DNA of 64,000 nucleotides from Eledone cirrhosa (taxonomy: Eukaryota): NCBI GenBank assembly GCA_964016885.1, contig OZ024741.1, positions 387,686,001 through 387,750,000 of the forward strand, given 5' to 3'. Shown here in pieces: positions 1 to 64,000 of the stretch. The stretch's first letter is position 1. Each line of letters begins with the position of its first letter. A program made the position numbers and the translations under genes. The notes under the pieces were generated by a model. It saw only the letters and a program-made list of their open reading frames with translations, had not been told where the DNA came from and made no database searches.

Positions 1-9
1 ACGAAAGAA

Positions 10-970
10 GTTCAGGGAGATACAATCACTGCTAGCTACAAAAGGCTTTTCCCTCAAAATGAGGGGTAGATTGTATGATGCATGTATACGAACAGCAATG
101 TTGCATGGTAGTGAGGCCTGGGCACTGGGTGCAGAGGACTTGTGAAGATTGGTAAGAAATTAAGATTGCATGCTTTGATGGACATGAAATAGTAATATAT
201 ATGAATGAAAAATTATAAACGAACTGAGAGAAATTAGTAATAAGAGGAATCAGATGCAGTGTGCAGGAGAGGAGAATGCGTTGGTATGGACATGTGATGT
301 GTATGAAGGATGACAGCTGTATAGAAAGGTGCAGAGCACTCAAAATTGATGAAAGCTACGGAGTAGGAAGACCTGAGATGAGGTGATAAAAGCTGACCTT
401 GCACAATTGCACCTCTCAAAGGTGACAACACAGGACCGAGATCTTTGGTGTTATGCAGTAATACAGAAGATCCACCTTCCCATGAGCACAAGCTGAAGTA
501 TACATATAGTAATGCACCACCTTCACCTCCGCCCCCCTTCCATGCACTTCTCATGAGCACAGGCTGGAGCATACATTTAGTGTGCACCACCTTCACCTCC
601 ATTTCCTTCCATTTACCTCCCACGTCCTGTCACTCTGCCACTCACACATATCCATATTCCCATCTCCCCAATCCCCACACACCTCTCCCACCAAAGTCCC
701 CAGCCCACACTGAAAAGTGGTTGTGATGGCGACACGACAAAAAGCGCCCAGCCCACACTGTAAAGTGGTTGTGTAGGTGTCAACAAAAAGCACTCGGTAC
801 TCACTGTAAATGTGGTTGGCATTAGGAAGGGCATCCAGGTGTAGAAACCAAGTCCAAAACAGTTCAGTATGAGCAAGACTTGGTCACCTGACCTGGCCTA
901 TCTCACAACAGGACAACTCGTTTAACCCATGCTAACGCTGAAAAATGGACATTAAACGGTGATGATGATG
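10..970 (+). mobile_element. RTE-clade LINE 3' fragment (decayed)
   Basis: Decayed [18 protein letters not shown] / RRMRWYGHV / GRP motifs, then the tandem-unit 3' UTR and (GAT)n tail. Confidence 0.8.
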
Positions 971-1269
971 TTTCTATACAGGTGATAATGGTACATACAT
1001 ATGCAAACAATAAGTTAATTGGAAACTGTTAATTGACAATTATTTACACCAAACATCATTCATATTACACCTGCATATCATCAGGAATTACAAAAAGGGG
1101 TAAAGTTTAACCAAATTCAACTTATCAGAATAGATATTATACCAAACATTCGGACATTGGCATACATTTAACGAAGACTGCACATGAAAACTTGCAAAGT
1201 TGTTAGAGATTGTGTTTATAGGTTGAGGTAAAAAGCATTACTTCATCATTTTAATATTATTAATATTTC

Positions 1270-1455
1270 TTGGATTGGCAGTATCAGTAGAGGGTCAGAC
1301 GCCATGCTTTGACGCATAGAGTTACGGCCCTTGCCATTATGAGTTCAAATCCCGCCGAGGTTAACTTTACCTTTCATCCTTACGGGGTCGATAAAATAAA
1401 GTACCAGTAATGTACTGGGTAATTGCTGGCCTTGTGCCAAAAGTAGAAACAATTA
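1270..1455 (+). mobile_element. Abundant SINE family; other copies near 2090-2600 (-, partial tandem), 18070-18220, 32120-32270 (-), 32475-32610, 42620-42820 (-), 57380-57520
   Basis: Recurrent GAGTTCAAATCCC (B box)-GTTAACTTT.CCTTTCATCC..GGGGTCGATAAAATAAAGTACCAGTA-..GCTGGCCTTGTGCCAAA. Confidence 0.75.
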
Positions 1456-1797
1456 TTATTTCTTGTAATAGTTAGAAGAAAATTTATTGGTGGTTACATA
1501 TACAAAGAATATGAAAAGCAGGTAGTTCAGAGGCTATGGTAAGATTTTTGCATAAATAGATAAATATTATGTAGGAAACATGTAATTATCATGAATATTT
1601 GTCCAGTTTGAAGTTCAAATAAAAATATTTGATGATTATGGTAGTGCCCCAGCATGGTCTCAGTCTAATGACTTGGAAAATGCCATCTCCATATTTTCCT
1701 TAAAATGATCTCCTCCTCCTCCAAATGTCTTATGATAATTTTATTCCATCTTCAATATGTGAAATCCTTTTTAATCCCCCCGTCTCTGTTTGTCCAG

Positions 1798-2014
1798 GAA
1801 TATCGACCAGCCGTTGTTCCAGTTGCCCGCTGGCAGAGTACCAGTTCCGCTGGCACCAATGGAGGAAGGCTTCTCTTGTGAATACATTTCAGATTTGCAT
1901 CAGATCATTCCAACCAAATTTAAGGAGACAATGAGTACATGGTTCTTACCAGTACCAAATTGTCCAGGTTACTATTTCTACTGTCCTATTCAGTCAGGCT
2001 TCAGTGATAATGTG
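1798..2014 (+). CDS. SZT2: SZT2 exon (window exon 1)
   Basis: tgtccag|G...GTG|gtaagt; [15 protein letters not shown]...[16 protein letters not shown]; exits phase 0. Confidence 0.85.
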
Positions 2015-5000
2015 GTAAGTTCATTGTTGACCAGTTGCTGCAGTCTTTCTTGTCTTTGCATTTGTTTCAGTAATAATGTTTTCTAATTTAAGCACAAGGC
2101 CAGCCATCCCCAGGGCATAACTGGTACTTTATTTTATCGACCCCATATGGATGAAAAGCAATGGTTTCTGATTTAGGCATAATGCCAGCAATTTAGGGGG
2201 AAGAGAGGAAAAGTCGATTAAATCGATACCAGTGCATTACTGGTACTTTATTTTATTGACCCCCCATAAGGATGAAGGGCAAAGCTATCCTCACAATAAT
2301 GGTTTTGAGGCATAAGGCCAGCAATTTAGGTGTACTTTATTTTATTGACCCTGTAAGGATAGAAGGCAAAGCTAACTTCAGTGGAATTTGAACTCAAAAG
2401 GTAAAGTGACGTAACTGTATGCTGTAAAGCTCTACTGATTTTGCCAATCCAACACCTATCTGTTTCAGTAATAAAGCTTTCTAATTTAGACACAAGGCCA
2501 ACAATTAACCCCAGCACAGAATTGGTGGGATTTGAACTCAGAAAGTAAAGGGCCAGAACAAATACTGCAAAACATTTTGTTTGGCACTAATTATTCTGTC
2601 AATCTCTCATCATTTTACATGAGTAATAATGATAATTTGATGCTAGAGAAGCAATGATATGATGTAGCTATTACAGATTGTACTAGGTACATTTATCATG
2701 GCACTAGGGTGAGTGGGTGAGGAGAGCAAGAACATGATGGGTGGAACAGAGTAGTTAGGATGAGAAGATAGTATAGGATGAAGTAATGGAAGAGAGCTAC
2801 TGATGGAGCTACATGTTTGCTGGTGCAAGATATGAGATAACAGTTTTAATAAATAAACAAATTACTGGTACATCAGCAGTGTTTTGTTTCAATGTTACAT
2901 TGAACTGGAGAAGGTGCATGGCTTAGTGGTTAGAGCATTGAGCTTAGAATCATTAGGTTGTGAGTTCAATTTCCAGACTGAGGGGTAATTTGTATTCTTA
3001 AGTAAGAGACTTTATTTTACGTTATTCCAGTTTACTCAGCTGTAGAAATCAGTTGCAACGTTACTGGTGCCAAGCTGTATTGGCCTTTGCCTTTCCTTGG
3101 ACAACATTGGTGACATGGAGAGGGGAGACTGGTATGCATGGGTGACTACTGGTCTTCCACAAACAACCTTGCCCGGACTTATGCCTCAGAGGGGAACTTT
3201 CTCTGTGCAAAGCCCATGGTTATTCATAACTGAAGGGGGTCTCTACCTCTACTCTGAATTAGCAAATAGATTGCCAGACCTAAGACAAAATTAGTCAAAA
3301 AATTGACTGGATGGTCATAGCTAGAAATCTTTCAACACTTTTCAAACTAAACTGATATCACCTGTTTCTATAATGTTTATTTTAATGGCTTTGTATTTAT
3401 CTAAAAACCTTCCATCATAATTGTATGTCAGAACCTTTAAGTTATGTTCAAAACACCAGATTAATTATGAAAAAGTTATATTACTAAATCCTTCTAAATG
3501 TTTCAAATCGCTCATTAGAAATATTGTAAAAAAGGAACTAATCATAGTTTTGCTCAGTCAGATCCTGTCTAAGGTTAAACAGCAATATAAAAATAATTAA
3601 ATATATAGATTCCAACTTTCCAACTTGTATGAAATATTTTGAAGATATTTGCAATTCACTGTTTATTTCAGCAGTTTGAACAAACATCTAACTTGTCAGA
3701 ACAGAATCAGACAACAAATGGTAGGTACTTTTTTGTTTTATGTTATGTTATTTTATTTTCACCTGTTTAAGAAAAAAATTGTATAATTTATTTTATTTCT
3801 TCACTCATCACTTCATCCAGCACAAGTCATGACACAGGCTTCTTCGAGGAGCCCACATATGGACAGCTGAACTTTCATTGCAACAAACAGTGTATCACAT
3901 ACTTATGTGAAAATGAAATACTGCCACTTCTATAGTTTCCTCACACAGAAGGTGTAGTGTAGATGGGAACCGTTTCAATTCTTTGGTAATCGATGCTGCT
4001 GTTTGCCCTTACATAGAAGTGCTGTTGGTACTTGGGAGGTGGATTACTTGGTGTTGCTATGTTGATGTATGTCTTCATTATTTTGAGAGGTACTCCATTT
4101 TCAAAAGGAAAAGATGTAAAAGATGATCACACTAATTAGTGAATAAGCATCAATCATATATATATATATATATGGGTACATGCTGAAGCATATAATAAGC
4201 ATCAATCATATATATATATATACATGGGTACATGCTGAAGCATATAAACAATATGCCCCCCCCCCCCCCCCATCGCAAGGTGGTCGTGGAGGTGCCACGG
4301 CAAAAAAGCACCCAGCCCACACTGTAAAGTGGACGTGTAGGCGCCACGAAAAAGCACCCAGCACTCACTGTAAATGAGGTTGGTGTTAGGAAGGGCATCC
4401 AGCTGTAGAAATCAAGCCAGATCAGTTCCTGTATGAGCAAGGCATGGTCAGCCGACCAGACACTGCCCACAACAGGACAACCCGTCTAACCCATGCTAGC
4501 GTGGAAGAACGGACGTAAAACGGTGATGATGATGATGATGATGATATACACACACACACACATACACGGTGAGAATGAGTGCTAATACCATAGTAGAGTT
4601 TATTATTTTTATTAAGGCCAAATCAGAGTCCTGTTACTCTGGAGTTTTACCAGGGTCATCAAACAAGACTAGTTTTCAGCGAATGAAGAATGCTTATTTC
4701 TCCTGAACATCTTCCACATACAAAGTCTATATTCACCATTAACCTGTCTGTAATCCCAAAACATCTCTTGTGCCTCAATAAATTACTCTGTGTGCACCTC
4801 ATGGAATTTCTGCCCACCCCTTTTTTCACATTGAACAAGGCTACCTCTCTGTTGGTATCAGTTCCCTGTCCTCTTTTCTACTTATTAAGACTTCAATTTT
4901 GCTAGGTTTACTTTCAGGCCTTTTGTATCTATATTTTTCCTTCATGCCTGGAATTTTGCTTCTACCATTCCTTTAGATTCAGCTATAATTTCTAGATCAT

Positions 5001-8000
5001 CAACATACAGGAGTTTCTCAGTTCTGACCTGAAAGACAATGATGATCAGAAGTGGATTTATGACAGTCTTGGTAGACCCCACTTGCATGTCAAATTTATC
5101 ATTATACTTGTTGCCAATCCCGATCTTGCTGGTTGCACCTCTGTGCATGACTTCCTTAGCATCCATCAAATTACAGAGCAGGGGAACCTGGCAAAAGCTT
5201 TCTCTAGATCCACAATTACCAGGTAGAGAGCTCACTCTTAGCAAAGTACTTCTTTTGCAGTTGACTCACAAGGAAGAGGACATTGGTAGTACTCCTACCT
5301 GGCATAAAGCTGAATTACATTGCATATAGCTTAATTCTGCCCTAATTATTTGTGCTATAACCCTTTCAGTCACTTTTATGATCTGCTCCATCAACTTGAT
5401 GCCTCTATAGTTATTTCTCTCAGGTGTCTGTCCTTTGCCTTTGTAACAGTTTAGAATAATATTGTTGCACCAGTCATTGTTTATGACACCATCTTGTACT
5501 ACTTGATTATTTACATATCCGACACGCTTGTAACCTATCATGCTGAATGTTATTTACCTTCATATCCATTATTGCTTTGTCTATAACACTGTTGACTTTT
5601 ATGGTTGGTTCCTCAGTTGGGTCTACATGGGGTAGGCCCTCACTATCCCCTTATTTTCTTCATTCTGTAAGAGTTTTATGCCTACAGTTTCTTATGTGTA
5701 TGTGTATGTATGTGTGCATGTATACAAAAGAGTGGAAAATAAACATTAAACAGTGGAAGGAAGCTGCTGTAGAGGAAGACCAAGGAAGACCTGGATTGAA
5801 ATGGTGAGAGCTGATCTCAGATTGTTAAAGCTCACGGAGGAGATGATGACAAAGGAACACAACAAATGTAGAGATGCTGTACTGAGAAGGACTCCATCCT
5901 GCCTCTGCAAATGTGGAACAGTGGATGATGATATACAATATTATATATATATAATCCTGTGAAAGTTCTTGGTATTTCATATTATTTCTTTATGTTTCAG
6001 ATTCTAATGGCAAAGGTTTCACAACGACTGAAGACACAGATATCCTTTTGGATTCACCAGAATCATTCAAGATGTCTGAGAAATTTGAAAGTTCCTGCAA
6101 GAATGTCTCAAGTGATTCTGATTCTGACATGCAGTCTTTGTCTAGCAGTGGCATGGAATCATTCGGCTCTGATGATATGATGTATCCTCTCTTTGTTTGC
6201 TTCACTTGTACCATCAAACAAAACTCTGATTCTCATCACAGAATTGTGAGCACTCTTCCCACATGTCTGGGTAAGGTTTCTTTCTAAGGTGTCTTAGAGT
6301 TAATGACTTGACAGTTCTTATAACATTAGATTAAATGCCTTAAGAAAGAAGAGATGTATTTTATTGATCTCCATTTCATTGAACCACAGGTTTTGATGTA
6401 GTGTCAAAATTACACATACACACACACTCTCTCTCTCTCACCCGTCTACCAAATTTCCCTCAGGGTATAGTGGAAACAATAGCCCAAGGTGCCATGTAAT
6501 GGGACTGAACTCAGAACCATGTTGTTATGGAGTGAACATCTTAACCACGCCATTATTTCTATGCTTTACATGTTTTTCTTGTTTTTATTCATCATCATCA
6601 TCATCATCATTGTTTAACGTCTATCTTCCACGCTAGCATGGGTTTAGACGGGAATTGTCCCACGTGAGGCAAAATTGGTTGTCTTGCTCGTATAGGACTG
6701 TATGGCGGGTTTTCTACGACTGGATGCCCTTCCTAACACCAACCAGTCATTAGAATGTTGGATAGAGTGCCTTGTGGTATTTGTTCTGGCTCTCTATGCT
6801 CTCTGAGTTCAAATCCCAATGTGGTCAATAAAAAAAAAAGTACCAGTAAAATACTAGGGTAGATTCTTCCTCTATATCTCTTTCCCACTTCCATTCTTTC
6901 ACTCTCTCTATCCTTCTCTGGAACAAATCTGATGTATTCAAACCTGGAGAAGGAAGGGCTCTGCCAGGCTTAAAAAATGCCAAATGTCAATATGGTGCCC
7001 ATATGACTCCATCAGGACTTATGCTGCCATATCACTAAATATTTGTTGACAATAATTTCTGTTTCCTATTGTGTTATAGCCTCAAATGAGGGTGTGAAAG
7101 TTTTGAAGGCTTCCAAGGTTTTCTATAATTAGCCATATAACTTACACAGTTAAAATGTTTTATATTTTCACAGCCGAAATAACCAGTCACCTTACCGATA
7201 AACTAAATGAACTTGATTTCAAAAACTTGAAAGTGACCTTTGATTTCTACTGCTTAACATTGCGTGTAGATCTGGATCAATACCATGATAAGCCATCAAA
7301 GCCAGACAACAGATCTGTCTATTCTGAGACTGAGGAGGATTCTTGTTTAAAAGGGTATGTTATGGAATTCTATTGATATATCTACATACACATATTCTTT
7401 TATTGTTATTCTTTAACTTGCTTCAGTCATTAGACAGCAGCCATGCTGGGGATTTAGTCTTGAAAGTGGATTAGTCAATATGGACCCTAAGTACTTATTT
7501 TTAAAATCTGGTACATATCTTATGAATCTCTTTTTGTCAAGCTGCTAAGTTACAGGACAGGCACTCACATGATCGCATATATACACATGCACACACACAC
7601 ACAGTGGGATTCCACACAGTTTCTGTTTACCAATTTTCACTCACAAGGCATTGGTCTACCCAAGGTTATAGCAGAAAATCTTGCTCAAGCTGCCATGTAG
7701 TAGGGCTGTACCTGGAACCACATTATTGTAAAGTGAGCTCCTTAACCTAGCAGTCATATATATAGCTACAGCAGTACATATTCTAAAATTGGAATGATAC
7801 AGAGAAGATTAGCATGGCCTCTGCGCAAGGATGACACGCAAATTCGTGAAGCGTTCCATATTTTTATGGAGGCACATGGCTTAGTGGTTAGAGCATTGGC
7901 CTTGCAATCGAAAGGTTGTGAGTTCAATTCTCAGACCGGGTGATGTGTTGTTTCCTTGAGCAAGACACTTTATTTCACATTGCTCCAGTTTACTCAGCTG

Positions 8001-11000
8001 TAGAAATGAGATGATAGGACTGGGGTCCCTATCATTTCACTGCAAAGTGGTTGTGGAGATGCCACAGCAAAAAAGCACCCAGCCCACACTGTAAAGTGGA
8101 CGTGTAAGCGCCACGGAAAAAAAAGCACCCAGCATTCACTGTAAATGAGGTTGGTGTTAGGAAGGGCATCCAGCTGTAGAAATCAAGCTAGGAATCAGTT
8201 CCTGTCCCACCCTTGCAAGCAGGGAAAAGCGGACGTAAAAATGATGATGATATATATATATATAAAATTCTATGTGTACTTAGCTTAATTGTTATAAATT
8301 AATGTTTTGTCTCTCGTCTCTTACTCCACTGCACAGCGTTTGGCTTCTGTCAGACACTGTGACCTTGGGTGGGCCAGCAGTACCATTGGTAGGGGTCGAA
8401 ATTCTGAAAGTCCACCTCAACAGCTGATGACCCTGGAGCTCTGTGCCTTTCATTTGTATTTTTATTATTTTTAGATAATTTTTTAAGGTTTCCCCTTATA
8501 TAATAGAAATAAGATTTAGCTTCAAGCATAGATGTATACAGATATGTATACAAATTTCATATTTCTAAAGAAACATGGTATGTTTACAGGGTAAGCATTT
8601 AAGAAGCCATAGCTATGCAAACACCAGGGCTAACGCCCTCTGGTGGTGTCCAACAGAAGCAAGGGGGACAACCGTCTATGCATTTCAGACTTGACTGGTC
8701 TTCATCAGGACAGTCTCTCCCACGCTTGCAACTGCTGAATTTGAGAACAGTCGAGAATATGTAGTTTTCTCGTCTGTAAGTGAGGTGATTAATCTCATTT
8801 GTATATGAAACTGCATAAGTTGACTCAACTTATAATAGGAGGAGGCCCTTCCTAAAACCAACCACATTTACAGTGTGGGCTGGGTGCTTTTTGTTGTGAC
8901 ACCTACACGTCCACTTTACACTGTGGGTTGGGGCTTTTTGTTGTATCACCTACATGACTACTTTACAGTGTGGGCTGGGTGCGTCTTATTGTGTCACCTA
9001 CATGACTGATTTACAGTGTGGGCTGGGCGCTTTTTGTCATGTCACCATTACGCCCACTTTACAGTGTGGGCTGGGGACTTGGGGAGGTAGATCTAGGGGC
9101 ATGTATGAGGGTGGGCGGTGTGTTCAGGCATGGGTGGAGTGTTAGGACATGGGAAGTGCAAGAAGGGGAGGAATGTGGACGAGGGATGTTTGTTAGGGTG
9201 TGGAGGTGTATGAAGGGGGAGCGGGAAAGTTACTTCAACCCATGCACATGGGAAGGTGGGTCTTCTGTATTACTTTATAATAAGAGATCTCGATCTTGTC
9301 TCATCGCCTTCGAGAGGTGCAATTGTTCAAGGTCAGCTTTTATCACCTCATCCCAGGTCTTCCAACACTCTAGCTTCCATCAACCTAGAGCTACCAGCAC
9401 CTTTTTATACAGCTGTCATCCTTCATATGCATCACATGTACATACCAGTGCATTCTCCTCTCCTGCACACTGCATCTGACTCCTCTTATACCCAGGTTCT
9501 CTCTTAGTTCATTTACACTTTTTTTATTTATGTATATTACTATTTCACATACATTGAAGCATGGAAGCTTCAGTTCTTCCCAATCTTCATAGGTCCTCTG
9601 CATGCAGTGCCCAGGTTTCACTGCCATGTGACATTGTTGTTTGTATACACACATCATTCAATCTGCCCTTCATTTTGAGGGAAAAACCTTTTGTAGCTAG
9701 TAGTGGTAGTAGCTTCCTGAAATTTCTCCATCCCATTCTCACTCTAGCTACAATACTTTCAGAACATCCTCCTCTGCTGCTGATTTGTCTCCCAGGTAAT
9801 GGAAACTATCAACTACTTCTACAGAACTCTCTTGGCATTTGAAGGAGCTAGTATACTTTGGGCTCTTGCTACTTACTGCACCTGTGCAATGACCACATAT
9901 AAAACCTGCGTTCTTGGATAGCCTACCTGAAATTCCACTACATCACTCAGAACGCGGATGTAGCCATCGGTGTTCAGCTTGAGGCCCTCAGGGAAGAAGT
10001 GAGGTGGCATGACGTCACCTTGACTGCTGACGACACCTAAGACCAATGTTGTCGCTGGAAACTTTGTCTGCATGACTCTGGATGAGACACCATTCTCCTG
10101 CTGACGCTGAGAAAGTCTGAAATTTCCTTATTTGTCCTCCCGGTGCGGATTCCAAGAAGAACTTTGTGTCTCTTCCACAAATTTGGAGGTTCAAAATTAT
10201 TCATAATCAATACACATCACATACCCATACCAATTCAGTCTTCTCTCTTGTACACTTCATCTCATTGTTCTTAGTTTTTCTCTCAGTGTAAAAATTATTA
10301 AAAATGATGAATAAATAGAAAGAATTTTATAAAGAGAACTAATATTCATCCTTTGTTTGTTTCAGTTTTCAACACCATCATTTGTTTAATTGTTTACCAA
10401 AATCTTACCATGAAGCTGTAATGGATTGTAAACAGGAGGTAAATATTTAAACAAATTTTCCATTTTTGTTAAATCTTTCATTACAATATTTCTAATGAAA
10501 GACTGCTAAATCTTTCATTATAATATTTCTAAGGAAAGACTGCTAAATCTTTCATTATAATATTTCTAATGAAAGTCTGCTAAATCTTTCATTACAATAT
10601 TTCTACTGAAAGACTCTTTATTGAATCTTTCATTACAATATTTCTACTGAAAGACTCTTTATTGAATCTTTCATTACAATATTTCTACTGAAAGACTCTT
10701 TATTGAATCTTTCATTACAATATTTCTACTGAAAGACCCTTTATTGAATCTTTCATTACAATATTTCTACTGAAAGACTCTTTATTGAATCTTTCATTAC
10801 AATATTTCTACTGAAAGACTCTTTATTGAATCTTTCATTACAATATTTCTACTGAAAGACTCTTTATTAAATCTTTCATTACAATATTTCTACTGAAAGA
10901 CTCTTTATTAAATCTTTCATTACAATATTTCTACTGAAAGACTCTTTATTGAATCTTTCATTACAATATTTCTACTGAAAGACTCTTTATTAAATCTTTC

Positions 11001-14000
11001 ATTACAATATTTCTACTGAAAGACTCTTTATTGAATCTTTCATTACAATATTTCTACTGAAAGACTCTTTATTAAATCTTTCATTACAATATTTCTACTG
11101 AAAGACTCTTTATTGAATCTTTCATTACAATATTTCTACTGAAAGACTCTTTATTGAATCTTTCATTACAATATTTCTAATGAAAGACTGCTAAATCTTT
11201 CATTATAATATTTCTAAGGAAACACTGCTAAATCTTTCATTATAATATTTCTAATGAAAGTCTGCTAAATCTTTCATTACAATATTTCTAATGAAAGACT
11301 GCTAAATCTTTCATTATAATATTTCTAAGGAAAGACTGCTAAATCTTTCATTACAATATTTCTACTGAAAGACTCTTTATTGAATCTTTCATTACAATAT
11401 TTCTAATGAAAGACTGCTAAATCTTTCATTATAATATTTCTAAGGAAAGACTGCTAAATCTTTCATTATAATATTTCTAATGAAAGTCTGCTAAATCTTT
11501 CATTACAATATTTCTAATGAAAGACTGCTAAATCTTTCATTATAATATTTCTAATGAAAGTCTGCTAAATCTTTCATTACAATATTTCTACTGAAAGACT
11601 CTTTATTGAATCTTTCATTACAATATTTCTACTGAAAGACTCTTTATTGAATCTTTCATTACAATATTTCTACTGAAAGACACTTTATTGAATCTTTCAT
11701 TACAATATTTCTACTGAAAGACTCTTTATTGAATCTTTCATTACAATATTTCTACTGAAAGACTCTTTATTGAATCTTTCATTACAATATTTCTACTGAA
11801 AGACTCTTTATTAAATCTTTCATTACAATATTTCTACTGAAAGACTCTTTATTAAATCTTTCATTACAATATTTCTACTGAAAGACTCTTTATTGAATCT
11901 TTCATTACAATATTTCTACTGAAAGACTCTTTATTAAATCTTTCATTACAATATTTCTACTGAAACACTCTTTATTGAATCTTTCATTACAATATTTCTA
12001 CTGAAAGACTCTTTATTGAATCTTTCATTACAATATTTCTACTGAAAGACTCTTTATTGAATCTTTCATTACAATATTTCTACTGAAAGACTCTTTATTG
12101 AATCTTTCATTACAATATTTCTACTGAAAGACTCTTTATTAAATCTTTGATTACAATATTTCTACTGAAAGACTCTTTATTGAATCTTTCATTACAATAT
12201 TTCTACTGAAAGACTCTTTATTAAATCTTTCATTACAATATTTCTACTGAAAGACTCTTTATTGAATCTTTCATTACAATATTTCTACTGAAAGACTCTT
12301 TATTAAATCTTTCATTACAATATTTCTACTGAAAGACTCTTTATTGAATCTTTCATTACAATATTTCTACTGAAAGACTCTTTATTAAATCTTTCATTAC
12401 AATATTTCTACTGAAAGACTCTTTATTGAATCTTTCATTACAATATTTCTACTGAAAGACTCTTTATTAAATCTTTCATTACAATATTTCTACTGAAAGA
12501 CTCTTTATTGAATCTTTCATTACAATATTTCTACTGAAAGACTCTTTATTAAATCTTTCATTACAATATTTCTACTGAAAGACTCTTTATTGAATCTTTC
12601 ATTACAATATTTCTACTGAAAGACTCTTTATTGAATCTTTCATTACAATATTTCTACTGAAAGACTCTTTATTAAATCTTTCATTACAATATTTCTACTG
12701 AAAGACTCTTTATTAAATCTTTCATTACAATATTTCTACTGGAAGACTCTTTATTAAATCTTTCATTACAATATTTCTACTGAAAGACTCTTTATTAAAT
12801 CTTTCATTACAATATTTCTACTGAAAGACTCTTTATTGAATCTTTCATTACAATATTTCTACTGAAAGACTCTTTATTAAATCTTTCATTACAATATTTC
12901 TACTGAAAGACTCTTTATTAAATCTTTCATTACAATATTTCTACTGAAAGACTCTTTATTAAATCTTTCATTACAATATTTCTACTGAAAGACTCTTTAT
13001 TAAATCTTTCATTACAATATTTCTACTGAAAGACTCTTTATTAAATCTTTCATTACAATATTTCTACTGAAAGACTCTTTATTAAATCTTTCATTACAAT
13101 ATTTCTACTGAAAGACTCTTTATTAAATCTTTCATTACAATATTTCTACTGAAAGACTCTTTATTAAATCTTTCATTACAATATTTCTACTGAAAGACTC
13201 TTTATTAAATCTTTCATTACAATATTTCTACTGAAAGACTCTTTATTAAATCTTTCATTACAATATTTCTACTGAAAGACTCTTTATTAAATCTTTCATT
13301 ACAATATTTCTACTGAAAGACTCTTTATTAAATCTTTCATTACAATATTTCTACTGAAAGACTCTTTATTAAATCTTTCATTACAATATTTCTACTGAAA
13401 GACTCTTTATTAAATCTTTCATTACAATATTTCTACTGAAAGACTCTTTATTAAATCTTTCATTACAATATTTCTACTGAAAGACTCTTTATTAAATCTT
13501 TCATTACAATATTTCTACTGAAAGACTCTTTATTAAATCTTTCATTACAATATTTCTACTGAAAGACTCTTTATTAAATCTTTCATTACAATATTTCTAA
13601 TGAAAGACTCTTTATTAAATCTTTCATTACAATATTTCTATTGAAAGACTCTATATATGATTTTCAATAATTTTGAAAATAATCAAAAAATTTGAAGGAT
13701 TTGATATAAAAATCTTTTTTATTTATTCTTAAGCTGGTGTTTGAAATTTTTCTTAATTTTTTTTAAATTGATGGAAGGTTAAAATTAAATACTTAAATAT
13801 TGTTTTCAATGAATGTTATACTGCCTCGTTCTCTCCCCATCCACCACCTTGTTTACACACACACACACACACATATATATATGTGTCCACTTTCTTGTGA
13901 GGCAAATGAAGGGGAAGTACTTGGCTAAAAGCAAGCTGCTCTACCTAGCATTTATGGACCTAGAGAAAGCTTTTGACAGAGTCCCTCGATCCATAATATG

Positions 14001-17000
14001 GTTGGCTCTCAGAAAACAAGGTGTAGAGTGGCTTATGAGAACAGTACAGGTCATTTACAGAGGGGCCACCAGAAAAGTTACAATCAACAGTGAATACAGT
14101 GAGGAATTCAGCATACAGGAGGGGATTCATCAGGGTTCCGTCTTTAGCCACCCCCTCTTCATTAGTGTCCTACAGGCTATGGTTGCACTTGGGAGGTACT
14201 ATACGCTGACAACCTGATTTTCTTAGCCGATTCTATGACAGAATTAGAGATGAAATTTCAGACATGGTGACACAACTCGGAAATGAAAGGCCTCAAAGTC
14301 AACGTGACTAAGACTAAAATCCTTGTGTGCCGAAAAAAAAACAGGGCTCTGATACCCTCCGGGAAATGGCCCTGCTCGGTATGCAGGAAAGGAGTAAGCA
14401 GAAATTCTATCCAGTGTCCCAAATGCAAACTGTGGCTATACAAGAGATGTAGTGGGAAAACAGGCAAGTTAGCAAAATACACGGACTTCATATGGGAACA
14501 CTGCACAGTGGTAGTAAGTAAAGACATTCAGGTAGCAGGCTCCTTCAATTGCACAGAAGATCCCATATAAATAATTGATAGCTTCTGCTATTTGGGTGAC
14601 CAAATCAGATGTGGAGGTGGTTGTGAAGAAAGCACAGTTGCCAGAGTAAGAACAGGATGGAAAAATTTCAGGGAGCTACTGCCACTGCTAATTACAAAAG
14701 GTCTCTCACTTAAGATAAAAGCTGTATGATGCCTGTGTGATGGAGCCACGCAACCCTACACCTCAAACACAGTCCACGGCAAGCTCACCCAGTAACTTAT
14801 GAGTAAGGCTTCACATGGCCAACTGGCCAAATGTCCCTTATAAACTATAATTTTGTTATGAGAAGAGTTGGCTTGATGGTTATGCTCTGAAATGGGTTCG
14901 GCACGTCTAACTGGTGTGTCCCTCATCATAGCCGTACCCCCCAGTTCCAAGCTCACAAACTGTGGTTCTGCTGTGAGAAGGGTTTAGTGTGGCCAAGTGG
15001 CCTTTACCTCCACATAGCAGTGCCATCCTATTCCACACTGTGGCTCTGCTGTGAGAAGGGTTTAGTATAGCCAACTGGCCTGTCCTTCCTCACAGCAGTG
15101 CCACACTGTATGTGGTTTTGGCACCCAAACTATAGTTCTGCTGTGAGGTTTCGGCATGGCCATTTGGCCTGTCTTTCCCCGTATCAATGCCATCCAGTAC
15201 CGGGCTGTAAACATAGTTGCTGAGTTCAGGCTCCTGAACTGTGGTTCTACTGTGAGATGGGTTTGGCGTGATCAGCTGTCCCATCCCTCCCCATTAGCGG
15301 CATCACCCAGTTCCAGGATCCCAGACTGTGCTTCTACTGTGAGAGGGGTTCGGCAGGGAAAACTGGCCTGTTGGCTTCTTCCTCCTTGTAGTGGTGCCAT
15401 CCAGTACTGGGCTCCAAAATTATGGTTCCGTTGTGAGATGGGTTCGGCGTGGCCAACTAGCCTGACCCTCCTCATAACAGTACCATCCAGTTCCACACTG
15501 CAAATGTGGTTGGTGTTACGGAGAGCATCCAGTGGTAAAACCCCCAGCCATATTTACAGTCATGTCGGAGCAAGGTACGGTGTGGCCAATTCTGGCTAGA
15601 CTTGTTTCCGGAAGTGGATCACCCATCTAACCTATGCAAGCATGGAAAATGGTGATCATGACGATATCATCATCATCATCATCATCATCGTTTAACGTCC
15701 GTGTTCCACGCTTGCATGGGTTTGGACGGAGGGTTTTCCCACTTGAGGCAAGAGTAGTTATCTTGCTCGCATAGGACTGTCTGGCGGGTTTTCTACAGTT
15801 GGATGCCCTTCCTAACACCAACCACATTTACAGTGTGGGTCTGGGAGGTTTTTACCGTGTTACCTACACGGCCACATTACAGCGTGAACTGTGTGTTTTT
15901 TTACGTGACACCTACACGATCTCATTTGTTTCGGCCTGGATGTTGTGGCACCAACATAACTTTACATTGAAGTGGATGGGGTGGGGGTGGTGGGACGGGG
16001 GTGTATTTTGTTAGAGATGCCTACTGGCTGGAGTAGGTTTAACTTTGTATTTAGGTAAGGCGGGTCTTCTCTATTACTGAGTACTGCCAAAGGTCTCGGT
16101 CCAGTGACATTGTCTTGGTGAGGTGTTAGTGTGTGAGGTCGGAATTTATCAAGTCGTCCCAGGTTTTTCTGGGTCTGCCTATTCCGTGACTACCGTCTAT
16201 CTTTATTGCCCTGCACTTTGTTATACAGCTATCGTCCTTCATGCGCATCACGTGACCATACCAACGTAGCCTTCTCTCGAGTAAACAACATCTGATCCCG
16301 CTTATTTCTAATATTTTCCTTAGTTCGTTTATGCTTTGCCGTTCACGTATATTACTATTACACATCCAGCGGAGCATGCAAGCTTCGTTTCTCTCTAGTC
16401 TGCGTATATCCTCTGCACACAATGCCCAGGTCTCACTGCCATGCAACATTGCTGTTCGTATGCAGGCATCGTACAACCTGCCTTTCATTTTTAGGGAGAA
16501 CCCTTTAGCGGCTAATAGCGGTATAAGCTCTCTGAACTTTTTCCATCCAGTTCTGACTCTAGTTACTGTACTTTCAGAGCACCCTCCCCACTGCTGATTT
16601 TGTCACCCAGGTATATATATGTATATGGTATGTGGTCTAGTAGTTGCAGTGTTGGGTTAACGATTACATGGTCATGTGTTCAATTCCCAGATTGGGCGAG
16701 ACATTGTGTTCTTGAGAAAGACACTTCACACTTGTTTACTCAACTGAAAATAAGTGAAGTACTAGCAGTCTCTGGGAGTGAGTTAACTTTGCTATAGACT
16801 GGCATCTCATCATGGAGGGAATCTTGCACCCTTAGTCACTTAATGCCCATGAAACAGGGATATGCTGTGGGTCTCCTTGAACCCAAGTAAAGCATGGAAA
16901 AACTGTTTTCATCATCATCATTTCCCTCCTGTTTTTCCATACTTGCCTGGTGGGATGAGTCTTTCCCAAAACAGCATCCCTCCACTTGTTGCATTCCTTC

Positions 17001-20000
17001 ATCATCTCTTTTGCGAGACTTAGTGATTTGAAGATTAGCTCTTACCAGATCTGCCCAGGTCTTCCTTCGTCTACCTCTACTGTAACTTCCTTCTACTAGG
17101 ATTTCTTGATAAAACAATAATTCTAACTCATCCTTTTCAGATTGAATGGTTACTGCGAGATGAGATTGCCTGTGCTCTACGTTACGTTTTCCCTATCACA
17201 GAGGACAAGCTTCAGAATGTCACTGAGCATGTGCAGGAATCCGTGCAACTGGGCAAGTCATCTTGTTACATTGAAGAAGTATTTCCACAGTTTGTCTTTG
17301 GAAGTGACCAATGTTTAGATAGTTTTATTGAAGTAAGTTATTTCCTTTTGCTTCTCAATTAATATTTTTTTCTGATTAGCACACACCTTTCTCTCCAACC
17401 TCAACACTTGGCAAGTAACATGTTTTCTTTATTGTTTTTTTCTTTTTTTTTCTTTTATTGTTTTTTTTTTAAAAACATTTTTCTCATGCTTGTATGGGCC
17501 CGTCCCTGAGCTGATATTCCACTAAGAATAGACTGAACGACTGAGGGGACGTCTACAGAGCAACCAAATCTCACCCACCCCCACCAAAAGAAAATCATAT
17601 CCTACCATCTTAAAATAGAAAGACTTTGTCATCATTCTATATTTGATTTTCTATACTGGCATCCCCCTTTTTTTTTGTATTTCATATACAGAGGATATGC
17701 GACGGCTGGAGAGAAATGAAGCAAGTATGCTCCGTTGGATGTGCAATGTCAATGTGCATGAACGAGTTGAGAAAGAAACTGGGTATAAGAGGGATAAGTT
17801 GTGGTGTGCAGGAGAGAAGGCTGAGATGGTATGGACATGTGATGCGCATGGAGGATGACCGCTGGGTAAAGAAGTGCCAATAAATCCCAGAAGAGGAAGA
17901 TCACGAAAAACATGGGCGGAGGTGGTGAGAGCAGACCTCAGATCGCTGAAACTCACCGAGGAGATTACGAAGGACTGTGACAAATGGAGAGATGCTGTGC
18001 TGAATAGGACCCGTCCAACCCTTGCAAGCAGGGAAAAGCGGATGTAAAATGATGATGATGTATATAAGCCTAAATGTGGCAAATTGGCAGAGTCATAGAA
18101 TGCTTTACAGTATTTGTTCCGACTTTCTGCTCTCTGAGTTCAAATCCCACCAAGGTCAACTTTGCCTTTCATCCATTCAAGGTCGATAAAAAAAATACCA
18201 GTATAGTACTGGAGTCGATTCTTCCTCTATATCTCTTTCTCACTTCCTCTCTCTCACACTCTCCTTCCCTGGAAGAAGTCTGCTGTATTCAGACCTGGAG
18301 AGATGATGGGCTCTGCTAGGTTTAAAATGCTCTAGAAACACTTTATGCTACTGTAGTGCCCCTACGACTTTATCAGGAATTACGAGACAATGCGTATATA
18401 TAAGCATGTATATAATTTATTCAATATGTTCTTTAGTCTTTAACATCTGAGGTTTAATTTGGCTGCTATTTCTAGCAGGTTGAGTGATTGCATAGATTCT
18501 TATTGATTCTTATAGTTAGTTGTTGTTTAGCCCCAGGACAACCATAATCCATTATACTTGTGTACACATTGCTTTTTTTTTCTTCAAACACAGTATCTAT
18601 AGGATTACATTATCTAATGTGTCCTGAAGATTTTGTAGAATACTAGCAGATCAAAGAACCACTTAGAAACTCCTTTGTTTTAATTTGTGTATATATTCAA
18701 TGATACACACATAGGTGTATAAGTTACCAATATAGAATTATATATTAGTTAGTAAAAATCCTGAAATTCTACAGTTTGGCATTTTCACACAATTATTAAT
18801 AATAATAATAATGAAATTATTGTGTAAAGTGCTCAGGTGCACTACAACTCATCAAAGGTGTATGTATAGTACATAGAATAATACACAAATGTCAGGGAAG
18901 TACATGTGTGTATGTGTTAGCTGTAGTGTTGGCGGATCTCGGGAAGCATGGAAAGGAAGCTGTGACATGATCTCTGCTTAAAATACCCACAGCAAAGCTT
19001 TTGTATGCTTATTTTACATAAAATTATTGTATATTTTTCATATATGCTTTTATTAAATTATATATTGTATTGAATGAATATATGAGACCAGAAATTGTTC
19101 AATGTTATTATTTTGTAGGAACTGAAACGAGTCAGTATCAAGAATTACCGGTTAAAAAGAGAAGGGGCTTTCTTTTATTTGGTGCTGACTAGAGAAATGG
19201 CAGCCCACTATAACGCTATTAGCTCTGCTGTTAGGTCATTGGATGACGACTCAGAGACACCAGAAAAAACTACCAAAAAGTCCATAAGTGAGGAAAATAA
19301 GGGCAAGCTCCCTAGTTCCCAGAAGACCCTATCTCGGTAAGGCTATGTGTACTTTAGTTTGGGAAATGGTTTTTAAAGCTATTTTTCATCATAAAAGAAC
19401 TTTTTAATTTTTACAAAAAAATAAAAAGTCCTATTCATTTTTTTATTTATTTTGTGATCTAAAATTTTCACCACACCTCAACAACCTGGTCATTGACTTA
19501 ACTCTAGCAGCTGGGATGAAGGTGTGTGGCTTAATGGTTAGGGCACTGAGTTCATGATTATAATGTTTGTGGTCCCGATTCCTGGATTGGGCAATGCATT
19601 TGTGTCTTTGTACAAGAACCTTTATTTTACGTTGCTTCAGTATACTCAACTGTAAAAAATGAGTTGTACCTGTAATTTAAAGTGCCGGCCTTGTCACATA
19701 CAGTCATGCTGAATCTACCTGAGAATTATTTTAAGGGTGTTCTAAATAGACTCCTCTATTCTGTTTCAGATAGACACATTGTAATAAAGCAAGTATTTAA
19801 GACGTTGAGGGAGGAGACCAGGTGGTTAGGGTGACTGTGTCTTTTGTGGTCTTTCTCCACAAGTAACCCCCGGAAGTCTTCCCACTATTGGAGAATTTTC
19901 TTTTGTTTCTATTTTTTTGTTACATCCTATGTTTTTGTTTCTGATTTCTGACTAGTGTTTTACCATGCACTCAATTCATTATCACCTTTTTGATCTTCCA

Positions 20001-23000
20001 TGACAATCATTTACCATTTTATCCTAGGTTGCAATCTATTTTCTATGATAGCATTATAGCTATTTTGATTTGATTTGAAAAATTTTAGACAAACATATCA
20101 TCCTCATCCTCCTCTTCGCCCTTTTTGCTCTTTTTTGTTTTTCTTCTCTTCTCCTCAAACCACATTATTACCAAAGCTCAAATGAGATAAAACTTTGAAG
20201 TATTAAAAATGTTTTTTTTCCTGTAAACTTCATGTGTAGTGACTATAAATATTATGTGGCTGGTTCTTTAATCTCTTTTTTTTTTTATTTAGGGATTATC
20301 CCCAGGAATGGAGAGGAAGCCCAACCAAACTGACCGACAAACGAGAAGTCGTTGATGTTTCCATTCATCTAACCAATGAAAAGGGACAGAAAGAAGATTG
20401 TTGTTTGTCTCCTGAGCGTGTAGCACTGCTCAATAAAGTGGACACTCAGAGTTTACTAAGTGATTTTGATGAAGGGGTCTTGAAACGGTCATCCAGCTTT
20501 GGCGGGTATGTAAAATATTTTTAATATATGTATTTCAAAATTGTATTTTTCTTTCTTACCAGGAACCTTCAATGTCTTCCAATGTTAAACTAAATCATCT
20601 TTTTACTTATTTAAATGGCAATGACCAAAACAGTGACTCCCTCTATGGAGATTAGAGTGTTTAGTTATAACCATCTTTGTTTTGGGTTCATCATCTTCAT
20701 CATCATGGTTTAACATCTATTTTCCCCGTTAGCAAGAGTTGGATAGATCTTCACAGACTGAGTTAGTACTTAAGCAGGGCTATTGACCTCACAGATGGGG
20801 GCCTGCATCTCTCTTACATACTATCTTACACTGTACCTAGTACTAAGGAGGCGGTAATGTCTTTGACAAAGCTGATGGCTTCTGATTGTCATTTTTACAT
20901 CCGTTTTTCCATGCTTGCATGTGTTGGCTGGGTCCTTTTCAGCACATCTCTCCACTTGTCACATTCCCTCATCGTCTCCTCTGTGAAACTCAGCGATCTG
21001 AGATCAGCTCTCACTACCTCTGCTTAGGTCTTCCTTCGTTTACCTTTACTATAGCTTCCTACCACTGGGATTTCCTGGCACTTCTTCACCCAGCGTTCAT
21101 CATCCATACATATCACATGTCTATACCAATGCAGTCTTCTCTCTTGCACACCACTTTAGATTCCTCTAGAATCATATTTTTCTAAATCAAAATAACTTTT
21201 GATACCAAACTACCTGAAACTGTCCCTTGATCTATGTTACTTAGCTTTTTACTTTAATGTCTTTATATTTATCTAAAACTTTCCTTTTTAAGTTTATGTA
21301 AGAATCTGTTTTCATTTCCAAAAATCAGCTTGATAAAGTTAGTTATATTACAAAATCCATCTGAATTTTAAAATTATTTTCAAAATAGAGAATCATATTC
21401 TTGCATGGGGTCTACCCTTGGGTCTCCTGCCGGTTGGCTTTACCCATTAAATCTGTCCAGCAATTCTTTCCTAAGACATTCTAACCATATGTCCATATAT
21501 TCTCTCAATTGGAGATGGTTGTTTCTGACAGGACCTGCTGGAAGGAGTGTTTGAAGAGTCTGGCCCCATGGCCCTCCCAGGATTAAGTGAGCGAGAAGAA
21601 GAAAAACATAAGTAGTGTCTTTTACACTGATTCTTCCTGAGAATTATGCTAAGGGTACATGTGTCTGGAATAATCAGTCACTTACAATAAAAATAGACGG
21701 TAGCCACAGAGTAGGCAGACCCAGAAAAACCTGGGACGACTTGATAAATTCCGACCTCACACACTTACACCTCTCCAAGACAATGTCACTGGACCGAGAT
21801 CTTTGGCGCTACACAGTAATAGAGAAGACCTGCCTTACCTAAATACAAAGTGAAACCTACTACAGTCAGTAGGCATCTCTAACAAAATACACCCCGTCCC
21901 ACTACCCCCACCCCATCCACACCACCCCTTTCAATGTAAAGTTATGTTGGTACCACAACATCCAGCCCGAAACAAATGAGGTCGTGTAGGTGTCACGACA
22001 AAAAAACACACAGTCCACGCTGTAATGTGGCCGTGTAGGCAACACGGTAAAAACCTCCCAGTTCCACACTGTAAATGTGGTTGGTGTTAGGAAGGGCATC
22101 CAGCCGTAGAAAACCAGCCAGACAGTCCTATGCGAGCAAGACAACCACTCTTGCCTCAAGTGGGAAAACTCCCGTCCAAACCCATGCAAGCGTGGAATAT
22201 GGACGTTAAACGACGATGATGATGATTACACGTTAATACTACATGGACTGTAGCTTTATCATATAGTGTGTCATACAGAATCTCCCTGAGATGAAGGTAC
22301 ATGTGTCTATAGAATGCTCATTCACTTACATGTTAATTTAATGAGCAAGCCATTGCATTGAATGAACAACTAGATGACTTGTGTTCTAAACACCAGCTTC
22401 ATAATGAGAAAATTATTTTGATAAAAGTCTAAAGTTTGTCTCGAGCCTAGAGGCTTATCAAGCTGGTGCTTATCCTAGTTTCTGTGGCATTAAGTGACTG
22501 AGAGTACAAGACACCCCGTGGGACATGACGCAGTCCATTGCAGGGTTAAACCCCAGCTATTGCTGGTACTCATTTTCAGTTGAGTATACTGAAGCAATAT
22601 GAATTGATGAAGTGTTTTGCTCAAGAACACAACACAGAACTCAGTGCTGGGATTGAACCCACAACATTATGATCGTATGTCCAACATCCTTACTTCTATT
22701 CTCAACTATTTTCAAAATGATTTGATCATGAGCAGTGTTTTTATTAGAAATATGGTAATGAAAAGGTTAAGCCTCTCTAGTCTAGCTGATAATCATATCC
22801 AGTGTGTGTTGTGCCATTTTATTTTCATCAAGATTTAATTGAATAGTATTAATTTTCATAATTAACAAATGTGAGTCTAATTACATGGCATAAATGGTTG
22901 TTTTGTTTATTTCACCACAGCTTTGACGCAGAGGGTAGTCGACGAGCTCAATATCGGACTGTAGCAGGGTCAGATAAATATTTATCAACCATTGAATCTG

Positions 23001-26000
23001 CTTCAGCTACATCGACATCAGTTGCCATGACAACATCCATAGCTAAGCACTTAACTAATTCACCAGCAGCTCACCTAGCATCCAGAGCCAGACATTTTTC
23101 TGCTCCAACAGCTGCACAAAGAAACGCTATGGGTGCCTACAGTCAGCCTTCTACTATGCCTGCTACACCATCATGGATTTCTTCATGTGGTAGTTACACA
23201 GAAGAAGGTCAGACATTTTATATATTTTATTGTATGATATTTCTTCTCAATCTAATATTAGTCTATGTCTATATCTCACTTTAATTAACTCTTCTGAAAC
23301 TGTCTCTGATTCTATGATACAATACAATTTATTTTAAACTGTTCATATTTATTGAAAACCCTTCTATCATAATTTTATGTAAGAAAATTTAGTTATGCTC
23401 CAAACATCAACTTAATAATGAGAAAGTTAGTTATATCATTAAATCCTTCCAAATATAGTTCTTTCTCTGTACTTTTTCAGTATTTTTTTCTGCTAGCAAA
23501 AATAGTTTTATTTAAATTATCCTAATCAATTAAAATGAAAAAGATATTCTTTTTGTATGTTTTAGATCGAATAATAACAATATTCGATTTGTTTGCAAAC
23601 AAACAGCCTCATTACGATATGTTTTGTCAGTTGTTTCTCCCTGCCACTGCTAGAACAAAAGGATGATGATGGTCATCTAAAAAACATAGCGTAATGAAGC
23701 TGTTTGCTTGCAAACAAATCAAATATTATTATTATTTGAAATAAAACTCATAAATACATTTACGTAACCAATGTGTTAGAGCGAAAAACCAAATTCTAAT
23801 TTTGTTTTTAATTTTCAGCAAAGGCTGCCATAAAATCACTCGGTATGCAAATTAGGCTAATCAGCCAATGAATATTTTAGAGCAGGGGCGTGCAACAGGT
23901 GACCTGTGGGCCACAGTCTGGCCTGCCAGACCAGTCAGAGTGGCTTACGATTACCGTTTATAATTTTTACCTTGTATTCTTATTTAGAATTTTTTTCATA
24001 ACTGTAAAACAAATTTCTGTTAGTTGACCTATACTAAAGGGCTTCACTGATAGGGTTATGTGTGTCATAATTTCCCAGTTCCATGTTATGGAAAGAAGTT
24101 GTGGTTTTCATTAGACTACATATTTTTGACAGTGACTGGCCCTAATAGTTGTTCCAATGTTCAAAAGTGGCCCGTCAATGGAATATATTGCACACCCCTG
24201 CCTTAGAGAATACTTTATATTCTCAAGAGTTCTAATGAGTGACAGAGAAGAGAGATACACAATCTTGACAAAGGACAATAACCCAGAAACAATATTGTCG
24301 GTTGTTTCTTTGTGCCACTGCTGGAACAAAAGGATTATAATGGTGATCTAAAAAACATAGCGTAATGGGGCTGTTTGCTTGCACACAAATAGAATATTAT
24401 CATTATTTGAAATAAAACACAAATACATTTACATATCCGCTGTATTAGAGCGAAAAAGCAAATTCTAATTATTTTTTTCTTTTGCTCTCATTTCTTTGTA
24501 ATTAATATTTGAGGTAAAATATCCAACATATTCCATGACGATCCCAAGGAATGCGCAGAACTCATTGCTGAGTGCTATGCAAGTATTTTTACTGTTGAAA
24601 ACCAGAATGTACCATCTCCACCATCTCTAACATCAAATTCCATAACAACTATGGAATTTACACCTGCAATGTTGCGACGTCACCTTAAGAATAAGCGCAA
24701 CTATGCCTCCCCTGGTCTTGATGGTGTGACATACCTGCTTCTCAAACGTGGCGGGGATTTCCTTTTGCGCCAGCTTTCTTTTTTCTTTCAATACTGTCTC
24801 AGCAATGGTGCTACTCCAGAGCAGTGGAAAACTGCCAGTGTCATTCCCCTGTTCAAAAAGGGCAACCGCATGTCACCTGTCAACTATCGTCCAGTCAGTC
24901 TTACTAGCTGTATGGCCAAACTGATGGAATCCTGTGTCAGAGAAACACTTTGGAACTTCTGGAGCTCTCACAGCCTCATCCGGCCCTCACAGTTTGGATT
25001 TATCCCTAACTCCAGCTGCTGTGATCAGCTTATCGAGTTCCTTGAGGACATCACCCGGATCACTGACAGCGGCTCATGGGTGGATGTTGTTTACCTTGAC
25101 TTTGCTAAGGCTTTTAATTCTGTGCCACACAAAAGACTTATGGCAAAACTCTCTGCAATGGGTGTGAGGGATGATCTTTTCGACTGGCTGAAATCCTTCA
25201 TTCTCAGCCGAAAAGAAGTAGTCACAGTTCTAGGACAGCATTCTTCACCATATGAGATGTCATCTGGTGTACCACAGGGATCTGTTCTTGGTCCTCTTTT
25301 GTTTGTGGCATATATTAATGACATAGATGCCAACTTACAGAATGCCACGGTACTAAAATATGCAGATGACATCAAGCTGTACCTTGAAATCAAAAGGACT
25401 GATCCTGAAATTTACAACTCTTTCCTACAATCAGACCTGGACACAATGCAGCAATGGATCACAGACTGGCAACTGAAGCTGGCTGTGGACAAGTGTACCA
25501 CCATGCATTTTGGAAGGAAAAATCCAGCGTCCACATACTCCCTCCACAACACTGACATCAAAAAGTCCTCTTGTGAACGTGACCTGGGCATTACTGTCAG
25601 CAACGATTTGCGTTGGACAAAGCATGTCTCTAAGATTGTCAAGAAGGCCGAGGGTGTCTTGGCATCACTCAGCAAGACCTTTGTTAGCCGCTCTCCAGCC
25701 ATCTATTTAAAACTGTATACAGCTATGGTGCGACCACACTTGGAATTCGCATCATCAGTCTGGAACCCCTATCTTGCTTGGAACATTGACCTCCTGGAAA
25801 CTGTTCAGAGACGTGCAACCAAGCGCATACCCTCCATCAGACACCTACCATACTCTGAACGCCTTGCTTCCCTGGGCATGGATTCATTGAAGCTCCGACG
25901 TCTGGCAGTGGAGTTGGTGAATACCCACAAAGTTTTTAACCATCTCGCCAACTGCAACCCTGAGCGCCTATTTGATCTCCATGTATCTAACACACGTGGA

Positions 26001-29000
26001 CATGCCTACAAGATAAGAAAACAGCACAGCTCCCATGACTTTCGCAGACATTTTTTCACGCTCAGAGTTGCTGAAACATGGAACAAACTGCCTGCGTCAA
26101 TTGTTAGCTGCCGAGACACTGCATCCTTTAAGACACTCATGCTTCCCGAAATACGCCAAAACTACACCTGATGTGCCCCTTCCATACACATGCACACATG
26201 TGTGCACTGTTCATTTTACTGATGTTTGTGCATTGCCCTATGTACTGTACATGCACTTTTTTGATGGGTTGTGGTGCACCTGGGCACTGTGCACAATATT
26301 TCATTATTGTTATTGTTATTATATCATGACTCATACACTGTTTATTTTCCTGACATTTGTACATTATTCTATGTACTATACATGCACCTTTGATGAGTTG
26401 TAGTGCACCTGAGCACTGTACACAATAATTTCATTATTATTATTATAATGTTGTAAAACATAATTTTACAGCTGGTTATGAAGGGGACTCAAGCGACTCT
26501 AACAATGATGATGGAGCTTTCTTTAACGACACTGGTGGACAACGAGCCTCCATGCCAAACTTTTGGTTAATATTACGTGTTGAAGCTAAAAAAGTCACAA
26601 TATATTATCACTCCAGGTAAGTGGCAATACAGATTAATATTGAGTATTACATTTCAAATGTTAGTAGATTCTAATAATTTCTGGTGAAATAACCTTATCA
26701 CAAGGCTCGGCTGAAAAGTTCATAGGCTGACCAAGATACTCTCATAGAATGAGCAAATGAGGTTTATTTTTCAACATAGTCCCTGTAAAGAAGCAATGCA
26801 GTTATTAATAAGGAGAGTTGAAATTAATACATGCAAGATTCCACAGCTCTAGCATCACTCCTTCATAGTCAACCTATGAACTTTTCAGCTGACCTTCGTA
26901 AGGTCATGAGTTAGATTCCTGGTGGCACATTGTGTCCTTGAGCAAGACACTTTATTTCACATTCTTCAGTCTGCATAGTTGGCAAAACTGAATTGTACCT
27001 GTAATTCAAAGGACCAACGTTATATGTACTTCCCTGGCATTTGTGTATTATTCTATGTACTATATTGACGAGTTGTAGTGCACCTGAGCACTTTACACAA
27101 TAATTTCATTATTATTATTATTATATGCTGTGTCATCCTGAAGCACCCAAAGTAAGAACTATGTTAAGGATGCACATATTTGTGGAATGCTCAGCCACTT
27201 AGCATGTTAATTCCATGAGCAAGCTGTTTCATTATTCCTAAAACACCCACCACTCACCCTCAATGTTAAATAGTTTGTTTGGCGTTAAATGAGGTTTTAA
27301 GCTTGCCTAGGGGTGTATCATCATCAAATAACCTTATCATGAAAAACAAAAACAAAACAAAAGTAGAACAAACAAAACATTGGTACAGGCAGGGCCGGAT
27401 TTATTGGGGGGGGGGGGGATAATGTGATGAATGCCCTGGGCACCCCTTGTCAATCAGAGCCCCCTCCCCCTATCAGAACTGCTCAAACCTGAAATGCTCT
27501 GGGCACCCTAATGTCTAAATGTGACCCTGGGTACAGGCATAGCTGTGTTGAGGGGGTAACTTCACAACCACATAGTTTTGAGTTCATTCCCATGTTGCAA
27601 CTTAAGCAAGTGTCTTCTACTACAGTTTTAGGCTGAACAATGCTTTCTGAGTGAAATTTGGTAAACAAAACTGCAGAAGCCTTTGTATATATTATATATG
27701 TGTCTATGTTTACGTTTGTGTCTGTATCTGTGTCCCTTAACTTAGAAAAAGAGATTGATAAAACATCATTCAATGACTGCTTTCTCTGCTAGCAAGGTTT
27801 GGATGGGTCTACATAGACCAAATCAATACTGAAGCGGGGCTACTGACCTCCCAGACAAGCCAAAGTGTCTACATCCTGTTTACATATGGTCATACATTCT
27901 ATCAAATGCAGAGAAGTTGTGTCTTTTGACACAATTCAAGGTTCCTCTAAACCCCTTGTTTGGAAAATTTTCGACGGTTGGATGCTCTTCCTAACTCCAA
28001 CCACTTTACACCATAATAAAAAAAAAAAATTAGTACAGTTGAAAAAATGAGGATGGCAATGATGTTATACATAAGTAGTGAAATATTTTCCCTTTCATAT
28101 TGGTTTTGTAATTTCAGTCAATATTGCTGTTTTATTTTTATTTTCCATCTTATTAATTTTTTTCTCTCTCTTGTCTTACAGGAAATACAAAGATGTGTGT
28201 GTCAACCCGAATGTAAAGCAATTAGTGACCGATGTCAGTGAGATTGTCATGGATACCTGCAAGCGAGTCAACCAAGTCAGTTGAAATTTGGTTTTATTTA
28301 TACACTAATATCTGCAATTTTTGTTAGGTGAAGTCATGTCAGGCTTCAGCTTGCCACTGGTAGCATGTAACCCAGTACAACTGGCTTGATGAGGAGGGTA
28401 AGTGAAATCCCAGCAGCCCAAAAAACAAAAGGTGTTAAAATGGTGGATGAACTCCTCAGAGTCAATGGCCATTCACCCCAACTTTGGGTTAAATAGCCTC
28501 ACCAAACCACAATTGGCCAAGTATGGTGAGTACGGCTACACCTCTGACTTGACCAAAACCAAACAGAAAAGCAATGGAGGTCAACCAGGGAGGAGTTCCT
28601 CCAACAGGAGTGAGAAGGCCCTGGATTGGATTGGATATTTATTTTGCATTGAAAACCTTTTAGAAATTATTTACTGTTGAATGTGAAGGCATGTGGTTTA
28701 GTGGTTAGAGTGTTTGGCTCACAATCTTAAGGTAAATTGGTGGTAAATTGTCCTTGAGCAAGACACTTTATTTTACATTGCTCCAGTCCACATAGCTGGC
28801 AAAACTGAATTGTATCTGTAATTCAAAGGACCAACATTGTCATACACTGTGCCATGCTGAAGCACCCTAAGTAAGAACTATGTTAAGGATGCATATATTT
28901 GAGGAATGCTCAGCCACTTGGCGTGTTAATTTCATGAGCAAGCTGTTTCATTGTTGAAACAACTAGAACACTCTTCATTAAAACTGAGGGAGGTCCAAAA

Positions 29001-29659
29001 CACACACCCACCCACAATGTTAAATAGTTTGTTTGGCGTTAAATGAGGTTTTAAGCTTGCCTAAGGGTGTATCATCATCGTTGTTTTTACATCTGTTTTT
29101 CCACATTCACATGGGTTGGACAGGTCCTTCTCAACACAGCATCTCTTCACTCGTCACATTTCTTCACCATCTTCTCTATTTGTCTGTGATTTGAGATCAG
29201 CTCTCACCAACCCCATCCAGGTTTTCCTCAGTCTACCTCTACTGTATGCATTTTGAAACTTGGCTGATGCTTACCAGGTTTGAAACTTGCTTGTTACTAA
29301 AAAGTTTTGAAATTTATCCAATGCCAAACTAATTTTGAAGCCTGTCTTGCGCTAAACAAGCTTAGAAGCCTACTTGATGCTAAATTGGTTTAGATGGTTG
29401 TCTAGTTCTGAATTGTTTCACAAATAATAATAATAATATTTTCTTGCACTCTTTCATTGATTGTTCCATTCTCTGTTTCAGTTCTTTCTGCTTCGCGATC
29501 TCTTCAAAACTAAAAACTGTAATGTATTGCTAGTCCCTGAAGCAGATGAAGATGTCTGCTGGACTAAAGATAGATTTGCTGGACGAACAGGTCAGTTCAA
29601 ATTATCTCTTTTACTTAACTGTTTATTAACATTACATGCATACATACATGTGTATTTGA

Positions 29660-29713
<54 letters not shown>

Positions 29714-30113
29714 GTAATAAATGAAAGATATAACTTTATAACATCACTATTTATTTCATTATATATATTTTGGGGATGCAAAGATTTATGTTTAACATAA
29801 ATCAGAGCATGCCTTCTTTAAATAAAATACACATGAGATGTATAAAATGTTTGATGATATACTCGCAAGAGTGATCTTTACAGATCAATGACAAGCAAGT
29901 AAATACCCGCTTGTTTCGTTTATTACAAACATAAATCTTTGCATCCCCCAAATATATATAAGGAAATAAATAGTGATATTATAAAGTTATATCTTTCGTT
30001 TATTACTATTATTATCATAATACTCCAGATAAATGTTATTTGTTGAGTGCTTCGTATCTGTTATGAACATAACTCAGTTGATTACATATCAACGAAGTCT
30101 TTAACTCATTGTT

Positions 30114-30144
<31 letters not shown>

Positions 30145-33100
30145 TACCAAAATTATATTAAAGATGCCATGTCTAAGAATATCAGAAGCATGCACCATAT
30201 CACCTGTGGAATAAGCTCAAAGATTCCAAGTAATAAATCCAAGCATTTATTAACATTAAATTAAAATAATATATATAAATGTAAATCTGATTTTTTCGAA
30301 TATCAATAATAATATGCTGATCAGTCACTGTATATTCCAGAAAATATATATTTTCACTAGCTCTGACAGTTGGCAGGTGAGCAGTATACAGTACTGATGA
30401 AGGGTAATCATCCAGAATTATTAGTGTCTGCCATTCTGTTTATATGCCAACACAAGAGCAAGAATGACAGGGTCATTCTACTATCATGGTTTAAAGAGGC
30501 CTTTTGCATCATTGAAAATGAATCGAATATTATTATTAATATTCGAAAAACTCAGATTTACATTTATTGTATTTAGCCATGTAGAGTAATAAAACTATTT
30601 GTCACATATCATCATCATTTAACGTCTACCTTCCATGCTAGCATGGGTTAGACGGGAATTGTCCCACTTGAGGCAAGATTGATCGGATGACAGTCTCGCT
30701 CGTATAGGACTGTATCTGGCAGTTTTCTACGGCTGGATGCCCTTCCTAACACCAAACTCATTTACAGTGTGGCATCTACACGACCTCTTTAGTTTAGACT
30801 GGATGTTGTGGTACCAACATAACTTTATAGAGAAAGGGTGGTGTTGGTGGGAGTGGAAGGATGGAGTAGGGGTAGTGGATTGGGGAGTATATTTGGTTAG
30901 GAGGGGCTTACTGACTGTAGTTGAATGCTTCCTATTACGAAGCACTTTACATCATATACTGGGTGTGTTTAGGTCACTAAACACTAGGGAGGATGTCATG
31001 TCCTTGACACAACTGAAGGGTCCTCCCAACCATTTCATAAAATCCCAACACAGGATTGAAACTAGTTCAGTAAAACCCTCTTTTTCTATCCACAAAGATA
31101 TTGTATATAAAAAGAAGGTGTTAAACATCTATTGATGTATTCTGCAGTACAGCATCTAACCACCATCATTGTTATTCTCGTGTATGGATTACATGTAATG
31201 TCTATGTAATATTTTCATTTGTAGATCCAGAAGATGAAGAGGAGGATGATGAACAACAAAATTATGGCTATTTAGCAGATACACGTAGTTTTTTACCTGG
31301 GCATTTCGCCTGTAAATGCATATGGGAGTCCCATTTTCAGTTGCATCCCCGTTTGAAGAACTGTGCACAACGGACCAATGTTTCTACTGGTAAATTTGAT
31401 TCTAATCATCATTTATGTTGATGTCAAATGTATAGTAACTGCAGTTCTAATTTTGTTGACCTAAAGAATGAGAAGACTGTATCACCCATTTATTCCTGGG
31501 AGGGTCGTGGGGGCAGAGAGTTTGCCACTATTCCTTCCAGAAGGTCTTGTCAGAAGCAACCATCTGTCATTAATCTGGTTAGATCCCCAAGCGAGACCAG
31601 CAGAGCTTATGGATGATATCCAGCCATCTTGCTCAGGGTCTACCTTTGGGTCTCCTGCTGGGAATCAGACTCACAACCTTATGATTGTGAATCCAATCCC
31701 CTAATGGGTAAGCCACATGCCTTCACAACATGACTCATATTGTATTTTATTTTTGCAGGTATGCATGCCCTACGGTCTGTGTTACATACATTTTCTGTGG
31801 AAAATAGAAAAAATATGTTTGTTATCAAGGATAAATTAGATAATTATTTTTATGTAAGGTAAGAAACAATTTTTTATTGATTTATTTATTCTTTTGAAAC
31901 TTGCTTTTGAAATGAAACTAAAATAATACATATTGCATTTCAAAACAAACAAGTAACTTAGGAACTGAATCCTTCATTAGTTTTGATAGTGAGAATCCTG
32001 TTGTTTGATCAAGTGAACTACTAGTTAAATTAACACTTAAGTGGTTGAAGAAGGGCAATTTCTGTCTGTCTGTCTGTCCATCTGTCTGTGTGTGTGTGAG
32101 TGTGAGAGAGAGAGAGATCAGCCTATAACACTGGTACTTTTGTTTATTGACCTCGCAAGGATGAAAGGAAAAACTGACCTCAGTGGTATTTGAACTCGGA
32201 ACACAGAAACCCAGAATGAATGCCATAAACCATTCCTATCTGGCTTTCTAATTACTCAGCCAATTCACTGCCTTAATATACCCTGTATATTCATGAATAA
32301 GTAAGTCATACTGCTATATAAGTCATAACCCCTATTTTACATACAACATTCTTGACTTAGTACTACAGTTCCAGATAAGGATTCATAGGTTCAGTAGCTA
32401 AATTACATGTTGCTTTTTATATTTTTTTTTTTTAAGAAGTTGTGTTTCCTACATGAGTATATATAGTAGTTATTTGAGTTCAAATCCCACCAGGGTTAAC
32501 ATTATCTTACATTTTTCTGAAATCAATAAAATAAGTACCATTCCTGTACAGGAGTCGATTTAAATCGACTTTCTCCTTCCCACAAATTGCCAGCTCTCTG
32601 CCTAAATTAGAAATGATTTTTTTTGTTATAAGTAGTCTAGTACATTCACCTACCAGTGCCTCCTATAATGAAATTACTAAATACCAATAACATAACATAC
32701 TATATATTACAGATTAAATGAAGGTAAACTAAGTTGCAGTTCTGATGATTTGGGAAACAGTCGGCAAGATTATGACTGCTCATTTTCAGGTTTGTTTCAT
32801 TTATTCATGCTTTTATTCTTTTACTGGTTTTAGTCATGCAGAGGCACCACCTTGAAGTGATTTAGTTGATCATATCAACCCCAGTACTTATTTGTTTAAA
32901 AGTCTTATTTGGTACTTTTTTTTATCAATCTCTCTTTGTCAAACCATTGTTATGGGACATAAACAAACACACATATTCACAGCCCACTCTATAAAGTGGT
33001 AGTGTCAGAGTCATGATAAGATGCACCCAGTCCACACTGTAAGGCAGTAATGCTGGTGCCACAACAAAAATCACCCAGTACACACTGTAGAGTGGTTGAC

Positions 33101-33261
33101 ATTAGGAAGGGTATCCAGCCATAGGAACCAAGCCAAAAATAGTGTATACAAGCAGGATGTGATCACCTGACTTGTCTAGCCTCAGTACCTAGCAGTCCAT
33201 CTAACCCATGCAAAGTTAGAAAATAGATGTTAAACAGTAATGAGGATATATACATGTATAT

Positions 33262-33321
<60 letters not shown>

Positions 33322-36300
33322 ATACGTGTATATATATATATATATATATACGTGTATATATATATATATATATATACGTGTATATATATATATATATATA
33401 TACTAAACTGGCAACCCCACCCAGCTTGCTTGGTGAGGAGGGTGATATTTAGACACCCTGTGGGATGAAATACAAGACCCGGCTATCCGCTGTACTCAGT
33501 GAACGGCCATCCAAATAGTACCTTTTTTTTGTTCACCTGGGAGTGAAAGGCCCCCAGTTGTTGTCACAACACCTTCCTAGGATAGGGAAACTCTGAAAAA
33601 AACCTGCGGCCTCGGAACCATCCGATGACGCTGACCAGTTCTCCTTTTCGGGTAGTGTTTTCGATGCTCAGAGAGTGGGATTGGTCAAGTGAAAGGCCTT
33701 TCCCCACTTAAAAAACCTTCAAAGTACAGGCATTGCTTGTTGAGGATCTGTTACAGGTTTGTGTGGCTGGCTATAGCACTAAAAGTGCACCAAACTCTAT
33801 AATATGACAAGCGATTGCAATACTCTTAGCAGAGATTGCAGCCTTCATATATATGTAAGTAAACAGAAACAATAAAGCTGACAACATAGTACTCTATACC
33901 ACAAAGCATATTGTCCAATGCTTGACTGATACTGCCAATCCGCCACCTATACCACTGCTAATATAATAAAAAACAAAAACAAAAAATAGATAAAACTTTA
34001 CTAAAACTTGACTCTTAACAACCTGTAATGTGATGCAATTGTAGTGCTGCCATATTCAAGAATGGTTTGCTAATGTGGTTTCATGTGGCACACAACATTA
34101 AAGTGAATATGTCTGTTTTATATTTCAGATTACACAACAGTTTCACCAATCCTTAATTCAAAGAGAGATGATGATGAGGTTGGTTACATAGATGCACTTA
34201 TATTATATTTACTGTGTCACTCTGCAAACATCATAACCCTTTATATCCTATAAGGACTTAGAAAATATCTAAAAAAATATATATGTATACGAAAAGTAAA
34301 CAGAAATAACAAAGAAAATGACAGTATAATGAAGAAATATATTAGTTTAATGCTTGATATAGTAGGAAAAGTGTTTTAACGTTTCGGACACCAGTCCTTC
34401 ATCAGAAGGTAGAATGAAAAATAGAAAGATAGAGAATGAGAAGAGGAAGGAACAGAAAAAAAACAATTTTTTGAGAAAGAATACTTACGTACTGAGCCAT
34501 TTTGGAGAAAAAAATAGAAAAAAAATAGGTTTGTTAATTCAAATGTTTGTAGCATCTTTACTCGTGGACAGATTGATGTGAAAATTTGCAGTATTAAAAT
34601 AAAGAAATTACTTTAAAGTGTGATGAAGTCTTAGTGCTGTATTATTTTACTATTCAAGAATGTCATGCTTATGTGGTTTCATGTGGTACAAGACATTAAG
34701 AGTTAAATAAGAACTAAGATAATATTTAAATTTAGACACGGAAGTGTTTTGTTATAACACATTGTGTATGTGTGTGCATGTTTGTACATGTGAAAGATTG
34801 TGTGGGTGTATGTATGAAAGTGTGTGTATACATATATGAAAAGTCGTGTGTGTATGTGTAAAAAACAGCATGTGTGTGGTTGTGAAACAAGCATGTATGA
34901 AAGTGTATGTGTGAAAGCATGTGGATATGGATATGAATGTATGTGTGCAAAGAGTGTTTGTCTGTTGCCTTGTTATAAAGCAAAATGTTCTGTTGTTTGT
35001 GTTTTTCTGTTTCATTGCTCAAACTGTAGTAGTTCCAAGTCGAACTCACATATCTACATTCAAGCATGCAAATCTCCTTTCTCTTCACCCTACTGATGTT
35101 ATCCACCATGATGTTGCAGACAAACTTAGGATGTAAACAACCAAAAGTAATATTGCAAGGCATCATGTCTGGCACTTGAAAAATTCTGCCATGGACTGCT
35201 ACTTCATTTATTGACCCCCAAAACAAATACAAAGCAAAGTTGACCTCAGCAGGATTGCAATTCAGAGTGCAAACATTGTAATCAAACGCTCATGATGTAG
35301 TGTGCAAGAAGACTGTGTTGGTATGGGCATGTGATGCACATGGAGGGTGATTGCTGGGTGAAGAAGTGCCATGAAATCCCAGGGGAAGGAAGTTGCAGTA
35401 GAGATATACCAAGAAAGTTCTGGGCAGAGGTGGTGAAAGCTGATCTCAAATCACTAAGATGACAAAGGAATGTGGAAAGATGCTGTGCTGAAAAGGACCA
35501 ATCTAACCCATACAGGTGTGGAAAGGCAGACGTAAAAACGATGAAGAAGATGATGATTGTAACAACTTTTTTCAAATCCCTGCCATTCTTCTTAAACTGT
35601 TGAACTGATATTTCATTGTCCTGCTTTTGAATTGAATATTGTTTCAAATTTTGTTCTCACCAGGAATCTTGCCGGTCACTTCGAGATGTTGATTCATTAT
35701 CCGTATCCTCTTTGGGAAGTTATGCTGGTAAACGTGCAGAGGAATGTATAGTAATGTGCATTCATGGTATCACACAGGCAGGTAAGGAATTCAATATATT
35801 TAGATTACTACAGTTGCTGTCAAGTTAGAGCACCTCTATGTATCTCTATATCCTCTCTATCACTCTAACACAAATATAATGTGCATCACTGACATCACCA
35901 CTTTTTCAGATATCTAATATGTGTGTGTGTGTGTGTGAGTGTGTCTAAGTCTGTGTGTGTTTGCTGCTATATGTGTCTCTGTGTGTGTCTATGTATGTGT
36001 ATCTATGTGTGTTTGTTGCGTCTGTGTATATGATGTTATTCAAATATGGGAAATATTAACTACTTTCATCCAACTCAGAAAATGCCAATTAGCTTGAGAA
36101 TTATTCACTTTGTTACACCCTAACATGCTCAGATATTTAACAAAAAGATTCTATAATTGTTAGAATAGATTATTTGGCTGTAAAATGTTAGAAATTTTTG
36201 CTTGTACCATATGTTAGAAATTTCAAATTTCACATTATTCCATCCAACTTAATGTCATAAGCATTTGATTGTGTATTTGAGCCAAGCAAGTTACTCCACT

Positions 36301-39300
36301 ATTTTCTGTTTACTTATCTGATGACAAGCTATCAATTCAGAGCTTTGGGAATATAATTGTTTCTACTTTTGGCACAAGGCCAGCAATCACCCAGTACATT
36401 ACTAGTACTTTATTTTTATCGACACCGTAAGGATGAAAGGCAAAGTTAACCCCGACGGGATTAACTTTGGGAATATAATGGAAATTCATTGTTTAGAAGG
36501 TTGTTAGATATTATGATCATAATGACGTGGGTTTGATTCCTGGACTATGTTGTGTGTTGTGTTCTTGAGCAAAACACTTCATCTCATATACTCAGCTGAA
36601 AATGAGTACCAGCAATAGCTGGAGGTTTAACCCTGCGATGGATTGGCATCCTGTCTAGGAGGAAGTCTTGTACTCTCAGTTGCTTAATGCCATAGAAACC
36701 AGGTTAAACACTAGCCTGATGAGGCTTCAGACTCAAGACAGACTTTAGACTTATTTTGCAGGTTGTTAGATATACATTTTTACCTGCTGCCTTGTAAAAT
36801 AAATAAGTAAAATGTCAATAAATATATTCTTGTCAAATTTTAATATACGCTAAATGTAAATATGGTGAGAAGTTGAAGACTGCATGGAGTGGAGAGTTCT
36901 CTTTTAGCCAGCAGTGGACAGAACAACCTCTGTAATGTTAGTTTATTGATAAAATGCTTCTAGTACACTCTGTTCCACAATAAAATGCACCCAGTTCACT
37001 CTGTAAAGGGGTTAGCCTAAACCATACCAAAATATGAAATATATCAGCAAGACATGGTTATCTGACCTGTCTAGTCTTGAACCATAATGACCTGTTCAAC
37101 CCGTGCCAACATGGAAAACTGACATAAAATTATGATGATCTCAGTTGTTATTTAGACTAATATTTTGTCTTTTTAATTATAGGAACTGAAATGAAAGAAA
37201 ACCTCGTCAAAATGTTGCAAAACAAGCTTGATGATAAAGTCTTGGATATTATTTCTGTGATGCTTGACAGGAACCCCAAATGTAAACTCAGTTTCCAAGA
37301 TGTCAGGGTAAGATAATTTCTGTTGTTGTTCAGTTTAATCCTTTTGACACCAAACCACCCAATACTTCCCTAGATTCTATGACACTAGGCTGATTATAAT
37401 TATTATTTTAAAGTGTTTGTATTTATCTAAATATCTTCCATCATAATTCTTTGTAAGAATCTTTGTTAATTTATGTTTCAAATTCCAGATAATAAAATAC
37501 CTCTAAATTTTTGATTATTTTCAAAGTATTGTAATTTGATAATCATAGGCAGTTTCTTTAGACAGTAGTACCATGTCTAATGTACCAATCTTCTGGTCAG
37601 GTGTGGATCTTATCTGTTCTAACCTACAACTATTAAGTCTACTTATTAGATTTAAAATTTTTGACTTTTTTGTGTTGAAAAAAATGTTATGAACTTATAT
37701 GAATCTTTCTAGAATTGATAGGCAGCAAAACCACTTTGGGATGTGCGAAACATCACAATTTCTCCTATACTCATCCCTAGCAGAATATTAAGATTTTGGC
37801 CATTTTTAACCAATTCTTAAATGTCAAGTATATTAAGAACTGGCAGCAGTACCTAGCATTGCCTGGGTAGGTAAAATAATATCTGCTTTGATGAAAAGGT
37901 GTTGATCTTAGCAACTGCAAGTTTCTTGAAAATCGGTTGTAAGGTGTAGCAAATGGCGAAATGTTGAGTGAAATCGTATGGAATATGTGGGAGGTGGAAA
38001 AAATCGTATTTAGAAGAGTTAAACAGCTGCCACGCCATCCCTGAGCAAAAAATGCAAAGTGTACTATAAGATGTGCAATGATAGGTTCTATCATAGTATA
38101 AAAGTTGAACCAAATAAATTGATTTATGTGTGAGGTGGAGCTGAAGTTTTGAATTTGAACGAAATCGGTTGAAAAATGTGGGAGCTAGAGCCGAAAAGGT
38201 GGTATTTTCGAATATTTAAGCCGCTGCCTGCCACGCCGTTCCTGAACAAAAAATCCAAAATGTAAAGCCACTTTAAGACGTGAAATAATCAGATCTAGCG
38301 TAGTGTAAAATTTGAACAAAGTAGGTTGATTAATGTGGGAGCTAGAGCCGAAAAAGTAGAAATTTGAGTCTATAAGTGTTATTTTTTAATATTTAAGTGG
38401 CTGCTACGCCGTGCCTGAACAACAAATGTAAATATAACACCATTACAGAATGTGCAATGATAAATTCTATTTTGCTTTAAAATTTGAATGAAATCGGTGG
38501 CAAAATGTGGGAGCTAGAGCCAAAAATCTTATTTTTCGATACCTAAAAAAAGGTGACCCCCCCCCCCCCCCCCTATCGATTTTTATCTGCAGAATGACCT
38601 CGGAATAAAAAACGATATGCTGATATATAGAAAACACTCCCCGAGGACTAATCTATGAGCCTGTAAAGTTTCATGAAAATCGATCGTAAGATGTAGGCCC
38701 CTATAGGTAATACACAGACACACACACATACTTAATTTTATATATATACAGATAATTCACATTGGTAATGGTGGTTGTGTTGGGGACATAACACAAGGCA
38801 CCCAGTCCACCCTGTAAAGAGGTTGTGTTAGTAACACAGAAAAAAGCACCCAGTCTAACCTGTCAGTTGGTTGTTTTGGTGTAATGTAGTTGGAGGGTAT
38901 CCAGCCAGAAAAACCAAGCCAAAAACAATTCTATATGAGCAAGACATGGTCACCTGATCTGACTTGTCTCACAACGTCAGGACCACTCATCTAACCCATG
39001 CTAGTGTGGAAAATAACGTTAAATGAGGATGATGCACCTAAACATGCTCAGATAACTCACAGATTTATCAAAATAGATAAATTTGAGAATTTTCAATTAA
39101 AAACTCTATCTACAGGAATAAACATATTTATTAGAAATTCAAAATTTTGCCTCACTGAATCCAACTTAATGTCAAATTTTTTAACAATTATTGACATTTT
39201 TGTCCCCAAAAAGGTGTTATGAGCTTGTGTGAGCCATTTTACCTGAAATAAGGCATTACGAGCCATTCTATCAGAAAAAGACATTATGGGCCTGGATGAG

Positions 39301-41357
39301 CCATTCTACCTGAAAAAAGGTATTATGTGCTTGTGAGAGCCCTTCTACCAGAAAAAAAGCTGTTATGAGCATGTGTAAGCCATTCTACCAGGTAGGATGG
39401 ATTGTGAAAATAATTTCGCAATTTCTTCCAAACAATATTAAGATTTCAACCAACTTCTAAAAGGTCAAGTTTCTTGAGAATTATTCACATTATTGTACCT
39501 AAGCATATACAAAAATAGGTTTGAGATTTGTTAAGTTAATTGTTGCTCTGGCTGCAAACAGGAAACACATTTGTATACAATAGCAGTTGGTTTAAGCATA
39601 GGAACCCAAGATTTTTAGTGTGTTTAAAGGGCTATCCTACAACTGATGGGTTGACCATTGATAGCACTAAAAGATATGCTGGTGCAACCTATAGATATAT
39701 TATTATGGTGGAAATTTAACTGGTACTGAATGGACAGTTTGAATTTCAACCTCCTTAAGAATATTTGTTTTTAATTCATGCATTTCCCTCCCCCTCTGTC
39801 TTTTATTATTTTAACAGTTCATTCAAAGATACAAAGAAAAGCCAAAAGACACTGTCTATTTGACTGTTCCTAACAGTAGTTTAAAACACCTGTTTCCACT
39901 GAGTTATTACCTGAAACAGAACTTGTTACAGTTTGTTAATATACCAAACTATGTAGATAATCACCCTTCAAAACACTTTATCGTATGTACACACTGATTT
40001 TTTTAATATAAGTTTTATTATGTTTGTTACCGTAGTACTGTTATCTATATATAAATTTCTGCAATTCTGTCACAACACGTAAAGAGAGAGGTGTAGTTTG
40101 ACTACCTCATACTACTCCTCTCTCTCGTCTGCTGCTTGCGTGAATGTGTGTGTGTAAAAGAAAGGAAGTGGATGGTGAAAAAAACTGCGCTGTGTGAGTG
40201 TATGTGTGTGTTTATGTAAATGTATGTCTGTGAGTGTGTATTTTTCCAAGTGTGTCTGTGTTTGCACGGTTATATTTATATACTCATACATATAAATGTA
40301 TGTATATGGACATACAGACACGCATACACATATACACTTTAGAGTCAGCATATGGAAAAAAAATTCTAGTATTGTATATTCTCACTGAAATGTCTGTTAC
40401 CATAGTATTGTTATATATAGTGTATGTTCCCACTAATATGTCTGTTACCATAGTATTGTTATATATAGTGTATGTTCCCACTAATATGTCTGTTACCATA
40501 GTATTGTTATATATAGTGTATGTTCCCACTAATATGTCTGTTACTATAGTATTGTTATATATAGTGTATGTTCCCACTAATATGTCTGCTACCATAGTAT
40601 TGTTATATATAGTGTATGTTCCCACTAATATGTCTGTTACCATAGTATTGTTATAACCTAGGATGAGGTCATAAAAACTGACCTTGCTCACTTACACCTC
40701 TCTAAGACAATGTCACTGGATTGAGATTTTTGGCACTATGCAGTTATACAGAAGACCCACCTTCCCTTACATACAAACTTAAACCTACAGTAAGTAGGCA
40801 CCTCTTAACCCAATGTACACCCTACTCCATACTCCTATTTCCGTCCACTGTAAAGTGGTCATGTAGGTGACATGACAAAAAGCACCCAGTCCACACTGTC
40901 AAGTGGTTGTGTAGGCAACATGATAAAAAGGCTCCCAGTCTACAGTGTAAATATGGTCACTGTTAGGAAGGACATCCAGCTGTAGATAACCTGCCAGGGA
41001 CAGTTCTGTATGAGCGAGACACGGTCTCCCGACCAATCTCGCCTCAAGTGGGACAAAACCGTCCAACCCATGCTAGCATGGAAGATGGATGTTAAACGAT
41101 GATGATGATGATGATTGTATGTTCTCATTGATATGTAATGTTATGAGACAAATCAGGTTAGGAGACCATGTCTTGCTCATACGGATCTGTATTTTGGCTT
41201 GGTTTCTACAGCTGGATGCCCTTCTTAACAGCAACCATGTTACAGTATGGACTAGAAGCTTTTTATTACGGCACCAACACAACCACTTAGCAGGATGGAC
41301 TGGGTGCTTTTCTTGTTGTGGTACATACATATATATATATATGTGTGTGTGTGTGGA

Positions 41358-41398
<41 letters not shown>

Positions 41399-44300
41399 GA
41401 ATATTCTTGCGTTTAGGACTATGCAAGCAGTGAACATCAAGAATTAAAAGAAAACCAAGTGTTTCTCTATCACCGACCAAGTTCCTCAGGTAGCAAAGGT
41501 GAGTACATTTGTTATTGCTACTATTGTTATTGTTGTTAAGCAAAGTTTTTTTTTTATCAAAGATGTTCCAGTTGTAACCATAGTTATTTTTGGGGGGTTT
41601 TTGTTTTGTCAGTGTCTTCAATGAAATTATCTAATGTCCCTTCATTTTTTAACATAGGTTTAAATATGATTTGGCTGCTATTACTAGTATGTCAAGTGAC
41701 CACGTAGTGTCCTCATTGCTTTGCATAGTAAGTTGTAGTTGTTATTGATCAGTCCTGCTTGAGCAGACATGTATAAAAGCTATTCCAGCTGTGACTGGAC
41801 TATTACCTTCTTAGACAATATCATCTACTTTGTAGTATTTATGTTTGCTGGAATCTTTCACAGTAGTAATTTATTTTAAAAAACAGGAAAGGAAAAGAAC
41901 TAATTGTTAGATCGAACCAAGGAAACAATGTTTCCATTGGTTTTTCCACTGCTGGTACTGATTGTTGGTCGCAACTCCTGCCAGAAAGAGAAACATGAAA
42001 TAAAGTATTTTTCTCAGGCATGTAACATGCTGCACAATCCTGGATTTAAACCCACAACCTTATGATCATTATAAGTCCAGTACCCTAACCACTGTACAAT
42101 GCACCTTCACAAGTGTTTTTTAAGTAGCTGGGACAAAACATTTTTCATTCTTTTCATTGTATTTGAGAATTTTTTTTTTTAATTTACAGTTTTTGAAAAA
42201 AAATATGTTGTCTTTTATTTGTTGAAAGTAGATTTTGTTTCTTGGATGTTACAGAGTGATTATGGGAAACTGGGGTAGGTTTTCATCTCTTTAATTATGG
42301 CAAGTCTTTTTGAGATGTTGAATTATGCATGAAGTTGATTTTTATGTCTTAAATTTATATGTTTAATTTCTCCTTTAGGAATTGCATGTATAGCAATGGC
42401 ATTTGTTGATGAACATGAACAAGAAATCAAATTTAATGGATGCCAAAAACCTCTGCCGCTTGTTTCTGATGAAATGGTTCCACCTGAAAAGTATCCTTCC
42501 CTCATAGAGACAGAACGACTTGAAAAGTTACCAGCACCAAGATCTGGTTTGTTTTTACTTATGTTTGATTCTAGTTATCAGTTACCAGGCATTGTCTTAG
42601 AAAATGATGGTTTCTGACATTGGCACTAGGCCAACAATTTTGGGGAGGGAAAAGTTGATTTAATTGACTCCAGTACCTTACTGCTACTTTATTTTATCAA
42701 CCCTGTAAGGATGAAGGGCAAAGTTAATCTCGGTGGGATTTGAACTCAGAACGTAAAGGGACATAACTCTATGCTGCAAAGCATGATGTCTGACACTCTA
42801 CCGATACTGCCAATCCACCACCCTCTAATATTATAACTTAAAATATGGTTCTTGTTATCCTGCTATCATATTGAATGATATCAATTTATATAAGAATCAT
42901 TTGAAATGGGTGGTTTTCTTTCATAGAACCAGGGCCAGTTTTGGCTGGGATGGTATCAAAAGGGTTAAGGCAGTGTTTTACAACCAGATGCCTTTCCTGA
43001 TGCCAGCCCTTATTTTGTTTTTAAAGGGTGATTACTTATTCCACTGATCTTCACCTATTGGACTGCTATGTTACAGGACATGTCACCATTTTTTTAAAGA
43101 TGTGGCAATGTGAAGAGGTGCAGAGACAAACAGACATACACATATGTGAAGATGTGCAGAGACAAACATATATATACACATATGTGAAGAGGTGCAGAGA
43201 TGAACAGACATATACATATATGAAGAGGTGCAGAGATAAACAGACATATACATATATGAAGAGGTGCAGATATAAACAGACATATACATATGTGAAGAGG
43301 TGCAGAGATAAACAGACATATACATATATGAAGAGGTGCAGAGATGAACAGACATATACATATATGAAGAGGTGCAGAGATAAACAGACATATACATATA
43401 TGAAGAGGTGCAGAGATAAACAGACATATACATATATGAAGAGGTGCAGAGATAAACAGACATATACATATGTGAAGAGGTGCAGAGATAAACAGACATA
43501 TACATATATGAAGAGGTGCAGAGATAAACAGACATATACATATATGAAGAGGTGCAGAGATAAACAGACATATACATATGTGAAGAGGTGCAGAGATAAA
43601 CAGACATATACATATATGAAGAGGTGCAGAGATAAACAGACATATACATATGTGAAGAGGTGCAGAGATAAACAGACATATACATATGTGAAGAGGTGCA
43701 GAGATAAACAGACATATACATATGTGAAGAGGTGCAGAGATAAACAGACATATACATATGTGAAAAGGTGCAGAGATGAACAGACATATACATATATGAA
43801 GAGGTGCAGAGATAAACAGACATATACATATATGAAGAGGTGCAGAGATAAACAGACATATACATATGTGAAGAGGTGCAGAGATAAACAGACATATACA
43901 TATGTGAAAAGGTGCAGAGATGAACAGGCATATACATATGTGAAAAGGTGCAGAGATGAACAGACATATACATATGTGAAGAGGTGCAGAGATAAACAGA
44001 CATATACATATGTGAAAAGGTGCAGAGATAAACAGACATATACATATGTGAAAAGGTGCAGAGATGAACAGACATATACATATGTGAAGAGGTGCAGAGA
44101 TAAACAGATATATACATATGTGAAAAGGTGCAGAGATGAACAGACATATACATATGTGAAAAGGTGCAGAGATGAACAGACATATACATATGTGAAAAGG
44201 TGCAGAGATGAACAGGCATATACACATATGCAAAACAAATGTTAACCCTAGCTATGGTAGAAGACTTATGCCTAAGAGGACACATTCTGGTTTTGAATTT

Positions 44301-47300
44301 GGAGCCAAAGTGAAATTCGTAACCATTCCACTAATCCTGCACCCATAAATGTATATCATAATCATCATCATTTAATGTCTGTTTTCTCTTATAGCAAGGG
44401 TGTCAGAGACCAAATTAGTTCTTAACTGGAGCTACTGACTCCTCAGATAAGCTTGAGGCTGCATCTTGTTTACATAGCACCAACACTAGAGAGGTTGTCA
44501 AGTTTTTGACACAACTGAAAAGTTCTCTTGACACTTTGTTTGGCAAGTTTTTTACAGCTGGATGCCCTCTCTATCATCAAACACCTTACAGAGTGTACTA
44601 GGTGCATTTTTATTGTCTCAAACACTGGAAATGTTGTTGTCCTTGACACAACTGAAGAGTCCTCTCATCCCTTTTTTTGGCATAATCTCTACACCACTTG
44701 AATGCTTTTCCTTATACCAACTACCTTTCGTGGTGTATTGTGTGCATTTTTCATGGTAGTAGCACTATAGAGGTTGCCATATCATGACTGAAGGATCCTA
44801 TTTGACATAGTTTCTATGGCTGGAAGCCCTTCCTATCACCAACCACTTTACAGAGTGTATTGAGTATATTTTTCTTTTTTGGCACTAGTACTATAGAAGT
44901 TGTCGTGTTGTGACTGAAGGCTCCTCTCAACCCCATTTTTAGCATTGTTTTTACAAAGAATTTTTAAAAAATGAAAACAAAGATCAAATTATTCTTTTCT
45001 TTAATTATTTTCTATGTTTATTTGTTCTGGACATTTCTATTCTGCAGGTTTAAATTGTTTCATTCGATTTCGAGTGTGGCAGCGTGGTAATGCTGATGTA
45101 CACAATCTACGTGATAAACTTTACGCGTCAGTACAATGTGCTTTGTGTGATGTTATATCTGAGTTCAAATTGCTGACTATTCCTATCTGCCAGGCCTCTC
45201 ATGACTTGCTGCCATCTTTCTCTGAACCTTGTTCTCCATCTGTTGTCAAAGGTATGTTACTGCTATTATTGATTATTTATTTTATTACTATTATTGTTCT
45301 GGAATGGTTTTTAAAACAATAACACATGTATGAACCTAGTTATGAAGGTGGGTTACTATTTACCAGTTTAACATCCACTTTGGTTTAAAAAAAAGGACTC
45401 AGTTTTGTTTTTGTGACTTAAGAAACCCCCTTCCTTATAGGGGGCTCCTTGTTTTCTAAGAGTCTACGAGATGATGGAATGAGGGACTCTGTCAAAAGTT
45501 TCCTTCAGGTCCACAAAAGCTCAGTTCTTAGCCCTCTCATGTTTATTATCATCCTGTAGTCTGTAATAGAGGAGTGACTGTCCATGGAAACTCCTGTGTG
45601 CAGATGGCCTAACTCTTATAGCTGAATCTATGGCAGAATTAGAAAAGAAATTTCGAACCTGGAAGCATGACCTAGAATCAAAAGGTCTTTAAGGTAACTT
45701 GTCAAAGACCAAAGTCCTAGTATGTAGAAAGTAAAACAAGGCGCAGATTCCCTCAGGGAAATGGCCTTGCTCAGTGTGCAGAAAAGGAGTTGGTAGAAAT
45801 TCCATCCTATGCCCCAAATGCAAACTATTGGTACACAAGAGATGTAGTGGTATCTCAGGCAGGCTAACAAAGAACATAGGTATTACATGTGGCCACTGCA
45901 CAGGTGCAGTAGTAGCAAGAGTTTACAGGATTCAAATTCCTTCAAATGCCCAGAAGACACTGTAGAAGTATTAGATAGTTTCTGTTAACTTGGTGACCAA
46001 ATTAAGTGGGGGAGGGTGTTCTGAAAGCACTACAGCCAGAGTGTTACTACCACTGCTAACTACAAAAGTTTTTTTCCCTCAAAATGAAGGGCAGATTGTA
46101 TGATGCATGTATACAAACAGCAATGTTGCATGGTAATGAGACCTGGGCTCTGTGTACAGAGGACCTGCAAAGATTGGAAAGAAATAAAGCTTCCATGATT
46201 CGATGGATGTAATAGTAATATAGATGAACAGCAAAGCATGAATGAACTGAGAGAGAAATTAAGCATAAGAGGGATCGGATACAGTATTTGCATTGGTATG
46301 GACATATGATGTGTATTAAGGATGACAGCTGTATAAAAAGGTGCAGAGTGCTCAAAGTTGATGGAAGCTATGGAGTAGGAAGACTTGGGATGAGGTGATA
46401 AAAGCTGACCTTGCATAATTGCATCTCCCAAAGATGATGATACAGGACCATGATCTCTGGCGCTATGCAGTAATACAGAAGCATACATCTAGTAGGCACC
46501 ACCTTCCCTTCCATCATCCCTCCCATATGCACCTCCCACATTAACACCCCCACCCCTATATCTACCCCTCCCCCATCCTTATTCACCTCTCTTACCCAAG
46601 TCCCCAATCCACACTTTAATGGAGTCGTCTTGGTGCCATGACAACGAGTGTTCAGACCATACTGTAAAGTGGTCATGTAGGTATCACAATAAAAAGCACC
46701 CATCGCACACTATAAAGTGGTCATGTAGGTGTCACGATAAAAAGCACCCAGTCCACACTGTAAATGTGGTAGTGTAGGTGTCATGATAAAAAGCACCTAA
46801 TCCACCCTGTAATGTAGTCGTATAAGTGTCACAACAAAAAGCACCCAGTACAGACTGTAAATGTGGTTGATGTTAGGAAAGGCATCCAGCCATAGAAACC
46901 TAGCCAAAATCAGTTCTGTATGAGCAAGCACGGTTATTTGACCTGGCTTGTCTCACAATGGGACACCTCATCTAACCTATGCTAGTGTGAAAAATGGACA
47001 TTAAACGATGATGAGGAATCCACAAAGATACTGAATATTACTTATTCTGTCTGTAGAAGAATGGGTTATGTACAGGTAAATAGTAATAGGGTAATTAATT
47101 GTTGTTTTAGTACTGAGTCCATTCAAGCCAACTTATGATCAACAGCTTTCCAATAGTAACCATCCATTTATTTTTCACATAGTATATCTAAGGCTAATAT
47201 GTACTTTCTTTTTCAATTTAGTAGGTTATTATTTGAGGGATATTTGGCTGCTATTTCTAATAGACCAAGTTTTTCTCTCAACTCACCTGTATATATTTTT

Positions 47301-50300
47301 GGCTAATGTATCTCAGCAAATTCTGTAAATATCAGTGAGAAAACTAAATGACTTGAAATCTTAGTTTAGAAAGAGAACAATTTATACCAACTGTGTTAGT
47401 GCTGAAAGTTTGAAATTCAAATTTTTTTTTTCAATACTAATGTATGTAATAAAGTCGTTAAATTTTCATATTAGTCAGAGAAAATGAAGAGAAATTACAA
47501 GTTGCTTCCCGAAAGTTAACTATTCAGTCCAAGACGTCTGCTAAAACCCTTTTTAAGGATAAATCTAAACCACCGATTGCAACTCCTTCCTCAAAAGAAA
47601 ATACAAAGGTAAATAATACAAATTTGTTGAGATTCTAAAAGTGAATTAAAATTCAGGGTGTTTAATAAATGACTATCATTTAAGAATTCTTTTTGTTACC
47701 AAAATATTTTTTTCTATTTTTTTTTCCACCCATGTAAAGGGGTCAGAGACTTCCTGGAATACATCAGTTAGCAGTAACGAGAGCCCAAGTTCTCAGTATA
47801 GTAGCTTTCAGCACAAGAGCAAAGATCAACCTCACATGTTCTTTCAATATGAAAGTGGCGAGAAAGGTTTTCTTCACCCAGTATTTTGGACATCTCTTCC
47901 ACACTGGTTAGATTTCTGCGTTAATTCATGTAAGTATTCTTTATTTACTCTTATTTATTCCATTTTTATATGAAATAGAATTTGAATAATGTGCATTGAC
48001 AAAGTTCTGGGAATTTAGTGACATGTTAATGAGGAGGGGAATGTCACTGAAACTGAAGGGAAAAGTAGAAGTACCATGATTTATAGGAGCAAGACATGAG
48101 TTAGACATGGGTGATGAATGTGGAGCTGCAGAGAAGGTTGGAAAGAAGGGAAGGGAAAGGTGTATGCTACATGTGTGAGAAGTACCATCAGATAATGGAA
48201 CAGAGGCCTCTGTCAAAAGCTTTCCTCTGGTCCATAAAAGCCAAGTGTAGGGGTTTACTTTAAGCTAGGTACTTCTTCAGCAGTTGCCTCACAAAGAAGA
48301 GAGCCTCTGTGGTACTTTTATCTGGCACAAACCCGAACTGCATCTCATTTAGGTTACCTCAGTCTCTGATCAGCTGTGTTATAACTCTTTCTGTGGCCAT
48401 CATGATCTGGTCAATCAACCTGATGCTTCTATAGTTTTCTCTGTGTAGGGCATCTCCTTTGCCCTTGTAGCAGTTGACGATGATGCTGCTATGCCAGTCA
48501 TTGGGTATGACACCATTAGATATATGTAGATACATATAATGGGCTTATGTAGTTTCTGTCTTCTAAATTACACTCACAAGGTGTTAGTGAACACAAGGTT
48601 ATAGTAAAAGACACATGCAGGATTGAACCCAGAATAAACTGGTTCTGAAGCGAACTCATTAACTACTCAGCCATAACTGCATTTTTTTTTATGATGTATG
48701 TAATTATAAATACTCTGTTATTGACAACAATATTCCATTGTTACTAGTCACAACCTTTTGGTTATGCCCATGCTGGAACACCACCATCAACTTAAATATA
48801 GTCTGAATCAACAAGATTCCAGACCTCATTTTCTTGTGTGGAACTCATCACATCGGACCAAGGAAATAATTGGTCTTTCCAATTGCTAATACTATCTACC
48901 AGTTGCAACTCCTGACAGAAATAGCAATGTGAAATAAAGTGTATTGATCAAGGACATAATGCATCACCCAGCCCAGGAATTGAACTCACAACCACATGAT
49001 TGTAGATCTAACACTCTAACTACTAAGCCATATGTGAAGGCACCAACTTATACACATTGTGAAAATCACTCATACATGTGACTGCAAAGCAAACACCAAA
49101 TGTTTGTTGTTACTTTGTAACTGTATATGTGTATTGCTAATCTGACATAAAAGGTTATTTGGTATTAACTATATGAATAGTTAATACCAAATACTTAAAA
49201 ATAAAAGGGCCACTGAATAATATAATAATAATGAAATTATTGTGTACAGTGCTCAGGTGCACAACAACTCGTCAAAGGTGCATGTATAGTACATAGAATA
49301 CTATACAAATGTCAGGGAAGTGAATAGTGTATGAGTCATGATATACATGTGTGCGTGTGTATGGAGGGGGAATATTAGGTGTAGTGTTGGCGAATCTCAG
49401 GAAGCATGGAGGTTTTAAAGGATGCAGTGTCTCGACAGCTAACAACTGATGCAGGTAGTTTGTTCCATGCTTCAGCAACTCTGAGCGTGAAAAAATGTTT
49501 CCAAACTCATGGGAACTGTGCTATTTTCTGACTTTGTGGGCATGCCCACATGTGTTAGACACATGGAAATCAAAAAGGTACTCAGGATTGTTGTTGGCAA
49601 GATGGTTAGTAATTTTGTGGGTGTTTACCAAGTCAGTTGCCAGACGGAGCTTCAATGTATCCATGCCCAGGGAAGCAAGGCGTTCAGAGTATGGTAGATG
49701 CCTGATGGAGGGTATTCGCTTGGTTGCACGTCTCTGAACAGTTTCCAGGCGGTCAATGTTCTGAGCAAGATAGGGGTTCCAGACCGGTGATGCAAATTCT
49801 AAGTGTGGCCGCACCATAGCTATATACAGCTTTAAATAGATAGCTGGAGAGCGACTGACAAAGGTCTTGCTGAGTGATGCTAAGACACCCTCAGCCTTCT
49901 TGACAATTTTAGAGACGTGCTTCGTCCAACACAAATCGCTGCTGACCGTAATGCCCAGGTCACATTCACAAGAAGACTTCTTGATATTAGTGTTGTGGAG
50001 GGAGTATGTGGATACTGGGTTTTTACTCCCAAAATGCATAGTGGTACACTTGTCCACAGCTAGCTTGAGTTGCCAGTCTGTGATCCATTGCTGCATTGTG
50101 TCCAGGTCAGATTGCAGGCAAGCATAGTTCAGAAATGTAATCCCTATTTATTTTACACATGAATATATGCAAACCAGACTTTATGCACTTCTAACACAAG
50201 ATTGTCATGAACACCTATATGTTTCTGTACCACAAAATAAACAAAAGCCAAGCATGTGTGTTGACATATATATGTGTGTGTATATATATATCATCATCAC

Positions 50301-53300
50301 TATTAATGTCTATTTTCCTATATAATATATATATATATATAAAAAAAGATGAAATCGAAAATGCAACTGGAGTCTTATTTTTAAAAAAATATATATATTT
50401 ATTTGGTTCCTTTACCGGTTTCGCAGTTCTTCTGCTTTTCAAAAGTAGAGTTGAGATGGAGGGTCTGTGGTTTTTCTCACATCTGGTTGGTCTCTGAATG
50501 TTACTTATTTTATATGGAAAAAGTGGCTCGAAATGCCTAATCAACATATGGACTCAAAAGCTCACAGCCCGCAAATTGGCCCTTTGGAATCTCCTAAAAA
50601 ATAATGGCAAGGCAGACATATATGAAAAGTGGCTAAACTCTACCCCAATCATCCTCCCCAAAAAACTCCAAATAAAACCCATCCCGAATGAACGAGAAAA
50701 CCAACAAAGACTTAGGGAAAAGATGGTGTTAGAAAAATTTAAAATAGAAATAGAACTGTTGCGATTAAGAGCCAACTCCAACGAAGAAAAATTCAAGTCA
50801 CTCGACCAACAGATGGACACAGAAATCTCAAAGCACTCTGAAGGCCTACTCTACGAAAAAACCTTAAAACTTTGGAAAGAAAACTGTGAGGATGAAGAAC
50901 TAACATCCCTCCAGCGATGGGAAAAAAACGCCACCTGGTTCAACAACTACGAAATGGACTTCAAAAATAAACAACATACAGGTAACCCATTTTTAAAACA
51001 AACTAAAACTCACACACTACATGCACAACAAATAACAAAAAAAGTAACAAAACGTTCAACATACCCCCAGCAAAACTATAACGATAATCCCAGAAACCAT
51101 AGACAAAACTATAACCCTACTAACAAAAACCAAAGAGCCCCGAACACAAGGCAGGACCCGATCCGCAGATCACAACCCACACAAAACCTATTCCAAAACC
51201 GTAGACCCCTGCCCACACAGAGCCTGTTCCAAAACCGTAGATCCCAACCCACACAGGAACAAAATCTACAACCCGGACTATCAACAAACTGAACCTCAAT
51301 ACGTCCGAAACTTCTATACAAGACCACACAACAACAGGGGAAATACCATTAGATATAATAATACCATTGAAAAAACATTCCAGAAAAATCATTTTTAGAC
51401 CAAGGCTACAGGACCCACGACACCCGGTGGCACAAACCGATTTTGAAAAACCGAAAATAATTAACCTTTCAAATACAAACCTCTCAGCCCAACAAGTAAA
51501 AATTCTCTCCAAGGGACTGAAATTCACACCAACACCACAATACTCTAACCCCAATGAGATAAATGACGATATCTCACACTTCTGTAGAAAATTACGTCTC
51601 ACAGAGGAATTCTTTGACAAGGAGAATAACGACGAATCAATTGTACGGAATAAAAGCAGCTACAACCCAACAAAAGGTAGAAACAGAGTTCTGGACAAAT
51701 TTTGTGACCACATAGCTACTTTCCCATACCATGAACTACCGCAACCTAAACCCAAACCCAACACGAGTCGAAGGGAATGGGAGATTATCCATGAACTAAA
51801 AAACAATACGGACATTATAGTTAAGGAAGCGGACAAGGGAAGTACTGTTGTCATTATGGAGGCTGAAAAATATAAAAATTCTATGTTCTCTCTCTTACAA
51901 AATACTAATTACTATGAAAGAGTAAAAAACTACCAGCAATCAAAAACAATGACCAGATTAAACACACTGATTTATCGATACCAGGAAGAGCTAACTAAAA
52001 AGGAACGCGATTATTTAATACATTTTGAATACAAAACCAGCAACCTTTACGGACTTCCGAAGATCCACAAGTGTAAAATAATTAACGATGCCTGTAAACA
52101 ATCCACCTCAGCCTGCGTGAACACACAATACCCCAGAGACCTTAAATTAAGACCAATTGTAGCAGGCCCACAATGTGAAACACACAGACTGAGCAACTTT
52201 ATAGACATACTACTAAAACCAATTCTCAAACACATACCAAGCCTTGTAAGAGACGATCTGGACCTCTTAAACCACCTCCCCAAACATGTCAACAACGACA
52301 CTATTATTGTGCCTTTCGATGTAGTGAATCTCTACACAACGATCCCACACCAATACGGACTAGAAGCAATAGGATTCTGGCTAAAGAAATATCCCAATGA
52401 GATACCTGGCAGAATAGAAAAAAGCTTCATCACCGAGGGATTAAAATTCATCTTACAGAACAACTTTTTTGATTTCGATGGCAGTACTTACAAGCAAATA
52501 TCGGGAAGTGCGATGGGTACAAAAGCCGCTCCAACTTATGCCAACTTAGTCATGGCATACTTAGAAGTCCAGATATATGAACAGTCCAAATCAAAATACG
52601 GATTGAACTTCCACAAATATTTATCAGAGAATTGGAAACGCTACTTGGATGATTGTCTCATTCTTTGGTCCCACACAATCGACCTACTGAAGGATTTCAA
52701 AAACTTAATAAACGGCATCAATAACCACATCCAATTCACAATGGAATACAGCCAAGATCAACTCCCATTTCTGGACATCTTAATCTTAAAAAAAGACACA
52801 AATATTGAAACTGACATACACTACAAACCAACAGATTCCAAACAATACCTGCTATTCACCTCCAACCATCCAAAGCACACGAAGACGAACATTCCTTTTA
52901 ACCTAGCAAGAAGAATTTGCACAATTGTCTCCAATTATGAAACGCGAAATAAAAGACTTCAAGAATTAAAGGAAATTCTATTCGAAAGAGAGTACCCACT
53001 ATTACTAATAAATAATGGAATAGAAAGGGCTAAAGCAATAGGCATTGATGAATTACGAAAACAGAAACAAATTCAAGGTACGTCCAATATTCTATCATAT
53101 ATCTCAACACACAACCCAAGAAATGCGGAAGCTTACAACACTATTCACAAGAACATCCCACTACTAAAACAAAACCCAAGAATGAAAAAAGCCCTTGAAA
53201 CACACAAAATAATCAAAAGCAAAAGACAACCGAAATCACTGAAAACATTACTCACCAATGCCAAATTACCTACCACAAACCCATAACCAACTGTCAAAAA

Positions 53301-54869
53301 ATGTGGTCACTCTAATTGTGGAACCTGCACTCACCTCATTGAAGGCAACACGTATACATTTAAATCAGGACAAAATTTTACTGTAAAAAATCACTTCACT
53401 TGCTCATCAAAAAATCTACTTTATGCCATTAAATGTAAAGGATGCAATGAAGATTATATAGGACAAACTAAACTCACACTCAGAAACAGAATGACAGTTC
53501 ATCGCCAACAATTATGAGATCCAACCACGAGACAGATACCACTAAGCGCAAATCTAGACATATGCGCAAGTAATAAGACACCCAAATTCCAAGTCTTCCC
53601 ATTTTACCTTTGCGCTAACAATACAACAGAACAAATACGAATAAATAAGGAAAATATGTTTATTCAAAAATATAGACCAGCATTAAATATGGTTTAATAT
53701 GTCAACACCATAACATGCTAACCATCCAAACAGACACATACACACACACACATAACACCTGCTACTTTAGAAAATAAAAACCCGAACTAAATAAACCTTA
53801 ACATACGTTTGCACTGACAATACAACAGAACAAATACGAATAAGTAAGGAAAATATGTTCATTCAAAAATATTCCTACTAAAGGAATCATTTTCCTACAC
53901 ACACACACACACAAACAATATATATATATTATCTTCATCTTAACATGTTAACCATACTCCCACACACATAACACCCATACACACACATAACAACCCCCAC
54001 CCCCACACACAACTCCCTCCCCATTTCTACTAATAGAATCACTTTCCTACACATATATACACACACAAAATATATATATTCTCTCCATCTTAACATACTC
54101 CCACACACACACACATAACATGCATATACACACACACAACTCACTCCCCCATTTCTACTAATAGAATCATCTTCCAATACACACACACACACACACACAA
54201 GCACACAAATAAACATACATATCTTTACTTTCTTTATTCAATAGAAAATTTGAATTCTGACACCCCAGCGAACTAACCATATTAACTGAACCAGAACAAT
54301 TCTCCCATCCAATTTCTCTTGACCATTATCTTTTACTTGTCATAAAATTCTCTAAAAAGGCTACAGAATAGATTTCCAAATAAGGGCGCGGAAATTTAAT
54401 GAAAACTTGTTCACGTGACAGCCATAATTTCATTTATAACCAATCAAATTACGTTTATTTAAAAAAAGCCTTCGTGAGCCCCCTTTTTTTTTAAGTAAAA
54501 AGAAATTCAAACACTCGTATATAAAAAAACAACCTGTGAACCCCCCCCTGTTTGAAGAACTTTGTAACGCGACCAACCAGATGTGAGAAAAACCAGATGT
54601 GAGAAAAACCACAGACCCATCTCAACTCTACTTTTGAAAAGCAGAAGAACTGCGAAACCGGTAAAGGAACCAAATAAATATATATGTTTTTTTTAAAATA
54701 AGACTCTAGTTGCATTTTCGATTTCATCTTTTTTTCTTTATACTTTCACTCGTGTAGGACACCTCGGTTATTTTTCATTTTGTAAAAAAAACCTCACTTT
54801 CTAATATATATATATATATATATGTTCCACCCTTGCAAGCAGGGAAAAGCGGATGAAAAATGATGATGA

Positions 54870-54908
<39 letters not shown>

Positions 54909-55363
54909 TCAGTACTATGAAGCCATACAAGGTACACACATTTCGTTGATTGTATGATGACCAACTTGTTCAACCTGTGCCAATGAAAAAGAACCCCGGT
55001 GTATGGCTTCATAGTACTGACCTAAATATTTATATTCAAAATCGCCCCACAGACTTGAGTTGCTCTATACCTTGGATTTTTTTTACTTATTTTTCTTTAT
55101 AGCTGTTCCAGCTGTCACCAAAATTGAACTGGAGCTCCAAGCTAGATTCTCAATTGAGTTCCTGTTAAGAGAACTACCAAACCAATTTGCAACAGTTGCA
55201 CGCGACATCAACATAAAAATATTTAAACTGGTGCAAGAATCCCCTCAAGACGAAATTCTGACTGGGGTTCCATATTCCATAATACGTAGTAGTGCAGTAA
55301 GTATGGTTTATTTCAACAGATAGATTGATTGAACTAGTTGATATGTATGTCTCTCTCTCTCTC

Positions 55364-55403
<40 letters not shown>

Positions 55404-58400
55404 GTTTAGTGGTTCACCACTGGATATAATTAGTCATTCCATATAGTTAACCATGATGTAATAAGAAAAGCACTCAACATTGATGTTCAATCCTCTGGGT
55501 GGCGCGCGAATGGAGTTAAATATAAGTTTGATTAAAATGACAGGAGGCCAGATTGGTGAAGTTCCCTTAAAGTTTTATTGATGCAAAACCACTATATATA
55601 TTTCATTGGCCTGGTTACATAAGATCCTGGTGACATCATCAGGTGTGTATTGCATAATTAGTTAATCAATAAAGGAATTACGGCAAACACAAACAGACCA
55701 TCTCCGAATGGAGAGGGTCTACAGCAACAATAACACCTACTTCACAGTCCATCCCTGAATCAAATATTTTCTCTGTTTATGTTTGCCGTAATTCCTTTAT
55801 TGAGTAACTAATTATGCCATATGCATCTGATGATGTTGCCAGAATTTTACGTAACCAGGCTTTTGAAATATGTATAGTGTTTTTGCAATAAAACTTTAAG
55901 GGAACTTCACCAGTCCGGCCTCCTTTTATTTTAATCAAATTAATATTTAACTCCATTCCTGCATCACCCACAGGATTCAACATCAATGATGGATGAGTTG
56001 TTTAATCTATACGGTTATCTATACGCAATGACTAGCTCTATCCAGTTGTAAACCACCAAACTTAAATACATATATACACAGAGTGAGAGAGAGAGAGAGA
56101 TGAATGGATGGATGTGTGTGTATGTCCCAGTTATGCATGTAGAACTAAAACTTTGAGTGGATAATGATATTGGACGACCAACTTCGTCTGTTCAAATCTA
56201 TTGGAGGTGTTTTAATATTTATTTCAACAATTGACATAACACTCTCTTTCCCCCCTCAGTTCACCTAACCATCAGAGTAGGTGTCAGGTTGTCTTCAAAT
56301 GTTAACTAGGTGAGACCAACATTCTGTTCATCCAGCGACAAGAGAAATATCTTTTTCTGTTCTACTTAAAACCAACGAACTGAAGCTTTGACATCAGCCT
56401 ATTAGTATGTGATACTTCCATGTAGTTTTTACCCCTTTCATGTTCATATTTCTAACAAGAATATACAGCCATTATGTTTTACTTATCAATGAAGTCAAGA
56501 TTTATGAGAAGTTTAATGAAATAACTAACGTTCATCTTAATAAAAGACAAATATTTAACTACTGAAATTATCAAATATTATCTGAGATTTCAGTTCAAGG
56601 TTTAAGTTTAGATATGAATACTTTCATAGAGGTGGTTAGAGGATGGGCGGATATTGATGCTGTCAGTACTAGAAAATAATCTTATTACAAAAATGACAAC
56701 TTCATAAATTTCAATTTTTAAAATACTTATCTTCTTGCCCAACCCATTTTATCCCCCCAAAAAAGACAAATAAAAGAACAAAGAAATTAAATAACTAGAT
56801 AAATTTTGTATTAATTGGCACTAACTATGAAATATAAAAAAATCTATTAGTGTCTAAATATGTTTGAAAGCAGAGGCAATAGAGAGAAGTTCCAGCTAGT
56901 TTCTGTCAAAAAAATCTCCACACGGTTTAACCCTTTAGCATTTAAACTGTATCTGGCTAGAATTCTCTCATCTCTTTCTGTTCAAACTAGCTGTAACTAG
57001 CTGCTCATACTGACATTAAGGTATTGTTCTCAAAATAAATAACATCAAAATCTCATAGATTCGATATTATGAGAAATAATTATGTAAGATAAAGCCTTTA
57101 CCACAAAAATACAATAGTATATATAGAGTAATGTGAATGCTAAAGGGTTAAATACACAAGTCTCCGATATGCAAATCGCTAAATGTCAACAGAAAGGCAC
57201 CCAGGTGTCATGACCTCAATGTGGCTTACCCTCTTAGAGTCTTAAAAAGTTAAGAGCTTAAACACTTGTTTGAAGTGGGTAGTTTCTTCTCTAAGACCTT
57301 CTGCTGTCCAGTTCTCCTGAGAGTTTTTTACCACTATATTACTAGTTGAAAAATGAATACCAGTTGTATTTCATTATAGTTAGTTAACACGTTCTGAATT
57401 CTTATCCCATGAAGGCCAAACTTTACTTTCATTACTTTTGGGGGTCAATAAATAATAAAGTACCAATATAATTAGGCCCCATCTCCTCCAAATTGCTGGC
57501 CTTATGCCTAAATTAGAAATCATTATAGCAGACTAAACATCTGACATAAAACATGACCAGCAACTTATAAAAATATGTGACATTCTACATAACCAATCTT
57601 TACCAATGTAAAGGGAGCATTGAATTTTGTAAAAGAAATTATACTAATGATTGGTGTATGGTAAAGTTAGTAAAACTTGTGGACAAAATACCTTGTGGTA
57701 TTTGTTTACATTGTTTTATGTTCTGAATTTAAGCTTTGCCCAGATGGATTTTGTCTTTCACCCTCCCAGGGTCGATAATATAAGTAGACATCTAAAGGTT
57801 CTGGTTTCAATATAGTTGATTATCACAAGGTGACTTGAGTGTCACACATTGCAGCATTCATTCTGTCTCTTAGTTCTCTTGAGTTCAAATCCTACCCAGG
57901 TCAACTTTGCCTTTTATCATTTCAGGGTTAATAATGTACCGATTCTGTACTGGGGTCAATCCCCCCTCCCAACACACACACACACACACTTTCTTTCTCT
58001 CTCAAAAACCAGGAAATCAACTCCATGAGGCATAGGAGAGGGATAGGCTGCCCCAGGTTTAGATGCCTAAGACACACCATAGGCCATGACAGTGTCCCTA
58101 CAACTCCAACAATTGAGGATCCATTGCAAGATATATCTTGCCTATGCCTTTAGAGGTGATTTCACCAGCATGGCCTACAAGTCCAATAACTGAAACCAGT
58201 AAAACAATGGCTTAAATGACATCTTGTAGGGAAGAAATTTTCATCGACCAAAGGCTGCAATTTACCATATAACATTGAAATGAATCAGTAAAAAAAGTCT
58301 CAATTTAATTATAAAAAGATAAGCTTTCTGATTTCAAACACTGCTGATTGTAGAAATATCATTCGAATCCTGGACTGGGTTGCATGTTATATTCTTTACA

Positions 58401-59573
58401 AAAGCCTTCATTTCCCGTTGCTCCAGTTTACTCAGCTGAAAGTGTGTAACAGCAGTAGCTGGAGGTTTATCCCTGTGATGGACTGGCGTCCTGTCTCGAG
58501 GAGAGTCTTGTACTTTCAGTCACTTAATGCCACTGAAACCGGAATAAGTACTGGACTGATGAGCCTTCGGTATCCAGACAGACTTTAGGCTTTTAGATTG
58601 TTGAAAATAAATTCTGAAATCATTTATGGTGTTTATCTAATTGGTAAGCTGAGTAGAAGGTAAGCTACTTGGTGAGTGAAGTCTGCTGCTGTTCTTGGAC
58701 TTCTTCATATAGCTCTTTACTTTTGATGAAGAATTTTGAGGGATTTACTAAAGTTATTAATTATTTCATTACTAAGATAATATTTGTAATATAGCTTTAC
58801 AAATGGTTCTGGTATAAAATTATGTTGGAAGAGTTTAATTTAAATAGGAACCTTTTAAAATGGATGGTTTTGTTTTATAGAACTAGAGCTGGTTTTGATT
58901 GAGTTAGTATGAAAAGGGTTAAATATAACAAGTGTCAGTTCTGCTTTCTTTTAAAAATCTCACATTTCATTTCTACCTGGTGAGTGCTTCGCAGGAAAAA
59001 ATTCACTAGAAAGTATTGTTACAGTTACAGTAAGAGGTATCTAGATAAAAGATATATTTTTGGAAATAGAAAAAGTCTTGACAAATTCTATTTAAATATA
59101 GTTATGTGGTGGGGACAAAATGTTTACACTAACTTAACTAGTGTTTTTTTAATACATATAGCATCTCTGAATTCCTTATTCCCTGATTAAATGTAGTTCA
59201 ACTACAATCTTTAAATGTATGTTTAATTCATAAATGTTTAAAACACTGAAATTGCCCTGATTTTCTGTGTAGCTTGTGCTTGTTCAAATAAATATATCTT
59301 GAAAAAAAAGCAGCCATAACTAAAGTTCATATACGCTTATGTACTAGTTCCTTCAAGCATACCACACTTTTCTAAAGTCTTAATCTGCTGCACTATGGCT
59401 GCCCCATCTCAACCTATGTACCGTTCTTTATTGCAGTGGTACTTCTCTGTATTGGTGAGAGTTATTTTTTTTAATCTTTTTTTTTTTTATTTTCCAATGT
59501 CTGTGCTAGCCATTTATCCAGTTATATCACGACTGGCAGTTCTATCTCCTCCTCCTACTACTTACTACAATGT

Positions 59574-59608
<35 letters not shown>

Positions 59609-61270
59609 TGCTGCTGCTACTACTTCTATATATATTATCTGCACAAAATGTTTGTATTTTAATAAAGATTGACTATTTACATTAAGCCTCTAAAAGAAGA
59701 TTTCATAATTTTATTTTATTTTTCAACTAAATAAGTGGAATATAGAAATTTTTGTAATAAAAACCATCTGTGTGTAATGTTTGATGTTGTATTGCATGGT
59801 GTTGACAATTCACAGCTATGTTTATACTTGAACAACTACTACTATTGTAAAGAGATGTCAACATTGTATCAACACTGATAGACTATCTACATTTCTTTCA
59901 CTTTCTTTCACTTTCTTTTTGTTTTTAACTATTTGGTTGTGTATCTTGTGTGTTCTTGGTTTGTTGCTCATGTTTGTACTACCTCACATGTAAAGACAAT
60001 CTCCTACAACTATTCTATGATTGGATTTTTTGACCTCTAAGGTCTACATCTAATGACATGCTACAATGGAAGTGAAACTTAAGGAACAGTTCACCCCATG
60101 GTTCCAGCTGACATGATGGCAAAGACATTGCCTCGAGAATGGCAAAAGAGATGCACTGGAGCAGCCACTCCACTTTGTGGATAGCCAGCTATGCTCTGAT
60201 AGCAGTGAGCAGGGATGTGGACCACAGGCCAAGAAAGCTTGAAGTCTACACTGCCACAATCTTGACCACAAACTTATCAGAGAGCTGCTAATACTTCGAC
60301 AGTTTACCCTCTTCTCTGACATTTTGGTTAGAATGTTGAACTCACAATCATAAAGTTGTGGGTTTGATTCCTGGACCAGACAGCCCATTGTGTTCTAGAG
60401 CAAGATGCTTCATTTCATTTCACTTTATTTTTCATAACAGGACTGGGGCCCCTATCATTAAAACATCCCAAAACCTTCTATGAAATACAACCTCATAGGA
60501 GTACAGCTAAACCTGTGATTGATGATGTTCCAATCATAACCAACCCGTCTTTTTGTATATCTACAACTCCACTGTACACAACAATGTCTCCATTTTTTTA
60601 AAACTCTCCCTGAGAATTGCATTCAGGGTAACTTGCTCATTAATTCCATGAGCAGGGTGTGATCTGTTGATGAAACAACTGGAGCACTTGTCATCAGAAC
60701 TAATGGGGGTCCAGTTACATGTATGTATATATGTGTGTGTTTGTGTATGATGTATGTGTATGTATGATGTATTTATATAAGCATGGATGTATATGAATGT
60801 GTGTGTATGTATGTGTGTATATATGTATGTATTTATATGTATGTGTGTCTGTGTGTGTGTATGTATGTGAGTATGTACGTGTGTATGTATGGATGGATAT
60901 ATGAGCTGGCAAATAAATGGAGGTATGATCAAATGGTTGAGAAGTTGTTTTTGCAATTATGAGGTCCCATGTTTGAATCCACCCTGCATGGCATGTTGAT
61001 CAGGTGTTATTTACCATCGGATCAACCAAATCCTTGTGTGTAAAATTAGGCAGACAGAAGCTGTTGAGAAGTCCATCATTGTACCTGTAATTCAAAGGTC
61101 CAGCCTTGTTACATTTTGTCATGCTGATTTTGATTGAAGGCTATGTTCAGGGTACACATGTCTGTGGCATACTTAACTACTTATACATTAATTCAGTGAG
61201 TTGGCCATTCCATTGATAACAAAATTAAGATACTCATTGTTGAAACTCATAGCAATCCATTAAATGTATG

Positions 61271-61318
<48 letters not shown>

Positions 61319-63330
61319 TGTACTATTTAGATGGCTGTTGACTCTGCTGAGTTCCTCCGCCCTTTCCCCACCTGGGAGTGAAAGGCCCCCAGTTGTTGTC
61401 ACAACACCTTTCTAGGAGAGGGAAACTCTGAAAAAAAAACCTGCGGCTTCGGAAGCATCCGATGATGTTGACCAGTTTTTCTTTTCGGGTAGTATTTTCG
61501 ATGCTCAGAGAGTGGGATTAGTCGAGTGCAAGGCCTTTCCTCACTTAAAAAACCTTCAAAGTACAGGCATTGCTTTTTCAGGATATGTTCCAGGTTTGTA
61601 TGTCTGGCCTTAGCCTAAAAGTGCACCAAACTCTATCTGACTCTAACCTGACAAGCAATTGCAATACTCTTAGCAGAGTTTGCAGCCATCATGTATGTAT
61701 GCAATGTATGGATATATATATATATATTTATGTGTGTGTGTGTGTGTGTATTTATGCGCTGTATGTATGTATATATATGCTCATGAATGTTTTATTTATT
61801 AAAAATCTTATTTTCTATTTTTTGTTTTCATTTCTAGATGAAAATTTGATTTTTTTTTTATTGCACGTGTTTTATGTTTTGGTTTATGTTGTTTGTGCAA
61901 GTCTTTGCATGTCATTAGACTACATAATTATCATAAAATTTGTATTTATTAATTAGCAATTAATTAGAGTCCAACTTTCTGCTTTAGCATTGTTTGTCTT
62001 TTAATTAATTTCCAATAATATATACACATTGCTGAGTTGATTTTCTTTCTCAAGTAATTTCTGCCAATTACATCTAAACTGTTACTTGAATTTTTAATGA
62101 TTTTTATACATAGTATTTGATTCAGAAGGCACACAGCTTCGTGGTTAGAGAACTGGATTCACAATTGTAGGGTTGCGAGTATGATTCCCAGACTGAATGA
62201 TGCATTATGTCCTTGAGCAAGACATTTTATTTCATGTTGCTCTTTCTGCCAAGGGTTGCAACCAGTAGATAGTATCAGCAATGGAAAGACCAATGGAAAC
62301 CATTGTTTCCTCGGTCCGATTTGATGAGCTCCACCACACTCATTAAGTGAATGAGGTCTGGGATCTTGTTGATGAATTCCTTCTTTCTTTTTATTTGATT
62401 GTCTGATTTTGGCTGTAAGGGATCCATTGCCATGGTCCATTCCTGCTCACATTTAGATGTTCTGAAGTTTGACACCAAATCACGATATCCTTTCATTTAT
62501 TTATTTATTTTGCAATAATGTTTACAAAAATACACTTGTTTATCTTTTTTTGTTGTTGTTGTTTACTTAAAGATAAGGCAACTTTGCATAAAGCTTTGTT
62601 TGATTTCACTGTGTGTGTAAAAAAATATTCTTTTTAACTTCTTCTAAGAAGGGAAATGTATATCTTCTGTTTGTTTTAAGAAAACTGTACAAAGCTACTA
62701 TTATCAGTTTCCTGAGTAATCATGTTTTGTCTTGAGTTTTATATTTTTTGAAAATGTCTTATTATATATAATCTCTTCAGTTGTAAAGATAAAATTTAAC
62801 AGCAAAATAAAATTTGAATGATAACATTTTTATCAAAAAAACAAACAAAATGTTCTAGTCAGTAATCTGAAGTAACTCCCAGTATTACCATTTTTTTTAT
62901 TGTAAATTTAAAAAATTAAAATAAAGCAAGCTTTAATATCAGTTAATTTGATTTTCGATTGGAATATAATAATTCAATAAGTAAATAAATGTACATTTAA
63001 ACATTTCATTGTAAACATACTTTATAAAAATATATCAGAAAAAATTTCACTTAAAATTTACTTGACAATACTCCAGAGCATTGAATAACGAATGTTAGAA
63101 GATTTAGTCATATTTGAAATGCTTAAATTATCCGACATATTTTATATTTTAGTCTAAAAGAGGCAGCATAGACACATCATTTGATGTCGATTGGCACAAT
63201 AAAGCCCCACCTGGAAAACAGCAGAAATTTTTGGTAATTGGCCGAAATGTTGAAGAGTGGTCAGCTTCTGTTGACCACTCTACAGCAAGTGAGGGAAATG
63301 AGGATAGTCCTTTTGGACATTCTCATCGAG
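1798..63330 (+). CDS. SZT2: SZT2 (KICSTOR complex subunit) orthologue, internal portion; 26 exons, partial at both ends
   Basis: 26 AG/GT-bounded exons with compatible phases, 3,998 nt in total, with no in-frame stop. Blocks recalled as SZT2-like: [139 protein letters not shown]. Confidence 0.92.
2905..3250 (+). mobile_element. tRNA-derived SINE
   Basis: TGGCTTAGTGGTTAGAGC A box and GAGTTCAATTTCC B box; same head as 7866, 19516, 28683 and 62125. Confidence 0.75.
3672..3720 (+). CDS. SZT2: SZT2 exon 2
   Basis: tttcag|CAG...AATG|gtaggt; [16 protein letters not shown]; phase 0 to 1, needed to link exons 1 and 3; NAGNAG acceptor. Confidence 0.75.
4620..5690 (-). mobile_element. RTE-clade LINE RT remnant
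   Basis: Minus-strand fragments [30 protein letters not shown] and LLYVDDL. Confidence 0.75.
6001..6270 (+). CDS. SZT2: SZT2 exon 3
   Basis: tttcag|AT...CTGG|gtaagg; DSNGKG...[13 protein letters not shown]...STLPTCL. Confidence 0.92.
7174..7354 (+). CDS. SZT2: SZT2 exon 4
   Basis: tcacag|CC...AAGG|gtatgt; EITSHLTDK...[12 protein letters not shown]; phase 1 to 2. Confidence 0.9.
7765..7865 (+). pseudogene. U6: U6 snRNA retrocopy, lacking the first ~6 nt
   Basis: GCTACAGCAGTACATATTCTAAAATTGGAATGATACAGAGAAGATTAGCATGGCCTCTGCGCAAGGATGACACGCAAATTCGTGAAGCGTTCCATATTTTT matches metazoan U6 nt ~7-107 (ACAGAGA box, AGC triad, ISL) with about 5-6 substitutions; the 5' stem is broken and it sits between repeats. 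Confidence 0.93.
7866..8250 (+). mobile_element. tRNA-derived SINE with RTE-type 3' tail
   Basis: A box TGGCTTAGTGG and B box GAGTTCAATTC, central CCTTGAGCAAGACACTT, then the tail shared with RTE copies (GGAAGGGCATCCAGC...GGACGTAAAA(ATG)n). Confidence 0.8.
8840..9930 (-). mobile_element. RTE-clade LINE 3' fragment
   Basis: [26 protein letters not shown] plus the reverse complement of the family 3' UTR. Confidence 0.8.
9935..10080 (-). mobile_element. Tc1/mariner-superfamily transposase fragment
   Basis: [44 protein letters not shown] resembles the segment between the catalytic aspartates of Tc1/mariner transposases. Confidence 0.7.
10366..10438 (+). CDS. SZT2: SZT2 exon 5
   Basis: tttcag|T...GAG|gtaaat; [24 protein letters not shown]; phase 2 to 0. 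Confidence 0.85.
10470..13652. repeat. Minisatellite of ~78 units of 41 bp and 37 bp, each with an internal inverted repeat
   Basis: (R)AATCTTTCATTACAATATTTCTACTGAAAGACTCTTTATT (41 bp) and AAATCTTTCATTAYAATATTTCTAAKGAAAGACTGCT (37 bp). Confidence 0.97.
13885..14740 (+). mobile_element. RTE-clade LINE RT/C-terminal remnant
   Basis: [54 protein letters not shown]; interrupted by stops and frameshifts. Confidence 0.85.
15660..16612 (-). mobile_element. RTE-clade LINE 3' fragment (relatively young)
   Basis: ORF 16126-16488 [20 protein letters not shown]...RRLRWYGHV...GRPRKTW; (ATC)n tail at ~15665. Confidence 0.88.
17141..17332 (+). CDS. SZT2: SZT2 exon 6
   Basis: tttcag|ATT...GAA|gtaagt; [18 protein letters not shown]...[16 protein letters not shown]. 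Confidence 0.93.
17690..18060 (+). mobile_element. RTE-clade LINE 3' fragment (short-tail subfamily)
   Basis: [18 protein letters not shown]...; ends in (ATG)n. Confidence 0.8.
19119..19336 (+). CDS. SZT2: SZT2 exon 7
   Basis: ttgtag|GAA...TCG|gtaagg; [22 protein letters not shown]; phase 0 to 2. Confidence 0.9.
20293..20505 (+). CDS. SZT2: SZT2 exon 8
   Basis: atttag|G...GCGG|gtatgt; [12 protein letters not shown]...LKRSSSFG; phase 2 to 2. Confidence 0.85.
21685..22226 (+). mobile_element. RTE-clade LINE 3' fragment
   Basis: [26 protein letters not shown], close reverse complement of 15670-16210. Confidence 0.88.
22921..23207 (+). CDS. SZT2: SZT2 exon 9
   Basis: ccacag|C...GAAG|gtcaga; Ser/Thr/Ala-rich [10 protein letters not shown]...ARHFSAP...SYTEE; phase 2 to 1. 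Confidence 0.85.
23883..24200. mobile_element. hAT-type MITE
   Basis: TIRs CAGGGGCGTGCAA / TTGCACACCCCTG; imperfect 8-bp flanks TTTTAGAG / CCTTAGAG. Confidence 0.65.
24260..24304 (+). ncRNA. Type-I hammerhead ribozyme-like motif (U3-A8 variant)
   Basis: CAATC-[TTGACAA]-AGGACAATAACCCA-[GAAA]-CAATATTG-TC-GGTTG; stem II is weak. Confidence 0.5.
24510..26447 (+). mobile_element. CR1-clade LINE, 5'-truncated, with intact RT ORF 24651-26171 and a duplicated 3' tail
   Basis: [71 protein letters not shown]; (ATT)n tails at ~26303-26320 and ~26433-26447. Confidence 0.93.
26472..26616 (+). CDS. SZT2: SZT2 exon 10
   Basis: ttacag|CT...CCAG|gtaagt; GYEGDSSDS...[20 protein letters not shown]. Confidence 0.93.
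26699..26900. mobile_element. mariner-type MITE
   Basis: TIR-like CAAGGCTCGGCTGAAAAGTTCATAGGCTGAC / GTCAACCTATGAACTTTTCAGCTGACCTTCG-TA. Confidence 0.7.
27390..27529. mobile_element. hAT-type MITE with 8-bp TSD
   Basis: TIRs CAGGGCCGGATTTA / TAAATGTGACCCTG; perfect TSD GGTACAGG at 27382-27389 and 27530-27537. Confidence 0.8.
28182..28275 (+). CDS. SZT2: SZT2 exon 11
   Basis: ttacag|G...CAA|gtcagt; KYKDVCV...MDTCKRVNQ. Confidence 0.9.
29482..29590 (+). CDS. SZT2: SZT2 exon 12
   Basis: tttcag|TTC...ACAG|gtcagt; [27 protein letters not shown]. Confidence 0.92.
31225..31389 (+). CDS. SZT2: SZT2 exon 13
   Basis: ttgtag|AT...ACTG|gtaaat; [32 protein letters not shown]. Confidence 0.93.
31759..31858 (+). 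CDS. SZT2: SZT2 exon 14
   Basis: ttgcag|GT...TAAG|gtaaga; [32 protein letters not shown]. Confidence 0.95.
32713..32789 (+). CDS. SZT2: SZT2 exon 15
   Basis: ttacag|A...TCAG|gtttgt; [25 protein letters not shown]; phase 2 to 1. Confidence 0.82.
33247..33402. repeat. (TA)n-type microsatellite; others near 29665-29712, 54872-54906, 55366-55397 and 61264-61322
   Basis: Directly visible simple repeats. Confidence 0.95.
33404..33848 (+). mobile_element. Short non-autonomous retroelement; second copy at ~61360-61692
   Basis: Two dispersed, highly similar copies, both embedded in (TA)n/(TATG)n; contain CTAGGA.AGGGAAACTCTGA..AAACC reminiscent of RTE 5' UTRs. Confidence 0.6.
34129..34178 (+). CDS. 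SZT2: SZT2 exon 16
   Basis: tttcag|AT...GAG|gttggt; [16 protein letters not shown]; phase 1 to 0, required for frame continuity. Confidence 0.75.
34374..34407 (-). ncRNA. Minimal hammerhead ribozyme-like motif
   Basis: Minus strand TT-[CTGATGA]-A-GGAC tggt GTCC-[GAAA]-CG-TT-AA. Confidence 0.55.
35664..35781 (+). CDS. SZT2: SZT2 exon 17
   Basis: caccag|GAA...GCAG|gtaagg; ESCRSLRD...[14 protein letters not shown]. Confidence 0.92.
36495..36752 (+). mobile_element. tRNA-derived SINE with Meta/MESC-like domain; copies also near 16620-16900, 22425-22680 (-) and 58350-58590
   Basis: Shared GGACTGGC.TCCTGTC..GGAG.AGTCTTGTACTCTCAGT..CTTAATGCCA..GAAACC.G...CTGATGAG block after a tRNA-like head; domain name from recall. 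Confidence 0.6.
37183..37307 (+). CDS. SZT2: SZT2 exon 18
   Basis: ttatag|GA...AGG|gtaaga; [41 protein letters not shown]. Confidence 0.95.
37840..38752 (-). mobile_element. Non-autonomous Helitron-like element
   Basis: Minus strand starts A|TCTGTATATATATAAAA and ends with hairpin ACCCAGGCAATGCTAGGT followed by CTGCTGCCAG|T (CTAG-like); internal ~150-200-bp repeats. Confidence 0.7.
39818..39982 (+). CDS. SZT2: SZT2 exon 19
   Basis: taacag|TTC...ATC|gtatgt; FIQRYKEKP...[18 protein letters not shown]. Confidence 0.93.
40365..40655. repeat. 48-bp minisatellite, ~5.5 copies
   Basis: TAGTATTGTTATATATAGTGTATGTTCCCACTAATATGTCTGTTACCA. Confidence 0.95.
41417..41498 (+). CDS. SZT2: SZT2 exon 20
   Basis: gtttag|GAC...AAAG|gtgagt; [27 protein letters not shown]. 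Confidence 0.88.
42379..42546 (+). CDS. SZT2: SZT2 exon 21
   Basis: ctttag|GA...TCTG|gtttgt; [18 protein letters not shown]...PAPRS. Confidence 0.9.
43108..44232. repeat. 36-bp minisatellite, ~31 copies
   Basis: T(G/A)TGAAGAGGTGCAGAGAT(A/G)AACAGACATATACATA. Confidence 0.97.
45048..45251 (+). CDS. SZT2: SZT2 exon 22
   Basis: ctgcag|GT...AAAG|gtatgt; [21 protein letters not shown]...[12 protein letters not shown]. Confidence 0.93.
45515..47015 (+). mobile_element. RTE-clade LINE remnant
   Basis: [15 protein letters not shown], decayed RT C-terminus, ~6 tandem 3'-UTR units, (GAT)n end. Confidence 0.82.
47475..47608 (+). CDS. SZT2: SZT2 exon 23
   Basis: tattag|TC...AAG|gtaaat; [13 protein letters not shown]...SSKENTK; phase 1 to 0. 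Confidence 0.8.
47740..47929 (+). CDS. SZT2: SZT2 exon 24
   Basis: gtaaag|GGG...TCAT|gtaagt; ...[27 protein letters not shown]. Confidence 0.88.
49218..50116 (-). mobile_element. CR1-clade LINE 3' fragment; short tails also at ~18795-18955 (-) and ~27025-27123 (+)
   Basis: ORF 49521-50096 [17 protein letters not shown]...[13 protein letters not shown] closely matches the C-terminal part of ORF 24651-26171. Confidence 0.92.
50341..54790 (+). mobile_element. Penelope-like retroelement (Neptune/Naiad-type): inverted pLTR, ORF1, RT, GIY-YIG, 3' pLTR
   Basis: ORF 51367-53286 has [53 protein letters not shown] and HP; it continues in frame past TAA as CxxxxCxxC...[19 protein letters not shown]...E..FI..Y.P.LN to ~53697 with one more TGA; 50341-50493 is the reverse complement of ~54571-54735. 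Confidence 0.93.
54631..54666 (+). ncRNA. Minimal type-I hammerhead ribozyme motif (U3-A8 variant); mirror copy at 50410-50445 (-)
   Basis: CTT-[TTGAAAA]-GCAG aagaa CTGC-[GAAA]-CCGG-TA-AAG in the PLE pLTR. Confidence 0.7.
55103..55296 (+). CDS. SZT2: SZT2 exon 25
   Basis: ttatag|CT...GCA|gtaagt; [25 protein letters not shown]. Confidence 0.9.
56931..57147. mobile_element. piggyBac-type MITE
   Basis: TTAA|CCCTTTAGCATT ... AATGCTAAAGGG|TTAA. Confidence 0.8.
63153..63330 (+). CDS. SZT2: SZT2 exon 26
   Basis: ttttag|TCT...CGAG|gtatga; SKRGSID...[13 protein letters not shown]. Confidence 0.9.
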
Positions 63331-64000
63331 GTATGATATCTGCTTTTGTTCAGGATTTCATTATATATGTCATTGAAATTTTGTTTGGCACAATATAATG
63401 GTTACTTGTTTTTAGCTCCAAGTCAGCCATCATCAAATAATGCATTCCAGCTATGACCATCCTGCTTTTTTGTACATCAATGTCCCTTCTTTTTTTGTAT
63501 ATCTATATAAAAAAAAACACAAAGTCCTCACCATATGGTGATCTGGTGCTACAACAACAAAGCACCCAATTCATCCTGCCTGTAAGATGGTTGTGTTGAT
63601 GACACAAAAAAAACACCCAGTCCACCCTGTAAGGTGTTTGATGGCACAACGAAAAGGCACCCAGTCCACATTGTAACATGGTTGGTACTAAGGACATCCA
63701 ACCATAGAAACCAAACCAAAATGCAGATCCATATGAGCAAGACATAGTCACCTGACTTGAATTCTCTCATAATGTGACAACTTGTCTAACCCATGCAAGC
63801 ATGGAAAAATATACATTAAACAGTGATGATGATGATATCTGATGTGTCCTTCTTTTTTTAAAGATAGTTGGGTATTATTTAAGGTAGGTTGGTCAAGTCA
63901 TTGGATAGAGGGTCCCTTGTGGGGTTGAAATGAATGCTAGCTGCACCTTGATACAACTTCTATATCTGCAATTAACTAAAACTTACCACAGTTTTCACCA

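Follow-up and report, generated by a model that had tools for sequence, protein, structure and literature searches.

Organization of the U6-SINE locus

The window, a stretch of 64,000 nucleotides from Eledone cirrhosa, carries a U6 snRNA retrocopy (7763..7865) joined to a tRNA-derived SINE, all features of the unit lying on the forward strand. U6 is the sole Rfam family that reaches its gathering score in the 64-kb window (99 bits, E 1.8e-24). The retrocopy corresponds to nt 5-107 of the genome's U6 gene; relative to the genomic copy L005, it lacks nt 1-4, has three substitutions (7770, 7795 and 7820) and is not preceded by a U6 promoter. A preliminary description of this DNA had placed U6 at 7765-7865; its 3' end stands, but the match to L005 starts at 7763. 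The five-T 3' end of mature U6 (7861..7865), the only run of four or more T within the unit, forms the left side of the seam, and the SINE follows at 7865/7866 with a spacer of 0 nt. The seam is thus clean, with exactly five T and no added base, as the preliminary description had reported for a near-full U6 abutting a SINE.

The SINE head and body (7866..8037) include an A box at 7877-7887 and a B box at 7920-7929, and the element at 7866 starts at the normal 5' end of its family; among 33 U6-free copies the first letter (A) is present in 76% and the second (T) in 88%. Three other heads that had been cited for comparison (~2907, ~19516 and ~28683) begin at about the same position but belong to different, though related, subfamilies. 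Downstream, the segment 8038..8202 recurs in the 3' UTR of an RTE-like LINE that encodes an RT (93% identity over 165 nt) and contains an array of a ~48-bp repeat (8038-8153). The terminal tail (8204..8249) is 77% identical to the LINE end and closes with (ATG)3 at 8241-8249, in agreement with the proposed passage of the SINE into an RTE-family tail and (ATG)n. The A and B boxes, short length, high copy number and LINE-shared tail characterize a tRNA-derived SINE (SINE2), and ARAGORN detected no true tRNA in it. The partner LINE has an RT open reading frame upstream of the shared tail (RVT_1, E 7.8e-29), with RVT_1 and PHD as its only Pfam domains. Presumably it belongs to the RTE clade, judging from C-terminal motifs and from the (ATG)n end.

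TA runs flank the whole unit on both sides, at 7756..7764 and 8250..8264, as originally noted. The last 2 nt of the 5' run coincide with nt 5-6 of U6, a microhomology. The two runs form a candidate target site duplication (TSD), recovered in the TSD scan as a TA-only match. The sequence is compatible with a TSD, and only compatible because the runs are indistinguishable from a TA microsatellite target. The downstream flank (8266-8620) is an old repeat with matches in four sequencing runs from two studies; the matching contigs were paralogues only, none spanning the insertion site as an empty site would.

U6 ends across the genome

An exact U6 3' anchor matched the genome at 126 positions, of which 30 belong to a tandem gene cluster and the other 96 are dispersed. 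The cluster, located away from this locus, comprises the real U6 genes and carries a TATA-like element near -30. Sorting of the dispersed ends by the author assigned a recognizable repeat partner to 76 of the 96, leaving 20 without one. Varied partners after U6 had been named as the expected outcome for ligation or template-switch chimeras, and varied partners were found. This genome contains many independent U6 fusions; the U6-SINE unit is one of them and did not found a family.

Seams by partner class

Seams were tabulated for 58 of the 96 ends, and Fisher tests were computed without two inverted twins and a partial-hammerhead family. Clean five-T seams occurred at 10 of 13 predicted hammerhead cleavage sites versus 3 of 15 SINE starts (p=0.007), with one poorly aligned hammerhead row (L094) scored as ragged. 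The 15 U6 ends in the latter class meet three SINE families within a few nucleotides of the element 5' start, and in 12 of these seams the T run is ragged or extra bases are present. Among 41 SINE and tail-element seams, 12 have fewer than five T in the run. Seams with internal fragments of the partner LINE, by comparison, are clean in 5/5 cases. The contrast points to RNA ligation where the partner RNA was cleaved and to reverse transcriptase template jumping at SINE 5' ends, the clean seams at hammerhead sites and internal LINE fragments being likely ligation products. For the U6-SINE locus itself, whose seam is clean yet lies at a SINE start, either route may apply.

Hammerhead motifs in the Penelope-type partners

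In Penelope-type repeats, U6 is located at, or 1 nt off, the predicted hammerhead cleavage site, where cleavage would generate a 5'-OH end. A descriptor written for this work identifies a C3-G8 or U3-A8 core, helix II, GAAA, a short helix III and a UH cleavage site, with GCAA in place of GAAA in the examined copies of two families. The U3-A8 pattern has 18,215 matches in the genome versus 0 in the control. The first, strict descriptor matched a single seam and the canonical C3-G8 pattern only three genomic positions, low numbers that are explained by the U3-A8 variant. A sixth family retains GAAAC-helix III-GUC alone; a hammerhead core was sought upstream and not found, and its three ends were kept out of the tests. 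An Rfam E-value scan of 12 loci, dominated by microRNA noise, contained no hammerhead among the 150 of 191 matches listed. The window itself contains a candidate for such an element (50413-54663), in which two hammerhead motifs lie on either side of an RT open reading frame (RVT_1, E 3.7e-5, below the Pfam cut-off) and the same region includes a broken GIY-YIG-like stretch. At another locus, L168, GIY-YIG scored E 7.5e-4, again below the Pfam cut-off.

These motifs resemble the hammerheads of Penelope-like elements (Cervera and de la Pena 2014, PMC4209133) in their minimal core, palindromic helix III, U3-A8 variant and opposite-strand pairs. Unlike the present chimeras, the hammerheads of that study are described with no mention of a U6 fusion in the available text, and a literature search found no U6-Penelope chimera.

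Origin of the U6-SINE insertion

A single retrotransposition event, driven by the RTE-like partner LINE of the SINE, likely inserted U6 and the complete SINE together. The initial proposal of a single chimeric insertion, likely mobilized by that LINE, is supported. There is an even chance that the LINE reverse transcriptase jumped from the 5' end of the SINE RNA to the 3' end of U6 RNA. In such a reaction, the LINE protein would bind the tail that the SINE observably shares with the LINE, and would prime at the TA-rich target. It would then copy the entire SINE RNA, a full-length SINE being present at the locus. On reaching the template end, the enzyme may jump onto the U-rich U6 3' end and copy all of U6 except its first 4 nt, the truncation seen here, after which the new end may be joined through the TA microhomology. 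Once inserted, the copy is predicted to be inactive as a unit, because its U6 lacks an internal promoter and Pol III would terminate at the five T's, ahead of the SINE. The 5' end of a Pol III transcript is triphosphorylated. A 5'-triphosphate blocked RtcB ligation (PMC6789731), and non-LTR reverse transcriptases both add non-templated bases and jump between templates in vitro (PMC8857657). Against a jump, the spacers in other copies could derive from the flanks of source copies instead of non-templated addition, and the clean five-T seam at this locus is the pattern of hammerhead sites and internal LINE fragments.

A single retrocopy could also result if RtcB first joined U6, through a presumed 2',3'-cyclic phosphate end, to a SINE RNA with a 5'-OH and the LINE then copied the fusion. 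This route is credible, at somewhat less than an even chance; a SINE released from a longer transcript by a cut immediately ahead of its start would be one example of such an RNA. The SINE here begins with A, and TA runs precede most SINE copies; a ligatable 5'-OH is possible through such a cut because of this initial A and the preceding TA runs. A seam of exactly five T followed by the first base of the SINE is necessary, though not sufficient, for ligation. Apparent ligation is common in the genome, given the clean hammerhead and internal LINE seams, and RtcB in human extracts joins U6 to any 5'-OH RNA (PMC6789731). On the other hand, native SINE transcripts would carry a 5'-triphosphate, and the ragged SINE-start seams and shortened T runs described above weigh against ligation.

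Far less probable is a pair of independent insertions in which the U6 retrocopy came first and the SINE was later inserted precisely at its 3' end. The SINE is abundant (at least 12,097 copies) and prefers AT-rich targets, the TSD at this locus is uninformative, and five additional loose-junction matches share just 10-11 nt with the U6 end; these resemble chance matches and were not counted as U6-bearing copies. However, the duplication scan of the locus revealed no TSD around the SINE alone; the presence of one is what the preliminary description had named as refuting a joint insertion. U6 and the SINE are equally diverged (97% identity for U6 and 97% for the SINE to its family majority), and in all 15 SINE-start cases the two parts share the same orientation and the SINE lies at most 14 nt from the U6 end. 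Moreover, whole-unit TSDs exceed chance: in the 49 of 96 dispersed ends covered by the test, 17 U6-partner units have duplications of at least 7 nt (mean 7.1 and maximum 14 in 2000 shuffles), and 9 have duplications that are not TA-only (shuffled mean 2.3, maximum 8). The U6 3' end is not repeated beyond the SINE tail in any of the four U6-bearing copies of this SINE family.

Amplification of a transcribed master U6-SINE fusion, which would give a U6-headed SINE family as once envisaged, is more improbable still. Four U6-bearing copies exist and a test of their forming one clade gave a p-AU of 0.2 on an alignment with two shortened rows, so common descent is not rejected. Nevertheless, 3.0 Gb of sequence contain a single exact match to the junction, and the four copies begin at U6 nt 5, 1, 73 and 69, with four different seams and spacers and varying internal repeats. 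SINE identities among them (0.92-0.96) are no higher than to plain copies. The tree, built with 27 of 30 plain copies after exclusion of a duplicate, an inverted copy and a copy whose tail differs, is star-like; the U6 label requires four changes, and 0 of 200 bootstrap trees group the U6-bearing copies. U6-free copies outnumber them by at least 3000 to 1, with at least 12,097 exact SINE heads against four. Moreover, an internal promoter is lacking in U6 (PMC4494074, PMC6789731). Elsewhere, an amplified master was considered for three U6 ends at one LINE base, the two long ones being 93% alike, and rejected; these two resemble plain copies at least as closely as they resemble each other, and they have no private variant in common.

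Co-transcription of the SINE from a genuine U6 gene is refuted, with next to no probability left, since the almost full-length U6 lacks nt 1-4 and any upstream sequence common with the cluster genes, has three substitutions and ends in five T's at which Pol III would terminate.

Comparison with known chimeras

U6-SINE and U6-L2/RTE chimeric pseudogenes have been described from platypus (Mon-1), anole (AnolisSINE2, RTEX-2) and opossum (RTESINE1) (Doucet et al. 2015, PMC4476161). The present unit shares with them an intact U6 3' end, frequent 5' truncation, an orientation sense to the SINE or LINE, a partner from a stringent non-L1 clade, short or unclear TSDs and a probable origin in single events. 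It has the features of their 'Repeat' group, namely an intact U6 3' end sense to a retroelement 3' portion and a promoterless, 5'-truncated or diverged U6. In contrast, the host is an invertebrate, and Penelope-type repeats are also among the U6 partners in this genome. The SINE here is full-length, with U6 attached to its 5' start; the available text of PMC4476161 does not state how complete the vertebrate SINE partners are.

As in RtcB-formed U6/L1 chimeras (Moldovan et al. 2019, PMC6789731), the U6 T run is followed directly by the first base of the partner. That partner, however, is a Pol III SINE start with a predicted 5'-triphosphate, which blocks ligation in that study, and the LINE involved is non-L1 and lacks a poly(A) tail. 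SINEU, the U1/U2-headed retroposons of crocodilians (Kojima 2015, PMC4494074), likewise carry an snRNA-derived 5' part on a short retroposon, but as amplified families with a shared structure. Here one exact junction, four seams and the excess of plain heads were found, and an excess of snRNA-free copies is the criterion for independent chimeras given in PMC4494074.

Significance

Taken alone, the U6-SINE locus is unremarkable, a fossil whose type has already been described, here from a new host group; novelty lies in the seam differences among dozens of U6 fusions. With a probability slightly better than even, the genome records both routes. In one, U6 would be ligated to the 5'-OH at Penelope hammerhead sites in five or six unrelated families and then copied by the Penelope machinery; in the other, a LINE reverse transcriptase jump would leave ragged seams at triphosphorylated SINE 5' ends. 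The origin of U6 chimeras is still given as two alternatives, RNA ligation or template switching (PMC11838501), a question that has been tested in human L1. It becomes testable here because the chemistry of the partner 5' end is predictable, ribozyme 5'-OH versus Pol III triphosphate, and the seams differ accordingly. The seam set would provide indirect in vivo evidence for cleavage by the weak minimal hammerheads of Penelope elements. If this is true, U6 would be a natural tag of in vivo ribozyme cleavage and of other 5'-OH RNA ends in the germ line, and the U6-SINE locus is a single data point of that set.

The U6-SINE locus

An Rfam search of the window places a U6 snRNA at 7760-7865 (99 bits), and alignment with one gene of the U6 cluster covers nt 5-107 (7763-7865) with three substitutions. 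The five-T end of this copy passes directly, with no spacer, into a tRNA-type SINE (unit 7763-8249) that carries an A box and a B box and begins at the start point of U6-free copies; the spacerless junction and the SINE start are thus as the preliminary description had them, as are the TA runs bordering both sides of the unit. The 3′ half of the SINE matches the 3′ UTR of a reverse transcriptase (RT)-encoding LINE (93% over 165 nt; 77% over the last 48), which bears out the shared tail proposed earlier; the LINE is presumably of RTE type, a label that comes from sequence motifs. The candidate duplication around the unit consists of TA only. By the motifs of the SINE, the host is probably an octopus. 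The locus is a real, well-preserved U6-SINE chimeric retrocopy.

In the ORF of the RTE-like LINE (locus L196:2073-3038, minus strand), the RT domain is immediately followed by a PHD finger (Pfam E 9e-7). RT-like ORFs of another LINE family lie in the window at 24513-26171 (552 aa) and 49521-50147 (a 208-aa 3′ piece). Minisatellite arrays occupy 10465-13656 (41 bp x 79) and 43108-44224 (36 bp x 31).

Genome-wide U6 fusions

A census anchored on the exact 16 letters at the U6 3′ end, which forces an intact 3′ end and misses mutated ends (e.g. locus L002), returned 126 matches (control 1), of which 30 belong to the gene cluster and 96 are dispersed. All 96 dispersed ends were fetched and aligned; their U6 5′ ends range from nt 1 to 89, with 37/96 starting at nt 12 or earlier. 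By our own sorting, 27 ends are joined to a ~65-nt tail element, 4 to the window's SINE family, 9 to a second tRNA-SINE, 4 to further SINE heads, 10 to pieces with the RTE-like tail, 14 to hammerhead-bearing repeats (and 3 more to repeats with a partial motif) and 5 to two other repeats, while 20 have no assigned partner. The variety of partners after U6 that the preliminary description had proposed to look for is therefore present. The ~65-nt element (L033, L043, L164-L193) is a LINE/SINE tail only; its exact matches number at least 1,422 and mostly share one 5′ start. It has 27 U6 fusions, a much higher rate per copy than for the SINE (4 per at least 12,097).

In Penelope-type repeats, the U6 3′ end coincides with the predicted cleavage site of a minimal hammerhead or is 1 nt away from it, several times in inverted duplications (loci L058, L063, L065, L073, L074, L077, L078, L081, L087, L094, which is poorly aligned, L096, L098 and L133; L034 and L053 have a partial motif). 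These hammerheads match the minimal type of Penelope elements described in PMC4209133, which includes a U3-A8 core variant and opposite-strand pairs. The U3-A8 pattern has 18,215 matches in the genome (control 0). In the window, two such hammerheads, at 50413-50442 (minus strand) and 54634-54663 (plus strand), flank the RT ORF (51241-53286) of a Penelope-like element (50413-54663) with a broken GIY-YIG-like stretch at 53287-53697. At its U6 junction, an abundant repeat (L034, L053, L178; 24,014 pattern matches) combines GAAAC and GUC with a palindromic helix III; none of the 100 matches listed has a hammerhead core upstream, and the motif may be completed by splicing or may be another motif.

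A literature search with subscription journals mostly outside its coverage found, among the papers listed, no description of U6 fused to Penelope-like elements, one review naming both terms once each, and no paper on cephalopod U6 snRNA pseudogenes with a retrotransposon; by a term search, a 2026 retrozyme preprint mentions neither snRNA nor RtcB. The U6-Penelope fusions are likely new.

Seam structure and origin of the fusion

Seams were called clean, by a definition set after the data were seen, when five bases (at least four T) are followed at once by partner-templated sequence; so counted, 10/13 are clean at hammerhead sites, against 3/15 at SINE starts (Fisher p = 0.007) and 5/26 at the tail element (p = 0.001). 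With the largest hammerhead family counted as one event, 7/10 are clean (p = 0.03 versus SINE starts). Age does not account for the contrast, since the three groups agree in U6 identity (96.5-96.7%). These classes are mobilised by different enzymes, which, in place of RNA end chemistry, could be behind part of the contrast. Where U6 is joined within the 3′ end of the partner LINE, all five seams are clean; three (L022, L056, L075) share one LINE base, which precedes the stop codon by 7 nt, with L100 and L106 within 40 nt, and a favoured RNA cleavage site near translation termination of this LINE is possible. The remaining internal seams are mixed or ambiguous.

Hammerhead cleavage leaves a 5′-OH end. 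At such sites U6 would be ligated to the 5′-OH of the cleaved RNA, yielding a clean seam. Transcripts of the SINE would carry a triphosphate at their start. In PMC6789731, RtcB links U6 to 5′-OH RNAs and fails on a 5′-triphosphate. The clean seams at cleavage sites are consistent with ligation, although a jump from the cleaved RNA end would give the same base. The ragged seams at SINE starts, in which the T run is short or long and extra bases occur, are consistent with non-templated addition and template jumping, both covered in PMC8857657. The window seam sits at a SINE start, yet it is clean. Given both, we put a reverse-transcriptase jump at the SINE start at about an even chance, and regard ligation as a serious contender that falls short of even.

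Separate insertions of U6 and the SINE are improbable. Duplications of at least 7 nt around the whole unit occur in 17/49 units tested, where 2000 shuffles gave 7.1 on average and at most 14, and several are unambiguous (8-16 nt, non-TA); in no copy of the window's SINE family is the U6 end repeated after the tail. These observations make a single chimeric insertion the rule for the class, and it is the best reading for the window locus.

The U6-headed SINE family suggested in the preliminary description has very little probability left, and we reject it. Instead of many copies with one junction, the genome pattern search returned the exact junction once, with one further locus if up to 4 extra bases are allowed; a pattern tolerating 16 bases gave nine matches, four with real U6 (at least 33 nt) and five with only 10-11 matching letters, beside at least 12,097 exact matches of the SINE head. 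The four U6-bearing copies all differ in seam, U6 start (nt 5, 1, 73 and 69) and internal repeat structure, and are no more similar to one another than to plain copies. On a 31-row tree the U6 label needs four changes, and 0/200 bootstrap trees group these copies. The SINE tree has the shape of a star, and testing for a single clade gave p-AU 0.2 on the first alignment only, where two rows are incomplete; the tree alone is thus compatible with common descent, and the differing seams carry the argument. PMC4494074 gives a criterion that tells an snRNA-headed family apart from chimeras of independent origin, and by it the U6-SINE case here is not such a family.

Least probable is a genuine U6 gene upstream of a SINE: the U6 genes, ~30 or more at ~1.8-kb spacing, form a tandem cluster (G000:C19:31778865-31840355, loci L005-L021 and L024-L030) with a common upstream region, and the alignment of the window U6 with a cluster gene showed no upstream similarity. 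One unit type of the cluster has a SINE just upstream instead of the usual region.

Relation to known chimeras

According to PMC4476161, platypus, anole and opossum have U6-SINE chimeras, and U6 has also been found fused with LINEs of the L2 and RTE groups; the window locus accordingly belongs to a kind of chimera that is already known. The weight of the finding lies mostly in the genome-wide contrast between seams and in the U6 fusions at hammerhead sites.
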